Positions 1 through 64,000 of a stretch of 64,000 nucleotides of DNA are shown piece after piece. The stretch is taken from positions 1,740 to 65,739 of the forward strand of contig JANWJK010000020.1 of assembly GCA_025452005.1 (NCBI GenBank). The letters run 5' to 3'. Under the pieces are notes generated by a model. It saw nothing but the letters and a program-made list of their open reading frames with translations. It searched no databases and was not told the origin of the DNA. The translations under genes were made by a program, and so were the position numbers. This DNA is from Acetobacteraceae bacterium. Lineage in GTDB: Bacteria; Pseudomonadota; Alphaproteobacteria; Acetobacterales; Acetobacteraceae. The stretch's first letter is position 1. Every line of letters begins with the position of its first letter.

Positions 1-74
1 GCGCGGCGCGCGGGCTTCGCGCGCTGGGGATGATGCCGGCTCCTCGGGCGGTGCCCAAGGAGCCGGTTGGATGC

Positions 75-479
75 TCAGGCGTTGGCGGTACGGCGGCTCG
101 ACGTCTCGCCGGCGGCGGAGTGCGGTGCCTTCTTTGCCGTGGTCGCTGCGTCACCCATGATGGAGCGCAGGTCGCGCAGGAAGGCCGCACCCTTCAGCGT
201 GCGCTGCACCAGAATGCTGCGGCGATCCAGCGGGTCCACCTTGCGGCGTGCGAGGTCGAGTTCGCCCAGCCGGTCGAGTGCGCGGGTGATCGCCGGCTTC
301 GATACATTGAGATCGGCCGCCAGGCCGCGCACCGTATGCCCGCCGTCGCGTAGGTAGCAGGTCAGGAATACGCCGAGCTGGCGTGCCGACAGATCGGCGC
401 CGTCGCGTCGCACCAGGGCGACGACGGTCTCACGCAGGATGCCGACCATGTGATCGGCCGAGGGGCTGACAGCCATCAT
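75..479 (-). CDS. MarR family transcriptional regulator
   Basis: Lies in ORF 75..533(-). Winged-helix stretch LSARQLGVFLTCYL...GLAADLNVSKPAITRALDRLGELDLARRKVDPLDRRSILVQRT is typical of MarR. The track start at 533 is GTG. I chose ATGATG at 474-479, preceded by AAGGAA, as the start. Confidence 0.8.
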   Translation of the reverse strand: MMAVSPSADHMVGILRETVVALVRRDGADLSARQLGVFLTCYLRDGGHTVRGLAADLNVSKPAITRALDRLGELDLARRKVDPLDRRSILVQRTLKGAAFLRDLRSIMGDAATTAKKAPHSAAGETSSRRTANA

Positions 480-625
480 TGTTCCTTTCAAGGGCCCGGA
501 CAGGTTCAGTTTATTGTGTGAGTCATGGGGCACCCATCGGTGCCGAGGCGGGATCGATCCTACCGCAATTCCATTTCATAAACGAAGCTTTTTCGTATCG
601 CTCGCGGAGACGTTACCGAGAGTGT

Positions 626-2014
626 TCAATCCGACTTCGCACGCTCCATCACGGCGCAGAACATGGCCCGCATACCGTAGGCCTCGCCCCCTTCGGGACG
701 ACCCGGCGAAGTCTGGTCGTTCCAGGCATACAGATCAAAATGCGCCCACATCACGTCCGGTGTAACAAATCGCTGTAGGAATAATGCCGCGGTGATTGCG
801 CCAGCATGCGGCTTTGACGATACGTTATTGAAATCGGCGATCGGGCTGTCCAGCCAGCGGTCGTAGGGTGACCAGAGCGGGAGCCGCCACATCGGGTCGT
901 GCTGCTCGCGGCCGGAGCGCAACAATATTTCCGCCCATTCGTCGTCATTGCAGAACATCGCCGGCAGGTCCGGACCAAGCGCCACGCGCGCCGCGCCAGT
1001 CAGCGTTGCACAGTCGACCAGCAACGCCGGTTGCTCGTCGCACGCCTCAGCCAGCAGATCGCACAGCACGAGCCGCCCTTCGGCATCCGTGTTGCCGACC
1101 TCCACCGTCACGCCCTTACGGGTGCGGATCACGTCCAGTGGCCGCATCGCCGTGCCGGAGATGGAGTTCTCGACGCAGCCGATGCGCACGACGAGGCGCA
1201 CCGGCAGGTCCGCCTCCATGATCATCCTGGTGAGGCCCAGAACGGTGGCGGCGCCACCCATGTCCTTCTTCATCCGCAGCATGCCGCTCGACGGCTTTAT
1301 GTCGTAGCCGCCGGTGTCGAAGCACACACCCTTGCCGCACAGTGAGATGAGCGGCACGCCGGCGTGCGCTGCACTGCCGGACCAGCGCAGGATCGCGACA
1401 TGCGCCGGTCGGGCCGACCCCCGGCCGACGGCTGCGACCGTGGGATACGCCTCGGCCAGCGCGTCATCCGTGACAAGTTCGACGGTAGCGCCGTAGTGTC
1501 GGCCGAGCGAGGCGGCGAACCCAGCCAGTTCCGCGGGGCCGAGAAGGTTGGCCGGTGTATTGATCAGGTCGCGCACCATCCAGGTGGCAGCGGCGGCGGA
1601 ACGGGTCCGTCGCTGCGCCATGGGCGCCAGCAGTCGGGCGGGACTGCGTTTGGCCGCCTTCAACGCTCCGTAGCGGTAGGCGCCGAGACAGAAACCAAGG
1701 GTAGCAATGGCAGCGTCGTAGTCGCCGGCCTGCAGATGCCAGGGCATGCCTTCCGACAGGCGGAACGCGAGGTTGCCAAAAGCGGCGGGCGAGGTGTCGT
1801 CGCCGAGACCAAGCACCGCGCCGACCACGCCTTCATCGCCGGGTAGGAACAGCAGCTCCTGGGCCGCTGCCGTGAAGTCGAGCTGGCGGAGGAAGCGCGA
1901 CTGTGCCGCGGGCAGGCTGTCAAAGAACGCGGCAAGGCCGGAAGGACGCACGGCGTAGAGGGGCCGGGTCGCATCGGCGTTGTCGACCAGGCATTCGAGT
2001 GTCTGCTCCAGCAT
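626..2014 (-). CDS. M17 family leucyl aminopeptidase
   Basis: Signature NTDAEGRLVLCD plus CGKGVCFDTGGYDIKP and MKKDMGGAA. The track start at 2056 is TTG. ATG at 2014 has GGAGG 5 nt upstream. Confidence 0.85.
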   Translation of the reverse strand: MLEQTLECLVDNADATRPLYAVRPSGLAAFFDSLPAAQSRFLRQLDFTAAAQELLFLPGDEGVVGAVLGLGDDTSPAAFGNLAFRLSEGMPWHLQAGDYDAAIATLGFCLGAYRYGALKAAKRSPARLLAPMAQRRTRSAAAATWMVRDLINTPANLLGPAELAGFAASLGRHYGATVELVTDDALAEAYPTVAAVGRGSARPAHVAILRWSGSAAHAGVPLISLCGKGVCFDTGGYDIKPSSGMLRMKKDMGGAATVLGLTRMIMEADLPVRLVVRIGCVENSISGTAMRPLDVIRTRKGVTVEVGNTDAEGRLVLCDLLAEACDEQPALLVDCATLTGAARVALGPDLPAMFCNDDEWAEILLRSGREQHDPMWRLPLWSPYDRWLDSPIADFNNVSSKPHAGAITAALFLQRFVTPDVMWAHFDLYAWNDQTSPGRPEGGEAYGMRAMFCAVMERAKSD

Positions 2015-2074
2015 AGCCCCCTCCGACGTTGCCACGACGGGCTTCGCTGCGCTCAACCCATCGTGGCGCCCGCT

Positions 2075-3895
2075 CTAAACCAGTGACGACCCGAGCAACA
2101 GCGTAACCCGTCGGGCAAATTGGGCCGGATCGCGCGGGAGGTCACCTTCTTGGACACGGGCGAGATCGAGCAGCGTGCCGGCGGCTTCGGCGATCAGCGC
2201 TTCGTCCTGATGCTTTTGTGCCAGTGACTCGATCAGCGTGTGGCGCGGATTGACCTCCAGCACCGGCGAGGCCGGCAGCATGGCACGGCCGGCACGACGC
2301 AGCAGCCGCTGCATCTGCAGATCGGGCCCCCTGTCGCCGGCCGCCAGGACCACCGCACTGTCGGTCAGGCGGCCGGTCGACCGCACATCGGCCACTTCGT
2401 CTCCCAATGCCTTCTTGAGCGCAGCCAGCAGCGGCGAGATGTCCGGCAGACCTGTATCCTTCTCCGGCTCGGTCGGGGCCTGGGTGACACTCTTCAGGTG
2501 CTTGCCTTCGAAACTATCGAGCCGGTCGGGCCAGAACGCGTCGATCGGATCCGACAGCAACAGCGCCTCGGTGCCCTTGGTGCGGAATCCCTCAAGCTGC
2601 GGCGAGGCGCGGAGTGCGTCAACGTTGTCGCCGGCGAGGTACCAGATGGTGTCCTGCCCCTCCTGCATTCGCGAAAGATAGTCCGGCAGCGAGGTCCAGC
2701 CGTCCTGCGAGGACGAGCGGAACCGCAGCAGTGGAGCAATCTCGGCGCGGTGTTCGGCGTCCTCCCATGCACCCTCTTTCAGCACGGCGCCAAAATTGTC
2801 CCAGAGTTTTGCGTAGTCCTCGGCATCCTTGGCGCGGTTCTTCAGCTCCGCCAGCACGCGGCCGATCAACGCCTTGCGGATCCGTGCCAGCACCGGCGTG
2901 GTTTGCAGCATCTCGCGCGAGACGTTCAACGGCAGGTCCTCGGTATCCACCACGCCCTGCACAAAGCGGAGCCAGGAGGGCAGCAGTTCCGCCTTGTCGG
3001 TGATGAACATCCGCCGCACGTGCAGCTTCACATGCGACTCGCGATCGCCGTCGAACGACTCGAACGGCTTCATGCCAGGGAGGAACAACAGCGCATGGAA
3101 CTCGAGCATGCCTTCCGCGCGCCAATGCAGCGTGGCCCAGGGCGTGTCGAACAAGTGACCGAGATGGCGATAGAATTCGTTATACGATTGCTCGGAAATC
3201 TCGCTACGCGGCTTGCGCCACAGCGCGGTGCCCTCGTTGGCCGGTAGGTCTTTGCCGTCGCGAGCGATGGTGATCGGCAGCGTGATGTGGTCGGCCCATT
3301 TGCGCACGATCGCCTCGAGCCGGATCGGATCGAGGTACTCATCGGCATCGGACTTGATATGCAGCACGATATCGGTGCCGGCGGTCTCGCGCACACCCGG
3401 CGCGATGGTGAACTGGCCGGCGCCGTCGGACGCCCAGGTGAACGCCTCCTCGGAGCCCGCCTTGCGCGATGTCACTTCCACCCGGTCGGCGACCATGAAC
3501 GCGGAGTAGAAGCCCACACCGAACTGGCCGATCAGGCTGGGCCGCTCCTCCGGCTTGGCGGACGCCAGTGCCGCGCCGAAGGCGCGGGTGCCGGAGCGGG
3601 CGATGGTGCCCAGATTGTCGATCAGATCCTCCCGGCCCATGCCGATCCCGTCATCGGCTATCAGCAGGGTGCGTGCGGCCTTGTCGGGCACAATGCGGAT
3701 CTTCGCCTCAGCCGGTGGGGCAAGGGTGGCATCGGTCAGCGCCTCGAAGCGGCGCCGGTCCATCGCGTCGGCGGCGTTCGCCACCAATTCGCGCAGGAAT
3801 ATCTCGCGCTCGGAATACAGCGAGTGGACCACCAGATCGAGCAGCCGCCCGACCTCGGCACCGAAATCATGCTTCTCCGCAACAGCATCATTCAT
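2075..3895 (-). CDS. htpG: Molecular chaperone HtpG (Hsp90)
   Basis: 606 aa. The N-terminus [27 protein letters not shown] and [15 protein letters not shown] are Hsp90 ATPase motifs. AAGGAGG RBS lies upstream of the ATG. Confidence 0.95.
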
Positions 3896-3974
3896 CTGCG
3901 ACCCTCCTTACGGGCCGCGATATGCGTCACGATGCTGCTCGTTTCAATGCAAGGGCGGAGCAGCGTGCCGTTCG

Positions 3975-5618
3975 CTAGCGCGCAGCAGCCGCTCTGGCGC
4001 AGGTCGCGCCGTTGGCAGCCCTGGCATCCTCTCCTGCTCGCACCAGCCGCGGGTAGCGGCCCGCGGCGAGAGCGTCCAGGCTCGACGCGGGAAGGTGCAA
4101 TTCGGTCGCGTATTGCCAGGAATACACCAAGGAGTCCTCGATGAACTGCCGGGTGTTCCCGTTGGGAATCGCCTCGATGAACATCAGAGGATCGCCCTCG
4201 TCGCGCACCCCGTCGACCCATTTCCGCAGCCCGCCCTGGCCCTGGCCATAGCCTGCCAGCAACCGGATCAGGTCACCGTCGATCACATCGTCCTCCGCCA
4301 GCGTCAGCATCAACTGCTGACCGATGGCCAGGTTGATCCCCGGATCCTGTAGACGTCGCGCCTGTCCCCCGGCGACCGCATGCGCGGTGCGGGGCATGAT
4401 CTGCATCAGGCCGCGGGCTCCGGTGCTCGACACCGCCGCGGCATGGAAGTTCGATTCATGGCGGACCAGGGCGTAGACCAGCGGCGGATCGACCAGGAAG
4501 CCGCTGGCCGGCCGCAGACGTACCAGCGTCGCACCATCCGGACGCGGCATCCCGTTCCGCTCGATCTCGGCGGCCAGGTCGGTGAGGCCGACCGCTCGCG
4601 CCGCCAGGACGATTGAGCGATCGAACACGCCGTCCTTCCTGGTGTCGATCCAGAGGGCGCGCAGCTCCGCCTCGCCGAGGCGCTTCTCGCCGACCTGGAG
4701 CAGCGCGAAGGCGCGGCGGCCCTGAGGTGTCGCCAGCAGAGCCTCGGTATCGGCGTTGCCGAGTGTCTCGTGGGCCATGCAAGCCACCGCGGGGCCGAGC
4801 GCACGGCGGGCAATCAGGCCATAGAACGTGTCATCCTCGAGAGCGGCGCGACGCATCCATACGGCGAACTTTCCGCGATCGCCCCCGCGCTGTGCGACCC
4901 GGGCGGCCCAGAACGCGCCCGCAGCCCGCAGCGCGGTCGTCTCAGCGGTGCGATAGGCAGCCTCGAACAGCGCCGCGGCGTGACCCTCGCCGAGCCGCAG
5001 GGCCGCCAGGCCACCAACGAACTGCGCGTCGGCGTCGGCCGGCCGCGTCCGGGCGGCTGCGACCGCTGCGGCATCGCGGTTCTGCACGAACAGCGGTCGC
5101 GGGCCGGACATGGCGCGACTTGCCGCTCGAGGGGACGACGGCAATGGGTCTGCTGCCTGGGAGGTCGGTGCCAGGCGCTCCAGCAAGCCGCGAACGGTCG
5201 GCGCCTCCGCTTCATCGCCGAACCGGACGAGCCACGCCGTAAGCTCGGGCGGGGTGGGGCGGCCGCGCAGGTAGCGGTCCGCCAAAATGGGCCCAAGCAA
5301 CAGATCATTCTGTAGCCGGTCGGTTTCCCGCGCGGCCTCGCTAACCGAACCGGCACCTTGGAGGGAGAAAATTCTCCGCATCTGGGCCGCTTCGCTTGGC
5401 GACAGCGGTTGTGGGAGTCCAACGCCTGCCGCGCCGCGCAGTCCCACCCGCGGCACCGCCAGTGCGGCCTGGTCGGCGCTCTCGCCCGGTCTCTGCGCCT
5501 GAGCAGCACAGTAGTTCCCCGCCGCTCCAAGCAAAGCGGCGAGCATCGCTACCCAGATCACCAGAGCACAGGTCGATCGTGACCCTCGCCCTCGCATCCG
5601 ACCGCAATACACGCTCAT
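3975..5618 (-). CDS. Soluble lytic murein transglycosylase (SLT domain) with signal sequence
   Basis: C-terminal SLT catalytic motif HESNFHAAAVSSTGARGLMQIMP. Hydrophobic N-terminus ALVIWVAMLAALLGAAG. Confidence 0.85.
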   Translation of the reverse strand: MSVYCGRMRGRGSRSTCALVIWVAMLAALLGAAGNYCAAQAQRPGESADQAALAVPRVGLRGAAGVGLPQPLSPSEAAQMRRIFSLQGAGSVSEAARETDRLQNDLLLGPILADRYLRGRPTPPELTAWLVRFGDEAEAPTVRGLLERLAPTSQAADPLPSSPRAASRAMSGPRPLFVQNRDAAAVAAARTRPADADAQFVGGLAALRLGEGHAAALFEAAYRTAETTALRAAGAFWAARVAQRGGDRGKFAVWMRRAALEDDTFYGLIARRALGPAVACMAHETLGNADTEALLATPQGRRAFALLQVGEKRLGEAELRALWIDTRKDGVFDRSIVLAARAVGLTDLAAEIERNGMPRPDGATLVRLRPASGFLVDPPLVYALVRHESNFHAAAVSSTGARGLMQIMPRTAHAVAGGQARRLQDPGINLAIGQQLMLTLAEDDVIDGDLIRLLAGYGQGQGGLRKWVDGVRDEGDPLMFIEAIPNGNTRQFIEDSLVYSWQYATELHLPASSLDALAAGRYPRLVRAGEDARAANGATCARAAAAR

Positions 5619-5837
5619 ATCGTGGCTGGCAACACTGGCTGGTTATCAAGTCGGGGCGACGTCGGCGAGCGGCGGATTTCATACGTAGGTCGGCTGTGCC
5701 GCCAGTGGTCAACCGATCGAAAGGGATATATTCAGTATTACTTGTGCAATACGCAGGTGCCAGAGCTGTCTTTCGCAACGACTTTGCCAGCCCAGTCAAA
5801 CATTGACCTGGCGAGTAGTGCGACCGCACATCGCCAT

Positions 5838-6995
5838 ATGCGCCTGCTCCGCCTCTCGCTCACCGAGTTCCGTAACTACGCCGCGCTGACGTGGCGGCCC
5901 GGCGCGGGGATCAATGTGCTCTACGGACCGAACGGAAGCGGCAAGACCAATCTGCTGGAGGCGGTGTCGCTGCTCATGCCGGGCAGGGGCATGCGAAGTG
6001 CGCGCAACGCCGACCTGCCGCGGCGCGGCGCGGCCGGTGGCTGGGCCGTTGCCGGTCGCTTCGCCACCGCGGGTGGCGAGGTGGATATTGGCACGGGCAG
6101 CGCGCCGGATGGCCCGCCCGATCGCCGTGTCTTCCGCCTCGACGGGGTCGCGCCACGCAGCCAGGCGGAGATCGCCGCGCGTATTGCGGCGGTGTGGCTC
6201 ACACCGCAGATGGATCGTCTGTTCCAGGAGGGCATGGCGGGCCGGCGCCGCTTCCTCGACCGGCTGGCGTGGGCGCTGGAACCGGGCCACGCCCGCGAGG
6301 TCGCGGCACACGATGCCGCCATGGCACAGCGCAACCGGCTGCTCGCGGACCGCCGGGCCGATCCGGGGTGGCTTGCCGGGTTGGAGGACTCGATGGCGCG
6401 GCACGCCGTGGCGGCAAGCGCGGCGCGTATGGCATTGGTGGCACGGATGAACGCCGTGGCGCCGTTCCCTGGCTTTCCCGTGGCGCGCATGGGTCTGGAC
6501 TGCGCGATCGCCGGGCGGCTGGGGCCCGAGCCGGCTCTGAAGGTCGAGGACTGGCTGCGCGACAGCCTCGCCGCGACGCGTGTCCGCGATGCAGATGCAG
6601 GGTCCACGGGTGTCGGCGCGCACCGCGCCGACATGACACTGGCCGATGCCGTGACCGGCACGCCGGCGGCGATTGCGTCCACCGGCGAGCAGAAGGCATT
6701 GCTGGTCGGTGTCATCCTGCGCCATGCCGCGCTGATCGCCGAGGCACGTGGCTTCGCGCCGATGCTGCTGCTTGACGAACCGACGGTCCATCTCGATCCG
6801 GAGCGACGCGCCGCGCTGTTCGAGGCGTTGGTGAGACTGCCGGCGCAGACGCTGATCACCGGCACCGACGCTGAAACCTTTCTGCCGATCGCCGGGCATG
6901 CCGAAGGAATGCACGTGCATAGTGGTGAATTGCTGCCGGATCGGCGTTTTCCACAGATAGATTCGATCGCAGCCCCTGTGCCCGGCACGTCGTAG
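5838..6995 (+). CDS. recF: DNA replication/repair protein RecF
   Basis: MRLLRLSLTEFRNY..., Walker A GPNGSGKTNLLEAV and Walker B LLLDEP. ATG at 5838 lies inside the longer track ORF 5622..6995. The gene sits immediately upstream of gyrB. Confidence 0.9.
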   Translation: MRLLRLSLTEFRNYAALTWRPGAGINVLYGPNGSGKTNLLEAVSLLMPGRGMRSARNADLPRRGAAGGWAVAGRFATAGGEVDIGTGSAPDGPPDRRVFRLDGVAPRSQAEIAARIAAVWLTPQMDRLFQEGMAGRRRFLDRLAWALEPGHAREVAAHDAAMAQRNRLLADRRADPGWLAGLEDSMARHAVAASAARMALVARMNAVAPFPGFPVARMGLDCAIAGRLGPEPALKVEDWLRDSLAATRVRDADAGSTGVGAHRADMTLADAVTGTPAAIASTGEQKALLVGVILRHAALIAEARGFAPMLLLDEPTVHLDPERRAALFEALVRLPAQTLITGTDAETFLPIAGHAEGMHVHSGELLPDRRFPQIDSIAAPVPGTS

Positions 6996-7023
6996 CAGCT
7001 ATATAGTTAGAGTATCCAAATAG

Positions 7024-9474
<2,451 letters not shown>

Positions 9475-9486
9475 CGCCGTCAACCT

Positions 9487-9529
9487 CACGGCTTGCGCGA
9501 GGGTTTGTTTAACCCTCTGGCAAGCCGTG
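9487..9529 (+). terminator. Stem-loop directly after gyrB; possible terminator lacking a U-tract
   Basis: CACGGCTTGC gc GAGGGTT tgttt AACCCTC tg GCAAGCCGTG is a nested inverted repeat 13 nt after the gyrB stop. No T-run follows it. Confidence 0.35.
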
Positions 9530-9565
9530 CCTGATATCCTGCTCGCCCCATTCCGGAGGTCTGTC

Positions 9566-10912
9566 GTGTCGGCAGCGCCGAGTTCCGACCTGTCGATGTC
9601 CAGTATTGGCCACGCTGCGCTGGTCGCTGACGACGACGCCATGGTACGTGACGTGCCTCGGTCCCTCCTGACCGAGGCAGGTTACACGGTCATGGCTGCG
9701 GCGAGCGGGCAGGAGGCGTTGGCGCTTGCCTCCTACCTCGACGCTGCCGTGGCGATCCTCGATCTCGCGATGCCGCATGGCGATGGACTGCAGACCTGCG
9801 CTGCGCTGCGAAGGATGGCGAATTGGCGGCATGTACCGATCCTGATTCTGACAAGCTATCATACAGATGCGGCATTACGCGCAGCCCGCTGCGCCGGGGT
9901 CAGCGGTTTCGTCTGCAAGCCGTTCGTATCGTCCGAATTGTTGCGGCGGATCGCCAGCCTGACCGGAGACAGGACGGCACCCAGGCAGCATGCACAGATG
10001 GTCTGGAAGCGCCGGACGCTGGACCGCGATCCGGCGGAAGGGGCCGAGAGCGGCGTGCCGTGGGAGCGATCGAATGCAATGTTTTCGCCGAGCTCGAACG
10101 CGATTCTACAGGCTTATCGCGGCGCGGCCTCGATGAACTGTGGTGCGTCGAACAATTCGGACTGCGAGAATGCGGCGCCGGAGCACCGACGGATTCTGCT
10201 GGCGGAGGATGAGACAACGACGCGCGAGATCGTCGGTCATCTTCTCGCCCAGGAAGGATATCAGGTCGACACCGCCGCAAACGGTCGAGAGGCATTATCG
10301 GCCGTGATCGTCGGCAATTACGATCTCGTCCTCATGGATGTTCGCATGCCGACATTGAGCGGTACCGAGGTGACACGATTGATCCGTTCGCTGCCGAATG
10401 CCAAGCGACACACGCCGGTTATTGCAATGACGGCGAACGCGTTCAACCTGTTCGCTCAGGAAATGCAGGAAGCCGGCATGAACGGCTATCTTATGAAGCC
10501 GGTCAGCGCGCCGGCCTTGCTTGACTGCGTGCGGCAGCACCTTGACGGAGAGGCGCAGCCTGCGGAATACGACCGGCAGACCGGCCCTGCTCGGTTGCTG
10601 GATCTGGAGCGGCTACGGGATGAAGCCAGGTTGTTCGCACCAGGGGCCATGGGGCGGTTCCTGGACAACCTTGCAATCTCGATCGAGGAAATCCTGGCGA
10701 GGGTACAGGGCTGGGTGAGCACGGAACCCGCCGAACTGAGGTGGCGGTTACACAATATGACCGGAGTCGCTGGCACGCTGGGATGCACCGCGCTGTCGGA
10801 GGTCGCCCGCGATCTCGAGGCAGAGGCGGCGCCTTCGGATGCGTTGCGACAACGGTTCATCGCGACGGCGCGGGCATCCCTGGCTGCCATCCGGCAGTAT
10901 CGCATCGCATAG
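9566..10912 (+). CDS. Two-receiver plus HPt phosphorelay protein (REC-REC-HPt)
   Basis: REC1: LVADDD...AILDLAMPHGDG...CKPF. REC2: ILLAEDE...LVLMDVRMPTLSG...MKPV. C-terminal HPt-like LHNMTGVAGTLGCTALSEVARDLE. GTG at 9566 lies 6 nt after GGAGG. The track start at 9527 (GTG) sits inside the gyrB hairpin. Confidence 0.8.
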   Translation: MSAAPSSDLSMSSIGHAALVADDDAMVRDVPRSLLTEAGYTVMAAASGQEALALASYLDAAVAILDLAMPHGDGLQTCAALRRMANWRHVPILILTSYHTDAALRAARCAGVSGFVCKPFVSSELLRRIASLTGDRTAPRQHAQMVWKRRTLDRDPAEGAESGVPWERSNAMFSPSSNAILQAYRGAASMNCGASNNSDCENAAPEHRRILLAEDETTTREIVGHLLAQEGYQVDTAANGREALSAVIVGNYDLVLMDVRMPTLSGTEVTRLIRSLPNAKRHTPVIAMTANAFNLFAQEMQEAGMNGYLMKPVSAPALLDCVRQHLDGEAQPAEYDRQTGPARLLDLERLRDEARLFAPGAMGRFLDNLAISIEEILARVQGWVSTEPAELRWRLHNMTGVAGTLGCTALSEVARDLEAEAAPSDALRQRFIATARASLAAIRQYRIA

Positions 10913-11073
10913 GCCGGCCGATCCGCGGTAGGCAACGTGCGTCGCCTTAACGGGATTTTCTTGTTCCCCAGACAATACTCCGCGGCGCGGCGCACCCTGC
11001 AAGATTCGACGGCGGGCCCGGGCCATGCCGGCCGAATTGTGATGAGCAGTGCACCGACCCACGAGGCCCCGTC

Positions 11074-12804
11074 ATGCTCGACACAACTGTCAGTACCGAA
11101 GCGACGCGGCCTCTCGATCTCGGCAACAACGCCCCAGCCGATCAGTCGATCAATGTCGCCCCCAACCTTCACGATGCGACGCTGGTTCGCCGGTATCAGC
11201 GGTTCGCCCCGATTGGCGCCCTGACAGTCATCCTGATCTCGCTTGTCGCGCTCGCAAGCTGGTCGTTCGAGATCCCGCTGTTGGCCGGCGTGTTTCCGTC
11301 CTGGGTACAGGCGAAGGCCAATACGGCGATCGCACTCCTCGCCCTTGGCATCTGCTTATCGCTCATCAACGCGGTCCGGGGACGTGGCGGGCGGGGGATG
11401 ATTCTGGTGGTTGTCATCGGTGCAGGTCTTGCGACGGCAATCGGCATCGCGTCGCTGCTCGAAGACATATTGCGCGTGGATTTTGGCATAGACCAGTTGT
11501 TGTTCGTCGAACCAGTCGGAAGCCTCGATATGGTGCATCCTGGTCGGCCTGCGTCGACGACTGACATTTGTCTGATCCTGACGGGTGTGGCGATGCTCGT
11601 GACCACGGCGCGCACCAACAAACTCTACTGGCTACTGGGGGTATCGTTCACCACAACGCTTGCCCTGTCGATGACCGCACTTCTGGGCTATTTTGTCGGC
11701 GTTCGCGAGCTGTACACGCTTGCCGGCCACTCGTCGGCGATGAGCTTGAGTGCGACCGTCAGCTTTCTGCTGCTCGCCGTCGGGACCATATGCGCCAACC
11801 CCGATCACGTACTATTCCAGCGGCTGGCGAGCTCAGGTTCCGGTGGCTACATGCTGCGACGATTGCTGCCGCTTGTCGCAATCTTGACCGCGGGCATCGT
11901 GGGACTTCGATTGTGGGGTCAAGCCATTGGCGTGTTTGCCACTGTCGAGTTCGGTGCCGCCACCGTTACCGTGGCAACGACCATCAGCGTGAGTGTCATT
12001 CTGATATGGTGCGCCGCGCGACTTGATGACCTGGACGCGGCACGGGTTATCGCAGAAGCCGAGACCCGGCATCTCAATGCATTGCTCAATCAGAGGCTCA
12101 TCGACCTGGCGACTGCGAACCGCGAGCTTGAGACGTTCTCCTATTCGGTGTCCCACGATCTGCGGACACCGCTGCGCGCCATCGACGGCTTCTCGCGCAT
12201 TCTGTCAGAGGATTACGCAGACTCGCTCGACACCGAGGCACAGCGGATCATCGGTATCGTGCGCGACGGCACGCGCAAGATGGCGCAATTGATCGACGAT
12301 ATCCTGGCGTTCTCGCGCATCGGCCGTACCGAAATGGCCACGGCCGAGGTTGACATGACCGAGTTGGTTCGCGAGGTGCTGCACGAGCTCTCCCCGGCAA
12401 TCGGCATTCGTGAGCTGCAATTTGTGATCCCAGCGCTGCCATCGGCGCACGGCGATCGGACGATGCTCCGGCGTGTTTGGCAGAATCTGCTCGACAACGC
12501 CGTCAAATACACCAGCACGCGTGACGCTGCCGTGGTCGAGATCGGCAGTGAACTTGGGAACTCCATGGTGGGGTATTACGTCACGGACAACGGGGTCGGC
12601 TTCGATATGCGCTACGTCGACAAGCTGTTCGGCATATTCCACCGGCTGCATGGCCCTGACGAGTTTTCCGGCACCGGTATCGGCCTTGCGATCGTCAAGC
12701 GTATTGTGGCGCGCCACGGCGGCGAAGTGTGGGCCAAAGGCAAGCCGGACCTGGGAGCCACCTTCCATTTCTCTCTGCCAGCTTTGGAGACAGGCCATGA
12801 TTGA
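11074..12804 (+). CDS. Membrane-bound sensor histidine kinase (multi-TM N-terminus, HisKA, HATPase_c)
   Basis: About 8 hydrophobic segments in the first 330 aa. H-box [17 protein letters not shown] box LLDNAVKY, G boxes DNGVGF and GTGIGLAIV. Confidence 0.85.
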
Positions 12805-13243
12805 TTCGCCCGCTATGGTCAACATCCTCCTGGTAGAAGACAACGCCAGCGACGCTGAACTCTACATTCGTGCTCTGCGGAAACAAAATCTCGCGAACGA
12901 CCTGATCTGGGTGAAGGACGGCGCGGAGGCCCTAGACCTCCTGCTTCCGGACGACGACGACGGCGCGGATCGGAGACTGCCCGCTCCCAAGGTTATCTTG
13001 CTGGATCTGCGGCTGCCGAAGGTGGACGGGCTGGAGATCCTCAAAAGGCTCAAGGCAGATCAGCGGACACGTACCCTGCCCGTCGTTGTGCTGACCTCCT
13101 CGAAGCAGGACCGCGACGTCGTCGAGGCGTACGGTCTGGGCGTCAACAGCTTCATCAGCAAGCCGGTCGTGTTCGACGAGTTCGTCGATACTGTGGTGAA
13201 GCTTGGCCTCTACTGGCTCGTCGTCAATCGGCCCCCCTGCTGA
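12797..13243 (+). CDS. Single-domain response regulator (CheY/Rcp1-like)
   Basis: [13 protein letters not shown]...[13 protein letters not shown]...VVVLTSS...SKPV with no output domain. ATG at 12797 overlaps the kinase stop (12802-12804) by 8 nt. Confidence 0.85.
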
Positions 13244-13261
13244 ACAGACTGGCTCATTACA

Positions 13262-15727
13262 ATGATCCAGATACCGTCGCAGACAGCGTCCCATCCTCGG
13301 GACACGCCGTCTACCTTCAGGCTTCTCATCCTGGAGGACTCGGTGACAGACGCGGAGCTGGAACAGCATGCCCTGCACAAGTCGGAGCTGATGTTCGCAG
13401 CGGAGGTCGTCGCGACCGAGCAGGCCTTCGTTGATGCACTGCGCGGGTTCGGGCCCGACATCGTCATTGTCGATTTTCAGGTCCCGGGTTTCAATGGCGT
13501 TGAGGCGGCACGCGAGGTAAAGCAGTGGCGTGCCGACATACCCGTCATTCTGGTGACGGGCGTGCTCAGCGACGAGGCCGCTGGGCAATTCATCAAGGCA
13601 GGGATCAGCGACTATGTCCTGAAGGACCGCCTCACCCGGTTGCCTGCGGCGGTACGGAGCGCTCTGGACGAGGCGGCCGCTGTGCGCGGCAGGATTCAGG
13701 CGGAATCGGCGCGGGATGAGCTCGCGCGAATCCTGGAATGTGCCGAGGACGCGGTCATCGGTACCAACATTACTGGCACTGTGACCGCCTGGAATGCCAG
13801 CGCTGCGCGGATCTTCGGCTGCGCGGCCAGCGAGGCGATCGGGCAACCGATCAACGAAGCGTTAGGCAACTTTGCCATTGTGCCGATCGACGCTGCGCTG
13901 CAGAAGGTCCAGCATGACGGAGTCGTCACGAGTCTCAAGGCGCAATATGGCGGGGACCACGACAACGCGCGCGTGTTGTCGCTGTGCCTGTCGCCGATCC
14001 GCGATGCGGCGGCAAACATCACGGGTGCGTCGATCGTCATCCGGGACATCACCGAAGAAAAGCGAATGCAGTTGCAGCTCAGCCGGACCACGGCACAGCT
14101 TGCACTGTCGCTGCAACAGATCTCGGAGACCAACATTGCGCTGCAGCGAGAGATCCAGGTGCGGCGAGCGGCCGAGCTCGAGGCTGCCGGCGCCCGCCAG
14201 GACGCCGAGAGCGCCAACGAGGCGAAGTCTTCCTACCTGTCGCATGTCAGCCACGAAATCCGCACGCCAATGACCAGCATCATCGGCTTTGCCGATCTGC
14301 TACTGGATAGCCACCTCTCGGCTGATCAGGCCAGGAAGGTCAGAAACCTGCGCGAGGCGGCAAGATCGCTGTTGTCGATCATCAACGACATCCTCGACAT
14401 CTCGGCGATCGAATCAGGTCACCTCCGGTTGGCACCGGCGCCCACCAATCTGCCCGCTGTCGTCGAGGCCGTCCTGGCAACCGTCAAACCGAATGCCAGC
14501 GCCAAGGCGCTCGAACTGAGCTGCAACTTCGCACCCGACGTGCCACTTTGTGTGCAGGCGGATCCGGAGCGCCTGCGGCAGATCCTGCTCAACCTGGTCG
14601 GCAATGCCGTCAAGTTTACCGAACACGGTGGCGTTGCGGTCTCGGTGGGCTGCGACCCCGTCCCGTGCGGTCCGTTCGTTCGCTTCGAGGTCAACGACAC
14701 CGGCATCGGCATTCCCCTTGACGATCAGAACCACCTCTTCCGCGAGTTCTATCGCGTAGAACAGAGTCGTGCGCGCGAGGCCGAGGGAAGCGGCCTTGGC
14801 CTCGCGATTAGCCGGCGGCTCGTCGAGGCCATGGGCGGGTCCATCGGCGTTGCGAGCCGTACCGGCAAGGGGTCGACGTTCTGGTTCCTGCTGCCATTGC
14901 CGACGATGATGCAGGCGCCAGCGCCGGCGCCTCGCATTTCGGTCTGCGAGCATGGGAAGAAGGGGAAGGTCCTTGTTGCCGAGGATCTGCCTATGAACCA
15001 GATGATCATCAGCGAGATGCTGGAGACGGCAGGCCACACGGTGGTGGTCGTCGCGGACGGCGTGTCTGCCATCACGGCACTGCAGACCGAAAGGTTTGAT
15101 CTGGTCCTGATGGACATGGAGATGCCGGTCATGGGCGGCATCGGCGCGACCCGCGCTGTGCGGTCGATGGAACAGGCACGAAGAACGCCGATCGTGGCGC
15201 TGACGGCAAATGCCATGCCGCAGCAGATCGCCGATTGTCGCGCAGCGGGAATGGACGACTACCTGTCGAAGCCCATCGATCGGACACTGATGCTGCATGC
15301 CGTGGCCAGATGGATCGGTCGTGAGTCGTCAGAACCCGATGCGTGCGGTGAAGCAACCCGCGAGATGCCCGACCGGGGTATACTCGATCAGCTGAAGGCC
15401 CGCTTCGGTCCCGAGAAGACACGGCGGTTCCTGGTGATTGCGCGTGAACATCTCGCGCGGGTCATAGGCTGCCTGTCCGATTGTGGCGATCATCCGACCG
15501 CGCAACATGCGCTACATGATCTCGTGTCGGTCGCCGGCAACGTCGGACTGCACAGTCTCAGCGAGCAGGCGCGTCGATTGCTGATCGCTATGCAATCGAA
15601 TGCGGACGATGTTGCGACGCTGGCGCCCACATTGCTTGCCGCGGCGCGAGCCACGGTCGCATTGCTAGATAATCGGTACCTGGCGATGGCTCCTTTGCCC
15701 CTCCATGAGTCGGCCGGCATCGGGTAG
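13262..15727 (+). CDS. Hybrid sensor histidine kinase (REC-PAS-HisKA-HATPase-REC-HPt)
   Basis: N-terminal REC: LLILEDS...IVIVDFQVPGFNG. PAS-like segment. H-box LSHVSHEIRTPM, then GNAVKFT, DTGIGI, GSGLGLAI. C-terminal REC: VLVAED...LVLMDMEMPVMGG...SKPI. HPt-like LHDLVSVAGNVGLHSLSE. Confidence 0.85.
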   Translation: MIQIPSQTASHPRDTPSTFRLLILEDSVTDAELEQHALHKSELMFAAEVVATEQAFVDALRGFGPDIVIVDFQVPGFNGVEAAREVKQWRADIPVILVTGVLSDEAAGQFIKAGISDYVLKDRLTRLPAAVRSALDEAAAVRGRIQAESARDELARILECAEDAVIGTNITGTVTAWNASAARIFGCAASEAIGQPINEALGNFAIVPIDAALQKVQHDGVVTSLKAQYGGDHDNARVLSLCLSPIRDAAANITGASIVIRDITEEKRMQLQLSRTTAQLALSLQQISETNIALQREIQVRRAAELEAAGARQDAESANEAKSSYLSHVSHEIRTPMTSIIGFADLLLDSHLSADQARKVRNLREAARSLLSIINDILDISAIESGHLRLAPAPTNLPAVVEAVLATVKPNASAKALELSCNFAPDVPLCVQADPERLRQILLNLVGNAVKFTEHGGVAVSVGCDPVPCGPFVRFEVNDTGIGIPLDDQNHLFREFYRVEQSRAREAEGSGLGLAISRRLVEAMGGSIGVASRTGKGSTFWFLLPLPTMMQAPAPAPRISVCEHGKKGKVLVAEDLPMNQMIISEMLETAGHTVVVVADGVSAITALQTERFDLVLMDMEMPVMGGIGATRAVRSMEQARRTPIVALTANAMPQQIADCRAAGMDDYLSKPIDRTLMLHAVARWIGRESSEPDACGEATREMPDRGILDQLKARFGPEKTRRFLVIAREHLARVIGCLSDCGDHPTAQHALHDLVSVAGNVGLHSLSEQARRLLIAMQSNADDVATLAPTLLAAARATVALLDNRYLAMAPLPLHESAGIG

Positions 15728-15731
15728 CGCG

Positions 15732-16274
15732 ATGTCAGCCACCCTTGAACAGCTTGTGCGCGCCGCCGTCCGCGCGGAGCTCGACGAGTTCCGTCGTTTC
15801 GTCGACCGGCGCATCGCCGAGCTGAGCATGGAGATTCACGCCACGGTGCAGTTGGTCGACTACAGTGAGACCAATCTGTCGGCGAAGCTGGCGAGCATCC
15901 ATGAGCAGATCGCCCATGTCGTCGCCGCGCCGGTAGCGGCGACGCACAACAGCGGCGTCGAGCTGGAGGCGGTGGTGCTGGCCACCGAGAACGCCGCCAA
16001 CCAAATCATGGAGGCAGCGGAAGCCATCGCCAGCTGGCTGCAGGCGGGTGGCGATCCTGCCGCTCTGCCCGCCGTGACCCAGCAGGTCAACGCGATTTTC
16101 GAGGCCTGCACCTTTCAGGATCTCACCGGCCAGCGGGTTCGCCGCGCTATCGAACACTTGCAGCAGGTCGAGACCATGTTGTCGGGCATGATGCACGACG
16201 CGCCGGTCGAACCCGCCAATGTAGCAACCCCGTCCGACCTCGCACAGGCCGACATCGACAGCCTGTTCGCGTGA
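15732..16274 (+). CDS. CheZ-like aspartyl-phosphate phosphatase
   Basis: 180 aa and helical. Contains ACTFQDLTGQRVRRAIEHLQQVE, which has the DxxxQ spacing of the CheZ catalytic motif. The acidic amphipathic C-terminus SDLAQADIDSLFA resembles the CheY-binding tail of CheZ. Third-position GC is strong in this frame. Confidence 0.65.
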   Translation: MSATLEQLVRAAVRAELDEFRRFVDRRIAELSMEIHATVQLVDYSETNLSAKLASIHEQIAHVVAAPVAATHNSGVELEAVVLATENAANQIMEAAEAIASWLQAGGDPAALPAVTQQVNAIFEACTFQDLTGQRVRRAIEHLQQVETMLSGMMHDAPVEPANVATPSDLAQADIDSLFA

Positions 16275-17018
16275 ACCTCCGCCGGCGATCTCGGTGATCA
16301 GCTTGCTGCGCACGGCCTCGGCGAATTGCTCGTAGCTGGTCACCGCGATGACGAACGAGCCTGGCCCGCCGATCACGCTCTGCCGGTAATAAATATCCAG
16401 CTCAGGCTCCAGTGTCAGGATTGGCAGGCCATTGATGACCGCGCCTGCCTGCACCGCCGCATCGCGCGCATCTTCGGCCGGTCGGCCACGGTTGTTCGCA
16501 CCGTCCCCCGACACGTCGATGACCTGCCGCTGCCCCTGATATGGCGCACGCGCGAGCATTCCGAGCGAATAGTCGATCGCACCGCTGATTGAAGTGCCGC
16601 CGCCGAACAGTGCGCGCGGCGCATCCCTAATGGCCGCGGCGAAGCGCTCGGCCGAGGCCGCATCGTCGATCAGCGTCCAATCCACCGCTACGACATGCAG
16701 CGCCGGCCCGGTCCACTGCAACATCGCAACCGCGATCGAGCCTGTGGAGGTAGAGCGAATCGCCTGCAGCACGGCGGCGCTGCGGAATGCCGCCGCGTAG
16801 CCCTCGCGCTGAAGCTCAAACCGGTCCTGACTGACGCTGCCCGATACGTCCACCGCCAGCACGAGCTGCACGGCGACAGGCGTCGCCGCGAATGCGCCAT
16901 CCACGATGAGGATCACGGCCAGCAACGCCAAAAGCCCGCGTCGATATGGATATCCGGACAACCAGCCCTCTCTGTCCGATTGAGTCGCACACACTTGGTC
17001 GCCTGGTCTAGGCTCCAC
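15735..17018 (-). CDS. DUF1194-like (vWA-fold) secreted protein; the ORF has no stop of its own and reads antisense through the CheZ-like gene
   Basis: N-terminal signal-like LLALLAVILIVDGAFA. LAVDVSGSVS (MIDAS-like), VIDVSGDGANN and ...SKLITEIAGGGS match my memory of DUF1194 proteins of about 250 aa. Only about 16263..17018 is domain-supported. The remaining 176 codons are the exact reverse complement of the CheZ-like codons. Confidence 0.55.
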   Translation of the reverse strand: MEPRPGDQVCATQSDREGWLSGYPYRRGLLALLAVILIVDGAFAATPVAVQLVLAVDVSGSVSQDRFELQREGYAAAFRSAAVLQAIRSTSTGSIAVAMLQWTGPALHVVAVDWTLIDDAASAERFAAAIRDAPRALFGGGTSISGAIDYSLGMLARAPYQGQRQVIDVSGDGANNRGRPAEDARDAAVQAGAVINGLPILTLEPELDIYYRQSVIGGPGSFVIAVTSYEQFAEAVRSKLITEIAGGGSREQAVDVGLCEVGRGCYIGGFDRRVVHHARQHGLDLLQVFDSAANPLAGEILKGAGLENRVDLLGHGGQSGRIATRLQPAGDGFRCLHDLVGGVLGGQHHRLQLDAAVVRRRYRRGDDMGDLLMDARQLRRQIGLTVVDQLHRGVNLHAQLGDAPVDETTELVELRADGGAHKLFKGG

Positions 17019-17039
17019 CGAGACTGCCCATCACCGGAG

Positions 17040-19022
<1,983 letters not shown>

Positions 19023-19028
19023 TGCCAA

Positions 19029-20525
19029 TCACAACGGCAGACGTCCCTGCCGCTCCGGGCGATCAGCGGTTGCGCCGACCTCGCCGTCGGCGAAGCGTAA
19101 CCTGAGCCGGGCTCCGGGCGGCACCGTGGCCACGCTGGTCAGCGGATGCCCGGCGGCATCCGAGACCACCGCATAGCCACGTTGCAGGACGGCCAGCGGC
19201 GAAACCGATTCGAGCCGCGCAGCAGTCCCCTCCAGCCGAGCACGGGTCTCACGCAACAACGCGCGCAGCGGCACATCCGATAGCCGCCCGAGCATGCGGC
19301 CGGCGCGGCCATGGATGCCGGCCACAGCGTGCCGCAAGCCGCTACCCAGCTTCTGGCCGCACAGGTCAATCGCAGCATGCCGCCGCGCCACGAAGTTCGG
19401 CAGCGCGATGATCAGACGAACGCCGCGTTCCTGTACCCGCTCGCGCCATGCCGTGGCCAGCGCCTGCAGGTCGGGCAACTGCCGCACCGCCGCATCGAGC
19501 GCCGCCCGGCGCTTGTGCAGCAGGTTGGGCAGCGCGAGCACCAGCCGCTCGGCGCGATCGTCCAACCGCTGCCGCGCCCCACCGAGCAACGCGGGCAGAT
19601 CGGGCAGCCCACGTTCCGCACGCGACAGGAGCAGCCGGCGCTGCTGCGTCAGGTGGTTCAGGCCGCCGATCAGCCGCGCCGCCCGTTGCTCCAGATCGGC
19701 GATCAATTCGGCCCGCGCCGGCACCGCAAGCTCCGCAGCGGCGGTGGGTGTCGGCGCGCGGCGATCGGAGACAAAGTCAATCAGCGTGGTATCGGTTTCG
19801 TGCCCGACCGCGGAGATCAGCGGGATGCGGCAGGCGGCGACCGCGCGCAGAACGACTTCCTCATTGAAAGCCATCAGGTCCTCCAGGCTGCCGCCGCCGC
19901 GCGCCACGATCAGGACGTCGGGGCGGGGCACGACACGCTCGAAGCCGGCGATGGCGGTGGCGATGCGCTCTGCGGCGCCGTCGCCCTGTACCGGTACGGG
20001 CCACAGCAGCACGGCGCGCGGAAAGCGGCGCGCGATCGTGGTGCGGATGTCCTGTATCACCGCGCCACGCTCGCTGGTCACGACGCCGATCACCGCCGGC
20101 AGCACCGGCAGCCGACGCTTGCGGTCGGCGTCGAACAGTCCCTCCGCCACCATGCGCAGGCGCAGCATCTCGATGCGGGCGAGCAGGGCGCCGGCCCCGG
20201 CATACTCCATCCGCTCGGTGATGAGCTGATACGACGAACGGTCCGCATAGGCGGAGACGCGGCCGGTGGCGATCACCTCGACGCCGTTCTCCGGCACCAT
20301 GCCGAGGCGGGACACCGTGGATTTCCACACCACGCCGGCGATCTTGGCGCCCTCGTCCTTCAGCGAGAAGTAGATGTGCCCGGAAGGGTAGCGCTTCAGT
20401 TCAGTAATCTCGCCGCGCACGCGCACCCGGCCGAAATTGCCTTCCAGCGTGCGCTTCACCGCGCCGGAGATTTCCGAGACGGTGTATTCCGGCACATTCG
20501 ACACTGTGGTCCTAAGTTCGTCCAT
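19029..20525 (-). CDS. xseA: Exodeoxyribonuclease VII large subunit
   Basis: N-terminal OB-fold EYTVSEISGAVKRTLEGNFGRVRVRGEITELKRYPSGHIYFSLKDE. 498 aa. Confidence 0.92.
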   Translation of the reverse strand: MDELRTTVSNVPEYTVSEISGAVKRTLEGNFGRVRVRGEITELKRYPSGHIYFSLKDEGAKIAGVVWKSTVSRLGMVPENGVEVIATGRVSAYADRSSYQLITERMEYAGAGALLARIEMLRLRMVAEGLFDADRKRRLPVLPAVIGVVTSERGAVIQDIRTTIARRFPRAVLLWPVPVQGDGAAERIATAIAGFERVVPRPDVLIVARGGGSLEDLMAFNEEVVLRAVAACRIPLISAVGHETDTTLIDFVSDRRAPTPTAAAELAVPARAELIADLEQRAARLIGGLNHLTQQRRLLLSRAERGLPDLPALLGGARQRLDDRAERLVLALPNLLHKRRAALDAAVRQLPDLQALATAWRERVQERGVRLIIALPNFVARRHAAIDLCGQKLGSGLRHAVAGIHGRAGRMLGRLSDVPLRALLRETRARLEGTAARLESVSPLAVLQRGYAVVSDAAGHPLTSVATVPPGARLRLRFADGEVGATADRPERQGRLPL

Positions 20526-20574
20526 CGCGGCAGCCTATGCTACAGCCAGCCTCGCTTGAAGCGAGGAGAGCCAC

Positions 20575-21846
20575 ATGCGGGTGCTGGTGGTGGGTTCGGG
20601 TGGACGCGAACATGCGCTCTGCTGGTCGCTCGCCGCCAGCCCGCTGCTGACGAAGCTGTGGTGTGCGCCAGGCAATCCCGGCATCGCCCAGGTGGCCGAG
20701 CGCGTGCCGATCGGTGTCCTCGATTTCCCCGCCCTGGTCGCCTTCGCGCAGGACAATGAGATCGACCTGGTGGTCCCCGGCCCCGAGGCGCCGCTGGTCG
20801 CTGGCATCGCCGACGCCATGGAGGCGGCGTCGATCCCCTGCATCGGCCCATCGCTTGCCGCGGCGCAGCTCGAAGGCAGCAAGTCCTACACGAAGGAATT
20901 GTGCGACGCGGCCGGCATACCCACCGCGCATTGGGAGCGCTTCGACGACGCGGAAGCGGCGCGCGAGTTCGTGCGCCGGCGCGGGACGCCGATTGTGGTG
21001 AAAGCGGACGGGTTGACCGCCGGCAAGGGCGTTGTGGTGGCCGCGACCGAGGACGCCGCGCTGGCTGCCATCGAGGCGGTGATGGAGGCCCGCGCGTTCG
21101 GCGAGGCAGGTGCCGCCGTGGTGATCGAGGAATGCCTGACCGGCGAGGAGGTATCGCTTTTCGCGCTGTGCGACGGCGAGACCGCGCTGTCGCTCGGTGC
21201 GGCCCAGGACCATAAGCGCGTTGGCGAGGGGGAGACCGGGGCGAATACCGGCGGCATGGGCGCCTATTCGCCGACACCGTCGTTCCCGCAGGCGCTGCAA
21301 GAGGCGGCGATGGCCGGCATCATCCGTCCCGCGCTCGCCGAGATGGTCCGGCGAGGCACCCCGTTCCGCGGCATCTTGTATGCGGGGCTGATGCTTACGG
21401 CCGAGGGCGTGAAGTTGATCGAATTCAACGTCCGCTTCGGCGATCCGGAGTGCCAGGCGCTTCTGCCGCGGCTGATGTCCGATCTGCTGCCAGCCCTGCA
21501 GGCGGCGTACGACGGCGAACTGGAGAATTTTGATCTCCGCTGGAACGACATTGCCTCGATCGCCGTCGTGATGGCGGCGCGTGGCTATCCCGAGGCGCCG
21601 GAACGTGGCAGTGAGATCCGCGGCCTCGATCTCGCCGCCGCAATGCCAAGCGTGCAGGTGTTCCACGCCGGCACGGAGGCGGATTCGGACGGACACGTTC
21701 GCGCCTCCGGCGGCCGCGTGCTGAACGTCTGCGCCACGGGAGTGGATGTGCAGGCCGCGCGGGATGCCGCGTATGCCGCAGTACGGCTGATCGACTGGCC
21801 GGAGGGCTTCTGCCGGCAAGATATCGGGTGGCGCGCGCTGCGGTAA
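20575..21846 (+). CDS. purD: Phosphoribosylamine-glycine ligase
   Basis: MRVLVVGSGGREHALCW..., ATP-grasp body, 423 aa. GAGGAG RBS. Confidence 0.95.
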   Translation: MRVLVVGSGGREHALCWSLAASPLLTKLWCAPGNPGIAQVAERVPIGVLDFPALVAFAQDNEIDLVVPGPEAPLVAGIADAMEAASIPCIGPSLAAAQLEGSKSYTKELCDAAGIPTAHWERFDDAEAAREFVRRRGTPIVVKADGLTAGKGVVVAATEDAALAAIEAVMEARAFGEAGAAVVIEECLTGEEVSLFALCDGETALSLGAAQDHKRVGEGETGANTGGMGAYSPTPSFPQALQEAAMAGIIRPALAEMVRRGTPFRGILYAGLMLTAEGVKLIEFNVRFGDPECQALLPRLMSDLLPALQAAYDGELENFDLRWNDIASIAVVMAARGYPEAPERGSEIRGLDLAAAMPSVQVFHAGTEADSDGHVRASGGRVLNVCATGVDVQAARDAAYAAVRLIDWPEGFCRQDIGWRALR

Positions 21847-21877
21847 AGCCGGATCGAGCCGCCCGGCACTTGCCCTG

Positions 21878-22318
21878 CTACCGTCTCGAGGCAAAGAATG
21901 TGCGGAGCAGTACTCCCGCCTCCGCCTCGCGCACGCCGCCCACCACCTCCGGCCGGTGCGAGCAGGAAGTTGCATCGAACACCCGTGCACCGTGCTCGAT
22001 GCCACCGCCCTTCGGATCGTACGCGCCGAACACCAGCCGCCGCACCCGGAAGAAGCTCGCCGCCTGGGCGCACATTGGGCACGGCTCCAGCGTCACCACC
22101 AGCTCGCAATCCGGCAGCCGCACCTCGCCGCGCAATGCAGCAGCCGCGCGCAGCGCCAATAGCTCGGCATGCGCCGACGCATCGTGGCGCGCCTCCACCT
22201 CGTTGCCCGCGCGTGCCAGGACCGCGCCGCCGCCGTCCAGCACCACCGCGCCCACTGGGACCTCGCCGCGTGCGGCCGCTGCTCGAGCCTCGGCCAGTGC
22301 GATCTCCATCGGCGTCAT
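21878..22318 (-). CDS. tadA: tRNA adenosine(34) deaminase
   Basis: Zinc motifs HAELLALR and EPCPMCAQA. ATG at 22318 lies inside the longer track ORF 21878..22573. Confidence 0.9.
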   Translation of the reverse strand: MTPMEIALAEARAAAARGEVPVGAVVLDGGGAVLARAGNEVEARHDASAHAELLALRAAAALRGEVRLPDCELVVTLEPCPMCAQAASFFRVRRLVFGAYDPKGGGIEHGARVFDATSCSHRPEVVGGVREAEAGVLLRTFFASRR

Positions 22319-22352
22319 GCCACACTGTTCCCCGAACAATGGAGAAAATCCG

Positions 22353-22928
22353 ATGCCCCGCATCCCCCTGGTCACCGCAGCCAGCATGACCGACGCGCAG
22401 CGCCGCGTATACGACGCGATGATGTCGGGACCGCGCCGCTCGCCACCGGTGGGACCCCTTGCGGCCGCCATGCACCGGCCCGATCTCGCGGAGAAATGGT
22501 CCGAGCTCGGCCTGGTACTGCGCTTCAATTCCAGCTTCGAGCCACGCCTGCGCGAATTCGTCATACTGCTCACCGGTCGCTACTGGGATTGCCAGTTCGA
22601 GTGGTTCTCGCACGAGGGCGAGGCGCGCAAGGCGGGTCTGTCCGAACAGACCATCGAGACGCTGCGCCACGGCGGCGGCACATTCGCAGGCGCCGACGAA
22701 CAGGCGATTCACGACTATGCGATCGAGCTGCTGCGCGACCACCGCGCTGGCGATGCGACCTATCAGCGCATCCTCGATACATACGGCACCGCGGGCATCG
22801 TCGAGCTGACCGCGCTGATCGGCTACTATGCAATGGTCGCGCTGACACTGAACGCGCACGAGATCGGCGTGCCGGAAGGTGCCACGCCGCCGCTGCCGCC
22901 CTTGCCCAATCACGGCGTAGCGGACTAG
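22353..22928 (+). CDS. Carboxymuconolactone decarboxylase (AhpD-like) family protein
   Basis: YWDCQFEWFSHEGEARKAGLSEQTIETL is typical of the CMD family. ATG at 22353 is preceded by GGAG. The track ORF 21828..22928 carries a spurious 5' extension antisense to tadA. Confidence 0.8.
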   Translation: MPRIPLVTAASMTDAQRRVYDAMMSGPRRSPPVGPLAAAMHRPDLAEKWSELGLVLRFNSSFEPRLREFVILLTGRYWDCQFEWFSHEGEARKAGLSEQTIETLRHGGGTFAGADEQAIHDYAIELLRDHRAGDATYQRILDTYGTAGIVELTALIGYYAMVALTLNAHEIGVPEGATPPLPPLPNHGVAD

Positions 22929-22938
22929 CAATTGCGCC

Positions 22939-23655
22939 ATGAACAAGCGACCTGTCATCGGCATTACCTTGGATTCCGAACAGCCTGGCGGCTACTCGAA
23001 ATACCCCTGGTATGCAGTACGGCAGAACTACGCCGACGCCATCGCCGCGGCCGGCGGTCTGCCGATCGCGCTGCCGCACGATGCATCGCTGGCCGCGGAA
23101 TACCTCAACCACATCGACGCGCTCGTCGTCACCGGCGGCGCGTTCGATGTCGATCCCGCGTTGTACGGCGACGACGACCGCCACGCGACTGTGACACTGA
23201 AGGAAGGCCGCACCGCCGCGGAACTCGCGCTCACCAACGGCGCACTGGCGCGCAACATGCCGTTACTTGGGATCTGCGGCGGCGAGCAGCTCCTGGCTGT
23301 GGCCCTGGGTGGCACGCTGATCCAGCACATTCCCGATACCATCGAGGGCGCGCTGGAGCACGAGCAGCTCAATCCGCGCCACGAACCCGGCCACCCTGTC
23401 GCGATCGGCGCCGGCACGTTGCTGCACCGCATCGTCGGCGCCGCCGAGATGCAGGTGAACTCGGCGCATCATCAGGCGGTGTGCGATCCGGGGCCATTCG
23501 CCGTGGTCAACGCCATAGCTCCGGACCAGGTGATAGAAGGCGTCGAGGATGCGCGCTATCGGTTCTGTCTCGGCGTCCAGTGGCATCCGGAGTTCTTCAT
23601 CGATCCCGGCGATCGCCGTATCTTCGACGCGCTGATTGCCGCCTGTCGCATATGA
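22939..23655 (+). CDS. Class I glutamine amidotransferase, gamma-glutamyl-GABA hydrolase-like (peptidase C26)
   Basis: Nucleophile elbow LLGICGGEQLL and GVQWHPEF. Confidence 0.85.
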   Translation: MNKRPVIGITLDSEQPGGYSKYPWYAVRQNYADAIAAAGGLPIALPHDASLAAEYLNHIDALVVTGGAFDVDPALYGDDDRHATVTLKEGRTAAELALTNGALARNMPLLGICGGEQLLAVALGGTLIQHIPDTIEGALEHEQLNPRHEPGHPVAIGAGTLLHRIVGAAEMQVNSAHHQAVCDPGPFAVVNAIAPDQVIEGVEDARYRFCLGVQWHPEFFIDPGDRRIFDALIAACRI

Positions 23656-24404
23656 GCGATCCCCCGCCCGGGGGTAAAGGTGAACGCATCGCCAAGTGGC
23701 TGGCGCGCGCGGGAGTGGCAAGCCGGCGTGACGCCGAGAAGCTGGTGGCCGACGGCAAAGTGCGGCTGAACAACGCGCCGGTGACACATCCTGCGACGTT
23801 CGTCTCTGCCGGCGACCTTGTGATCGTGCAGGGCGCCGTGGTCGATGCACCGGAGCGAACGCGGCTGTGGCGCTATCACAAACCTGTCGGGCTTGTGACC
23901 ACACATCGCGACCCACAGGGCCGGCCGACGGTATTCGAGAAGCTGCCATCCGGCATGCCGCGCGTGGTTAGCATTGGACGGCTCGACCTTACCAGCGAGG
24001 GGCTGTTGCTGCTGACGAATGACGGGTTGCTCGCGAGGAAGCTGGAATTGCCGTCTAGCGGCTGGCTGCGGCGTTACCGCGTGCGCGTGCACGGCGTGCC
24101 GGACCAGCGCCGGCTGGCTGCGCTGGCGAAAGGCGTCACCATCGAGGGTGTCGCTTACGGGCCGATCGATGCGGGCCTCGATTCGCGCAAGGGCGACAAT
24201 GCGTGGCTTACCGTTAGCCTGCGCGAGGGACGCAATCGGGAGGTGCGGCGCGCGATGGTGCATCTTGGTCTTGTTGTGACTCGGCTGATCCGGATCGCTT
24301 ACGGGCCGTTTCAGCTTGGTACATTGCCACGCGGTGCGGTGGATGAAGTGCCGGCGCGCGTGCTGCGCGATCAGTTGCCGCGTGATCGGTATGAAGAATT
24401 CTAA
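23652..24404 (+). CDS. rluB: RluB/RsuA family pseudouridine synthase
   Basis: S4 domain ERIAKWLARAGVASRRDAEKLV and catalytic GRLDLTSEGLLLLTNDG. ATGA overlap with the upstream gene. The family call is firm; the exact paralogue is less certain. Confidence 0.8.
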   Translation: MSDPPPGGKGERIAKWLARAGVASRRDAEKLVADGKVRLNNAPVTHPATFVSAGDLVIVQGAVVDAPERTRLWRYHKPVGLVTTHRDPQGRPTVFEKLPSGMPRVVSIGRLDLTSEGLLLLTNDGLLARKLELPSSGWLRRYRVRVHGVPDQRRLAALAKGVTIEGVAYGPIDAGLDSRKGDNAWLTVSLREGRNREVRRAMVHLGLVVTRLIRIAYGPFQLGTLPRGAVDEVPARVLRDQLPRDRYEEF

Positions 24405-24523
24405 CACGGAGCTGCACGGAGTTCGCACGGAGTTTCACAGAGGCACAAGTTTGCGCTTCGCGCGAAGCGCGTTTGATTCTTCCTCCGTGCAACTCCGTGC
24501 GAACTCCGTGCAGCTCCGTGTTA
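24402..24523. repeat. 122-bp nested palindromic intergenic element (33-bp perfect inverted arms built from CACGGAG repeats, central 18-bp palindrome)
   Basis: 24402-24434 TAACACGGAGCTGCACGGAGTTCGCACGGAGTT is the exact reverse complement of 24491-24523. The centre, 24453-24470 GCGCTTCGCGCGAAGCGC, is self-complementary. Confidence 0.9.
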
Positions 24524-24554
24524 CGTCCCGCTACTCGCCCCACCGGCGCCGTTA

Positions 24555-25100
24555 ATGAGGATCGTCGCCGGCGCTTGGCGCGGCCGCTCGCTGATCGCCC
24601 CGCCGGGCAGCGCCACGCGCCCCACCGCCGATCGGGTGCGCCAGGCGCTGTTCGACATGCTGCTGCACGCACCTTGGGGCGGACGCGAAACGGTGGCAGG
24701 GGTCCACGCGTTCGACGTCTTCGCTGGCACCGGCGCATTCGGCCTGGAAGCCCTATCGCGCGGCGCCGCCCACGCCACCTTTATCGAACACGACCGCGCT
24801 GCCCTGGCTGCGTTGCGTGTCAACATTGCCGCCTGCCACGCCGAGGATCGTTGCACAATTCTGGCGATCGATGCGCTCGCCATTCCGCCAGGAGAGGCCG
24901 CAAGCCTCGTGTTCCTCGACCCGCCCTACCGCCAGGACCTGATCCCACGCGCGATCGCTCAGCTGCGCGCCGTCCGGCGGCTTTCCCCGGCCGCCCTGAT
25001 CATTGCCGAGACCGCACGCGACGAGCCGGTGCCGGCAATGAACCCGCTCGCGGTACGCGTGCATGGCGCCGCGCAACTCAGCATCTGGCGTGAAACCTAG
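24555..25100 (+). CDS. rsmD: 16S rRNA (guanine966-N2)-methyltransferase
   Basis: MRIVAGAWRGRSLIAPPGSATRPTADRVRQALFDML and FLDPPY. Confidence 0.9.
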   Translation: MRIVAGAWRGRSLIAPPGSATRPTADRVRQALFDMLLHAPWGGRETVAGVHAFDVFAGTGAFGLEALSRGAAHATFIEHDRAALAALRVNIAACHAEDRCTILAIDALAIPPGEAASLVFLDPPYRQDLIPRAIAQLRAVRRLSPAALIIAETARDEPVPAMNPLAVRVHGAAQLSIWRET

Positions 25101-26299
25101 GAGCCTGTCGCCTCGATGATGTCGCCGAACAAAACCCAGGTTTTGCCGTCCCACCGCTCCAGCCGCATCGCCTTTATCGGCCGGTGGTCGGTGTGGCTGG
25201 TGCTGGCCTTGATGCCCGGCAGCAACGTCGGCAACTCCAGCCCGTGCACGCTTTCCGCCTGCTTCATGATGTTTTCGCGCGAGAAGTTGCCCTCACATTG
25301 CATCAAAACATGCAGCATCAGTTTCGCCGCGGCGTAGGCGTAGACGTAGTTGGCATCGGTGAGGTCGGAGCCGGGCATGTGCTTCGCCATGAACGCGCGC
25401 CATTCCTTCATCCCGGCATCACCGTCCCACTGATGGTCGGTCGGATCCTTCAGGTAGCCGGTGCTGATCATGCCGATCGCATTCTCCGGTCCGGCCGGTG
25501 TCAGCACGGACCCCACGGAGATCGACACGTTGCTCATGATGAACATCGGCTTCCAGCCGAGATCGTGCACCTTGCGGATTGCCTGCGCCGCGAACTTCGG
25601 CGCGGCCGCCACGACCAGCACATCGGCTCCGGATCCCTGCAGCGTGGTGATCTGGCTGTCGATCGTCGGATCCGTCGGCTCGTAGGTGGCCTCGGTCACC
25701 ATCTTCGCGTAGCGATCGCCGAACCCCGCGCGCAACCCGATCAGGTAGTCCTTGCCGAAATCGTCGTTCTGATACAGCACGGCAACCTTGGCGTCCGGTC
25801 TCTGCTGCAGGATGTACTTGGCATAGATCTGCGCCTCGGTACGGTAGTCGGGCTGGAATCCGGTAGTCCAGGGATACTGCTTCTCATCGGCCCACTTCGC
25901 CGCACCGGTCGCGACGAACAGGTGCGGCACCTTCTTCTGGTTCACATAGCGCACGATCGCCGAGTTGGTCGGCGTGCCCAGGGTATTGAACAGGAAGGCG
26001 ACCTGGTCCTCCTCGACCAGGCGACGCACCTGCTCGACGGTCTTCGGAGGGCTGTAGCCATCGTCCAGCGAGATGAAATTGATTTTGTGCCCGGCAACGC
26101 CGCCCTGTTCGTTGACCATGTTGAAGAACGCGGTCTCCAACTTGCCGATCGGGCTGTAGGACGAAACCGGTCCGCTGTACGGCATGGTGTTGCCGATCTT
26201 GATCTCGGTCGCGCTGACGCCGGGGTCGGCCGCCATCGCGCCAATTGTCACGCATGCTGCTATCGCCGCGCCGGCCGCTGTCATAAACCATCGCATCAT
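25097..26299 (-). CDS. ABC transporter substrate-binding protein, branched-chain amino acid (Leu/Ile/Val) type
   Basis: Signal peptide MMRWFMTAAGAAIAACVTIGAMA, then ATEIKIGNTMPYSGPVSSYS... as in type I periplasmic binding proteins. ATGATG at 26294-26299. Confidence 0.85.
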   Translation of the reverse strand: MMRWFMTAAGAAIAACVTIGAMAADPGVSATEIKIGNTMPYSGPVSSYSPIGKLETAFFNMVNEQGGVAGHKINFISLDDGYSPPKTVEQVRRLVEEDQVAFLFNTLGTPTNSAIVRYVNQKKVPHLFVATGAAKWADEKQYPWTTGFQPDYRTEAQIYAKYILQQRPDAKVAVLYQNDDFGKDYLIGLRAGFGDRYAKMVTEATYEPTDPTIDSQITTLQGSGADVLVVAAAPKFAAQAIRKVHDLGWKPMFIMSNVSISVGSVLTPAGPENAIGMISTGYLKDPTDHQWDGDAGMKEWRAFMAKHMPGSDLTDANYVYAYAAAKLMLHVLMQCEGNFSRENIMKQAESVHGLELPTLLPGIKASTSHTDHRPIKAMRLERWDGKTWVLFGDIIEATGS

Positions 26300-26398
26300 G
26301 CCACTGCCTCGCCCGTCGTTCTCTCCCGATCGGTTTGTGCGATCCAAGCCTCGCGCGTGTCAACTTGCTGCGCCGCACAATCATGGGCAGAGTACCTA

Positions 26399-26425
26399 TT
26401 GCCTCACTTGCCTCACTTGCCTCGC
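26399..26425. repeat. Tandem 9-mer x3 (TTGCCTCAC TTGCCTCAC TTGCCTCGC) in a divergent promoter region
   Basis: Read directly from the sequence. It lies between the binding-protein start (26299, -) and the GMC oxidoreductase start (26515, +). Confidence 0.6.
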
Positions 26426-26514
26426 GGCGAACTGGCCCACGTAGCAGCCACGGGACACGAGGTTGGCGCATTCGGGTAGCCGGCTTATAGCATCCCATCC
26501 GGGGGAAACGACAC

Positions 26515-28128
26515 ATGCAGGCTGACTACGTCATCGTCGGCGCCGGCTCGGCCGGCTGCTGTCTGGCCAACCGACTGACCGAGGACGCTGGCAACAGCGT
26601 CGTACTCATCGAAGCAGGCGGCCGGGACTGGAATCCGCTGATCCACATCCCTGCAGGCTACATGAAGTTGCTGGACCACCCGACACTCACCTGGGGCTTC
26701 AAGGCCGAGGCCGATCCCGGCACCAATGGTCGCGTCATCAACTACCCCCGCGGCCGTGTCCTCGGCGGATCGAGCTCGATCAACGGCATGATCTACGTGC
26801 GCGGCCAGCCGGAGGATTTCGACCACTGGGCCCAGCTCGGCAATCGCGGCTGGTCGTGGGACGACGTGCTGCCATTCTTCCGCAAGGCGGAGAACTGGGA
26901 GGGCCAGGAAGACGCCGTGCACGGCAAGGGCGGTCCTCTGTTCACCTCTCATGGTCGCGACCGGCCGCTGCTGTGCCAGGCGGCAGTCGAGGCGGGCAAG
27001 CAGCTCGGCCTCGAGTACCGGGAGGACGTCAACGACCTGACACCGGAAGCCGGCGACGGTATCGGCTGGGTGCAGCAGACACGTGGCGGAAGGCGACGTG
27101 CAAGTGCCGCGCGGAGCTATCTGCAACCCGCAGTGAGGCGCCCCAATCTGCGGGTCATCACCAATGCGCTGGTGCATCGGGTGCTTTTCGACGGCACGCG
27201 CGCGGTAGGCGTCGAGTATTCGCGCAATGGTGCCACGGAACGCGTCGATGTCGCCGGCGAGGTGATCCTTGCTGCCGGCGCGATCGGCTCGCCGCACATC
27301 CTCCAGCTCTCCGGCGTTGGCGATCCCGAGCATCTCGAACGCGTCGGTATCGCCGTGCATCACGATCTGCGCGGTGTCGGGCGCAACATGCAGGACCACT
27401 ACCTGGCACGCGTCTCCTGCGAGATCCAAGGCGCGCCAAGTCTGAACCAGCAATCGCGCGGCCTCGGGCTGGCCGGGCAGGTGCTGCGCTATCTCGCCAC
27501 TGGCGGCGGCATTCTGACCTATGCGGCGTCGTTGGTAGCCGCATCGGTGAAAGTGCTGCCGGAGTCGGCAACGCCAGACGTGCAGTGTCTGTTCGCCCAT
27601 GGCAGCTACGCGCCGGGCGTGTCGCGACAGCTCGATACCTTGCCAGGCATGACGTGCGGTATGTGGCAGATGCGCCCGCTCAGTCGCGGCTATGTCGAGG
27701 CTCGCTCGCCGCGACCGCAGGAGCAGCCCAACATCAACCCGCGCTACTTCAGTGAGGAGACCGACTGCCGCGCAGCGGTGGGTGGAGTGCGGTGGATCAG
27801 GAAGCTGTTCGCCGCTCCGGCGCTGGCGAATTACGTGGTGGCGGAGACCGTGCCCGGCAAGGACGTGCAGAGCGATGACGAGCTGCTGCATTACGTGAAG
27901 CAGACCGGCGGCACCGTGTTCCACGCGACCTGCACCTGCAAGATGGGCCGCGATGTGACGGCGGTGGTAGATGACCGGCTGCGCGTGCACGGCCTTGAGC
28001 GGCTGCGCGTCATCGACGCGTCGGTTATGCCGGCGGTTACATCGACCAATACCAATGCCCCGACGATCATGATAGCCGAGAAGGGAGTGGCGATGGTGCG
28101 CGAGGATGCGCGGACCGAGGCGGGGTGA
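26515..28128 (+). CDS. GMC family oxidoreductase (choline dehydrogenase-like)
   Basis: FAD motif [35 protein letters not shown], and C-terminal [10 protein letters not shown]. 537 aa. Confidence 0.9.
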
Positions 28129-28230
28129 CAGGCTGTTGCTTGGCCGGGGCAAGGCCGCCCCGGCTTTCGTCCCTCGCAATGAATGACATCCCGAGGAAGA
28201 GTCCGAACCGTCATTCAACAGGAGTGCCAC

Positions 28231-28572
28231 ATGATCAAGATCGTCGGATTGCTGACCCGCAGGCCCGAGTTCAGCCACGCGCAGTTCGTCAGGCACTGGC
28301 TGGAGATTCATGGGCCGCTGGCGCACGCGGTGCCGGGCGTTCGTCGCTACGTGCAGTCGCACATCATCGGCACCCGAACGCGGCCCGACATTCCGGAGAC
28401 CGACGTCGACGTGGACGGCATCGCCGAGCTTTGGTACGACGACGAAGCGGCCTTGGAACGCGCCGCCGCGTCGCCGGAGATGAAGCGTCTCACCGATGAC
28501 GGCGCGTTGTTCATCGGTCGGATCAAGAGCTACATCGTCGAGGAGAGGCAGATCATTCCACGGGATCAGTAA
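28231..28572 (+). CDS. EthD family protein
   Basis: MIKIVGLLTRRPEFSHAQFVRHWLEIHGPLA...RRYVQSHI pattern. AGGAG RBS before ATG at 28231. Confidence 0.7.
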   Translation: MIKIVGLLTRRPEFSHAQFVRHWLEIHGPLAHAVPGVRRYVQSHIIGTRTRPDIPETDVDVDGIAELWYDDEAALERAAASPEMKRLTDDGALFIGRIKSYIVEERQIIPRDQ

Positions 28573-28602
28573 TCTGCGGGATCGGTAAGTCCTGCGCGAC
28601 AA

Positions 28603-28642
28603 CGACGAAGCAATCCCCGACACAACGGGAATTGCTTCGTCG
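28603..28642. repeat. Hairpin sharing the CGACGAAGCAAT core with the 32.2-kb palindrome; probable bidirectional terminator between convergent genes
   Basis: CGACGAAGCAATCCC cgacacaac GGGAATTGCTTCGTCG has a 15/16-nt stem with a one-nt bulge. It sits between the EthD stop and the cupin stop. Confidence 0.6.
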
Positions 28643-28658
28643 GGCTCGACAGGGCGGG

Positions 28659-29183
28659 CTATTCGGCGGCGGGACTGACCGCCTCCACCGCCTCATACGG
28701 GAAGCGCTTCACGCGCTCCATGTTCATACCCTCGATGCGCAGTAGCCGCGTGGACCCCTCGCGGCGCGGCGAGTGCAGCACGCCCGTATCGTACAGGTAC
28801 GCGTCGCCCACCTTCATCGTGTAGTCGCGCACATGCTTCGCCTTGCCGGGAGTGGTCTCGGTCGGGCGCGCCAGGCAGTCCCAGTCGGTCATGATCGTCT
28901 CACCGGCGGCCTGGCCGTAGATCGCCCAGGAGGGTCCATGATCGTGTGGCTTGCTGCCCTTCGCCCCGACATAGCCGTGCGCCAGGATGGTGAAACCCAG
29001 CTCCGGGTCCTCGTACAGCACCTTCCGCTCCGGCGTGCCCTCGGGGATGTACTTCGCGGCGAACTCGCCGTCTTTCAGCACCTCCTCCACCAGGGTGCAC
29101 ACCGCCTTGCGTCCCTCGGTGTTCGGCTGATTCTTCAGCGCCTCACGGCATTTGTCGGCTAACTGTTCAAGCGTGTAGCCCAT
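28659..29183 (-). CDS. Cupin-fold protein (cysteine dioxygenase type I-like)
   Basis: FTILAHGYVGAKGSKPHDHGPSWAIYGQAAGE...GVLHSP has a His-rich beta-barrel pattern. The family assignment is from memory only. Confidence 0.5.
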   Translation of the reverse strand: MGYTLEQLADKCREALKNQPNTEGRKAVCTLVEEVLKDGEFAAKYIPEGTPERKVLYEDPELGFTILAHGYVGAKGSKPHDHGPSWAIYGQAAGETIMTDWDCLARPTETTPGKAKHVRDYTMKVGDAYLYDTGVLHSPRREGSTRLLRIEGMNMERVKRFPYEAVEAVSPAAE

Positions 29184-29206
29184 CGCGGTTACCTCCTGCG
29201 TGTGGT

Positions 29207-29632
29207 TCATTCCCGTCGATACGGATAACAATGCGCCCGATCGAGCGGAATGTCGAAATGTTCGGCCAGCGCCTCGATCGCATCGGCATGCTGCTTGTAG
29301 GGGTCGCTGTTGCCAGGCCCTACAATGATGCAGCCGAAGGAACGGTCGCGACGGCCGCCCGGTGGCAGCATGGCGGTGACCAGCGGCGCCCCCTCGTCAT
29401 CGCGCAAAGTCAGGAACAGCGGCATCTCGCGCCGGATATGCGCCGACTTGCCGATGTCCTGCTCGATGAACACCGAAGTTAACGGACGGTAGCTCTCGGT
29501 CGCCTTCTCCCATTCGCGGCGAAAATACTTCTCCACGGCATGGCGCATGACTTCCGACTCCATCGCGGCCTCGCCCTCGCTCACCAGCCGAAACCAGGTC
29601 CTGCCACTGGGAGCGTCGCAGATATACTCCAT
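29207..29632 (-). CDS. Hypothetical protein
   Basis: 141 aa starting at ATG 29632 (MEYICDAPSGRTWFRL...). Coding-like composition, same strand and adjacent to the cupin gene. I recognise no motif. Confidence 0.45.
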   Translation of the reverse strand: MEYICDAPSGRTWFRLVSEGEAAMESEVMRHAVEKYFRREWEKATESYRPLTSVFIEQDIGKSAHIRREMPLFLTLRDDEGAPLVTAMLPPGGRRDRSFGCIIVGPGNSDPYKQHADAIEALAEHFDIPLDRAHCYPYRRE

Positions 29633-29716
29633 ATGTTCCTCCCGCGCGGCTTGGATTGGCGTTCTACGGCAGTTTAGGCTGGACTGGCGGCGCAATCAAA
29701 CGGCCAGGGGAAGCGC

Positions 29717-30007
29717 ATGGCAATCGGCCGCATCGCCGACATCGGCGATTCGTTTGACTCTGTCATCGTCGGCAGCGGGGCCGCGGGATCCGTGCTGGCA
29801 CACCACCTGACCGAGCACCCGGGCGCTACCGTGTGCGTGCTGGAGACCGAACCGCCGGACCGATATCTATACATCCACGAGCTGGCCGGCTTCATCAAGA
29901 TGCTGTTCAACCTGGACTTCACCTGGCAGTTCAAGACCGAGCCGTCTGAGGCAGCGGCGGTAGCCCGGCGAGGTCGATCGATTCCGCGACGACAAGCTCC
30001 GAGGTGA
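29717..30007 (+). pseudogene. N-terminal stub of a GMC oxidoreductase
   Basis: FDSVIVGSGAAGSVLAHHLTEHPGATVCVLE...WQFKTEP parallels residues 1-85 of the intact GMC enzyme at 26515 ([21 protein letters not shown]...WGFKAEA). It then stops, and no frame continues the family. Confidence 0.7.
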
Positions 30008-30130
30008 TGGGGAGAGCCAGCCGACACAGGGGCTGGTCTTCGATACCGCCTCGGTTTCCTGGACTTATGGCGGCTTGCAGCTTTGTCGCTCCGGCCCGAC
30101 ACTTGCACACAGATGCACGAGGAGCCGAGA

Positions 30131-30979
30131 GTGAGCGTGTCTTTCAAGAGTACTGCACGATACATCGCCTCGCGCGATCTGGAAGTAGCGGTCAACGCCG
30201 CCGTGACGTTGCAGCGCCCGCTGCTGGTGAAGGGCGAGCCGGGAACCGGCAAGACCGTGCTAGCCCACGAGGTGGCGCAGGCACTCGGCCTCGACCTGAT
30301 CGAGTGGCACATCAAGTCCACAACCAAGGCGCAGCAGGGACTTTACGAGTACGACGCGGTGTCGCGCCTGCGCGACGGCCAGTTGGGCGATCCGCGCGTG
30401 CATGACATCGCCAACTACATCGTGCGCGGCAAGCTGTGGGACGCGTTCGAAGCGGACAGGCCTGTCGTGGTGCTGATTGACGAGGTGGACAAGGCAGACA
30501 TCGAGTTCCCCAACGACCTGCTGCTGGAACTCGACCGCATGCGCTTCTTCGTCTACGAGACGCGCAAGACCGTGGTCGCCACGCATCGGCCAGTCGTCAT
30601 CATTACCTCCAATAACGAGAAGGAGTTGCCGGACGCGTTCCTGCGCCGCTGCTTCTTCCACTACATCCGCTTCCCTGATCGCGAGACGATGGAGCGGATC
30701 GTACAGACGCACTATCCGGACCTGCGCCATGACCTCGCCCGCGAGGCGCTGAACGTATTCTTCCAAATCAGGGAAGTGCCAAGCCTGAAGAAAAAGCCCA
30801 GCACGGCGGAGCTGCTGGACTGGCTGAAGCTGCTGATGGTGGAGGACCTGCCTGCCGATGCGCTGCGCACCAACGAAAAGCACTTGGTAATCCCGCCGCT
30901 GTACGGCGCGTTGTTGAAGAACGAACAGGACGTGCACCTGTTCGAGCGCCTGGCGTTCCTGGCCCGGCGCGGCGCCTGA
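30131..30979 (+). CDS. MoxR-like AAA+ ATPase
   Basis: Walker A KGEPGTGKT and Walker B VVLIDEVDKA. GTG at 30131 lies 6 nt after GAGGAG. The alternative ATG at 30113 has no RBS. Confidence 0.9.
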   Translation: MSVSFKSTARYIASRDLEVAVNAAVTLQRPLLVKGEPGTGKTVLAHEVAQALGLDLIEWHIKSTTKAQQGLYEYDAVSRLRDGQLGDPRVHDIANYIVRGKLWDAFEADRPVVVLIDEVDKADIEFPNDLLLELDRMRFFVYETRKTVVATHRPVVIITSNNEKELPDAFLRRCFFHYIRFPDRETMERIVQTHYPDLRHDLAREALNVFFQIREVPSLKKKPSTAELLDWLKLLMVEDLPADALRTNEKHLVIPPLYGALLKNEQDVHLFERLAFLARRGA

Positions 30980-32157
30980 TGTTCGCGCATCTGATCGAGG
31001 GGCTACGGCAAGCGGGGCTGCCGACATCGATCACCGAATACCTTACGCTGCTCGGCGCAATGAAGGCCGGCGTGGCGGAGTGGAACGTGGACGATTTCTA
31101 CTATCTAAGCCGCGCGACGCTGGTGAAAGATGAACGCCACTTGGACCGCTTCGATCGGGTGTTCGCGCAGTGCTTCAAGGGACTGGAGCCGCCGGAAGGT
31201 GTGCTGCCACGCGAGCTTCCGGAAGAGTGGCTGCACAAGCTGGCGGAGAGGCTGCTTACGCCGGAGGAAATGGCGAAGATCAAGGCGCTCGGTGGCTTTG
31301 AGGCGCTGATGCAGCGGCTGGCGGAACTTCTGGCGGAGCAGAAAGGGCGCCACCAGGGCGGATCGAAGTGGATTGGCACGGCGGGAACGTCGCCGTTCGG
31401 GGCGTATGGTTACAACCCCGAGGGCGTCCGCATCGGTCAGCATGAGTCGCGGCACCGGCGCGCCGTGAAGGTGTGGGACAGGCGCAACTTCCGTGATCTC
31501 GACGATACGGTGGAGCAGGGCACCCGCAACCTGAAACTGGCGCTGCGCCGGCTGCGTCGGTTCGCCCGCCAGGGTGCCGCGACCGAACTCGATCTGCCCG
31601 ATACCATTCGCTCGACCGCGAAGAATGCCGGTACGCTGGACCTGAAGCTCGTGCCCGAGCGGCACAACGCGGTGAAGGTGCTGCTGTTCCTCGATGTCGG
31701 CGGGTCGATGGACGATTTCGTCAAGCTGTCGGAGGAGCTGTTCTCGGCGGCGCGATCGGAGTTCAAGCATCTGGAGTATTTCTACTTCCACAATTTCCCG
31801 TATGAGCGGGTGTGGCGGAACAACCGACGGCGACATGACGAGCGGCTTTCGACATTCGAGGTGATCCGCAAGTACGGACCGGACTACAAGTTGATCTTCG
31901 TCGGCGATGCGGCGATGAGTCCGTACGAGATCACCATGCCGGGCGGCAGCGTCGAGCACATGAACGATGAGCCGGGGCGGGTGTGGCTGGAACGGCTCAC
32001 GTCGCACTACACGCGCGCGGCCTGGCTGAATCCGACGCCACGGAATTCGTGGCAGCATGTGCGATCGATTGGGATGACCAGCGAGCTGATGGAAGGGCGG
32101 ATGTATCCGCTGACAGTAAACGGTATCGACGAGATGGCACGGGAGTTGAGCCACTAA
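30979..32157 (+). CDS. VWA domain protein (CoxE-like partner of MoxR ATPases)
   Basis: MIDAS-like LLFLDVGGSMD in the C-terminal half. The start overlaps the MoxR stop by 1 nt. Confidence 0.8.
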   Translation: MFAHLIEGLRQAGLPTSITEYLTLLGAMKAGVAEWNVDDFYYLSRATLVKDERHLDRFDRVFAQCFKGLEPPEGVLPRELPEEWLHKLAERLLTPEEMAKIKALGGFEALMQRLAELLAEQKGRHQGGSKWIGTAGTSPFGAYGYNPEGVRIGQHESRHRRAVKVWDRRNFRDLDDTVEQGTRNLKLALRRLRRFARQGAATELDLPDTIRSTAKNAGTLDLKLVPERHNAVKVLLFLDVGGSMDDFVKLSEELFSAARSEFKHLEYFYFHNFPYERVWRNNRRRHDERLSTFEVIRKYGPDYKLIFVGDAAMSPYEITMPGGSVEHMNDEPGRVWLERLTSHYTRAAWLNPTPRNSWQHVRSIGMTSELMEGRMYPLTVNGIDEMARELSH

Positions 32158-32161
32158 GGCC

Positions 32162-32233
32162 GTCATTGCGAGGAGCGAAGCGACGAAGCAATTCCCATGG
32201 AGATTGCTTCGTCGCTTCGCTCCTCGCAATGAC
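32162..32233. repeat. 72-bp perfect hairpin element (31-bp arms, 10-nt loop)
   Basis: 32162-32192 GTCATTGCGAGGAGCGAAGCGACGAAGCAAT is the exact reverse complement of 32203-32233. Loop TCCCATGGAG. Confidence 0.9.
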
Positions 32234-32250
32234 ACAGGGGAGGACATGCA

Positions 32251-32997
32251 ATGGCACGACTCGCAGGCAAGGTGGCATTGATCACCGGGGCAGGAACCGG
32301 CATCGGCCGCGCGACTGGCGTCTTGTTCGCCCGCGAGGGTGCGCGGGTCGCGATCGCCGAGATCGACGCCGTTGCCGGCGAGGAGACGGCGCACCTCGCG
32401 GGCCACGGCGCGATCGCGATCCGGACCGACGTGACCGACGAGGCAAGCATGGAGGCGGCCGTGCGTGCGACGGCGCAGCAGTTCGGCGCGCTGCACATTC
32501 TGCACAACAACGCCGGCGGTTCGACGGCGCAGGACAACACGGTGGTCGAGGCGCCGATCGAAGAATTCTGGCGCGTCATCCAGCTTGATCTGTTCGGCAC
32601 ATTCCTGGGGTGCCGTGTCGGAATTCCTGAAATCATCCGCTCCGGTGGGGGATCGGTGATCAATATGTCGTCCAATGTCGCGCTCATGGGGATTCCCGGG
32701 CGCGATTGCTATACTGCGGCAAAGGGCGGTGTCGCAGCGATCACTCGCTCGATGGCCGTGGAGTTCGCACCGCAGCGCGTACGGGTGAACGCCATCGCGC
32801 CATCGGCCACGATGACCGAGCGCGTGCGCAAGCTGGTGGCGGGCAATGCGGCACTCACCAGGCTGGCGGAAGCGCATCTGCTCGGACTGATCGAACCGCA
32901 GGACATCGCCGACATGGCGCTTTTCCTCGCATCCGACGAATCCCGCATGGTCACCGGTCAGATTTACCCGGTGGACAGCGGAGTGACGATTTCCTGA
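32251..32997 (+). CDS. SDR family oxidoreductase
   Basis: TGAGTGIGRA cofactor motif and catalytic YTAAK. Confidence 0.9.
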   Translation: MARLAGKVALITGAGTGIGRATGVLFAREGARVAIAEIDAVAGEETAHLAGHGAIAIRTDVTDEASMEAAVRATAQQFGALHILHNNAGGSTAQDNTVVEAPIEEFWRVIQLDLFGTFLGCRVGIPEIIRSGGGSVINMSSNVALMGIPGRDCYTAAKGGVAAITRSMAVEFAPQRVRVNAIAPSATMTERVRKLVAGNAALTRLAEAHLLGLIEPQDIADMALFLASDESRMVTGQIYPVDSGVTIS

Positions 32998-33007
32998 GGA
33001 GCCAACA

Positions 33008-33409
33008 ATGAAGATCAAACGGGTGGAACACATCGCCATCGCGGTGAACTCGCTGAAGCAATCGATGGATCTGCTGCAGAATACGTTCGGCATCCCGCTG
33101 GAGTACGAGGAGCAGATCGGCGCGACACGGCTCGCCATGCTGCCGGTGGGCGAGACCTATATCGAACTGCTGGAAAGCAAGGCGCCCGAGTCCGGCGTCA
33201 ATAAGTGGATCGCCGAGAAGGGCGAAGGGCTATTCCACATCTGCTTCGAAGTCGAGGACATCGACGGCGCGCTCGCCGAACTGAAGGCGAAGGGCGTGAA
33301 GCTGCGCGACGAGACGCCGCGCATCGGCCATGGCGGCGCACGCATCGCCTTCCTCGATCCGGAGTCCACCGGCAATGTACTGATCGAACTGGCGGAGTTG
33401 GCAGCATGA
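33008..33409 (+). CDS. mce: Methylmalonyl-CoA epimerase / VOC family protein
   Basis: 133 aa. VEHIAIAV...GEGLFHICFEVEDID...ARIAFLDP glyoxalase-fold pattern. GAGGAG RBS. Confidence 0.75.
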   Translation: MKIKRVEHIAIAVNSLKQSMDLLQNTFGIPLEYEEQIGATRLAMLPVGETYIELLESKAPESGVNKWIAEKGEGLFHICFEVEDIDGALAELKAKGVKLRDETPRIGHGGARIAFLDPESTGNVLIELAELAA

Positions 33410-34270
33410 GCGGCTTTACCCATCCCGAATATCTGGTCGAGACCGACTGGCTCTCCCTGAACCTGAACAATCCGGACGTGCTGGTGCTGGACTGCACTAC
33501 GCACCTGATCCCTGATCCGCAGATCACCTACCAGGTGAAGCCGGGGCGCGAGGACTTCGAGACCGGCCATATCCCCGGCGCGCAGTTCGTCGACATGCTG
33601 CGCGACGTGTCCGACACATCGCAGACCCTGCGCTTCATGCGCCAGACACCGGATGACTTCGCGGCCGCGATGCGGCGTGAACAACACCACGCGCGTGGTG
33701 ACCTACAGTAGCGCAAACGTCTGGTGGGCGACGCGGCTTTGGTGGCTGTTGCACGAATTCGGCTACGACAACGCCGCTGTCCTGAACGGCGGCTGGCAGA
33801 AATGGAGCCGCGAGGGCCGCCCCGTTGAGACCGGCCCCTCGCGACCCCGTCCGGCAGGCAACTTCGTCGTGCGCGAGGTGCGCAACCTGATGGTCGGCAA
33901 GGACGAAGTGCTGCGTGCGATCGGCAATGGCGCGATCTGCACCATCAACGCGTTGCAGCCGCAGCAGCACACCGGCGGTGGCGGCAACAGCTATGGCCGT
34001 CCCGGCCGCATCGCCGGCAGCGTGAACCTCCCGGCGGCGCACCTGCTGGATCCCGACACCAACACATTCCTGCCGGCGGACGAACTGCGGAAGCGTTTCG
34101 AGGCGGTTGGTGCCATGGACCGGCAGGTGATCAACTACTGCGGCGGTGGCATCGCGGCGAGCGCCGATGCCCTGGCACTGGTCATGCTCGGCCACAAAGA
34201 CGTGAAGCTGTACGACGCGTCGCTGTCCGAGTGGGCTAAGGATCCGACGCTACCGATGGAAACCGGTTGA
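33406..34270 (+). pseudogene. Two-domain rhodanese sulfurtransferase (thiosulfate/3-mercaptopyruvate type) interrupted by a frameshift near 33670-33676
   Basis: The N-terminal frame (MSGFTHPEYLVETDWL...HIPGAQFVDM...DDFAAAM) runs to a stop at 33711. The C-terminal frame (GVNNTTRVVTYSSANVWWATRLWWLL...INYCGGGIAAS...) is the track ORF 33653..34270. Together they give one normal-length protein. Confidence 0.75.
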
Positions 34271-34281
34271 GGAGATCCGCC

Positions 34282-35079
34282 GTGCTTCTACCCCTCGAAG
34301 GACGCAACATTAGCTATGACCTGGCGGGTCCGGAGACCGGCCCTGTCGTCTGCATGACGCATTCGCTTGCGTCGGATGGCGGCATGTGGACCGAGCAGGT
34401 GCCGCCACTGCTCGCTGACGGCTTTCGCGTGCTGCGCATCGACATGCGCGGTCATGGCGGCAGCGGGCCCGTGGCCGGCGACTACACGATGAGCGCGCTG
34501 GCGGCGGATGTCGCCGCCGTTCTGGACGCGCTGTCCATTGCGCGCGTGCATTTCATAGGGCTGTCGATCGGCGGGATGCTGGGGCAAGCGTTCGCGCTGG
34601 AACACGGTGGCCGGCTTGCATCGGCGATGTGGTGCGACACGCTGCCCGCCACGCCCGCCGGTGCGCCCGAGGTCTGGCAGCAGCGCGTCGATACGGTGCG
34701 CGGCGCCAACTCGCTGGCGCCGCTGGCCGATCCGATGATCGAGCGCTGGCTCACTGATGCGGTGCGGCAGAGCCGGCCGGGGCGCTGGAGACAGATTCGC
34801 GACACGATCGTCGGCACGACACCGGCCGGATATCTCGGCTGTGTCGCCGCGATCCGCAACTTCGATTTTGTGGCGCGCCCTCCGTTGCTGAAGCTGCCAG
34901 TGCTGGTGGTGTGCGGGTCGGACGATATGGGCACGCCGGCGGCGGAGAACCGGCGGCTCGCCGGGCTGGTGCCCGGCGGTCGCTACGAGGAAATCGCCAA
35001 TGCGCTGCACTTCCCAAATGTCGAGCATCCTGACACGTTCAATCGCATCATGCTGGGTTGGCTGAATGCCCAGCGTTGA
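34282..35079 (+). CDS. Alpha/beta hydrolase (3-oxoadipate enol-lactonase-like)
   Basis: HSLASDGGMW, RIDMRGHGGS and nucleophile elbow GLSIGG. GTG at 34282 lies 7 nt after GAGGAG. The track start at 34267 is TTG. Confidence 0.85.
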   Translation: MLLPLEGRNISYDLAGPETGPVVCMTHSLASDGGMWTEQVPPLLADGFRVLRIDMRGHGGSGPVAGDYTMSALAADVAAVLDALSIARVHFIGLSIGGMLGQAFALEHGGRLASAMWCDTLPATPAGAPEVWQQRVDTVRGANSLAPLADPMIERWLTDAVRQSRPGRWRQIRDTIVGTTPAGYLGCVAAIRNFDFVARPPLLKLPVLVVCGSDDMGTPAAENRRLAGLVPGGRYEEIANALHFPNVEHPDTFNRIMLGWLNAQR

Positions 35080-35090
35080 GGGAGGGCATC

Positions 35091-35870
35091 ATGCGTCTCG
35101 CGAACAAGATCGGCATCGTCACCGCGGCGGCGTCCGGCATGGGACGCGCTGGCGCGCTGCGATTCGCACAGGAAGGCGCGGCGGTCGGCGTGGTGGACCT
35201 GGACGAGGCGGGTGCCAATGCAGTGGCGAAGCAGATCACCGACGCAGGCGGGAAGGCGCTCGCGCTGGCTGGCGATCTGCGTCAGGACGCATTTGCCCGC
35301 GAGATCGTCCGACGCACAGCCAATGCATTCGGTGGACTCGATTTCGTCTGGAACCATGTTGGCCATCCCGGGCCGGCGGCGATCGAGGGCATCGATTGGA
35401 GTGATTACGAGCTGGCGATGGACCTGAACGTCCGCACGGTGCTGGTCACCACCGAGGCCGCAATCCCGGAACTGCGAGCGCGTGGCGGCGGTGCGTTGCT
35501 CTATACCGCGTCCACATCCGGCCTGACCGGCTCGCAGTTCAGTCCGGTGTACAACATAGCCAAGTTCGGCGTGGTCGGCCTGGTTCACGGCTTAGCGAAG
35601 CGCTATGCGCGCGAGAATATCCGGGTGAACGCGGTCTGCCCCGGTCCCACCGACACACCGATGCTGCGCGTGTTTGTCGCGCGTCCAGACAGTCAGTTGC
35701 CGCCAGGCGAGACGCCGGAGACGTTGGTGGTGAAGCGCGGCGGCCAGGTACCAATGGGGCGGCCGGCACAGCCACAAGAGATTGCCAATGCCGCGCTGTT
35801 TCTGATTTCGGACGAGGCGTCCTACATCACCGGCGTGGCGTTGCCCGTGGATGGAGGCGCTACGGCCTGA
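35091..35870 (+). CDS. SDR family oxidoreductase
   Basis: TAAASGMGRA and YNIAKFGV (YxxxK). Confidence 0.9.
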   Translation: MRLANKIGIVTAAASGMGRAGALRFAQEGAAVGVVDLDEAGANAVAKQITDAGGKALALAGDLRQDAFAREIVRRTANAFGGLDFVWNHVGHPGPAAIEGIDWSDYELAMDLNVRTVLVTTEAAIPELRARGGGALLYTASTSGLTGSQFSPVYNIAKFGVVGLVHGLAKRYARENIRVNAVCPGPTDTPMLRVFVARPDSQLPPGETPETLVVKRGGQVPMGRPAQPQEIANAALFLISDEASYITGVALPVDGGATA

Positions 35871-36001
35871 CAAGTCGACCGAACACAAGGACCACGGAGC
35901 AGCATAACGGCGAGCTTGCATGCCAAGCCACTATCCCCCAGTCCGCGCCAGCCGCATCGCCCCTGCCTCAAAATCCGCGCAGCCGGATCGGTCTCGCCAT
36001 G

Positions 36002-36292
36002 CTAACGAGTCTGGTTGTACTCGTAGTCCTCGCGCACGCCCGCACCGGATCGAAGTCCTCCCGGCATTGGCTGGCGAGTGGCGTTCAGCCTTGCGTGAAC
36101 ATCCAGTGCGGCCTTGTCCTGCCAGAGTTCGAGCAACGCCAGCTTGTCAGGGTTCAGCACGCTCTGGAACACCTCGAACTGCTCACAGCCCGGCTCCTGC
36201 ATGCACTCGATACAGCGCGCCCGAAACGCCTGCGCGAGTTCCGAGCCCTTGCCTGGTACCGCGGAGATCGTGACGACTAGACGGACGGCCAT
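36002..36292 (-). CDS. Antibiotic biosynthesis monooxygenase (ABM) family protein
   Basis: 96 aa. Ferredoxin-like pattern ...EPGCEQFEVFQSVLNPDKLALLELWQDKAALDVH. Confidence 0.7.
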   Translation of the reverse strand: MAVRLVVTISAVPGKGSELAQAFRARCIECMQEPGCEQFEVFQSVLNPDKLALLELWQDKAALDVHARLNATRQPMPGGLRSGAGVREDYEYNQTR

Positions 36293-36360
36293 GTGTCTTC
36301 CCCTATACGCAGATGAAGCGGAGGAGTAGCGGCCGTGCCCCGCCGCGCGTCAAGCTGTCC

Positions 36361-37803
36361 CTATTCGGCGGCGATATCGCAGATCGCCGGCGGCTGCGGC
36401 CGCGCCAGTCGAGCGAACGTCGCCAATGGCTCCCGCACTTCGACGGACGGCGACTGGGGCAGATCGTCGGGGCTGGTGTGCCATATGTCCGCACCTCTCG
36501 CGGCAAGTGTGCAGGCGGCCCTGAACAGGCACCGCATGTAGGTCCTGTCGAACGCGTCGATGACGCCGCTCTGCGATGCCGACGACGGCGCACGGCTGCA
36601 CCCTGTGAGTTTTGGGTCAGCGAACGTGAATCGCGCAGTGTCGCCCTTCTGCTCGAGTGTCTCCGACATCACGCGGTAGAAGCTGCCGATCGACAACTGA
36701 TCGATCGCAACGCCAGCCGAGCGCTCGGCGATCTTGAGGAAACCGTTGCCGACACATTGAGGAGCGACGACGAAATCCGTGTTGGCGATCAAGGTCAGAT
36801 CGATAGGTCGCGCGCTCGGCTCGGCCGCGCTGTCCGGTGTCAGCAGAAGCGGGCCCGCGGCGCGAGAGAGATAGGATCGCAACATGGTGGGGCGGCGTAC
36901 GGTGGCCTGCATCACCTTCAGGGAGAACGCATGCTGCCGCAGCCCACCATCGACGTACATGTCGCCATTGATGAACTCCGGCGGAAACGCGACTGGAATG
37001 GCCGCCGCTGCCATGACCGCGTGCAGGATACAGTCGCGCGGCGACACGGCATCGCCGCAGGGATGATCCCTACCGGTCGCGACGGCGGTGAGATCGAAGA
37101 TGACCGAGGTACCGGCATCGAGGTCGACCGACTGAACGGCCAGCACTCGATGCCGCTCGGTATTTTCGTGCGCAAGCCGGTCCACGAAGTCCTGGTTGAT
37201 GATCGCTGCGACCTTGGCGCGCAAGGGAGTGGTATCCACGAGGCTGTTCGCGATGAGGAGCTCGCCGACCGAGCGCATGCGGTAGATATCAGCCTCCGTA
37301 AGGTTGGTGTAGAGATCGCGCGCCTCGGCGTACTCGCCCATGAACAGCAGTGGCGCCAGCATGGCACCGGTGCTGATGCCGGTGACCAGGCTGAAGTCCG
37401 GCACGTCGTTTGCGGCCGCAAGGCCAGCCAGCACACCCGCCCCGTAGGCGCCCCATTGCCCACCGGCAGACAGCGCGAGCACGTGGTACGGGCCGCTGCC
37501 GTGCTCGATCGAGTCCAGCAGATCGCGAAGGAAGACATCGTTGCGTTTGTCGAGTTCCAGCGTCGAGTTACCCGACAGTAACGCTGTTGACCGCCGCTGC
37601 GACAGGAGCGGCGCCGACCCGGCGGCAGGCCCCTCGGCAAATGGCATGGTCACCGCGGTCGGCTGTTGCGGTGACGCGGTGCAACTCGCGCCCTTCTCCG
37701 GACGGGGACCGCCACAGCCGACGAGTCCGAACAGGGCAATAGCTCCAATGATGCGCCAGAGCCACATGGCAAGCGTCATCCCGATCAATGGCGGGCGCAG
37801 CAT
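36361..37803 (-). CDS. Patatin-like phospholipase, probable lipoprotein
   Basis: ALSAGGQWGAYGAGVL (oxyanion region), GISTGA (GxSxG) and YVDGGL (catalytic Asp). Lipobox-like LFGLVGCGG. Confidence 0.8.
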   Translation of the reverse strand: MLRPPLIGMTLAMWLWRIIGAIALFGLVGCGGPRPEKGASCTASPQQPTAVTMPFAEGPAAGSAPLLSQRRSTALLSGNSTLELDKRNDVFLRDLLDSIEHGSGPYHVLALSAGGQWGAYGAGVLAGLAAANDVPDFSLVTGISTGAMLAPLLFMGEYAEARDLYTNLTEADIYRMRSVGELLIANSLVDTTPLRAKVAAIINQDFVDRLAHENTERHRVLAVQSVDLDAGTSVIFDLTAVATGRDHPCGDAVSPRDCILHAVMAAAAIPVAFPPEFINGDMYVDGGLRQHAFSLKVMQATVRRPTMLRSYLSRAAGPLLLTPDSAAEPSARPIDLTLIANTDFVVAPQCVGNGFLKIAERSAGVAIDQLSIGSFYRVMSETLEQKGDTARFTFADPKLTGCSRAPSSASQSGVIDAFDRTYMRCLFRAACTLAARGADIWHTSPDDLPQSPSVEVREPLATFARLARPQPPAICDIAAE

Positions 37804-37836
37804 AGGCCGGATCGATCCGCGGTGGCACCAGCGGCG

Positions 37837-39021
37837 CTATGCATGCGGTCTGTATGCGTCTGCGATTACCACGCCGATGGAGCCGACCAGCATCAGCGCC
37901 GCCATGCCGCGCGGCGTGCCGTCTGTGGCGAGGCCGACCATGAGTCCGCTGACCGCGCCGAGCAGGTATTGCCCCGTCCCCATCACCGAGGATGCACTGC
38001 CGGCGTGCTGCTGATGCCGCGCCAGCGCGCCGACGATGGTGTTGGGATTCAATATGCCCATGCAGCTTATCGCCACGAACACCGGCGCGACGATCAGCGG
38101 CAGCGTGTGCCAACCGGCGAACGCGATCACGGCCAGCGCGGCGGTGGCGGCCAGATGCACGCGCGCGGCGCCGTGCAGCACGCGGGAGTGCCCGAAACGT
38201 CGCAGCAGATGCGGGTTGAGCTGCGCGCAACAGATCAATCCAAACGAGTTTGCGCCGAAAATCATCGCATACTGCGCCGGTGACAGGCCGAAGCCCTGGA
38301 TGAAAACCGGCGACGAACCCCCGAGATAGGCGAAGAACGCGAACGTCGCGAACGCCCCCATCGCAGCGTGCGTGATGAAGCCGCGCTCATTGAGGATGCT
38401 GCGGTAGCGGTGCAACTGTTCGCCGAGGCGCAGACGGATGCGCCGACCCTCGGGCAGCGTGTCGGGCAGCAGCAGCACAACCAATAGCCAGCAGGTGGCG
38501 CCGTAGGCCGTGAGGATCCAGAAGATGCCGCGCCAGTCGGCAAACGCCAGCACCGCGCTGCCGACTGTGGGCGCCAGGATCGGCGCCGCACCCATTACCA
38601 GCGACAGCCGCGACAAGAGCACTGCCGCGGCGTGTCCTTCGGCCAAGTCACGCACCATCGCGCGTGGGATCACCATGCCGGCCGATGCACCCAGTGCGGA
38701 GAGCGCACGGAATGTGGCCAGCCACTGAACGGACGGCGCCAGCGCGCAGCCCAGGCACGCGACGGTATAGATGGCAGTGGCGACAATGAGCGGCCGCTTA
38801 CGACCGAAGCGGTCGGACAGCGTGCCTTGGGTCATTTGTCCGATTGCGAGTCCGGCAAACCAGGCAGCGAGGGTTAGCTGCGCCGAACCAGGCGGCGCGC
38901 CGAACGAGGCCTCGATCGCCGGGAAGGCAGGCAGGTACATGTCGGTGGTCGATGGCCCGACCGCGGTCAGGAAACCGAGTAGGATGGGAAGCCAGGCGGG
39001 GAAGCGCATGCGGCGGGTCAT
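37837..39021 (-). CDS. MFS transporter, Bcr/CflA drug-resistance subfamily
   Basis: LGFLTAVGPSTTDMYLPAFPAI...GQMTQGTLSDRFGRKRPL. ATG at 39021 lies inside the longer track ORF. Confidence 0.85.
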   Translation of the reverse strand: MTRRMRFPAWLPILLGFLTAVGPSTTDMYLPAFPAIEASFGAPPGSAQLTLAAWFAGLAIGQMTQGTLSDRFGRKRPLIVATAIYTVACLGCALAPSVQWLATFRALSALGASAGMVIPRAMVRDLAEGHAAAVLLSRLSLVMGAAPILAPTVGSAVLAFADWRGIFWILTAYGATCWLLVVLLLPDTLPEGRRIRLRLGEQLHRYRSILNERGFITHAAMGAFATFAFFAYLGGSSPVFIQGFGLSPAQYAMIFGANSFGLICCAQLNPHLLRRFGHSRVLHGAARVHLAATAALAVIAFAGWHTLPLIVAPVFVAISCMGILNPNTIVGALARHQQHAGSASSVMGTGQYLLGAVSGLMVGLATDGTPRGMAALMLVGSIGVVIADAYRPHA

Positions 39022-39061
39022 TGCAGGATGCGCCCCGGATGGCCAGTGGAGGACGAGCAGC

Positions 39062-39943
39062 ATGACGACACACGAGTTGACCGCGGCATTTGGACCACAG
39101 CACGTGCCGGTCAGCCGGCTCGGTTTCGGCGGCGCGCCGGCAGGGCTGAGCAACTACCTGGGCGCTTACGACGCCGCCGCGGCCGCCAACCGCGCGACGA
39201 TGGCGGCCGCGCTGCGCCACGCGGTCGAGTTAGGGGTGAACTACTTCGACACCGCGCCCGGCTATGGCGACGGGCTGGCCGAGGCGATATTCGGCGATTC
39301 ACTGGAAGGAACGAAGGTTTTCCTCGCCACCAAGGTGCCGCTCGCCGCGGCAGGCAGGCTGCGGCAGTCGCTGGAGGCCAGCCTGCGTCGGTTGCGGCGC
39401 GACCGCATCGACCTGCTGCAACTGCACGGTTCATCGTACGGGCCGGACGAGGCCGACGCGGTGCTGCGGAAGGGCGGCATGCTGGACGAGTTGCTGCGGC
39501 TGAAGCAGGAAGGCCTGATCGGGCTAACCGGCTTCACCAGCGAGGACAACAACGCGGCCGTCTTCCGCTTCATTGAAACCGGCGGGTTCGATGTGATGCA
39601 GCTCTGCTACAACTTCCTCCACCAGCATCCGTATGACCCGACGCGGCCGTTCGGCAGCCTGACCGAGGCGAAGCGACGCGGCATGGCGACCGTGACGATG
39701 CGGACCGCGACGTCGGGGACGCTGCAGCGCTGGGTGCGCATGGTGAATCCCGCCAATACGTTCGATTATACCGCGGCGCTGATCCAGTTCGTGCTGTCCA
39801 ACCCGCTGGTGGATGTGGCGCTGGTGGGGATGCGCGACGTCGCCGAGGTGGACGCGAATGTGCGGCTCTGGCGGGATGTCGGTGGACGGATCGACATTGC
39901 GGCACTGCATACGCGGTACGTGCAGGACGACAAGTGCGGTTGA
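39062..39943 (+). CDS. Aldo/keto reductase
   Basis: LGFGGAP...GVNYFDTAPGYGDGLAE...IDLLQLH. ATG at 39062 with GGAGGA upstream. Confidence 0.85.
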   Translation: MTTHELTAAFGPQHVPVSRLGFGGAPAGLSNYLGAYDAAAAANRATMAAALRHAVELGVNYFDTAPGYGDGLAEAIFGDSLEGTKVFLATKVPLAAAGRLRQSLEASLRRLRRDRIDLLQLHGSSYGPDEADAVLRKGGMLDELLRLKQEGLIGLTGFTSEDNNAAVFRFIETGGFDVMQLCYNFLHQHPYDPTRPFGSLTEAKRRGMATVTMRTATSGTLQRWVRMVNPANTFDYTAALIQFVLSNPLVDVALVGMRDVAEVDANVRLWRDVGGRIDIAALHTRYVQDDKCG

Positions 39944-39995
39944 CGGCATCGGTCCGCCACCGCATCCTCCCACCGCCTCCCGGAGACGCCGCACG

Positions 39996-41201
39996 ATGGC
40001 CCTGAGCCGCACGACCCGCGTCAACCTGCTGCTTGGCAACGGTCACTTCCTCTCGCACTTCTACTCTCTCTGCCTGCCGCCGCTGTTCCTTGCCTGGCAG
40101 TCGGCGTTCGACGTGAGCTTCGCGGAACTCGGCCTTGCGGTTGCGCTGATGGCCGGCGCCTCCGCCACGATGCAGACACCGGTCGGCTTCCTGGTCGATC
40201 GCTATGGCGCACGCCCGTTCCTGATCGGCGGCGCGTTGCTGATGTCGCTCTGCATTACCACAATGGGGTTCGCCACCAGCTTCTGGCAGATCCTGGTGCT
40301 GGCCCCGCTGTCCGGCATGGGCAACTCGGTGTTCCACCCGGCGGACTACGCGATTCTGTCGGGCTCGGTGGACAAAGACCGCATGGGCCGTGCATTCGCG
40401 CTGCACACGTTCAGCGGCAACCTCGGCTTTGCGGCTGCGCCGCCGCTCATGGCGCTGCTGGCGACGACGATCGGCTGGCGCGCCGGCCTGATCATGGTCG
40501 GGCTGCTCGGTGTTCCAGTGGCGATATCCATCATCCTGCAGAGCGGCATCCTGAAGGACCAGGCCCACGACGAGACAGCGCACGCCGACCCGGCACTGTC
40601 CGGCCGCGACCTGCTGACCAGCCGCACTATGCTGTTGTTCTTCGGCTTCTTCCTGCTGGGCTCGATGGCTGGCGCCGGCGTGCAGTCCTGGCTGATCACC
40701 ATTCTGCACACCGTGAAGGGCATGGCGCTCGAGGTCGCATCTTCGGCACTCACCGGCTACATGGTGGGCTCTACCGCGGGTGTGTTGGTCGGAGGCTGGT
40801 TCGCCGATACCTACAAGAGGCACGTGCTGAGCTTCGCAGTGATCCTGACAATCGCCTCTGCCGTCCTGACGCTGGCGGTGGAATGGATGCCCGCGTCCGG
40901 CCTCGTCATCATCGCATTGATGTTCGCTTCCGGCTTGGCGCTTGGCGCCAGCCGGACACCACGCGACATCATGCTGAAGGACGCCGCGCCTCCCGGGCAG
41001 ATCGGCAAGGTGTTCGGCTTCGTCAGTGCGGGGCTGCCGCTGGGTTCGGCGTTGACACCGGTGCCGTTCGGGTTCCTCATCGACCGTGGCCACCCGGAGC
41101 TGATCCTGGTGTTCGTTGCCGTGCTGCTGCTGGCAAGTCTGCTTTGCGTCGGCACCGCACGGTCGAGCGCGCGGCGGACGGTGGTGGTGGCGGCGGAGTA
41201 G
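39996..41201 (+). CDS. MFS transporter
   Basis: About 12 hydrophobic segments. PVGFLVDRYGARP loop motif. ATG at 39996. Confidence 0.8.
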   Translation: MALSRTTRVNLLLGNGHFLSHFYSLCLPPLFLAWQSAFDVSFAELGLAVALMAGASATMQTPVGFLVDRYGARPFLIGGALLMSLCITTMGFATSFWQILVLAPLSGMGNSVFHPADYAILSGSVDKDRMGRAFALHTFSGNLGFAAAPPLMALLATTIGWRAGLIMVGLLGVPVAISIILQSGILKDQAHDETAHADPALSGRDLLTSRTMLLFFGFFLLGSMAGAGVQSWLITILHTVKGMALEVASSALTGYMVGSTAGVLVGGWFADTYKRHVLSFAVILTIASAVLTLAVEWMPASGLVIIALMFASGLALGASRTPRDIMLKDAAPPGQIGKVFGFVSAGLPLGSALTPVPFGFLIDRGHPELILVFVAVLLLASLLCVGTARSSARRTVVVAAE

Positions 41202-41202
41202 G

Positions 41203-42017
41203 TCAGCGCGCCTCGTACCCCTTCAGGCGCCTCCGAGTCGGAGTTTGCTGCCGATCAGACCGAGTCCTCGACACCGCCGACCGAGATGGCGACGGTAACC
41301 GACGTACCGTGATGGTCAAATTGCACCCGAGCTTGCGGATCGGGTTGACAGAGCCCAGCCGCAGGCTCGCACCATCACCACACTGTCGCTGGTATCCAGC
41401 AGCGACACGCCGGCCGTGAACACCGCGGGGAACACCAAGATCGTCCAGATCGACATGCCTTGCGCGGCCTGGGTCACCGCAATGCAGAGCAGGCCGATCT
41501 CGGTCGCGGTATCCAACCCGAGGCCGAACAGGAAGCCAATCGGATACATATGCCACGAGCGCGATACGGAGCGGAAGATCGGCCGGAAGATGCGGGGCGA
41601 CAGCCCGTCCCAACGGCGCTGCGCATGTCGTACGGCACGCCGGGGCGGTCATCCAGCGCGGTTGCCGTCCTGACGATCACAATGGACGCCAGCACGACGA
41701 TGCTTGAGTGACCGAGCGAAAAGAAGAAGCCGGCAGCATTAGGCGCCTTGCCGTGTTGCGTGAGCTTGCGGACGACGTTGTCTATAGCGGCGATATGATC
41801 GGCGTCGAACGCACTGCCACAGGCCGAACAGATACGCAAGGAAAGCGAAGCCGAGCAGCGCCGGCCGATCGGCTAAAGCGAGCCATGCCCCGACCCAGGC
41901 TGCGGCATTGTCGCCAAGCAGCATGCCATAGGTCACCGCTACCTGGGTCCTGACACGGAAAGGCCGATCGTCGAACGGGTTCGCCAACGTGAACGAGTGT
42001 CTCTCGCGATGCGCCAT
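41203..42017 (-). pseudogene. NiCoT (HoxN/NixA family) nickel/cobalt permease broken by at least 3 frameshifts
   Basis: Family segments lie in four different minus-strand frames. In order: LLGFAFLAYLFGL, then SAFDADHIAAIDN...FFFSLGHSSIVVL, then MYPIGFLFGLGLDTATEIGLL...SLLDTSDSVVM, then NPIRKLGCNLTITV. Confidence 0.8.
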
Positions 42018-42039
42018 GCTGGCGTGGAGACAAACGGTG

Positions 42040-42210
42040 CGCCAAGGCTGGCCTGGGCAAATCTCAATAGGGGTCGGCCTATCTGACCCCGCGCGGCGAG
42101 TTAGGTGCCCAGTGATCCCGAACATGATACGCTCGGCGGATCCGCAGACCGATTGCTCGGCTCGTACCACGCCTAGGATCGCTGCACTCCGGGGTTCTTT
42201 TCGGACGTGT
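42040..42210 (-). ncRNA. Possible degenerate cobalamin riboswitch in the NiCoT leader
   Basis: Four blocks appear on the minus strand in the canonical order. GAAAAGAACCCCGGAGTGCAG (compare AAxAGGGAAxxCGGTGxGAA). CCGCCGAGCGTATC (compare CCCGCxACTGT). CACTGGGCA (compare GCCACTGGG). GGTCAGATAGGCCGAC (compare B12 box AGxCAGGAGACCTGCC). Several core positions deviate. This is an eye match only. Confidence 0.3.
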
Positions 42211-42294
42211 AAAGCACCTGCGCCGGCGGCATTGCCGCGCACGGCATCAAAGTGCGATGCTTAATCGGACAACAAAGGTGGCCACAAGCCGGAA

Positions 42295-43767
42295 TTAGAC
42301 TGCCTGCAGCGCGAACACGTTGAAGCGCCAGGGAGCGAGGTCGATGTATAGACCGTTGTCGACGAGGTCGTTGCCATCTCGAACGTAGCATTCGGTCCCC
42401 AGGATATCCACGAGACGTACTGTCGTGCCCCGCAAGTCGGGGAATGGCAGTTTGAGGCGGCACTGTCCCTGATTGCCCGCATAATTTACAACAACGACAT
42501 GGCGGCTGCCTGAGCCAGATGTCCAAGCGTAGGCGACGAAGCACTCCGACGTCCAGTTGTCGGGCCAGGCCGCTTGTGCGTCGATCTGCGACCAGACGCC
42601 GTCGCGAAAGGCGCCGGTCTCCTTCAATACCCGCAACAACGTTGCATAAAATTGGGCGTATGCCTGATTTATCGGCTCGATCGGGCCACGACAGAGATGG
42701 GCCGGTACCCGTAGGCGCGCGCCCTCGAACTGGCCATGTTGGAAAAGGCGCAGTCCTGGCGAGAGGAACGTGACCACCGCCGCCGCCTGATGCTGCTGCC
42801 AGGGAAATTCCGCAGCCGCACGCGGCTCGTCGTGGTTCTCAAGAAATCGGGCGAGCCTGTCCTGATAGTCGAGGCCGGCCCCGAGATGATCGCGAATCGG
42901 CCCGGCGACGCCTTCCTTCAGCCGGTCGTACAGCCGCTTATCGTAGCAATAGTCAAAGCCCTGCTGCTGCAAGGTCCATTCGAGATCCCAATAGGCCTCG
43001 GCCATGAAGATGAAATTGAGATATCTTACGCGCACCGCCGCCATCGCCTGAGGCCAGAACGACGATGGCGTGATCCCCCAGGTGCGCTGAAAAACCTCTG
43101 GCAACAGCAGCATCGCCATGTCACAACGCGCGCCGTCGCACATGCCTGCGATCGCGATCAGTTCGTCGATTTGCGCGACGTGCAGGTCGAGGTTTGCGTA
43201 GTTGAGTTGCAATGTATCGGGCCAGCCAGGGTAATTCGGGTCGCGGCCATGGGCGAGGATCTTGCCGGCAGCCCGCATATAGTTGTGCGGCTCGTGCGAC
43301 ATAGCCTCCTCGCTGGCCTCCATGTAGTATTCCGGATGGCTACTCACCCACGGATGGTCGGGCGCGGTATGGTTCGGCACGAAGTCGAGCATCAGCCTGA
43401 TGCCGCATCTGGCCAATCTTTCGCGGAAGTGCGCCAACCCGGCCGAACCGCCGAGAGTGTCGCTGACGGTGTAGGCGGTGATTGCGAAGCCGGAGCCGCA
43501 TATGTCGTCCTCGGTCAGGTCGGGCAGAACGGCTGCGAACTCGCGCCGCCATTCGGGGTTGCCGCGCGAGACCGCCCGGCCCGCCGCGCCGGTCTGCCAC
43601 ACGCTCAACAGCCAGATCCAATCGAAACCTTGTTCGGCGAAGCCTGCGATTGTTTTGTGATCGATGTCGGCCAGAGTGATCTGGCGGCCAAACTCATGGG
43701 TAAGGCGCTGAAGCCAGACACGCGTGTTGATTTGGAAGAGCGACGGATAGCGTGACCTGGCAGCCAT
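42295..43767 (-). CDS. Alpha-amylase family (GH13-like) glycoside hydrolase
   Basis: FDWIWLLSVWQ, IRLMLDFVPNHTAPDHPW (GH13 region I, DxxxNH). AGGAG RBS. The start lies 15 nt downstream of the GH63-like stop. Confidence 0.8.
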   Translation of the reverse strand: MAARSRYPSLFQINTRVWLQRLTHEFGRQITLADIDHKTIAGFAEQGFDWIWLLSVWQTGAAGRAVSRGNPEWRREFAAVLPDLTEDDICGSGFAITAYTVSDTLGGSAGLAHFRERLARCGIRLMLDFVPNHTAPDHPWVSSHPEYYMEASEEAMSHEPHNYMRAAGKILAHGRDPNYPGWPDTLQLNYANLDLHVAQIDELIAIAGMCDGARCDMAMLLLPEVFQRTWGITPSSFWPQAMAAVRVRYLNFIFMAEAYWDLEWTLQQQGFDYCYDKRLYDRLKEGVAGPIRDHLGAGLDYQDRLARFLENHDEPRAAAEFPWQQHQAAAVVTFLSPGLRLFQHGQFEGARLRVPAHLCRGPIEPINQAYAQFYATLLRVLKETGAFRDGVWSQIDAQAAWPDNWTSECFVAYAWTSGSGSRHVVVVNYAGNQGQCRLKLPFPDLRGTTVRLVDILGTECYVRDGNDLVDNGLYIDLAPWRFNVFALQAV

Positions 43768-43781
43768 CGTCTCCTACTTTC

Positions 43782-46503
43782 TTACTCCGCGTGGCGGAAC
43801 GCCGCACCTCTGCCGCCGTGGAGGAATGTCCGAGCATCGAGGTTGCCGAAGATCTGAATCAGGCCAGCGACGACACCTGTCCACCCGGTCTGATGACTGG
43901 CACCAAGGCCGGCCCCGTCGTCACCATTGAAGTATTCATAGAACAGCAGATGGTCCCGCCAATGGGGATCGCGCTGGAACTTTTCGGCGCCGCCGTAAAC
44001 CGGACGCCGGCCGGTTTCGTCGCTCAGGAAGATTTTGGCCAGCCGATCGGTGATTTCCTTGGCGACATCGAACAGGTTCATCAGATTGCCCGAGCCGGTG
44101 GGACATTCGATCCTGAAGTTCTCGCCGTAATATGCAAAGTAGTGCATTAGCGCGCGGATGATCAGGGCATTGACCGGCATCCAGATGGGCCCGCGCCAGT
44201 TCGAATTGCCGCCGAACATGCCGGTGTCCGACTCGGCGAAGATAACCCACCCGGTACTCCTGCCCTCCCACCGAGAAGATGTAAGGATGCTCGGCGTGAT
44301 AGCGAGACAATGACCGGATGCCGTAAGGACTAAGGAACTCGTTCTCGTCGAGCATTCGCATCAGGATCCGGCGCAGGCGATCCTCGTTCACCAGACCTAT
44401 GATGCCGCGTTCATCGACACCGAAATTCCCCGGCCCGGTCGCATGCATTGCCTCGAGCAGCTCGGGCATGCGCTTGATGCGCTCCCAAATTTGCTCGACG
44501 AGCCTGGGGGCGGCCTCCCGTTGGGACCGCTCGACGACCGTGGCGGCACATAGCGGCAGAAGGCCTACCATCGAACGGACTCTGAGCCGGGTCGTGCGCC
44601 CGTCAGGCAGGCGCAGCACGTCGTAATAGAAACCATCGTCCTCATCCCACATGCCCTCGGGACCGATCGTATTCATCGCTCGGGCGATGAGCAAAAACTC
44701 GATACCGTAATTGACCGCCAGATCCTGGTAGGTCGGATCGTGTGCCGCGAGTTCGAACGCGATCTCGAGCATGTTCTGGCAGAACAGGGCCACCCAGGCG
44801 GTTCCATCAGCCTGCTCCAAGTGACCGCCGGTCGGCAATGGAGCGCTGCGGTCGAAGACGCCGATGTTGTCGAGGCCGAGAAAACCTCCCTCGAAGAGGC
44901 TATTGCCGAACCGGTCCTTTCGGTTCACCCACCAGCCGAAATTGGATGCAAGCTTGCCGAATACCCCCTTTAGGAAATTCAGATCGGTCGTGCCGCACAA
45001 TGCCTGTTCCATCCGATAGACGAAGATCGCTGCCCAGGCATGTACCGGCGGATTGACATCGCTGAAGTTCCACTCATAGGCGGGGATCTGTCCGGTCGGA
45101 TTCTGATAGGCGTGGTCGAGCAGAAGATTGATCTGCTGCTTGGCGAAATCGATGTCCACGCTCGACAGCGCGAGCGCATGGAAGGCCAGGTCCCACGCTG
45201 CGAACCAGGGATATTCCCATTTGTCCGGCATCGAGATCACATGATCGGCGATCATGTGGAACCATTCCCGATTGCGCACCTGGCGGGTCGACGGCCGCAG
45301 CCCATCGACACCATGCTCCTCGAGCCACTTGTCGGCATCGAGGAAGAAGAACTGCTTGCTCCACAGCATGCCGGCGAGCGCCTGCCGCATGACGTTGGCC
45401 GCATCTTCGCCCACGTCGGCTGGCGTGATCGCCTGATAGAACGCATCTGCCTCGCAACGACGCTGCTCGAAGATTTCGTCGAACCGGCTACCAAATGTCA
45501 CATCCGACGAAGGTTGCTTGAGTCGTAGGCGGGTCACGGAGGTCGCACCAGCGCCGACATCCACCTGGTAATGCGCGGCGGCCTTGGTTCCCGTCTGGTC
45601 CGGGTTGATGGCTCCCCGCGTTCCCCCCACGACATGGTCGTTGATGCCATCCTTGACGTAGGGTGCTCGGTTTGGTGTCCCGAAAACCCGTTCGCTGTTG
45701 GTCTCGTTCTCGGTGAACAGAAGGTTCGGCTTGCCTTCGCAATACAAAACGCGTTCGCCCAGTTCGTCATGCGACGTCGCGATCGCACAGAGACTGTCGC
45801 CTTCCGCTGCGGCTCGCAGGATTGGTTTCGGCTGGCCCGGCCACCAGGTCCAGGTGTTGCGAAACCACAGCGTGGCCAGCACGTGCAACTTCGCGGCCTC
45901 CGGCCCGCGGTTGCACGAACTGATCTTGATCAGGACGTCATCGGGACTGGCCTTCGCGTATTCGACGAACACATCGAAATACCGATCGTCATCGAACACG
46001 CCCGTGTCGAGCAGCTCGTACTCGAAGTCGTCGCGCCCGCGCTGCCGGTTCGTTTCTACCAGATCGCGGTAAGGATAAGCGCTCTGTGGATATTTGTACA
46101 AATATCTCATGTATGAGTGTGTCGGCGTACTGTCCAGGTAGAAGTAGTACTCCTTTACGTCCTCGCCATGATTGCCTTCGCCGTTGGTTAGGCCGAACAA
46201 CCGCTCCTTAAGGATAGGATCGTTGCCATTCCACAGGGCAACGGAAAAGCACAGAATCTGGCGGTCGTCACTCAATCCAGCAAGGCCATCCTCGCCCCAG
46301 TGATAGGCGCGCGAACGAGCCTGATCGTGAGTGAAGTAGTTCCAGGCATCGCCGTTCTCGCTGTAGTCCTCGCGAACCGTGCCCCATTGGCGCTCGCTAA
46401 GGTAAGGTCCCCATGTCTTCCACTGCACCCCGTTCTCGCGCACCTCGTCGAGGCGCCGCTCCTCCTCGGTTATCGCCCTCTGCGGGCCGGGCGTGCCAGA
46501 CAT
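43782..46503 (-). pseudogene. GH63-like (MGH1/glucosidase-type) glycoside hydrolase with a single frameshift near 44238
   Basis: The N-terminal 750 aa are coding-like (WGPYLSERQWGTVREDYSENGDAWNYF..., ...[17 protein letters not shown]). That frame then decays into an Arg-rich tail. A shifted frame continues with [30 protein letters not shown]... to the stop at 43782. Confidence 0.8.
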
Positions 46504-46790
46504 CGTCGCCTCCTGTCGAGACCCGTTGCAGGCACCTGGAATGTTCCTGGGTCTTCTCGCGCCGGCCAGCGTAACGGAACGACACCGAGTAGCAAGTGTG
46601 CACTCGGGTCACATCCGAATGTAATAGATAGACGCGCTGGCCGTCTCTCCTTCACCCTTGCGCCGGGCGAGCAGCTTCGAGTCCAACATCATGGGAAGCG
46701 GCCCCGCCGGGACGCGCTGTCGGTGTAGATCTGAGCTGTATCGCTGCGCCACCCTTTCGCCCAAGGGGGGCGCGTGCTACCGGCGCGGCG

Positions 46791-47471
46791 ATGAAACGTC
46801 TGACACAGCACCCGGTTGCGCAGGCGGCGCTCGCCAGACTGCTTGGGCTGTATCTCGAATTCGCATTATGGACCACGCGCTGGTCGCTCGAGGGCCACGA
46901 GCACATGGCGCCGCATGCTGCTGGCGCCCCCGTCGTGGTAGCGTTCTGGCATGAGCGGCTGTCGCTGATGCCAATGCTGTGGGTGAAGGCGCGGCAGTCC
47001 GCCGAAGGGCGCGACGTCCGCAACCGCGTCCACGTGTTGGTCAGCCGCCATCGCGACGGCCGATTCATTGGCGCCGTGGTCAGCCGCTTCGCGCTCGACG
47101 TTGTGCTTGGGTCCTCATCGCGCGGCGGCGCCAAGGGGCTGCGCGTCATGCTGAACCTGCTCGCCAGCGGTGATCACATCGCCATCACCCCGGATGGCCC
47201 CCGCGGCCCGCGCCGAGTCGCCGCCACAGGCGTGGCGCAGCTTGCGGCGTTGTCGGGCGTGCCGGTGCTGCCCTGTGCAGCACAGACGACCCGCCACTGG
47301 GTGCTGCGCACCTGGGATCGCATGGTGGTGCCCAAGCCGTTCGGCCGCGGCGTGGTGGTCTGCCTTCCGACCATCGCGGTCAACCGCGACTCGTGGCAGG
47401 ACGCCATACCGGCGATCGGCGCCGCGCTGACTGCGGCGGCTGAAAGGGCGGATCGACTGTGCCTCGCCTGA
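46791..47471 (+). CDS. DUF374 lysophospholipid acyltransferase-like protein
   Basis: VVAFWHERL...LVSRHRDGRFI...ITPDGPRGP pattern. Conserved position upstream of waaA. Confidence 0.8.
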   Translation: MKRLTQHPVAQAALARLLGLYLEFALWTTRWSLEGHEHMAPHAAGAPVVVAFWHERLSLMPMLWVKARQSAEGRDVRNRVHVLVSRHRDGRFIGAVVSRFALDVVLGSSSRGGAKGLRVMLNLLASGDHIAITPDGPRGPRRVAATGVAQLAALSGVPVLPCAAQTTRHWVLRTWDRMVVPKPFGRGVVVCLPTIAVNRDSWQDAIPAIGAALTAAAERADRLCLA

Positions 47472-48715
47472 ACCTCCTGGCCGCCGCCTGGGCGGTGGCA
47501 GCGACCGCCGCTGCTCCGGGCTTGCGGCTGTTGCTGCGGGTGCGACAGGCGCGCGGCAAGGAGGCGCCCGGACGGCTCGCGGAACGCCGCGGCATCGACG
47601 GGACGCCGCGGCCACCCGGACGCCTGATTTGGCTACACGCCGCCTCGGTCGGCGAGACGATGTCGATCTTGCCAGTCCTACCACCCTTGGCCGAAGTCGC
47701 GCCGACGGTGTTGTTGACCACCGGTACCGTGACTTCTGCAACGCTGCTGGCGCAGCGGCTAGACCCGGCGTTGGTCGGCCGGGTGCTGCACCGGTTCGTA
47801 CCACTCGATGTCCCGGCCTGGGTCGCGCGATTCCTTGATCATTGGCAACCCGACGCGGCAGGTTTCGTCGAGAGCGAATTGTGGCCGAACCTTCTGGCCG
47901 CCTGTCGGGTGCGGCACATCCCGATGGTGTTGATCAATGGGCGGTTGTCCGAACGCAGCCTGGCGCGGTGGCGCCGCGTTCCACGGCTCGCACAGCACGT
48001 GCTTGGCGAATTCGCCAGCGTCCAGCCGCGCAGTGAGACCGACGCTGAACGGCTGCGCGCCCTGGGTTGCTCTCGGATGAGCGCGCCGGGCGATCTGAAG
48101 CTGGCCGCGCCGCCGCTGCCCGTCGACGAGACGGAACTGCAGAGGTTGCGGGAGTTGCTGGCTGGGCGGCCAGTCTGGTTCGTCGCCAGCACGCATCCGG
48201 GCGAGGAGTCCCTGGTCCTTTCTGCCCATCGAGCGCTCGCAGCGGAGCATCCGCTTCTTCTGACGATCATCGCACCCCGCCACCCGGAACGTGGCACAAC
48301 TATTCGCGCGGACGCCTACCGTTCACGCGGTGATGGCCCACCGACAAAGGGTGTCTGGGTCGCCGACACACTGGGCGAGTTGGGCCTGTGGTACCGGCTG
48401 GCCGGCATCACCTTCATCGGCCGCAGCCTGCTGCCCCCAGGTGGCGGGCAAAACCCGCTAGAGCCGGCACGCCTTGGCTGCGCGATCGCCGTCGGACCTT
48501 ACACCAGCAACTTCACCGACCACGTCGCGATGCTGCGCGCGGCCGGCGCGCTGGCGGTCGTACGGGACGTTTTGGAGCTTGCCCGCTGGGTGGATGGCTT
48601 GCTGCGCGACCCGGAAAGGCTTCAAGCGATGCGGGAGGCCGCCTCGACCGCGGTGGGGTGTCAAGCTGACCTGCCCCGGCGCACCGCCGCTGCACTGCTC
48701 GAATTGCTGGGATGA
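47459..48715 (+). CDS. waaA: 3-deoxy-D-manno-octulosonic acid (Kdo) transferase
   Basis: LIWLHAASVGETMSILP motif. GTG start overlaps the DUF374 gene end. Confidence 0.9.
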   Translation: MPRLNLLAAAWAVAATAAAPGLRLLLRVRQARGKEAPGRLAERRGIDGTPRPPGRLIWLHAASVGETMSILPVLPPLAEVAPTVLLTTGTVTSATLLAQRLDPALVGRVLHRFVPLDVPAWVARFLDHWQPDAAGFVESELWPNLLAACRVRHIPMVLINGRLSERSLARWRRVPRLAQHVLGEFASVQPRSETDAERLRALGCSRMSAPGDLKLAAPPLPVDETELQRLRELLAGRPVWFVASTHPGEESLVLSAHRALAAEHPLLLTIIAPRHPERGTTIRADAYRSRGDGPPTKGVWVADTLGELGLWYRLAGITFIGRSLLPPGGGQNPLEPARLGCAIAVGPYTSNFTDHVAMLRAAGALAVVRDVLELARWVDGLLRDPERLQAMREAASTAVGCQADLPRRTAAALLELLG

Positions 48716-49671
48716 TGCCGCAGCCGCCGGAGTTTTGGTCCCATGACGGCGTCCTGCCCCGGCTGCTGTCCCCGTTTGCGGCCGTCACTGCCGCGGTTAC
48801 AGCTCGCCGCGCCGCACGGCCCGGCTGGCATGCGGCGGTGCCGGTGATCTGCTGCGGCAATGTCACCGTCGGCGGCACCGGAAAGACCACACTCGCGCTG
48901 GACATCGGCGCTCGGCTCGCGGCACGCGGGCAGCGGGTGCATTTCCTGCTGCGCGGCTACGGCGGGGCCAGCCGTGGGCCACACCGCGTTACGGCTGGCA
49001 ATACTGCCAACCAGGTAGGCGACGAGGCGTTACTGCTGGCTGCGGTAGCGCCGACCTGGACAGGCGCCGATCGCACCGCCAGCGCTCGCGCCGCCGTCGC
49101 CGCCGGTGCCGAAATACTGGTGCTAGACGACGGGTTGCAGAACCCGGGCTTGCACAAGGATCTGTCGTTGCTGGTGGTGGACGGCGTATCCGGCTTCGGG
49201 AACGGTCGCGCGCTGCCGGCAGGCCCGCTGCGCGAGCCGGTGGCGACCGGCGCGGCGCGCTGCCAAGCGGCGGTGCTAATCGGCCCTGACGTTGCACGAG
49301 TTGCGGCGAAGCTGCCGCTTCCGGTGTTGCGCGCCGCATTGCGTCCAGGGCCGGAGATCGCCGCGTTTGTCGGTCACCGCGTGCTCGCGTTCGCCGGAAT
49401 TGCCCGGCCGGCAAAATTCTTCACGATGCTGGCTGAGGCAGGCGTCGTCGTTGCCACAACGATCCAGTTCTCCGATCATCATCCGTTCTCGGAATCGGAC
49501 CTGCAGCGCGTGATCGATGAGTCGGTGCGGCACGATGCAATGCCGGTGACGACCCCGAAGGATGCAGTGCGCCTGCCGGCTGCATACCACGATCGCATCA
49601 GCGTTATTGGGGTATCGCTCGCCTGGGATGATCCGACCGCACTGGACGCGCTGCTGGCACGTATCCCATGA
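48712..49671 (+). CDS. lpxK: Tetraacyldisaccharide 4'-kinase
   Basis: P-loop GNVTVGGTGKTT. ATGA overlap with waaA. Confidence 0.9.
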   Translation: MMPQPPEFWSHDGVLPRLLSPFAAVTAAVTARRAARPGWHAAVPVICCGNVTVGGTGKTTLALDIGARLAARGQRVHFLLRGYGGASRGPHRVTAGNTANQVGDEALLLAAVAPTWTGADRTASARAAVAAGAEILVLDDGLQNPGLHKDLSLLVVDGVSGFGNGRALPAGPLREPVATGAARCQAAVLIGPDVARVAAKLPLPVLRAALRPGPEIAAFVGHRVLAFAGIARPAKFFTMLAEAGVVVATTIQFSDHHPFSESDLQRVIDESVRHDAMPVTTPKDAVRLPAAYHDRISVIGVSLAWDDPTALDALLARIP

Positions 49672-49869
49672 ACCGGCCGATCACGATATCGAGCCTATCG
49701 ATTGACACATATCGGGCCGAGCCTGCGACATTCTCGGCGTCCAGCCCCTTAGTTAGGTTCTCCGGCATTCTCGTAGGAAACCGCGGGCCGAGGATGTACG
49801 ACAAAACACCCACCCGCCGGGGTATGAGCTCGGATATTGAATTGCGCGCGCAGCGTGGGCGGTTTCTTT

Positions 49870-50265
49870 TCTCACATGAATGGCAGCGATGTCGCGTCTT
49901 CTATCGCAAGACCGTCGCCGAGACGCATGATCGCCAGTGCCGTTGCGCGCAGACGTCCGACCGGCGACGAGCGTAGGTCGAAGCCGAGGCGCGAGGCCGG
50001 CAGGATGGCATAGAAGGCACCACCATAGCCGATGTGGCAGAGGGTGCTGAAACCGGGATGGTGCACGAACAGCACCCCGAGTGCGGCGGGTGGAGCGGCA
50101 GGAACCACGAGTGCGCCCTACATCTCGGCGTGCCCGCGGGGGTCCGGCGTGAGGCGGCGACGGTGGAGGTCGAGGCGGGATGCCGCATCTCGAGGATGAG
50201 ACGCACCGGCTCGCCACCAGTTTGCATCTCGACCGTACGGTAGCTGGCGAGCGGATGGGTGCTAA
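49870..50265 (-). pseudogene. Remnant of a proline racemase / 4-hydroxyproline epimerase family gene
   Basis: Family motifs appear on the minus strand in order but in different frames and far too close together. YRTVEMQTGGEPVRLI (compare DxHTGGEPxRxV). LTPDPRGHAEM followed by an in-frame TAG where homologues have Tyr. GVLFVHHPGFSTLC. IGYGGAFYAILPASRLGFDL (compare AYGGAFYAIVDAxxLGLxL). Confidence 0.5.
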
Positions 50266-50511
50266 GGCCGGTCTTGTCAGGCCTGTTGCGGTGGGTTGCT
50301 TTCGGCCGCTGATGGGGTGGATAGTGCTCAAAGAAGGATTCAACACGACCATGGCCGGGGCCTGCCTCGAGGGCGGAAGCTACTCAGACCGACGTGATCA
50401 GTGGGCGCGTTACCAACCCGGGCTCCCGTTGTCGGGTCCGCCACTACCCCTGACTTCTCATCACGCAGGTTCATAATGGGGGTTCGCAGCCGATCCGCCG
50501 CGCAGCCGCAC

Positions 50512-50835
50512 TCAGCCCGGCACTCTTACGAGCAAGTCATTGCCATTCACCTTCAGCTCATATACCTGTAGGTCGGTCTCAGCGGGCGCACACAGGGCTT
50601 TACCGGTCCGCACATCAAACCGTGCGGCGTGCAGCGGGCACTCGATGCAGCCATCCTCAAGCCAACCGTCGGACAGCTGGGCATATTCATGGCTGCAGAT
50701 ATTGTCAGTGGCGCGAAAATCCCCACCCGGCAGGTGGTACAGAGCAATCTCACGCTCGCCGACACGCACAGCATGTACCTGACCCTCGGCGACGTCCGCA
50801 ACGCCCGCCACCCGCACCCAACCCGCATCGGCCAT
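50512..50835 (-). CDS. Rieske [2Fe-2S] ferredoxin
   Basis: CSHEYAQL...CPLHAARF (CxH...CxxH). 107 aa. AGGAG RBS. Confidence 0.85.
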   Translation of the reverse strand: MADAGWVRVAGVADVAEGQVHAVRVGEREIALYHLPGGDFRATDNICSHEYAQLSDGWLEDGCIECPLHAARFDVRTGKALCAPAETDLQVYELKVNGNDLLVRVPG

Positions 50836-50957
50836 TTTGCTCTCCTGGTTTCGACTCGCGCCAGCATGCCAGCCGGCGCCGAGACGGCCAAGCCACTGGT
50901 TGCCCGATTCGTGGGCAGGTATCTAAACTACGTCGCTTTGTTGGGGGTGTCGTTGAC

Positions 50958-51371
50958 ATGTTGGCATCTGAACTCTGGCGGATCAGCCTAGTTGCGGCGG
51001 CGGCGCTTGCCGCAGTTCCGAAAGCCTCGGCCCAGCACGTGATCCTCGACGCACCCAGTTTGACAGGCGAGAAGAAGGCGCCGAGCGCGCCACCACCCCG
51101 CGCGCAACCCGCGGTATGGCCGCGGCTCGACCCCGGCGCCATACTCTGCCAAACTGCAGACGACCTGGATCGCCACGCGGCCAACATGACAGCCCGGGTG
51201 AGCGGGGGCGAAACCCTAGCGGCGAATTGCCGGATTATAGCCCTGCCGACCGGCATTCAGATCCTTAGCCGACAGGGCCTCGGCCGCACCCAGGTCAAGC
51301 TGAGCTCGGCAGACAATGCGACCGGCTGGACCGACGCGTGGCTACCCGACAAAGCCCCTGCGGGACGATGA
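50958..51371 (+). CDS. Hypothetical secreted protein
   Basis: ATG at 50958. Signal-like ISLVAAAALAAVPKASAQ. The stop overlaps the reductase start (ATGA). No motif recognised. Confidence 0.45.
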   Translation: MLASELWRISLVAAAALAAVPKASAQHVILDAPSLTGEKKAPSAPPPRAQPAVWPRLDPGAILCQTADDLDRHAANMTARVSGGETLAANCRIIALPTGIQILSRQGLGRTQVKLSSADNATGWTDAWLPDKAPAGR

Positions 51372-52582
51372 CACATATCATCGTGGGCGCGGGCCAGGCC
51401 GGTGGCTGGGCTGCCATTGCCATGCGCCAAGCCGGCTATGAAGGTCGCATCCTACTGGTCGGGGACGAAGCGTGGCGTCCGTATGAACGTCCGCCCCTTT
51501 CCAAGGCTGTGCTGACAGACGAACCCGAACCGCCGGTCGCGTATTTCCACCCAGCCGAGCGCTTCGTGGAGCTAGGGATCGAGCTGCTGCTGGGCACGTC
51601 GGTAGCCCAATTGGACCCAGCGGCCCATGGCATCCGGCTGTCAGACGGGCAGCGCCTCGAGTATGACCGTGTGCTAATCGCGGCGGGCGGCCGGGCGCGC
51701 CATCTTCCCATTCCGGGCGGCGAGAAAGCGCACTATTTGCGCACCATCGAGGATGCGCGGCTGATCCGCACAAAGCTGGCCACGGCTCGGCGTGTAGTAT
51801 GCATCGGAGCCGGGGTTATCGGGCTGGAAATTGCATCGTCGGCCAGCAAACGTGGCGCCGAGGTGACGGTGCTGGAGGCATTGCCGCGTGCAATGGGGCG
51901 AAGCGTTTCACCTGAGGGAGCTCAGTTCATTGAAAGCCTGCACCGTGACGCCGGCGTAATGCTGCATTTCGGCGTCATCGTCGATGCGATCGAGAGTGCA
52001 GCAGATGCCACCTTGCGGGTGAGCTGTCGCGGCGGCATAGAATTCTCCGGCGATATGGTGCTCGCCGGCGTCGGCATGCAACGCAATCTAGCGATGGCCG
52101 AGCACGCCGGGCTCGCCCTGGAAGGCGGCATCGTGGTCGATGAGTTCGGTCGCACGAGTGCGCCCGATGTCTATGCGGCCGGCGACATTACTGCCTTCCA
52201 CCATCCGCTATTCAATCGTCGGCTTCGGCTGGAATCGTGGCGGCATGCGCAGAACCATGGAATAGCGGTGGGCAAGGCTATGTGCGGCGAGGCGTCACCT
52301 TATGACGACATTCCCTGGTTTTGGACGGATCAACATGGGGTCAATCTGCAGGTGGCGGGGCTGCCGGCTGACGCAGTGCGAACCATAGTGCGTGCGAATG
52401 CGCCACCAAGTGTGTTCACGGCAATTCACCTGGCCGAGGATGGGAGCGTCATAGGTCTCACGGCGGCCAACGATCCGCGTGTCGTCCGTGCCGGTCAAGC
52501 GCTGATCAAGGCAAGATGTCCGGTCGATCCTGACGCGCTCGCCGATCCGGACGTGCCGCTGCAGCACCTGATCAGACGGTGA
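51368..52582 (+). CDS. FAD/NAD(P)-dependent ferredoxin reductase
   Basis: IIVGAGQAGG and VCIGAGVIGLE dinucleotide folds, YAAGDI. Same class as reductase components of Rieske or P450 systems. Confidence 0.85.
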   Translation: MTHIIVGAGQAGGWAAIAMRQAGYEGRILLVGDEAWRPYERPPLSKAVLTDEPEPPVAYFHPAERFVELGIELLLGTSVAQLDPAAHGIRLSDGQRLEYDRVLIAAGGRARHLPIPGGEKAHYLRTIEDARLIRTKLATARRVVCIGAGVIGLEIASSASKRGAEVTVLEALPRAMGRSVSPEGAQFIESLHRDAGVMLHFGVIVDAIESAADATLRVSCRGGIEFSGDMVLAGVGMQRNLAMAEHAGLALEGGIVVDEFGRTSAPDVYAAGDITAFHHPLFNRRLRLESWRHAQNHGIAVGKAMCGEASPYDDIPWFWTDQHGVNLQVAGLPADAVRTIVRANAPPSVFTAIHLAEDGSVIGLTAANDPRVVRAGQALIKARCPVDPDALADPDVPLQHLIRR

Positions 52583-52641
52583 GATGGCGAGATGCCGGCT
52601 GCTCGGCAGTATCGGCGGCCGATGCGAAATGCGATGGAATG

Positions 52642-54420
52642 TCAGACGATCTCGCTGCAGGCCGCAGCGAGCCAATCACGCGCACCAGCCTCTAGATGCG
52701 GACCGACGTCGTTCCGTACTCGCGCATGATACGCGTTCAACCAGGCAAGCTCCGATGTGTCGAGCATCGTCGGATCGATCAACCGCCGGTCGAACGGCGC
52801 CAGGGTCAGCGTCTCGAAGCGAAGGAACGGCTTGCTGGCTGTCGGAAATATAGCGTCTTGCACCAACAGCAGGTTCTCGAGCCGGATACCGTATTCGCCC
52901 GGCTGGTAGTAGCCCGGTTCGTTCGAGAGGATCATTCCGGCTTCGATCGACACTGGGCGAGCGAGACGAGACAGGCTGACAGGGCCTTCGTGTACTGACA
53001 GGTAGCTCCCTACACCATGGCCGGTACCGTGGTCGTAGTCCAGGCCGACCTGCCACAACGCTCGGCGCGCGAACGCATCGAGATGGGCACCGCCGACACC
53101 ACGCGGAAACACCAAAGTGGCGATGGCGATGTGGCCCTTCATCACCCGGGTAACCTGCTCGCGCAGGAACTGCGGAGGGTTGCCGGGCCCGGTCCAGACC
53201 GTGCGCGTGATATCTGTCGTGCCACTGAGATATTGCGCACCGGAATCAATCAGATAGACCTCGTTCGGCCTGAGGGGCCGGTTGCTACTCTCGGTGACGC
53301 GGTAGTGGATGATGGCTCCGTGTTCGCCTGCACCCGAGATCGCCGGAAAACTCTCGCCTCGGAAACCAGCTAGCTGCTCTCGGAAGGCCAACAACGTGGC
53401 TGCCGCTGACATCTCCGTCTCAGTGCCCTGCGGACCTGTTTCAGCAAGGAAGTGCAGGAAACGGCAGATCGCCACGGCATCACGCCGGTGCGCCTCGCGT
53501 GCTCCCTGCTGTTCGGTTTCGTTCTTGCACGCCTTCGGTAACAGGCAGGGATCAGGACCGACCACCACCACTGCACCTGACTTGCGCAAGGTCTGCGCAA
53601 ACCAGACTGGGGTGCCTGCGAAATCCACCCTAACTCGCTTGACCGCAAGCCGTTCCAGCGCCGGGGCCAGGGCTTCGCGTCCCGCTACCGAAACGGTGTT
53701 GCCGAGCCAGGCGCGGCTGGCTTCGGTCAGCTTGGCGGAATCCATGAACAGCTCTATGCCACCGTCGGCATGCACAAGAGCGAATCCCAGTGCGAACGGC
53801 GTGAACGGCACATCGTTACCGCGAATGTTCAGCAACCAGGCGATTGAAGCTGGATCGGTGACCACCGCCGCATCCAGCCTCGCTTCGCGTAGCAATCTGG
53901 CGATCTGCTTGCGCTTTTCGTCTGTGCTGCGCCCGGAGTACTCCAATGGATGAGGCGATATCGGCATGACCGGCGCCTGAGGCCGGTCAGTCCACACAGC
54001 ATCGATCGGATTGCGAGCCACCGCTACCATGTCAAGCCCGGCATCGGTGTAGCGCGTGAGACCTTCTTCGCTGATCAGCATCGGGTCATAGCCAATCCTT
54101 GAGCCTGCCGCCGCGTTCGCCGTGAGCCAATCGTGTGGGGGGTTCTCAGTGAGGTGCCGACGCTGCCACAACCTTGCATCGGTCTGCGTCGCCAGCTGCA
54201 ACACATAGCGACCATCAGTGAACAACGCCGCTTTATCCAGCAACACCACCGCTGTCCCGGCGCTCCCAGAGAAGCCGGTGAGCCAGACGAGTCTCTCAGC
54301 CGACGCCGGGACGTACTCGCTTAGATGCTCATCGGCGCGCGGAACAATGAAACCGTCCAACCCTTGACGCTTCATCTCCAAGCGCAATTTTGTGACACGC
54401 TCACCGTGCATTTCAGTCAT
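52642..54420 (-). CDS. pepP: Aminopeptidase P (Xaa-Pro aminopeptidase, M24B)
   Basis: HGTGHGVGSYLSVHE and SNEPGYY metal-ligand motifs. 592 aa. Confidence 0.9.
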   Translation of the reverse strand: MTEMHGERVTKLRLEMKRQGLDGFIVPRADEHLSEYVPASAERLVWLTGFSGSAGTAVVLLDKAALFTDGRYVLQLATQTDARLWQRRHLTENPPHDWLTANAAAGSRIGYDPMLISEEGLTRYTDAGLDMVAVARNPIDAVWTDRPQAPVMPISPHPLEYSGRSTDEKRKQIARLLREARLDAAVVTDPASIAWLLNIRGNDVPFTPFALGFALVHADGGIELFMDSAKLTEASRAWLGNTVSVAGREALAPALERLAVKRVRVDFAGTPVWFAQTLRKSGAVVVVGPDPCLLPKACKNETEQQGAREAHRRDAVAICRFLHFLAETGPQGTETEMSAAATLLAFREQLAGFRGESFPAISGAGEHGAIIHYRVTESSNRPLRPNEVYLIDSGAQYLSGTTDITRTVWTGPGNPPQFLREQVTRVMKGHIAIATLVFPRGVGGAHLDAFARRALWQVGLDYDHGTGHGVGSYLSVHEGPVSLSRLARPVSIEAGMILSNEPGYYQPGEYGIRLENLLLVQDAIFPTASKPFLRFETLTLAPFDRRLIDPTMLDTSELAWLNAYHARVRNDVGPHLEAGARDWLAAACSEIV

Positions 54421-54605
54421 TTTCAGACCTCTCCATCAAGCCATTACTTCTGTTCATAACTCGTTAAACACCCATGCATCAGGCGCATATGTGTTGGGCC
54501 GATTCGGCAATTTATGCCCTGTGCAACAGGGTTTAGCTTCTTTCTCAGACGACTGGGACGCCTCGTTGCGCGGACGATGCGCCAGACCCGTTTCTTGTCT
54601 TGGGA

Positions 54606-54926
54606 ATGAGGCTCATGAATACTCCAATTGCCAAGGACCAATTTGGCTTCTCGCTGGGCAATCTGACTTACATCGACTCGGCCTATGATGATGACGCGCC
54701 CGGATCGATCGCTGCCGCGCAGAAGCATGCGGTCAGAGAATGGGTCAGTCGCTTGCTTATCAGGATCGCCGAATGGCAGCGCCGACGCGCTGTCATGCAG
54801 GAGATGGCGATGATGACCGACCATGAACTGTCCGACATCGGCTTGTCACGGGCAGACTTGGCGCGCGTTTTCGACCCGGCGTTCGCCGCCGATCATACGC
54901 GTGGCCGCGATTACATCGCGTACTGA
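54606..54926 (+). CDS. DUF1127 domain protein
   Basis: QRRRAVMQEMAMMTDHELSDIGLSRADL is the DUF1127 pattern. The start is uncertain: TTG 54600, ATG 54606 or ATG 54615. Confidence 0.6.
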   Translation: MRLMNTPIAKDQFGFSLGNLTYIDSAYDDDAPGSIAAAQKHAVREWVSRLLIRIAEWQRRRAVMQEMAMMTDHELSDIGLSRADLARVFDPAFAADHTRGRDYIAY

Positions 54927-55920
54927 CGGACGAGGTATTTTGCCCCAGTGCGACGCGCGGGGCGGCACTGGCGGATCGGCGTAGTATGAGGGTTGCCCAC
55001 ACGCCCTCTTGGAGGTTGGCCTCTAGCCGGAGTCCGCAGCGCAAATGGGCCGCCAGAACGCTCCGCGACTGGCTCTGTAACAGGCCTGAGAGAATCGCTG
55101 TTCCTCCAGGTGCCATATGCGCCGCAAGTTGGCACGCCATTAGGGACAGCGGTCGGGCGAGAATATTGGCCAGCACCAGATCGTAGGGGCCGCCGGCTCG
55201 AACCGTCACGTGTCGCCAGCCATTTGCCAATCTGATCCTCACTAACCGTCTTAGTCGGTTCAGTGATACATTCTCGCGCGCCACATATACCGACCAGGGC
55301 TCGATATCCGTTGCCAAGACTGGTCGATGTAGCAGTCGAGCGGCAGCCATCGCCAGAATCCCCGAACCGGTACCGAGGTCCAGTATGCGCCGCGGCCGTC
55401 GCCAAGCGACAAGTTCCAGGGCGCGAACGCACCCGCGCGTTGAACCATGTTCACCCGAGCCGAACGCAAGCCCGGCATCCAAGGTCAAGCCAAGGCGCCC
55501 CGTCGATGGCGGGTTGCAGAGGTGCGTGCCCCGCACGGAAAATCGTCGGCCAATCCGTTGCTCGGGAAACGACGCGTACGATTTCGCCAGCCAGCCTTCC
55601 GCTGCAGTCGGAGTTCGCTGGAGCGAAGGTCGGACGCCTGACACTTCGCCAGCCAGCGCCAGCGCGGCCGCAAGGGCCGAAGCGTCGCCACCGACAGCCT
55701 TTACACCTTCGACTCGCCAAGTGCCTGTATTGTGCTCGCGGAAGAAGCCTACCGCGAAACAGGCACTCGAGAGCGCGGCTTCGTAGACCTCGAGCGCTGA
55801 TTCGGGCACGTCGACAGATATCGTTTCGAGGGTTGTGATGCGTCGCCGACGAGGGCCCCGTTCGCCGACGCGTTCCCGCCCAAGCGATCCTGCCGCCGAA
55901 GCAGGCGCGAACCGCTTCAT
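54793..55920 (-). CDS. prmA: Ribosomal protein L11 methyltransferase
   Basis: ILDLGTGSGILAMAAA SAM motif, ATDIEP, LVLANILARPL. The ATG overlaps the uvrD stop (ATGA). The last approx. 60 codons look non-homologous and overlap the convergent DUF1127 gene. Confidence 0.8.
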   Translation of the reverse strand: MKRFAPASAAGSLGRERVGERGPRRRRITTLETISVDVPESALEVYEAALSSACFAVGFFREHNTGTWRVEGVKAVGGDASALAAALALAGEVSGVRPSLQRTPTAAEGWLAKSYASFPEQRIGRRFSVRGTHLCNPPSTGRLGLTLDAGLAFGSGEHGSTRGCVRALELVAWRRPRRILDLGTGSGILAMAAARLLHRPVLATDIEPWSVYVARENVSLNRLRRLVRIRLANGWRHVTVRAGGPYDLVLANILARPLSLMACQLAAHMAPGGTAILSGLLQSQSRSVLAAHLRCGLRLEANLQEGVWATLILRRSASAAPRVALGQNTSSVSTRCNRGHAYDRRRTPGRKRAPSLPVTSRCRTVHGRSSSPSPA

Positions 55921-58103
55921 GCCTTCTCCACAAAACGATCCAGCACGCGCTTCGCGCCCGCCTTGTCAAACGCCACTTCGAGCCGATCATCCTGGGCCGC
56001 CCTCACGGTGCCGTAACCGAACTTGTGGTGAAACACCCGCGATCCGATTGGTATTGCATCAGTCCGGGCAGGCCGCGACTGGTCCTCCCATGCCTCAATC
56101 GTGCGCGTTCGCCGTGCCACCAAGGGGAATTGACCGGCGAACGCCGTCGCCGCCGGTCCCCAAGCGTCACGAGCCAGCATCGCCGAACCGGTTCGCTCGA
56201 CATCGCCGCCCGGCAGTTCGTCGATGAAGCGGCTCGGAATGCTGCTCTGCCAATTTGCGTAAATCCGCCGGTTGGCGGCATGACTGATGATGGCCCGTCG
56301 GCGCGCCCGAGTCAGGCCGACATAGGCAAGGCGCCGCTCCTCCTCCAGCGCCTTCACGCCGCCTTCATCCAGCGCACGCTGGTTGGGAAACAATCCCTCC
56401 TCCCAGCCAGGCAAGAATACCGTGTCGAACTCCAAACCCTTCGCACCATGCAGCGTCATCAGGCTGACCCGGTCGCCTTCGGCCGCCTCGTCGTTCTCCA
56501 TAACGAGTGATACATGGCCGAGGAAGCCGGATAGCGTTTCGAAGTCGGCCAGCGCGCGGACCAGTTCCTTCAAGTTTTCGAGCCGCCCAGGTGCTTCGGG
56601 TGATTTGTCCTGCTGCCACATTGCCGTATAGCCGCTTTCGTCGAGCATTGTCGTGACAGTCACAACATGGCCGTCCTTATCCAGTTGCGCCCGCCAACGG
56701 GCGAAGCCGCGCAACAGCAAATCGATCTGTTCCCTGACCCGGCCCTTCAGGCGACCGTCGGCAACTAAGTTCAAGGCAGATTCCATCAGGGGTTTGCCAT
56801 CCTCTCTTGCTGCCTGGTGGAGCGCGCGTAACGCGGCTTCTCCAACGCCGCGCCGCGGAACATTGACGATCCGCTCGAACGCGAGATCGTCGGCAGGCTG
56901 AGCGATCAGGCGCATATAGGCGATGGCATCGCGGATCTCCTGACGCTCGTAGAACCGTAGCCCGCCAACAACGCGATAAGGCATCCCGAGGGTGATCAAT
57001 CGCTCCTCGAATGCACGGGTCTGAAAGCCGGCACGCACCAAGATTGCCATCTCCGCAAGCGGATCGCCATCTCGCCGAAGTGCTTCGATGCGATCACCCA
57101 CCATGCGGGCTTCCTCATCCGAGTCCCACAGCCCTACCACCGACACAGGCTCGCCTGTTGCGTCCTGACGTCCAGGTCGCAGGGTCTTGTCTAACCGTCC
57201 TTCATTGTGGGCGATCAACGCCGCGGCCGCGGCTAGGATTGGTGCGGTGGATCGGTAGTTGGCCTCCAGCCGCACGATCTTGGCGCCGGGAAAATCGTGC
57301 TCGAAACGCAGGATGTTCTCTACCTCAGCGCCGCGCCACGAATAGATCGACTGATCATCGTCCCCGACACAGCAGATGTTCTTGTGCGTCTGAGCGAGTA
57401 GGCGCAACCAGAGATACTGCACCAGATTCGTGTCCTGGTATTCGTCGACCAGGATATAGCGGAATAGCCGGTGATACTGCGCAAGGACGTCGGGTTTGTC
57501 CCGCAGCAATTCGGTCATATGCAGAAGCAGATCACCGAAATCGGCTGCGTTTACCGAGCGCAGTCGCGTCTGATAGGCCGCATAAAGCGCGCGAGAACGG
57601 CCGGCCGCGAAGTCAGTGTCTTCCTGCGGCGTGACGCGCGCCGGCGTAAGGCCGCGATCCTTCCAACGCTGGATCACCGCCATCAACGCCTGCGGCACCC
57701 AGCGCTTTACGTCTACCCGCTCCGCCTCCATGACCTGCTTCAGCAGGCGTACTTGATCGTCCGTGTCGAGGATAGAGAAGCTCGATGTCAGTCCCACTTG
57801 CTCCGCATGCCGGCGCAGCATCCGAGCGCACAGGGAGTGGAATGTGCCGAGCCAGAGGCCTTCTGCCGGCCGGCCGAGGATCGCGCCGACTCGCTCCCGC
57901 ATCTCTCGGGCCGCCTTATTGGTGAAAGTGACCGCCAGCACCTGGCTCGGATAGGCACGACCGGTGAGCAGGATGTGGGCGAAGCGCGTAGTCAGCACGC
58001 GCGTCTTGCCAGTGCCGGCACCCGCCAGCACAAGCAGCGGGCCGTCTACTGTTTCGACAGCTTCGCGTTGCTGGGCGTTGAGATGCACAAGGTAGTCGGT
58101 CAT
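55917..58103 (-). CDS. uvrD: UvrD/PcrA-type superfamily 1 DNA helicase
   Basis: LNAQQREAV, Walker A AGAGTGKT, motif II VDEYQDTN, TLHGAKGLEF. 728 aa. Confidence 0.9.
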   Translation of the reverse strand: MTDYLVHLNAQQREAVETVDGPLLVLAGAGTGKTRVLTTRFAHILLTGRAYPSQVLAVTFTNKAAREMRERVGAILGRPAEGLWLGTFHSLCARMLRRHAEQVGLTSSFSILDTDDQVRLLKQVMEAERVDVKRWVPQALMAVIQRWKDRGLTPARVTPQEDTDFAAGRSRALYAAYQTRLRSVNAADFGDLLLHMTELLRDKPDVLAQYHRLFRYILVDEYQDTNLVQYLWLRLLAQTHKNICCVGDDDQSIYSWRGAEVENILRFEHDFPGAKIVRLEANYRSTAPILAAAAALIAHNEGRLDKTLRPGRQDATGEPVSVVGLWDSDEEARMVGDRIEALRRDGDPLAEMAILVRAGFQTRAFEERLITLGMPYRVVGGLRFYERQEIRDAIAYMRLIAQPADDLAFERIVNVPRRGVGEAALRALHQAAREDGKPLMESALNLVADGRLKGRVREQIDLLLRGFARWRAQLDKDGHVVTVTTMLDESGYTAMWQQDKSPEAPGRLENLKELVRALADFETLSGFLGHVSLVMENDEAAEGDRVSLMTLHGAKGLEFDTVFLPGWEEGLFPNQRALDEGGVKALEEERRLAYVGLTRARRRAIISHAANRRIYANWQSSIPSRFIDELPGGDVERTGSAMLARDAWGPAATAFAGQFPLVARRTRTIEAWEDQSRPARTDAIPIGSRVFHHKFGYGTVRAAQDDRLEVAFDKAGAKRVLDRFVEKA

Positions 58104-58170
58104 TTGATCCAGATATAATGCGCGCCACCGGTTCGGGCCAAGCGCTCACCGCGTCGTCCCCTCCTGCGTG

Positions 58171-59130
58171 TCATTCGACCTTTCCCGGCCGCACGCCCAG
58201 GATGTGCGCGATCGCGTATGTCAACTCCGGGCGGTTGAGCGTATAGAAGTGGAACTCGTCCACCCCATTGGCCTGCAGCAACCGCACCTGCTCGGCCGCC
58301 ACCACCGCCGCCACCAATCGTCGAGTATCCGGATCATCGTCGAGCCCATCGAATAAATGCCCCAGCCAGTCGGGCACACTTCCTCCCGATAACGCGGACA
58401 TCCGCCGCAGCCCGGCGAGATTGGTTACGGGCATGATACCAGGCACGATCGGCGCTGCGATCCCGGCAGCCAGACATAGATCGAGGAAGCGTAGGAATAC
58501 TGACGTGTCGAAGAAGAAGTTGGTGATTGCCCGATTGGCGCCTGCATCCAGTTTGCGCTTCAAATTGTCAAGATCGGCCATACGCGACTGCGCCTGTGGG
58601 TGCACCTCGGGATAGGCTGCAACCGAGACTTCGAACGGTGCAACACGCCTCAGCCCGGCCACAAGATCCGCAGCGAAATGATAGCCATGGGGATGCGGCT
58701 GGAAGCTCTCCCCCGGCGGTGGGTCACCACGCAGCGCAACGATGTGACGGACGCCCGCCTCCCAGTAGCTCCGCGCCACTTCGTCCACCTCCTCGCAAGT
58801 CGCACCAACGCAAGTCAGGTGAGCCGCAGGCACCAACGCAGTCTCCCGCACCAAGCGCGCGACAGTCGCATGGGTGCGCTGACGCGTGCTACCACCCGCA
58901 CCATAGGTCACTGAAACGAATCTAGGACGCAACGGTGACAGCCGGTGAATGCAGGCCCAGAGTTGCTGCTCCAACGCCTCTGTCTTCGGCGGGAAGAATT
59001 CAAAAGACAGCAGCGGCGGCGGATGCGTGGCTGTACGCGACGGCAGCGCGGAGAAGCGCGGGCCGGTCAGCCAGCGTTCCAGCGTCGGTTGGGCTGCTTC
59101 GGAGCGGGAGACTTCCGGAACGTCGCTCAT
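58171..59130 (-). CDS. metF: 5,10-methylenetetrahydrofolate reductase
   Basis: SFEFFPPKT and VSVTYGAGGSTR motifs. 319 aa. Confidence 0.92.
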   Translation of the reverse strand: MSDVPEVSRSEAAQPTLERWLTGPRFSALPSRTATHPPPLLSFEFFPPKTEALEQQLWACIHRLSPLRPRFVSVTYGAGGSTRQRTHATVARLVRETALVPAAHLTCVGATCEEVDEVARSYWEAGVRHIVALRGDPPPGESFQPHPHGYHFAADLVAGLRRVAPFEVSVAAYPEVHPQAQSRMADLDNLKRKLDAGANRAITNFFFDTSVFLRFLDLCLAAGIAAPIVPGIMPVTNLAGLRRMSALSGGSVPDWLGHLFDGLDDDPDTRRLVAAVVAAEQVRLLQANGVDEFHFYTLNRPELTYAIAHILGVRPGKVE

Positions 59131-59689
59131 AATCTCTCTTTCGCATCTTCACACGGCAGTGCAAGTGGCAATTGGCCTGCTGCCGACGGACCACCTTGCG
59201 AGCCGTGCGGTTCCGCAGATCGCGAGTTGTCCGGTGTTCAGGGTTCTTCCGCAAGAGACGGTGAATCAGACTGCGGGTCCTTACGATCGAATTCAAGGAC
59301 CCCCTTCAGGGGCGCTTGCTAGGACGGAAGATCGCGCCGCCACCCGCGGACTGGCTCGCTGACTGTCGTTGGGCAACAGCGGGGCCTTGTCAGGGGGCTA
59401 GCACGCACGCCACACCGGCCGGCCGCGCCGTGATGTCCAGCCAGTCAGGATATGTTGGCCAGGGACCCCGGTTGGCTCCGTTGCCAGGCTGTGCATTCGA
59501 CCCGACGGTAATGCCGGTCAGTGCAGTCACCGGAGCGTCGGAGGGAACCGTCAAGTGCCGGCACGAGCGAAGGTCCCTGCCATTCTGGCGAAAAAGGTCA
59601 TAAATCGTTGACGCACTTCACAGATTTTGCGTTCGCCGGGCCGGTAGTCTAGGCTGAATCGACCTTAGCAGAGTCCCTCGGAGCGCCCG

Positions 59690-60997
59690 ATGCAGGCAGA
59701 GCGCGAAGTTGTCCGGTTCCTGTCAGCCTATCAGACGATCTGGCACGCGCATTTCCCCAGCCTGTTCCGGCGGGCGCAGTGGCACATCGTCACGCATCTT
59801 TGCACCGTCGGTCGCGAAGGCGCCGCGGTCGGCGAGCTCTATGGTCTGGTCAAGCAGGTATTCCTGCTCGACGATTCGACCGTCAAGGAACGCATCCTGG
59901 AGATCAAGGAACAGGGGCTCTGCGCCGTCGATCCCGCGCACGCCGCGTTGTCGGCGCGGTCCGTCATCGTGCCGACCTCCACACTCCTCGATCTGTTCGA
60001 TCGCCATCTGCTGGCGCTGGCGAAGGAGCTGTGTTCCACGGCCACAAGGCTTGATCCGGCGACGCACGCCGTGCCACCGCGCAGGATCGGCGCCGAGCAG
60101 CGGAACATCATTCTGCAATCGCTCACCAGATGCCGCGAGGCGTGGCGGCAGGCATTGGACCGCATATTCGACACAATCAACTTGTCGCGCGCGCGCCGCG
60201 TCGAGGCGATCCGGCACCTCAACTCGATGTCGCACTGGACTCTGCTGCACATGGCGGTCGAGCTGCGCTACGGCACCTCCGCATTCGCCGGCAGCGAACC
60301 GGGCATTCTGGCCGACCAGATGGCCGCGAGCCTGCTCAACCTCACCGGGCAGAATTTTCAGACCACGCGTGACCACATCGCCTATCTGATATCCCTCAGC
60401 CTGCTAGAACGCCAACCGGGTAAGTCGCTGCGCGTCGCGCTGTCGGAACAGGCGGCGACGGAGTTTCATCAGGCGTTGGGAGTCGCGGTCGCGGCCTTAC
60501 CGGAGGTGGCCCGACACCTCGCCGCCGCATCGCCTGAACCGGACGAGGATCCCGTGATCGATGCGACGCTGAACCTCCGCTCGGTGCAGGCGATGCAGCT
60601 CCTGGCTGCCGAGGCACAGCACCATCTGGTCATTCTGCAACCGGAATCGGCTGTGCGTCGCGTGCCGCTGCCGGCGGGTTCGCTGACCATCGGGCGTGCA
60701 CCACCGAGCACGCTGCTTCTGGAGGGAGCCGAGGTCTCTCGCACGCATTGCCGCATCGATGTAGCCGGCGACGAGGTCAGCGTCACCGACCTCAATTCCA
60801 CCAACGGCACGTTTGTCGACAACAAGCGCCTATCCGGCACCGCGCCGTTCAACCACGGCTCGATGCTGCGGATCGGCAACTACGTGGTGACCTGTGAATA
60901 TCAGAGCGTTCTGCAGGCCGAATCGGCCGACACCACACAGAAGGCGTCGTTCGGCGATGTGGCGGTTTTGCGGCCGCGCCGCGGCCGGCCCGCCTAG
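59690..60997 (+). CDS. FHA domain protein with a long helical, possibly duplicated winged-helix-like N-terminal region
   Basis: C-terminal FHA: LTIGRAPPSTLLLEGAEVSRTHCRIDVAGDEVSVTDLNSTNGTFVDNKRL...LRIGNYVV. I did not recognise the N-terminal 330 aa. GGAG lies 6 nt before the ATG. Confidence 0.75.
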   Translation: MQAEREVVRFLSAYQTIWHAHFPSLFRRAQWHIVTHLCTVGREGAAVGELYGLVKQVFLLDDSTVKERILEIKEQGLCAVDPAHAALSARSVIVPTSTLLDLFDRHLLALAKELCSTATRLDPATHAVPPRRIGAEQRNIILQSLTRCREAWRQALDRIFDTINLSRARRVEAIRHLNSMSHWTLLHMAVELRYGTSAFAGSEPGILADQMAASLLNLTGQNFQTTRDHIAYLISLSLLERQPGKSLRVALSEQAATEFHQALGVAVAALPEVARHLAAASPEPDEDPVIDATLNLRSVQAMQLLAAEAQHHLVILQPESAVRRVPLPAGSLTIGRAPPSTLLLEGAEVSRTHCRIDVAGDEVSVTDLNSTNGTFVDNKRLSGTAPFNHGSMLRIGNYVVTCEYQSVLQAESADTTQKASFGDVAVLRPRRGRPA

Positions 60998-61290
60998 CGA
61001 ACAAAACAGGAAAATCCAGGCAAAGCACCCAGCAATTTCCCAGAGGAATCTTCGGGAAGTTCCAGTGAGTCGCCGTCAGGTTTTCCACCGGAACAGGCGG
61101 GGCATCCTCCCCATTTCGCGTGGCATCGGTCCGGCATAGATGCTTGGGGGCGGGACGGGAATGTCTCGACCGCACCCGCCAGAACAGCTGGTGGCATAAC
61201 TGCTGACGCCACCAGTGCCTACCAGAATCCATGATACGTCCTCCCCGAATTCGTATCATCGGTCCCCACTGGTCGGCACGGCGTCCGTAG

Positions 61291-61340
61291 GAGCAGGCAT
61301 GCGGGGAACCCCGACCATCGCATGCCTGCTCTCTTTTTAT
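61291..61340 (+). terminator. Intrinsic terminator (12-bp GC-rich stem plus T-tract) oriented for the + strand
   Basis: GAGCAGGCATGC (61291-61302), a 17-nt loop, GCATGCCTGCTC (61320-61331), then TCTTTTTAT. The minus-strand MFS stop codon (61337-61339) lies inside the T-tract. Confidence 0.6.
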
Positions 61341-62560
61341 CGGATGTCACGACCGAGCAGTGGTACCAGCAGGAATATCAACGCGGTGAACGCTGCCGAC
61401 ACCAAGATCAACGGTGCCAGCGATTGCTCAAACAGTTGCTGGTAGAGGAATGCACCGATCGTGTCGGCGAGCGGCGTCGACAGGTTGATGACCGACATCA
61501 GAGCGGCGAAGGCGAATCCCTCGGAACGCGCCGGACAGTGTTCGGCCGCGAGCGTTAGCGTGGCGATATTCGCCACCATGCCGGCGACGCCGGCGATGAA
61601 GTACACCGCGATGGCGCTGGTCACGTCGACCATTCCGAGGAACGCGAGCGTCGACAGCGTGCCGCCCAGGATACTGAGATTCAGCAGTGCGCGTGTCGTC
61701 ATACGTCGCAGCAAGTACCGATAGAGCAGGCCACCGGCGATCCAGCCTGCCGCGCTTACCGATGACAACATGCCTATCGTGCCCTGTGAGAACCGCAGGT
61801 GGTCGGTCATGTGAAAGTAAAGCGGCGTGCCGAAGCCGGGGCTGAAATAGTAGCAAAACAGGAAGCCGGCGATGAGCCAGAGCGTGCGCGAGCGGAAGGT
61901 TGCGATGAAGCCCTGCAGTGCACGTTTCAGCTCAGTGAGATTTATCGGCGCCCGCTGCTCATCGACCAGTGCGATACTGCTCACGACGACCGCGATCGGA
62001 GCCGCGGCGGCAATCGTGGCAGCAGCGTGGAATGCGCCGGCGGGTGACAGGATTTCGATCAGCTCGCCACCGGCGAGCGAGGCCACCATCACTGCAACGT
62101 TGAACCACAGCCACTGCTGATTGATGAATGCCGCGCTCGAACGATGCTTTTGGCCGTTCTCCACCAGGAGCGCACCGCACACGGTGCTGGAGGCGGCCAT
62201 CGCAATGGCGGTCAGCAGAAGTGCGAGCACGATCGCGGCCGGCGCCAGGACCCGCGTGGTCCAGAGGAAGGCCGCGACGGCGGCGGCATTTGCCAGCAGC
62301 AGGTAGCTACGGCGGCGATAGCCAAACAGCGGCAGGAAGTCCGAGACCATGCCGTAGAGCGGCTTCACAACCCACGGCACGTCGAGCACCGCGAGCGATG
62401 CGGCGATCTGCACCACATCCCAGCCCTGGGTCTCCTTCAGGTAGTGCGTGAGGGGCTGCCAGACGATGCCGACCTTAGCCTGGCAGAAGCCTTCCACCGA
62501 ATAAACGATGGCGAAGAACAGCATCAGGCGGGAGGTGCCGTCGGGACGAAGCTCTGGCAT
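61337..62560 (-). CDS. MFS transporter, folate-biopterin transporter (BT1) family
   Basis: VKPLYGMVSDFLPLFGYRRRSYL is the BT1 family motif. About 12 hydrophobic segments. Confidence 0.8.
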   Translation of the reverse strand: MPELRPDGTSRLMLFFAIVYSVEGFCQAKVGIVWQPLTHYLKETQGWDVVQIAASLAVLDVPWVVKPLYGMVSDFLPLFGYRRRSYLLLANAAAVAAFLWTTRVLAPAAIVLALLLTAIAMAASSTVCGALLVENGQKHRSSAAFINQQWLWFNVAVMVASLAGGELIEILSPAGAFHAAATIAAAAPIAVVVSSIALVDEQRAPINLTELKRALQGFIATFRSRTLWLIAGFLFCYYFSPGFGTPLYFHMTDHLRFSQGTIGMLSSVSAAGWIAGGLLYRYLLRRMTTRALLNLSILGGTLSTLAFLGMVDVTSAIAVYFIAGVAGMVANIATLTLAAEHCPARSEGFAFAALMSVINLSTPLADTIGAFLYQQLFEQSLAPLILVSAAFTALIFLLVPLLGRDIR

Positions 62561-62602
62561 GATGCTGACAGTTGTAGTCGCTGTGAGACAGGAAACAATC
62601 GT

Positions 62603-64000
62603 ATGGCGTGGCGGATCGGCATCGACATCGGCGGCACCTTTACCGATGTCGCCCTCGTAGAGGAGGACACCGGCCGCATCGCCATCGCCAAGCTACCGAC
62701 CACGCCGCTTGATTTCGGCCAGGCGGTGATCGACGGCATCCGGCGGAGTCTCGATGCCAACCGCATCGATCCGGTCGATGTCTCGCTGCTGTCGCACGCC
62801 ACCACGGTGGTCACCAATGCCCTGCTTGAGCACAAGGGCGTGCACGCCGGATTCGTCGCGACACGCGGCATGCGCGACATCCTGGAGCTGCGGCGATCGT
62901 CGCGTGCCGATCTTTATGATCTGTTGCAGGATGCACCGGCAGTCCTGGTACCCCGGCGCTGGCGATTCGAGGTCACTGAACGGATCGATGCACAGGGCGA
63001 GGTGGCAACGCCGCTCGCCGAGGAGGAATTGCCGGCACTGATCGAGGCGATCCGCGAAGCAGCACTGGAGACCGTCGCGGTGTCTTTCCTGTTTTCGTTC
63101 CTGAACGACGCCCATGAGCGGCGCGTCGGTCAGGCGCTGCGGGCGGCATTGCCCGATGTGGTCGTATATCTGTCATCGGAGGTGCTGCCGGAGATCCGTG
63201 AATTCGAACGCGCCAGCACGACGGCGGTGTGTGCCGTCGTCGGGCCAGTGCTGGCCGCGTATCTCGATCGGCTGCAGAGTGCGATTTCACGTCTCGGGTT
63301 GCCGAACCTGCAGGTGATGGGCTCGTCCGGCGGCGTGCTCGATATCGCGGAAGCGCTGCGCATGCCCGCGATGGTCGTGGAATCGGGACCAGCTGCCGGT
63401 GTCATTGCCGCGTCGCTTGCTGGCAGGCAGTTGGCGCGGCCCAATTTGATCACCTTCGATATGGGCGGCACGACGGCGAAGGCCAGTGTGATTGCCAATG
63501 GCGACGTGTCGGTCACCGCCGAGTACGAGGTCGGTGGTTCCGGTCATGCCAATCGTTGGATGCACGGCACCGGCCATCCGATCCGCGTGCCAGTGATTGA
63601 CCTGGCGGAGGTGAGTGCGGGCGGCGGCTCTATCGCGTGGGTCGATCCGGGTGGCGCGCTGAAGGTGGGACCGCACAGCGCCGGCGCCGCACCAGGCCCC
63701 GCATGTTACGGCGCCGGCGGAACGCTGCCGACGGTAACCGATGCCGATGTGATGCTGGGCTATCTGAATCGCGAGGCTTTGCTCGGGGGGGCGCTGCCCG
63801 TCGATCTCGCCGCGGCGGAGCGGGCGATCGAGACCGCGATTGCTACGCCGCTCGGCCTGACGGTGCCCGAGGCCGCGGCGCGCATCGTCGAGGTGGTCAA
63901 CGGCAATATGGCGCAGGCTCTGCGCATTGTCTCAATCGAGCGCGGTCACGACCCGCAGGAGTTCAGCTTGATCGCGTTCGGCGGCGCCGGACCGGTCCAT
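62603..64000 (+). CDS. Hydantoinase A / oxoprolinase (HyuA) family protein, 3' partial (runs off the window)
   Basis: Not in the ORF track. I translated it by hand from ATG 62603 and found an open frame to 64000. MAWRIGIDIGGTFTDVALV..., FDMGGTTAKAS, GPACYGAGGTLPTVTDADVMLG. Confidence 0.85.
   Translation, partial: MAWRIGIDIGGTFTDVALVEEDTGRIAIAKLPTTPLDFGQAVIDGIRRSLDANRIDPVDVSLLSHATTVVTNALLEHKGVHAGFVATRGMRDILELRRSSRADLYDLLQDAPAVLVPRRWRFEVTERIDAQGEVATPLAEEELPALIEAIREAALETVAVSFLFSFLNDAHERRVGQALRAALPDVVVYLSSEVLPEIREFERASTTAVCAVVGPVLAAYLDRLQSAISRLGLPNLQVMGSSGGVLDIAEALRMPAMVVESGPAAGVIAASLAGRQLARPNLITFDMGGTTAKASVIANGDVSVTAEYEVGGSGHANRWMHGTGHPIRVPVIDLAEVSAGGGSIAWVDPGGALKVGPHSAGAAPGPACYGAGGTLPTVTDADVMLGYLNREALLGGALPVDLAAAERAIETAIATPLGLTVPEAAARIVEVVNGNMAQALRIVSIERGHDPQEFSLIAFGGAGPVH

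What the first reader, a model, noticed from the sequence alone, without database searches (positions are those of the whole stretch)
15732..16274. CheZ-like phosphatase with catalytic DxxxQ and a CheY-binding-type tail, outside any chemotaxis locus
The 180-aa helical protein contains FQDLTGQRV. The Asp and the Gln four residues later have the spacing of the E. coli CheZ catalytic pair (D143/Q147 in FQDLTGQV). The protein ends in SDLAQADIDSLFA, an acidic amphipathic tail reminiscent of the CheZ C-terminal CheY-docking peptide (...DDLLDSLGF). Its start lies 5 nt after the stop of a hybrid kinase ending in REC-HPt. This suggests accelerated dephosphorylation of a non-chemotaxis receiver.
Basis: partly seen in the sequence, partly recalled or inferred. 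Interest (0 to 1): 0.65.

Follow-up and report, generated by a model that had tools for sequence, protein, structure and literature searches.

The report
Orphan CheZ-family phosphatase beside sensor kinases
The small gene is a real but distant relative of CheZ, the enzyme that strips phosphate from the chemotaxis signalling protein CheY. It belongs to an unstudied soil-bacterial branch that sits next to sensor kinases instead of chemotaxis genes, so it may switch off a different signalling pathway, but that is not proven.

Summary
ORF 15732-16274 (+) encodes a 180-aa all-helical protein with ACTFQDLTGQ (D130/Q134) and the tail SDLAQADIDSLFA, and it starts 4 nt after the stop of a REC-PAS-HisKA-HATPase-REC-HPt kinase.

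Homology to CheZ is real but remote. Pfam CheZ gives E 6.5e-7, 0.8 bit under the curated cut-off. A profile of its relatives hits E. coli CheZ/1KMI at E 1e-10 (hhalign probability 97%), covering the catalytic helix and the CheY-docking peptide.

The protein belongs to an alphaproteobacterial lineage ("group B", Acetobacteraceae/Rhodospirillales/Micavibrio) with its own N-terminal motif (FVDRRIxELS). This lineage is never next to cheY. It is distinct from the cheY-linked CheZ ("group A") that also occurs in Acetobacteraceae.

The 64-kb window has no che or mot genes.

The tight junction with the upstream kinase is not conserved: relatives have a luciferase-like or DoxX gene there. The recurrent neighbour in relatives of at least 70% identity is the downstream PAS-HK-REC kinase. 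More distant members have housekeeping neighbours.

A rare sister clade is fused as PAS-HK-REC-HPt-CheZ.

A non-chemotaxis target is plausible (about 0.45) but unproven. An orphan chemotaxis role remains a strong rival.

The parts
15732..16274 (+). CheZ-family ('group B') phosphatase gene, 180 aa. Predicted helices are 2-64, 74-104 and 109-155, followed by a flexible linker at 156-171 and a terminal helix at 172-179.
   Evidence: Translation. Pfam CheZ E 6.5e-7. Family profile vs E. coli CheZ/1KMI: E 1e-10, probability 97%. 1949 homologues. AF2 model.
15786..15839 (+). Lineage-specific N-terminal motif EFRRFVDRRIAELSMEIH (R26 and R27 invariant). It is absent from cheY-linked CheZ and from the kinase-fused forms.
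   Evidence: Alignment A1. Motif census over 84 loci. 118 of 120 close homologues carry it.
16095..16145 (+). Catalytic helix segment IFEACTFQDLTGQRVRR. It holds the AxxFQ motif, Asp130 (codon 16119-16121) and Gln134 (codon 16131-16133), equivalent to E. coli CheZ D143 and Q147.
   Evidence: Residue-by-residue alignment to 1KMI_Z. F128 and Q134 are invariant and D130 is at least 90% conserved.
16233..16271 (+). C-terminal amphipathic peptide SDLAQADIDSLFA. It aligns with the CheY-docking peptide SQDQVDDLLDSLGF of E. coli CheZ.
   Evidence: hhalign and hmmsearch alignments run to the C-terminus. Q172, I175 and D176 are conserved. Predicted helix 172-179 after a low-confidence linker.
13262..15727 (+). 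821-aa hybrid kinase REC-PAS-HisKA-HATPase-REC-HPt. Its stop lies 4 nt before the cheZ-like ATG. This is the same kinase type as the kinase part of the fused PAS-HK-REC-HPt-CheZ proteins (36-43% identity).
   Evidence: Pfam and NCBIfam. Receiver alignment. BLASTP vs fusions. Junction seen in independent soil contigs.
12797..13243 (+). Stand-alone receiver (148 aa, single-domain response regulator). It overlaps the stop of the preceding kinase by 8 nt and keeps D57, T87 and K109. It is a candidate substrate.
   Evidence: Pfam Response_reg. Start and key residues.
11074..12804 (+). 576-aa membrane histidine kinase (HisKA-HATPase), first gene of the same-strand string kinase / receiver / hybrid kinase / cheZ-like.
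   Evidence: Pfam. Hydrophobic segments and junctions.
9527..10912 (+). REC-REC-HPt protein (461 aa). Both receivers keep the phospho-acceptor Asp. The second receiver is the most CheY-like one in the window, though far from a CheY orthologue.
   Evidence: Pfam. phmmer with E. coli CheY: 3e-20 for the second receiver domain and 2.6e-26 for the whole ORF, against about 1e-42 for true cheY neighbours. Receiver alignment.
17040..19022 (+). 'HK2', a PAS-PAS-HisKA-HATPase-REC hybrid kinase with no HPt. It is the recurrent neighbour of the cheZ-like gene in relatives of at least 70% identity. Here its receiver has Tyr (codon 18807-18809) in place of the phospho-acceptor Asp.
   Evidence: Pfam and NCBIfam. 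Start by comparison with orthologues. Neighbourhoods. D-to-Y change and its polymorphism.
16275..17018 (-). DUF1194 (VWA-like) gene lying between the cheZ-like gene and HK2, convergent with the cheZ-like gene. Its ORF has no stop until 15735, so it runs antisense through the whole cheZ-like gene.
   Evidence: Pfam DUF1194 E 7e-71 on residues 48-246 of the 427-aa ORF. Same arrangement in L085-L087 with 90-180 nt of overlap. Codon-register analysis.

Best explanation
The ORF encodes a genuine CheZ-family receiver-aspartyl-phosphate phosphatase. It belongs to an uncharacterised alphaproteobacterial paralogue lineage ('group B') that has separated from the cheY-cheZ chemotaxis pair.

Inferred mechanism, by homology with E. 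coli CheZ:
- The protein dimerises through its long helices.
- The C-terminal helix (residues 172-179), on a flexible linker, docks on a phosphorylated receiver domain.
- The catalytic helix then places Gln134 in the receiver's active site to position the attacking water, while Asp130 pairs with the receiver's conserved Lys.

In this soil bacterium the gene is the last of a same-strand string: membrane kinase, stand-alone receiver, REC-PAS-HK-REC-HPt kinase, cheZ-like, with gaps of -8, 18 and 4 nt. It also lies next to a PAS-HK-REC kinase.

The most likely role is to shorten the lifetime of a phosphorylated receiver of this local two-component network. Candidates are the stand-alone receiver, a receiver of the 821-aa kinase, or the Asp-bearing allele of the HK2 receiver, rather than flagellar CheY.

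What is shown: family membership at profile level, motif conservation, gene order, the lineage split and the existence of fusions. What is inferred: catalysis, dimerisation, co-transcription and the identity of the substrate.
For: CheZ homology:
- Pfam E 6.5e-7 on the catalytic helix.
- Profile vs 1KMI_Z E 1.2e-10 and hhalign probability 97%, including the docking peptide.
- D/Q, AxxFQ and the tail are kept in 114-118 of 120 close homologues.

A separate lineage:
- In 40 genome loci the cheY-linked proteins (E. coli-CheY-like gene immediately upstream, phmmer about 1e-42, often with motB or MCP nearby) lack the N-terminal F-x-x-RR motif and read FQDITGQR.
- About 40 loci including the window carry the motif, read FQDLT[GS]QR[IV]R and never have cheY next door.
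- The two sets form separate clades in a neighbour-joining tree.
- Acetobacteraceae also possess the canonical type inside a full che/flagellar cluster, on Rhodovastum plasmid RHOApa.

Link to two-component systems:
- A 4-nt gap to the hybrid kinase, in a same-strand string, confirmed in independent soil contigs.
- HK2 is adjacent in 23 of 27 related loci of at least 70% identity in three different arrangements: directly downstream, downstream after DUF1194, and directly upstream at 27-56 nt.
- Proteins with architecture PAS-HisKA-HATPase-REC-HPt-CheZ (P0212/L043, P0216, P0222, P0226; fragments P0228, P0271) carry the group-B active-site string and are sister to the Rhodospirillales group-B clade.
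- No che or mot genes in the 64 kb.
Against: - The junction with the 821-aa kinase is unique to this strain. Relatives have a luciferase-like or DoxX gene there. L129 shows kinase, luciferase-like gene, cheZ-like, so the junction may simply follow a deletion.
- Group-B members at 57-68% identity and the Micavibrio type have no two-component neighbour. They sit after a Cu-type P-type ATPase, between nuoI and nuoJ, or near purD/xseA. This fits a target encoded elsewhere, possibly CheY.
- The docking motif QxxIDxLF is nearly the same as in cheY-linked CheZ, so it does not argue for a new partner.
- In the window the HK2 receiver lacks its Asp.
- Fusions are rare, about six clusters.
- Pfam and NCBIfam scores are below the curated cut-offs.
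- The structure search gave no CheZ hit.
- There is no biochemical or expression evidence. Metatranscriptome fragments are too sparse.
Confidence: 0.45

Rival explanations
1. It is an orphan chemotaxis phosphatase. The protein dephosphorylates a CheY encoded elsewhere in the genome, as the orphan cheZ of Azorhizobium caulinodans does, and its position beside kinases is incidental.
For: - Catalytic and CheY-docking motifs are fully conserved, and the tail is almost the same as in cheY-linked CheZ.
- Most group-B members have unrelated housekeeping neighbours, as expected for a gene whose partner is elsewhere.
- The upstream kinase junction is not conserved.
- Orphan cheZ and cheY1 genes outside the che cluster are known, and deletion of that cheZ abolishes chemotaxis (PMC7750401).
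- Annotation pipelines already name relatives 'chemotaxis protein CheZ'.
Against: - The lineage is distinct from the cheY-linked CheZ found in the same family.
- It is never next to cheY, che or mot genes in about 120 loci examined.
- The HK2 neighbourhood persists through rearrangements.
- A sister clade is fused to non-CheA hybrid kinases.
- A. caulinodans CheZ appears to be of the cheY-linked type. This is inferred from the Xanthobacteraceae loci L050 and L059 and was not checked directly.
Confidence: 0.35
2. It is the dedicated partner of the PAS-HK-REC kinase HK2 only. It drains the phosphoryl group from HK2's C-terminal receiver and so resets that kinase. The upstream kinase string is irrelevant.
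For: HK2 is the neighbour in 23 of 27 loci of at least 70% identity, in three gene orders. All 13 orthologous HK2 receivers keep the phospho-acceptor Asp.
Against: - The adjacency is confined to one subclade. Four close loci go straight to xseA without HK2 (L090, L102, L113, L119).
- Both genes sit in an old xseA/purD neighbourhood, so shared ancestry of position could explain part of the linkage.
- In the window strain the HK2 receiver carries Tyr instead of Asp.
Confidence: 0.12
3. It is a CheZ-derived protein that no longer acts as a phosphatase, for example a localisation or scaffold factor working through its long N-terminal helix. Alternatively it is not a real gene, and the DUF1194 ORF on the other strand is the coding one.
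For: - The N-terminal 64-residue helix carries the most invariant residues after the active site (R26, R27).
- In A. caulinodans the N-terminal helices of CheZ direct polar localisation (PMC7750401).
- A 427-aa antisense ORF covers the gene.
Against: - The catalytic Asp/Gln and the docking peptide are under clear conservation, which a pure scaffold would not need.
- 1949 homologues exist on the + frame, with GC3 of 0.83.
- The antisense extension is not conserved: stops occur 90-180 nt in for relatives. It is also expected by codon usage, P about 0.23.
Confidence: 0.05

Closest known systems
E. coli CheZ (Pfam PF04344; structure 1KMI with CheY)
   Same: - The catalytic helix has the identical heptad FQDLTGQ (D143/Q147 equivalent to D130/Q134) and the preceding AxxFQ.
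- The C-terminal docking peptide aligns (SQDQVDDLL vs AQADIDSLF).
- The build is all-helical, with a flexible linker before the terminal helix.
   Different: - 180 vs 214 aa, and the hairpin is about 35-45 residues shorter (gaps).
- The N-terminal 75 residues are unrelated.
- There is no adjacent cheY or che operon.
- The NCBIfam CheZ equivalog scores 22.5 against a cut-off of 257, so it is not an orthologue.
Alphaproteobacterial cheY-linked CheZ, e.g. CheZ_AC of Azorhizobium caulinodans (PMC7750401)
   Same: - Short four-helix-bundle hairpin, long N-terminal helix, ACxFQDxTGQ motif and QxDIDALF tail.
- Lies outside the main che cluster.
- Same bacterial class.
   Different: - It forms a separate clade.
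- It lacks the F-x-x-RR[IF] N-terminal motif of the window's lineage and reads FQDITGQR.
- It is immediately preceded by a true cheY and often lies near motB, MCP or flagellar genes, whereas the window's lineage never is.
Fused PAS-HisKA-HATPase-REC-HPt-CheZ proteins (P0212 = L043, P0216, P0222, P0226), uncharacterised
   Same: - The CheZ part has the group-B active-site string FQDLTSQR[VL]R and the QxxIDALF tail.
- The kinase part has the same architecture as the window's 821-aa kinase and is 36-43% identical to it.
- The window has the two parts as neighbouring genes 4 nt apart.
   Different: - The fusions lack the N-terminal FVDRRI helix, with the HPt domain taking its place.
- Their kinases lack the extra N-terminal receiver.
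- Orthology of the kinase parts is not established.
- The architecture is rare.
Other auxiliary phosphatases of two-component systems: CheC/CheX/FliY, Spo0E and Rap (named from general knowledge of the field, not tested here)
   Same: Same logic: a separate protein inserts an amide or acid side chain into a receiver's active site to speed hydrolysis and terminate the signal.
   Different: The folds and families are unrelated. None of them matched the protein in Pfam or NCBIfam.

Membership tests
CheZ (Pfam PF04344) | Match to the family model above the curated gathering score | tested here: inconclusive
   29.9 bits against a cut-off of 30.7, E 6.5e-7, covering only the catalytic helix. Precomputed Pfam marks relatives as CheZ 'weak' or 'faint'. 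A profile of the family reaches E. coli CheZ at E 1e-10 and probability 97%.
CheZ (Pfam PF04344) | Catalytic DxxxQ on a long helix, preceded by AxxFQ | tested here: met
   ACTFQDLTGQ, with D130 and Q134 aligned to D143 and Q147. Conserved in 118 of 120 close and 87 of 105 full-length distant relatives. The AxxFQ motif is as defined in PMC7750401.
CheZ (Pfam PF04344) | C-terminal amphipathic peptide that docks on CheY | tested here: met
   The sequence criterion is met. ...AQADIDSLFA aligns with SQDQVDDLLDS, is conserved and is predicted as a helix after a flexible linker. Binding itself was not tested.
CheZ (Pfam PF04344) | Helical hairpin forming a dimeric four-helix bundle | tested here: inconclusive
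   The monomer model is all-helical with a hairpin at 74-104/109-155. Foldseek against the PDB gave only generic helical hits and no 1KMI. The dimer could not be modelled with the tools at hand.
CheZ (Pfam PF04344) | Stimulates dephosphorylation of CheY-P | not testable with these tools
   This needs biochemistry.
Chemotaxis CheZ orthologue (NCBIfam NF008368 equivalog; cheY-cheZ gene pair) | Equivalog-level score, with cheY or che genes adjacent | tested here: not met
   22.5 bits against a cut-off of 257. There is no cheY, cheA, cheW, cheR, cheB, MCP or mot gene in 64 kb, nor next to any of about 120 group-B loci.
Group-B CheZ-like lineage (defined here) | N-terminal F-[VIM]-x-R-R-[IF] motif, FQDLT[GS]QR[IV]R, QxxIDxL[FLM] tail, no adjacent cheY | tested here: met
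   The window protein has FVDRRI, FQDLTGQRVR and AQADIDSLFA. It clusters with L001-L031 in the tree.
Kinase-linked CheZ (operonic or fused with REC-HPt hybrid kinase) | Conserved linkage to a REC-HPt hybrid kinase | tested here: not met
   The junction is present here and in near-identical soil contigs. It is absent in all 27 related loci of at least 70% identity. The fused forms are a separate, rare sister clade.

The most novel reading that the evidence does not exclude
A branch of the CheZ family has left chemotaxis and become the signal-terminating phosphatase of ordinary hybrid-kinase phosphorelays. It is encoded beside such kinases, as here, or fused to them as PAS-HK-REC-HPt-CheZ. This would be the first CheZ-type auxiliary phosphatase for non-chemotaxis two-component signalling. 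Its lineage-specific N-terminal helix (FVDRRIxELS) would serve as the module that recruits it to its kinase.
Probability: 0.35. Interest if true: 0.6.

Novelty: new variant of a known kind. Interest (0 to 1): 0.4.

Why it matters
Dedicated phosphatases that set the lifetime of phosphorylated receivers are known for chemotaxis (CheZ, CheC/CheX) and sporulation (Spo0E, Rap). They are almost unknown for the thousands of ordinary hybrid-kinase phosphorelays.

If this lineage acts on such receivers, it would give a simple, sequence-recognisable marker for phosphorelays with actively accelerated signal decay: DxxxQ plus the docking tail plus the FVDRRI helix. It would also give a compact test case, with five intact receivers in one island and natural fused versions.

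It would correct the automatic annotation 'chemotaxis protein CheZ' for about two thousand proteins from soil Acetobacteraceae and Rhodospirillales.

If instead it is just an orphan chemotaxis CheZ, the finding is ordinary.

Tried and rejected
- **Structure search.** The AF2 monomer was searched against the PDB with Foldseek. Only generic helical bundles came back (best E 0.78) and no 1KMI. This is uninformative for an obligate coiled-coil dimer and was not used.
- **Single-sequence search of the PDB.** CheZ was the top hit but at E 0.021. It was replaced by the profile search.
- **Promoter and terminator scan of 9300-19200.** Counts were at or below the shuffled expectation. It says nothing about operon structure.
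- **Soil metatranscriptomes.** Only 150-210-nt unstranded fragments at depth 2-3 lie on the kinase, the cheZ-like gene and the DUF1194 region. None spans the junction, so co-transcription could not be tested.
- **Literature.** No paper in the held library describes a CheZ domain fused or operonic with non-CheA kinases, or this lineage. Two papers on A. caulinodans cheZ and cheY were not held.
- **Second protein search with the HPt-CheZ part of a fusion.** The word prefilter capped the candidates. Only two HPt+CheZ fragments were returned, so the true number of fusions is uncertain.
- **Plasmid collection.** Only two hits. The annotated one, on a Rhodovastum plasmid, is cheY-linked (group A); the other, in a Methylobacterium bullatum record, was not examined.
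- **HK2 as a LOV or CckA kinase.** NCBIfam scores are far below the cut-offs and no LOV signature was seen, so this was rejected.
- **The antisense 427-aa ORF as the true gene.** Rejected for the stretch 15735-16274.
- **Co-occurrence of group A and group B in one genome.** This could not be tested.
Full report
**1. The observation**

It contains IFEACTFQDLTGQRVRR and ends SDLAQADIDSLFA. The preceding 821-aa ORF stops at 15725-15727 (TAG) and the ATG follows after 4 nt. Homologues begin at the same Met, so the alternative in-frame ATG at 15705 is unlikely.

E. coli CheZ, read from MG1655, holds the identical heptad FQDLTGQ with D143 and Q147, and ends SQDQVDDLLDSLGF. The AlphaFold2 model built on a 30-sequence alignment is all-helical (helices 2-64, 74-104, 109-155, 172-179; mean pLDDT 80). 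Confidence is low in the linker at 156-171.

Contigs from three further soil metagenome runs of different studies span the kinase/cheZ-like junction, so it is not an assembly artefact.

**2. Is it CheZ?**

- Pfam CheZ (PF04344) matches residues 114-158 to profile positions 113-157 at E 6.5e-7. The score is 29.9 bits, 0.8 bit under the gathering score.
- The NCBIfam CheZ equivalog scores 22.5 against a cut-off of 257, so it is not an orthologue of enteric CheZ.
- With a profile of 30 relatives (A1), the PDB search finds 1KMI chain Z at E 1.2e-10 and nothing else comparable.
- hhalign against E. coli CheZ gives probability 97% and E 8.5e-11.
- Both alignments cover the helix before the hairpin, the catalytic helix and the C-terminal docking peptide. 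They show a hairpin about 35-45 residues shorter than in E. coli. A shorter bundle was also described for the alphaproteobacterial CheZ of Azorhizobium caulinodans (PMC7750401).
- The AxxFQ motif described in that paper is present as ACTFQ.
- F128 and Q134 are invariant, and D130, Q172, I175 and D176 are at least 90% conserved in A1.
- 118 of 120 close homologues keep AxxFQDxxxQ and 114 of 120 keep the QxxIDxLF tail.

The protein is therefore a real, remote member of the CheZ family. Public pipelines already label its relatives 'chemotaxis protein CheZ'.

**3. Two alphaproteobacterial lineages**

A scan of one genome per species returned 80 loci. I searched their ORFs with E. coli Che and Mot proteins and with the window's own domains. 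The loci fall into two sets.

*Group A (L044-L083).*
- An E. coli-CheY-like gene (phmmer about 1e-42) lies immediately upstream, often with motB or MCP genes nearby.
- The proteins read FQDITGQR and lack any N-terminal F-x-x-RR motif.
- This is the known cheY-cheZ pair.
- An annotated example from the Acetobacteraceae is Rhodovastum atsumiense plasmid RHOApa. There it sits in MCP-cheR-cheB-cheW-cheA | cheY-cheZ-fliK-flgD.

*Group B (the window, L001-L042).*
- Found in Acetobacteraceae, Rhodospirillales, Stellaceae and Micavibrio MAGs, Rhodopila globiformis, and Roseomonas and Falsiroseomonas species.
- Carries a conserved N-terminal motif (FVDRRIAELSxEI, with R26 and R27 invariant) and reads FQDLT[GS]QR[IV]R.
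- Never has cheY next to it.

A neighbour-joining tree on the 85-column core separates the two groups. It has no support values and is only indicative.

**4. Surroundings in the window**

From recF and gyrB (5622-9474), the + strand carries:
- a REC-REC-HPt protein (9527-10912);
- a membrane kinase (11074-12804);
- a stand-alone receiver (12797-13243, overlapping the kinase stop by 8 nt);
- the REC-PAS-HisKA-HATPase-REC-HPt kinase (13262-15727);
- the cheZ-like gene.

Next comes a DUF1194 gene on the minus strand (from 17018). After it lie the PAS-PAS-HisKA-HATPase-REC kinase 'HK2' (17040-19022) and xseA on the minus strand. Nothing in the 64 kb resembles CheA, CheW, CheR, CheB, an MCP, MotA or MotB.

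All receivers keep D57, T87 and K109 except that of HK2. None is a CheY orthologue. The best is the second receiver of the REC-REC-HPt protein at 3e-20.

**5. Which neighbour is conserved?**

I examined about 90 further loci of close relatives from metagenomes and MAGs.

Upstream gene, among relatives of at least 70% identity:

| Upstream neighbour | Loci |
|---|---|
| Luciferase-like monooxygenase | 13 |
| DoxX | 3 |
| HK2 | 4 |
| DUF1194 | 2 |
| The 821-aa kinase | 0 |

L129 shows a related hybrid kinase, then the luciferase-like gene, then cheZ-like (66% and 78% nt identity to the window). The 4-nt junction here therefore looks like the result of losing the intervening gene.

HK2, by contrast, is adjacent in 23 of 27 informative loci, in three arrangements:
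- directly downstream;
- downstream after DUF1194;
- directly upstream with a 27-56 nt gap (L115-L117, L029).

Four loci go straight to xseA.

Members at 57-68% identity and the Micavibrio type have no two-component neighbour. They follow a heavy-metal P-type ATPase by 6-45 nt, sit between nuoI-like and nuoJ genes, or lie by purD/xseA, pirin or DUF2252.

**6. Fusions**

The exhaustive representative search (1880 hits) includes proteins of 686-919 aa. Their Pfam architecture is PAS-HisKA-HATPase-REC-HPt-CheZ (P0212, P0216, P0222, P0226), plus the HPt-CheZ fragments P0228 and P0271.

- P0212 is the 932-aa continuous ORF of genome locus L043.
- Their CheZ part has the group-B active-site string and the QxxIDALF tail, but lacks the N-terminal motif. 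It is sister to the Rhodospirillales group-B clade.
- Their kinase part is 36-43% identical to the window's 821-aa kinase, against 25% for HK2. It is the same type, but orthology is not shown.
- The architecture is rare.

**7. Interpretation**

*Mechanism.* This is inferred by homology with the E. coli CheZ-CheY structure, from established knowledge. A helical dimer docks its C-terminal helix on a phosphorylated receiver. Gln134 enters the active site to position water, and Asp130 pairs with the conserved Lys.

*Target.* This is the open point.
- For a non-chemotaxis target:
  - the lineage is separate from the cheY-linked CheZ of the same family;
  - cheY and che genes are absent from every locus examined;
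  - the gene sits in a same-strand string with tiny gaps;
  - the HK2 adjacency persists through rearrangement;
  - a fused sister clade exists.
- For an orphan chemotaxis role:
  - most of the lineage has housekeeping neighbours;
  - the docking peptide is nearly unchanged;
  - the junction with the 821-aa kinase is not conserved;
  - orphan cheZ genes have a precedent in A. caulinodans.

I put the local two-component reading at about 0.45 and the orphan chemotaxis reading at about 0.35. A role as partner of HK2 alone gets about 0.12, and non-catalytic or not-a-gene readings about 0.05.

**8. Novelty**

CheZ in Alphaproteobacteria and orphan cheZ genes are known (PMC7750401; PMC12887009). I found no description in the searchable literature of this lineage, of its N-terminal motif, or of CheZ domains fused or operonic with non-CheA hybrid kinases. 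That is an absence in a limited library, not proof. I rate it a new variant of a known kind, of moderate interest. The interest rests on the unproven target.

**9. Limits**

- No biochemistry.
- No multimer modelling.
- No whole-genome view of the organism.
- The tree has no support values.
- My gene calling in related loci is heuristic (GC3-based).
- Domain detection in those loci used single-sequence phmmer queries at E below 1e-4, so divergent receivers or kinases could have been missed.

Noticed in passing
window 18807-18809 (within HK2, 17040-19022 +): The receiver of the PAS-HK-REC kinase reads LALVYYAMPMMSG, with Tyr (TAT) where all 13 orthologues have the phospho-acceptor Asp (LALVDYAMP). 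In soil metagenome contigs position 18807 is G (GAT, Asp) in runs X2-X4 and in about half the depth of X1. The Tyr is therefore a segregating variant, or an error, that would make this receiver non-phosphorylatable.
   Followed up: partly
window 15735-17018 (-): The DUF1194 (VWA-like) gene has no stop at the end of its domain. The ORF runs 427 aa, antisense through the entire cheZ-like gene in exact codon register. The only stop arises from sense codon 2 (TCA). By local codon usage the chance of no stop in 180 codons is about 0.23. In relatives the overlap is 90-180 nt.
   Followed up: yes
L034:9361-11333, L035:2245-4283, L032:10674-11330: In Micavibrio-type MAGs the group-B cheZ-like gene sits inside what looks like the nuo operon. 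It lies between a NuoI-like 2x[4Fe-4S] gene and a NuoJ (Oxidored_q3) gene, followed by genes of NuoK, NuoL, NuoM and NuoN sizes.
   Followed up: partly
L005:4912-7634, L008:264-3595 (Rhodopila globiformis), L007, L133, L135, L147: In a subclade at about 60-65% identity the cheZ-like gene starts 6-45 nt after a heavy-metal (HMA domain) P-type ATPase gene on the same strand.
   Followed up: partly
window 13262-15727 and 9527-10912: The 821-aa kinase has an extra N-terminal receiver (residues about 18-135), so it is REC-PAS-HK-REC-HPt. Its HPt, and that of the REC-REC-HPt protein, read H-D-L-V-S-V-A-G and H-N-M-T-G-V-A-G instead of the usual HxxKG, and score just under Pfam's cut-off.
   Followed up: partly
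L168 (Rhodovastum atsumiense plasmid RHOApa, 33002-49307): A 220-kb plasmid of an Acetobacteraceae species carries a complete chemotaxis and flagellar cluster, with a cheY-cheZ pair of the canonical alphaproteobacterial type.
   Followed up: partly
L072:9302-11712 (Azospirillum sp. OGB3): Two cheZ-like ORFs lie in tandem after cheY.
   Followed up: no
window 14227-14419, 17894-18086, 18280-18472: Contig depth in soil metagenomes spikes 10- to 500-fold over short stretches of the two kinases, with many 'joints'. These are most likely conserved H-box and ATPase-motif words shared by many kinases in the communities, not features of this locus.
   Followed up: no
window 2075-9474: htpG (minus strand), an SLT-domain transglycosylase, recF and gyrB precede the kinase island. 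The recF-gyrB ... cheZ-like ... xseA order is shared with L001, with variable content in between.
   Followed up: partly
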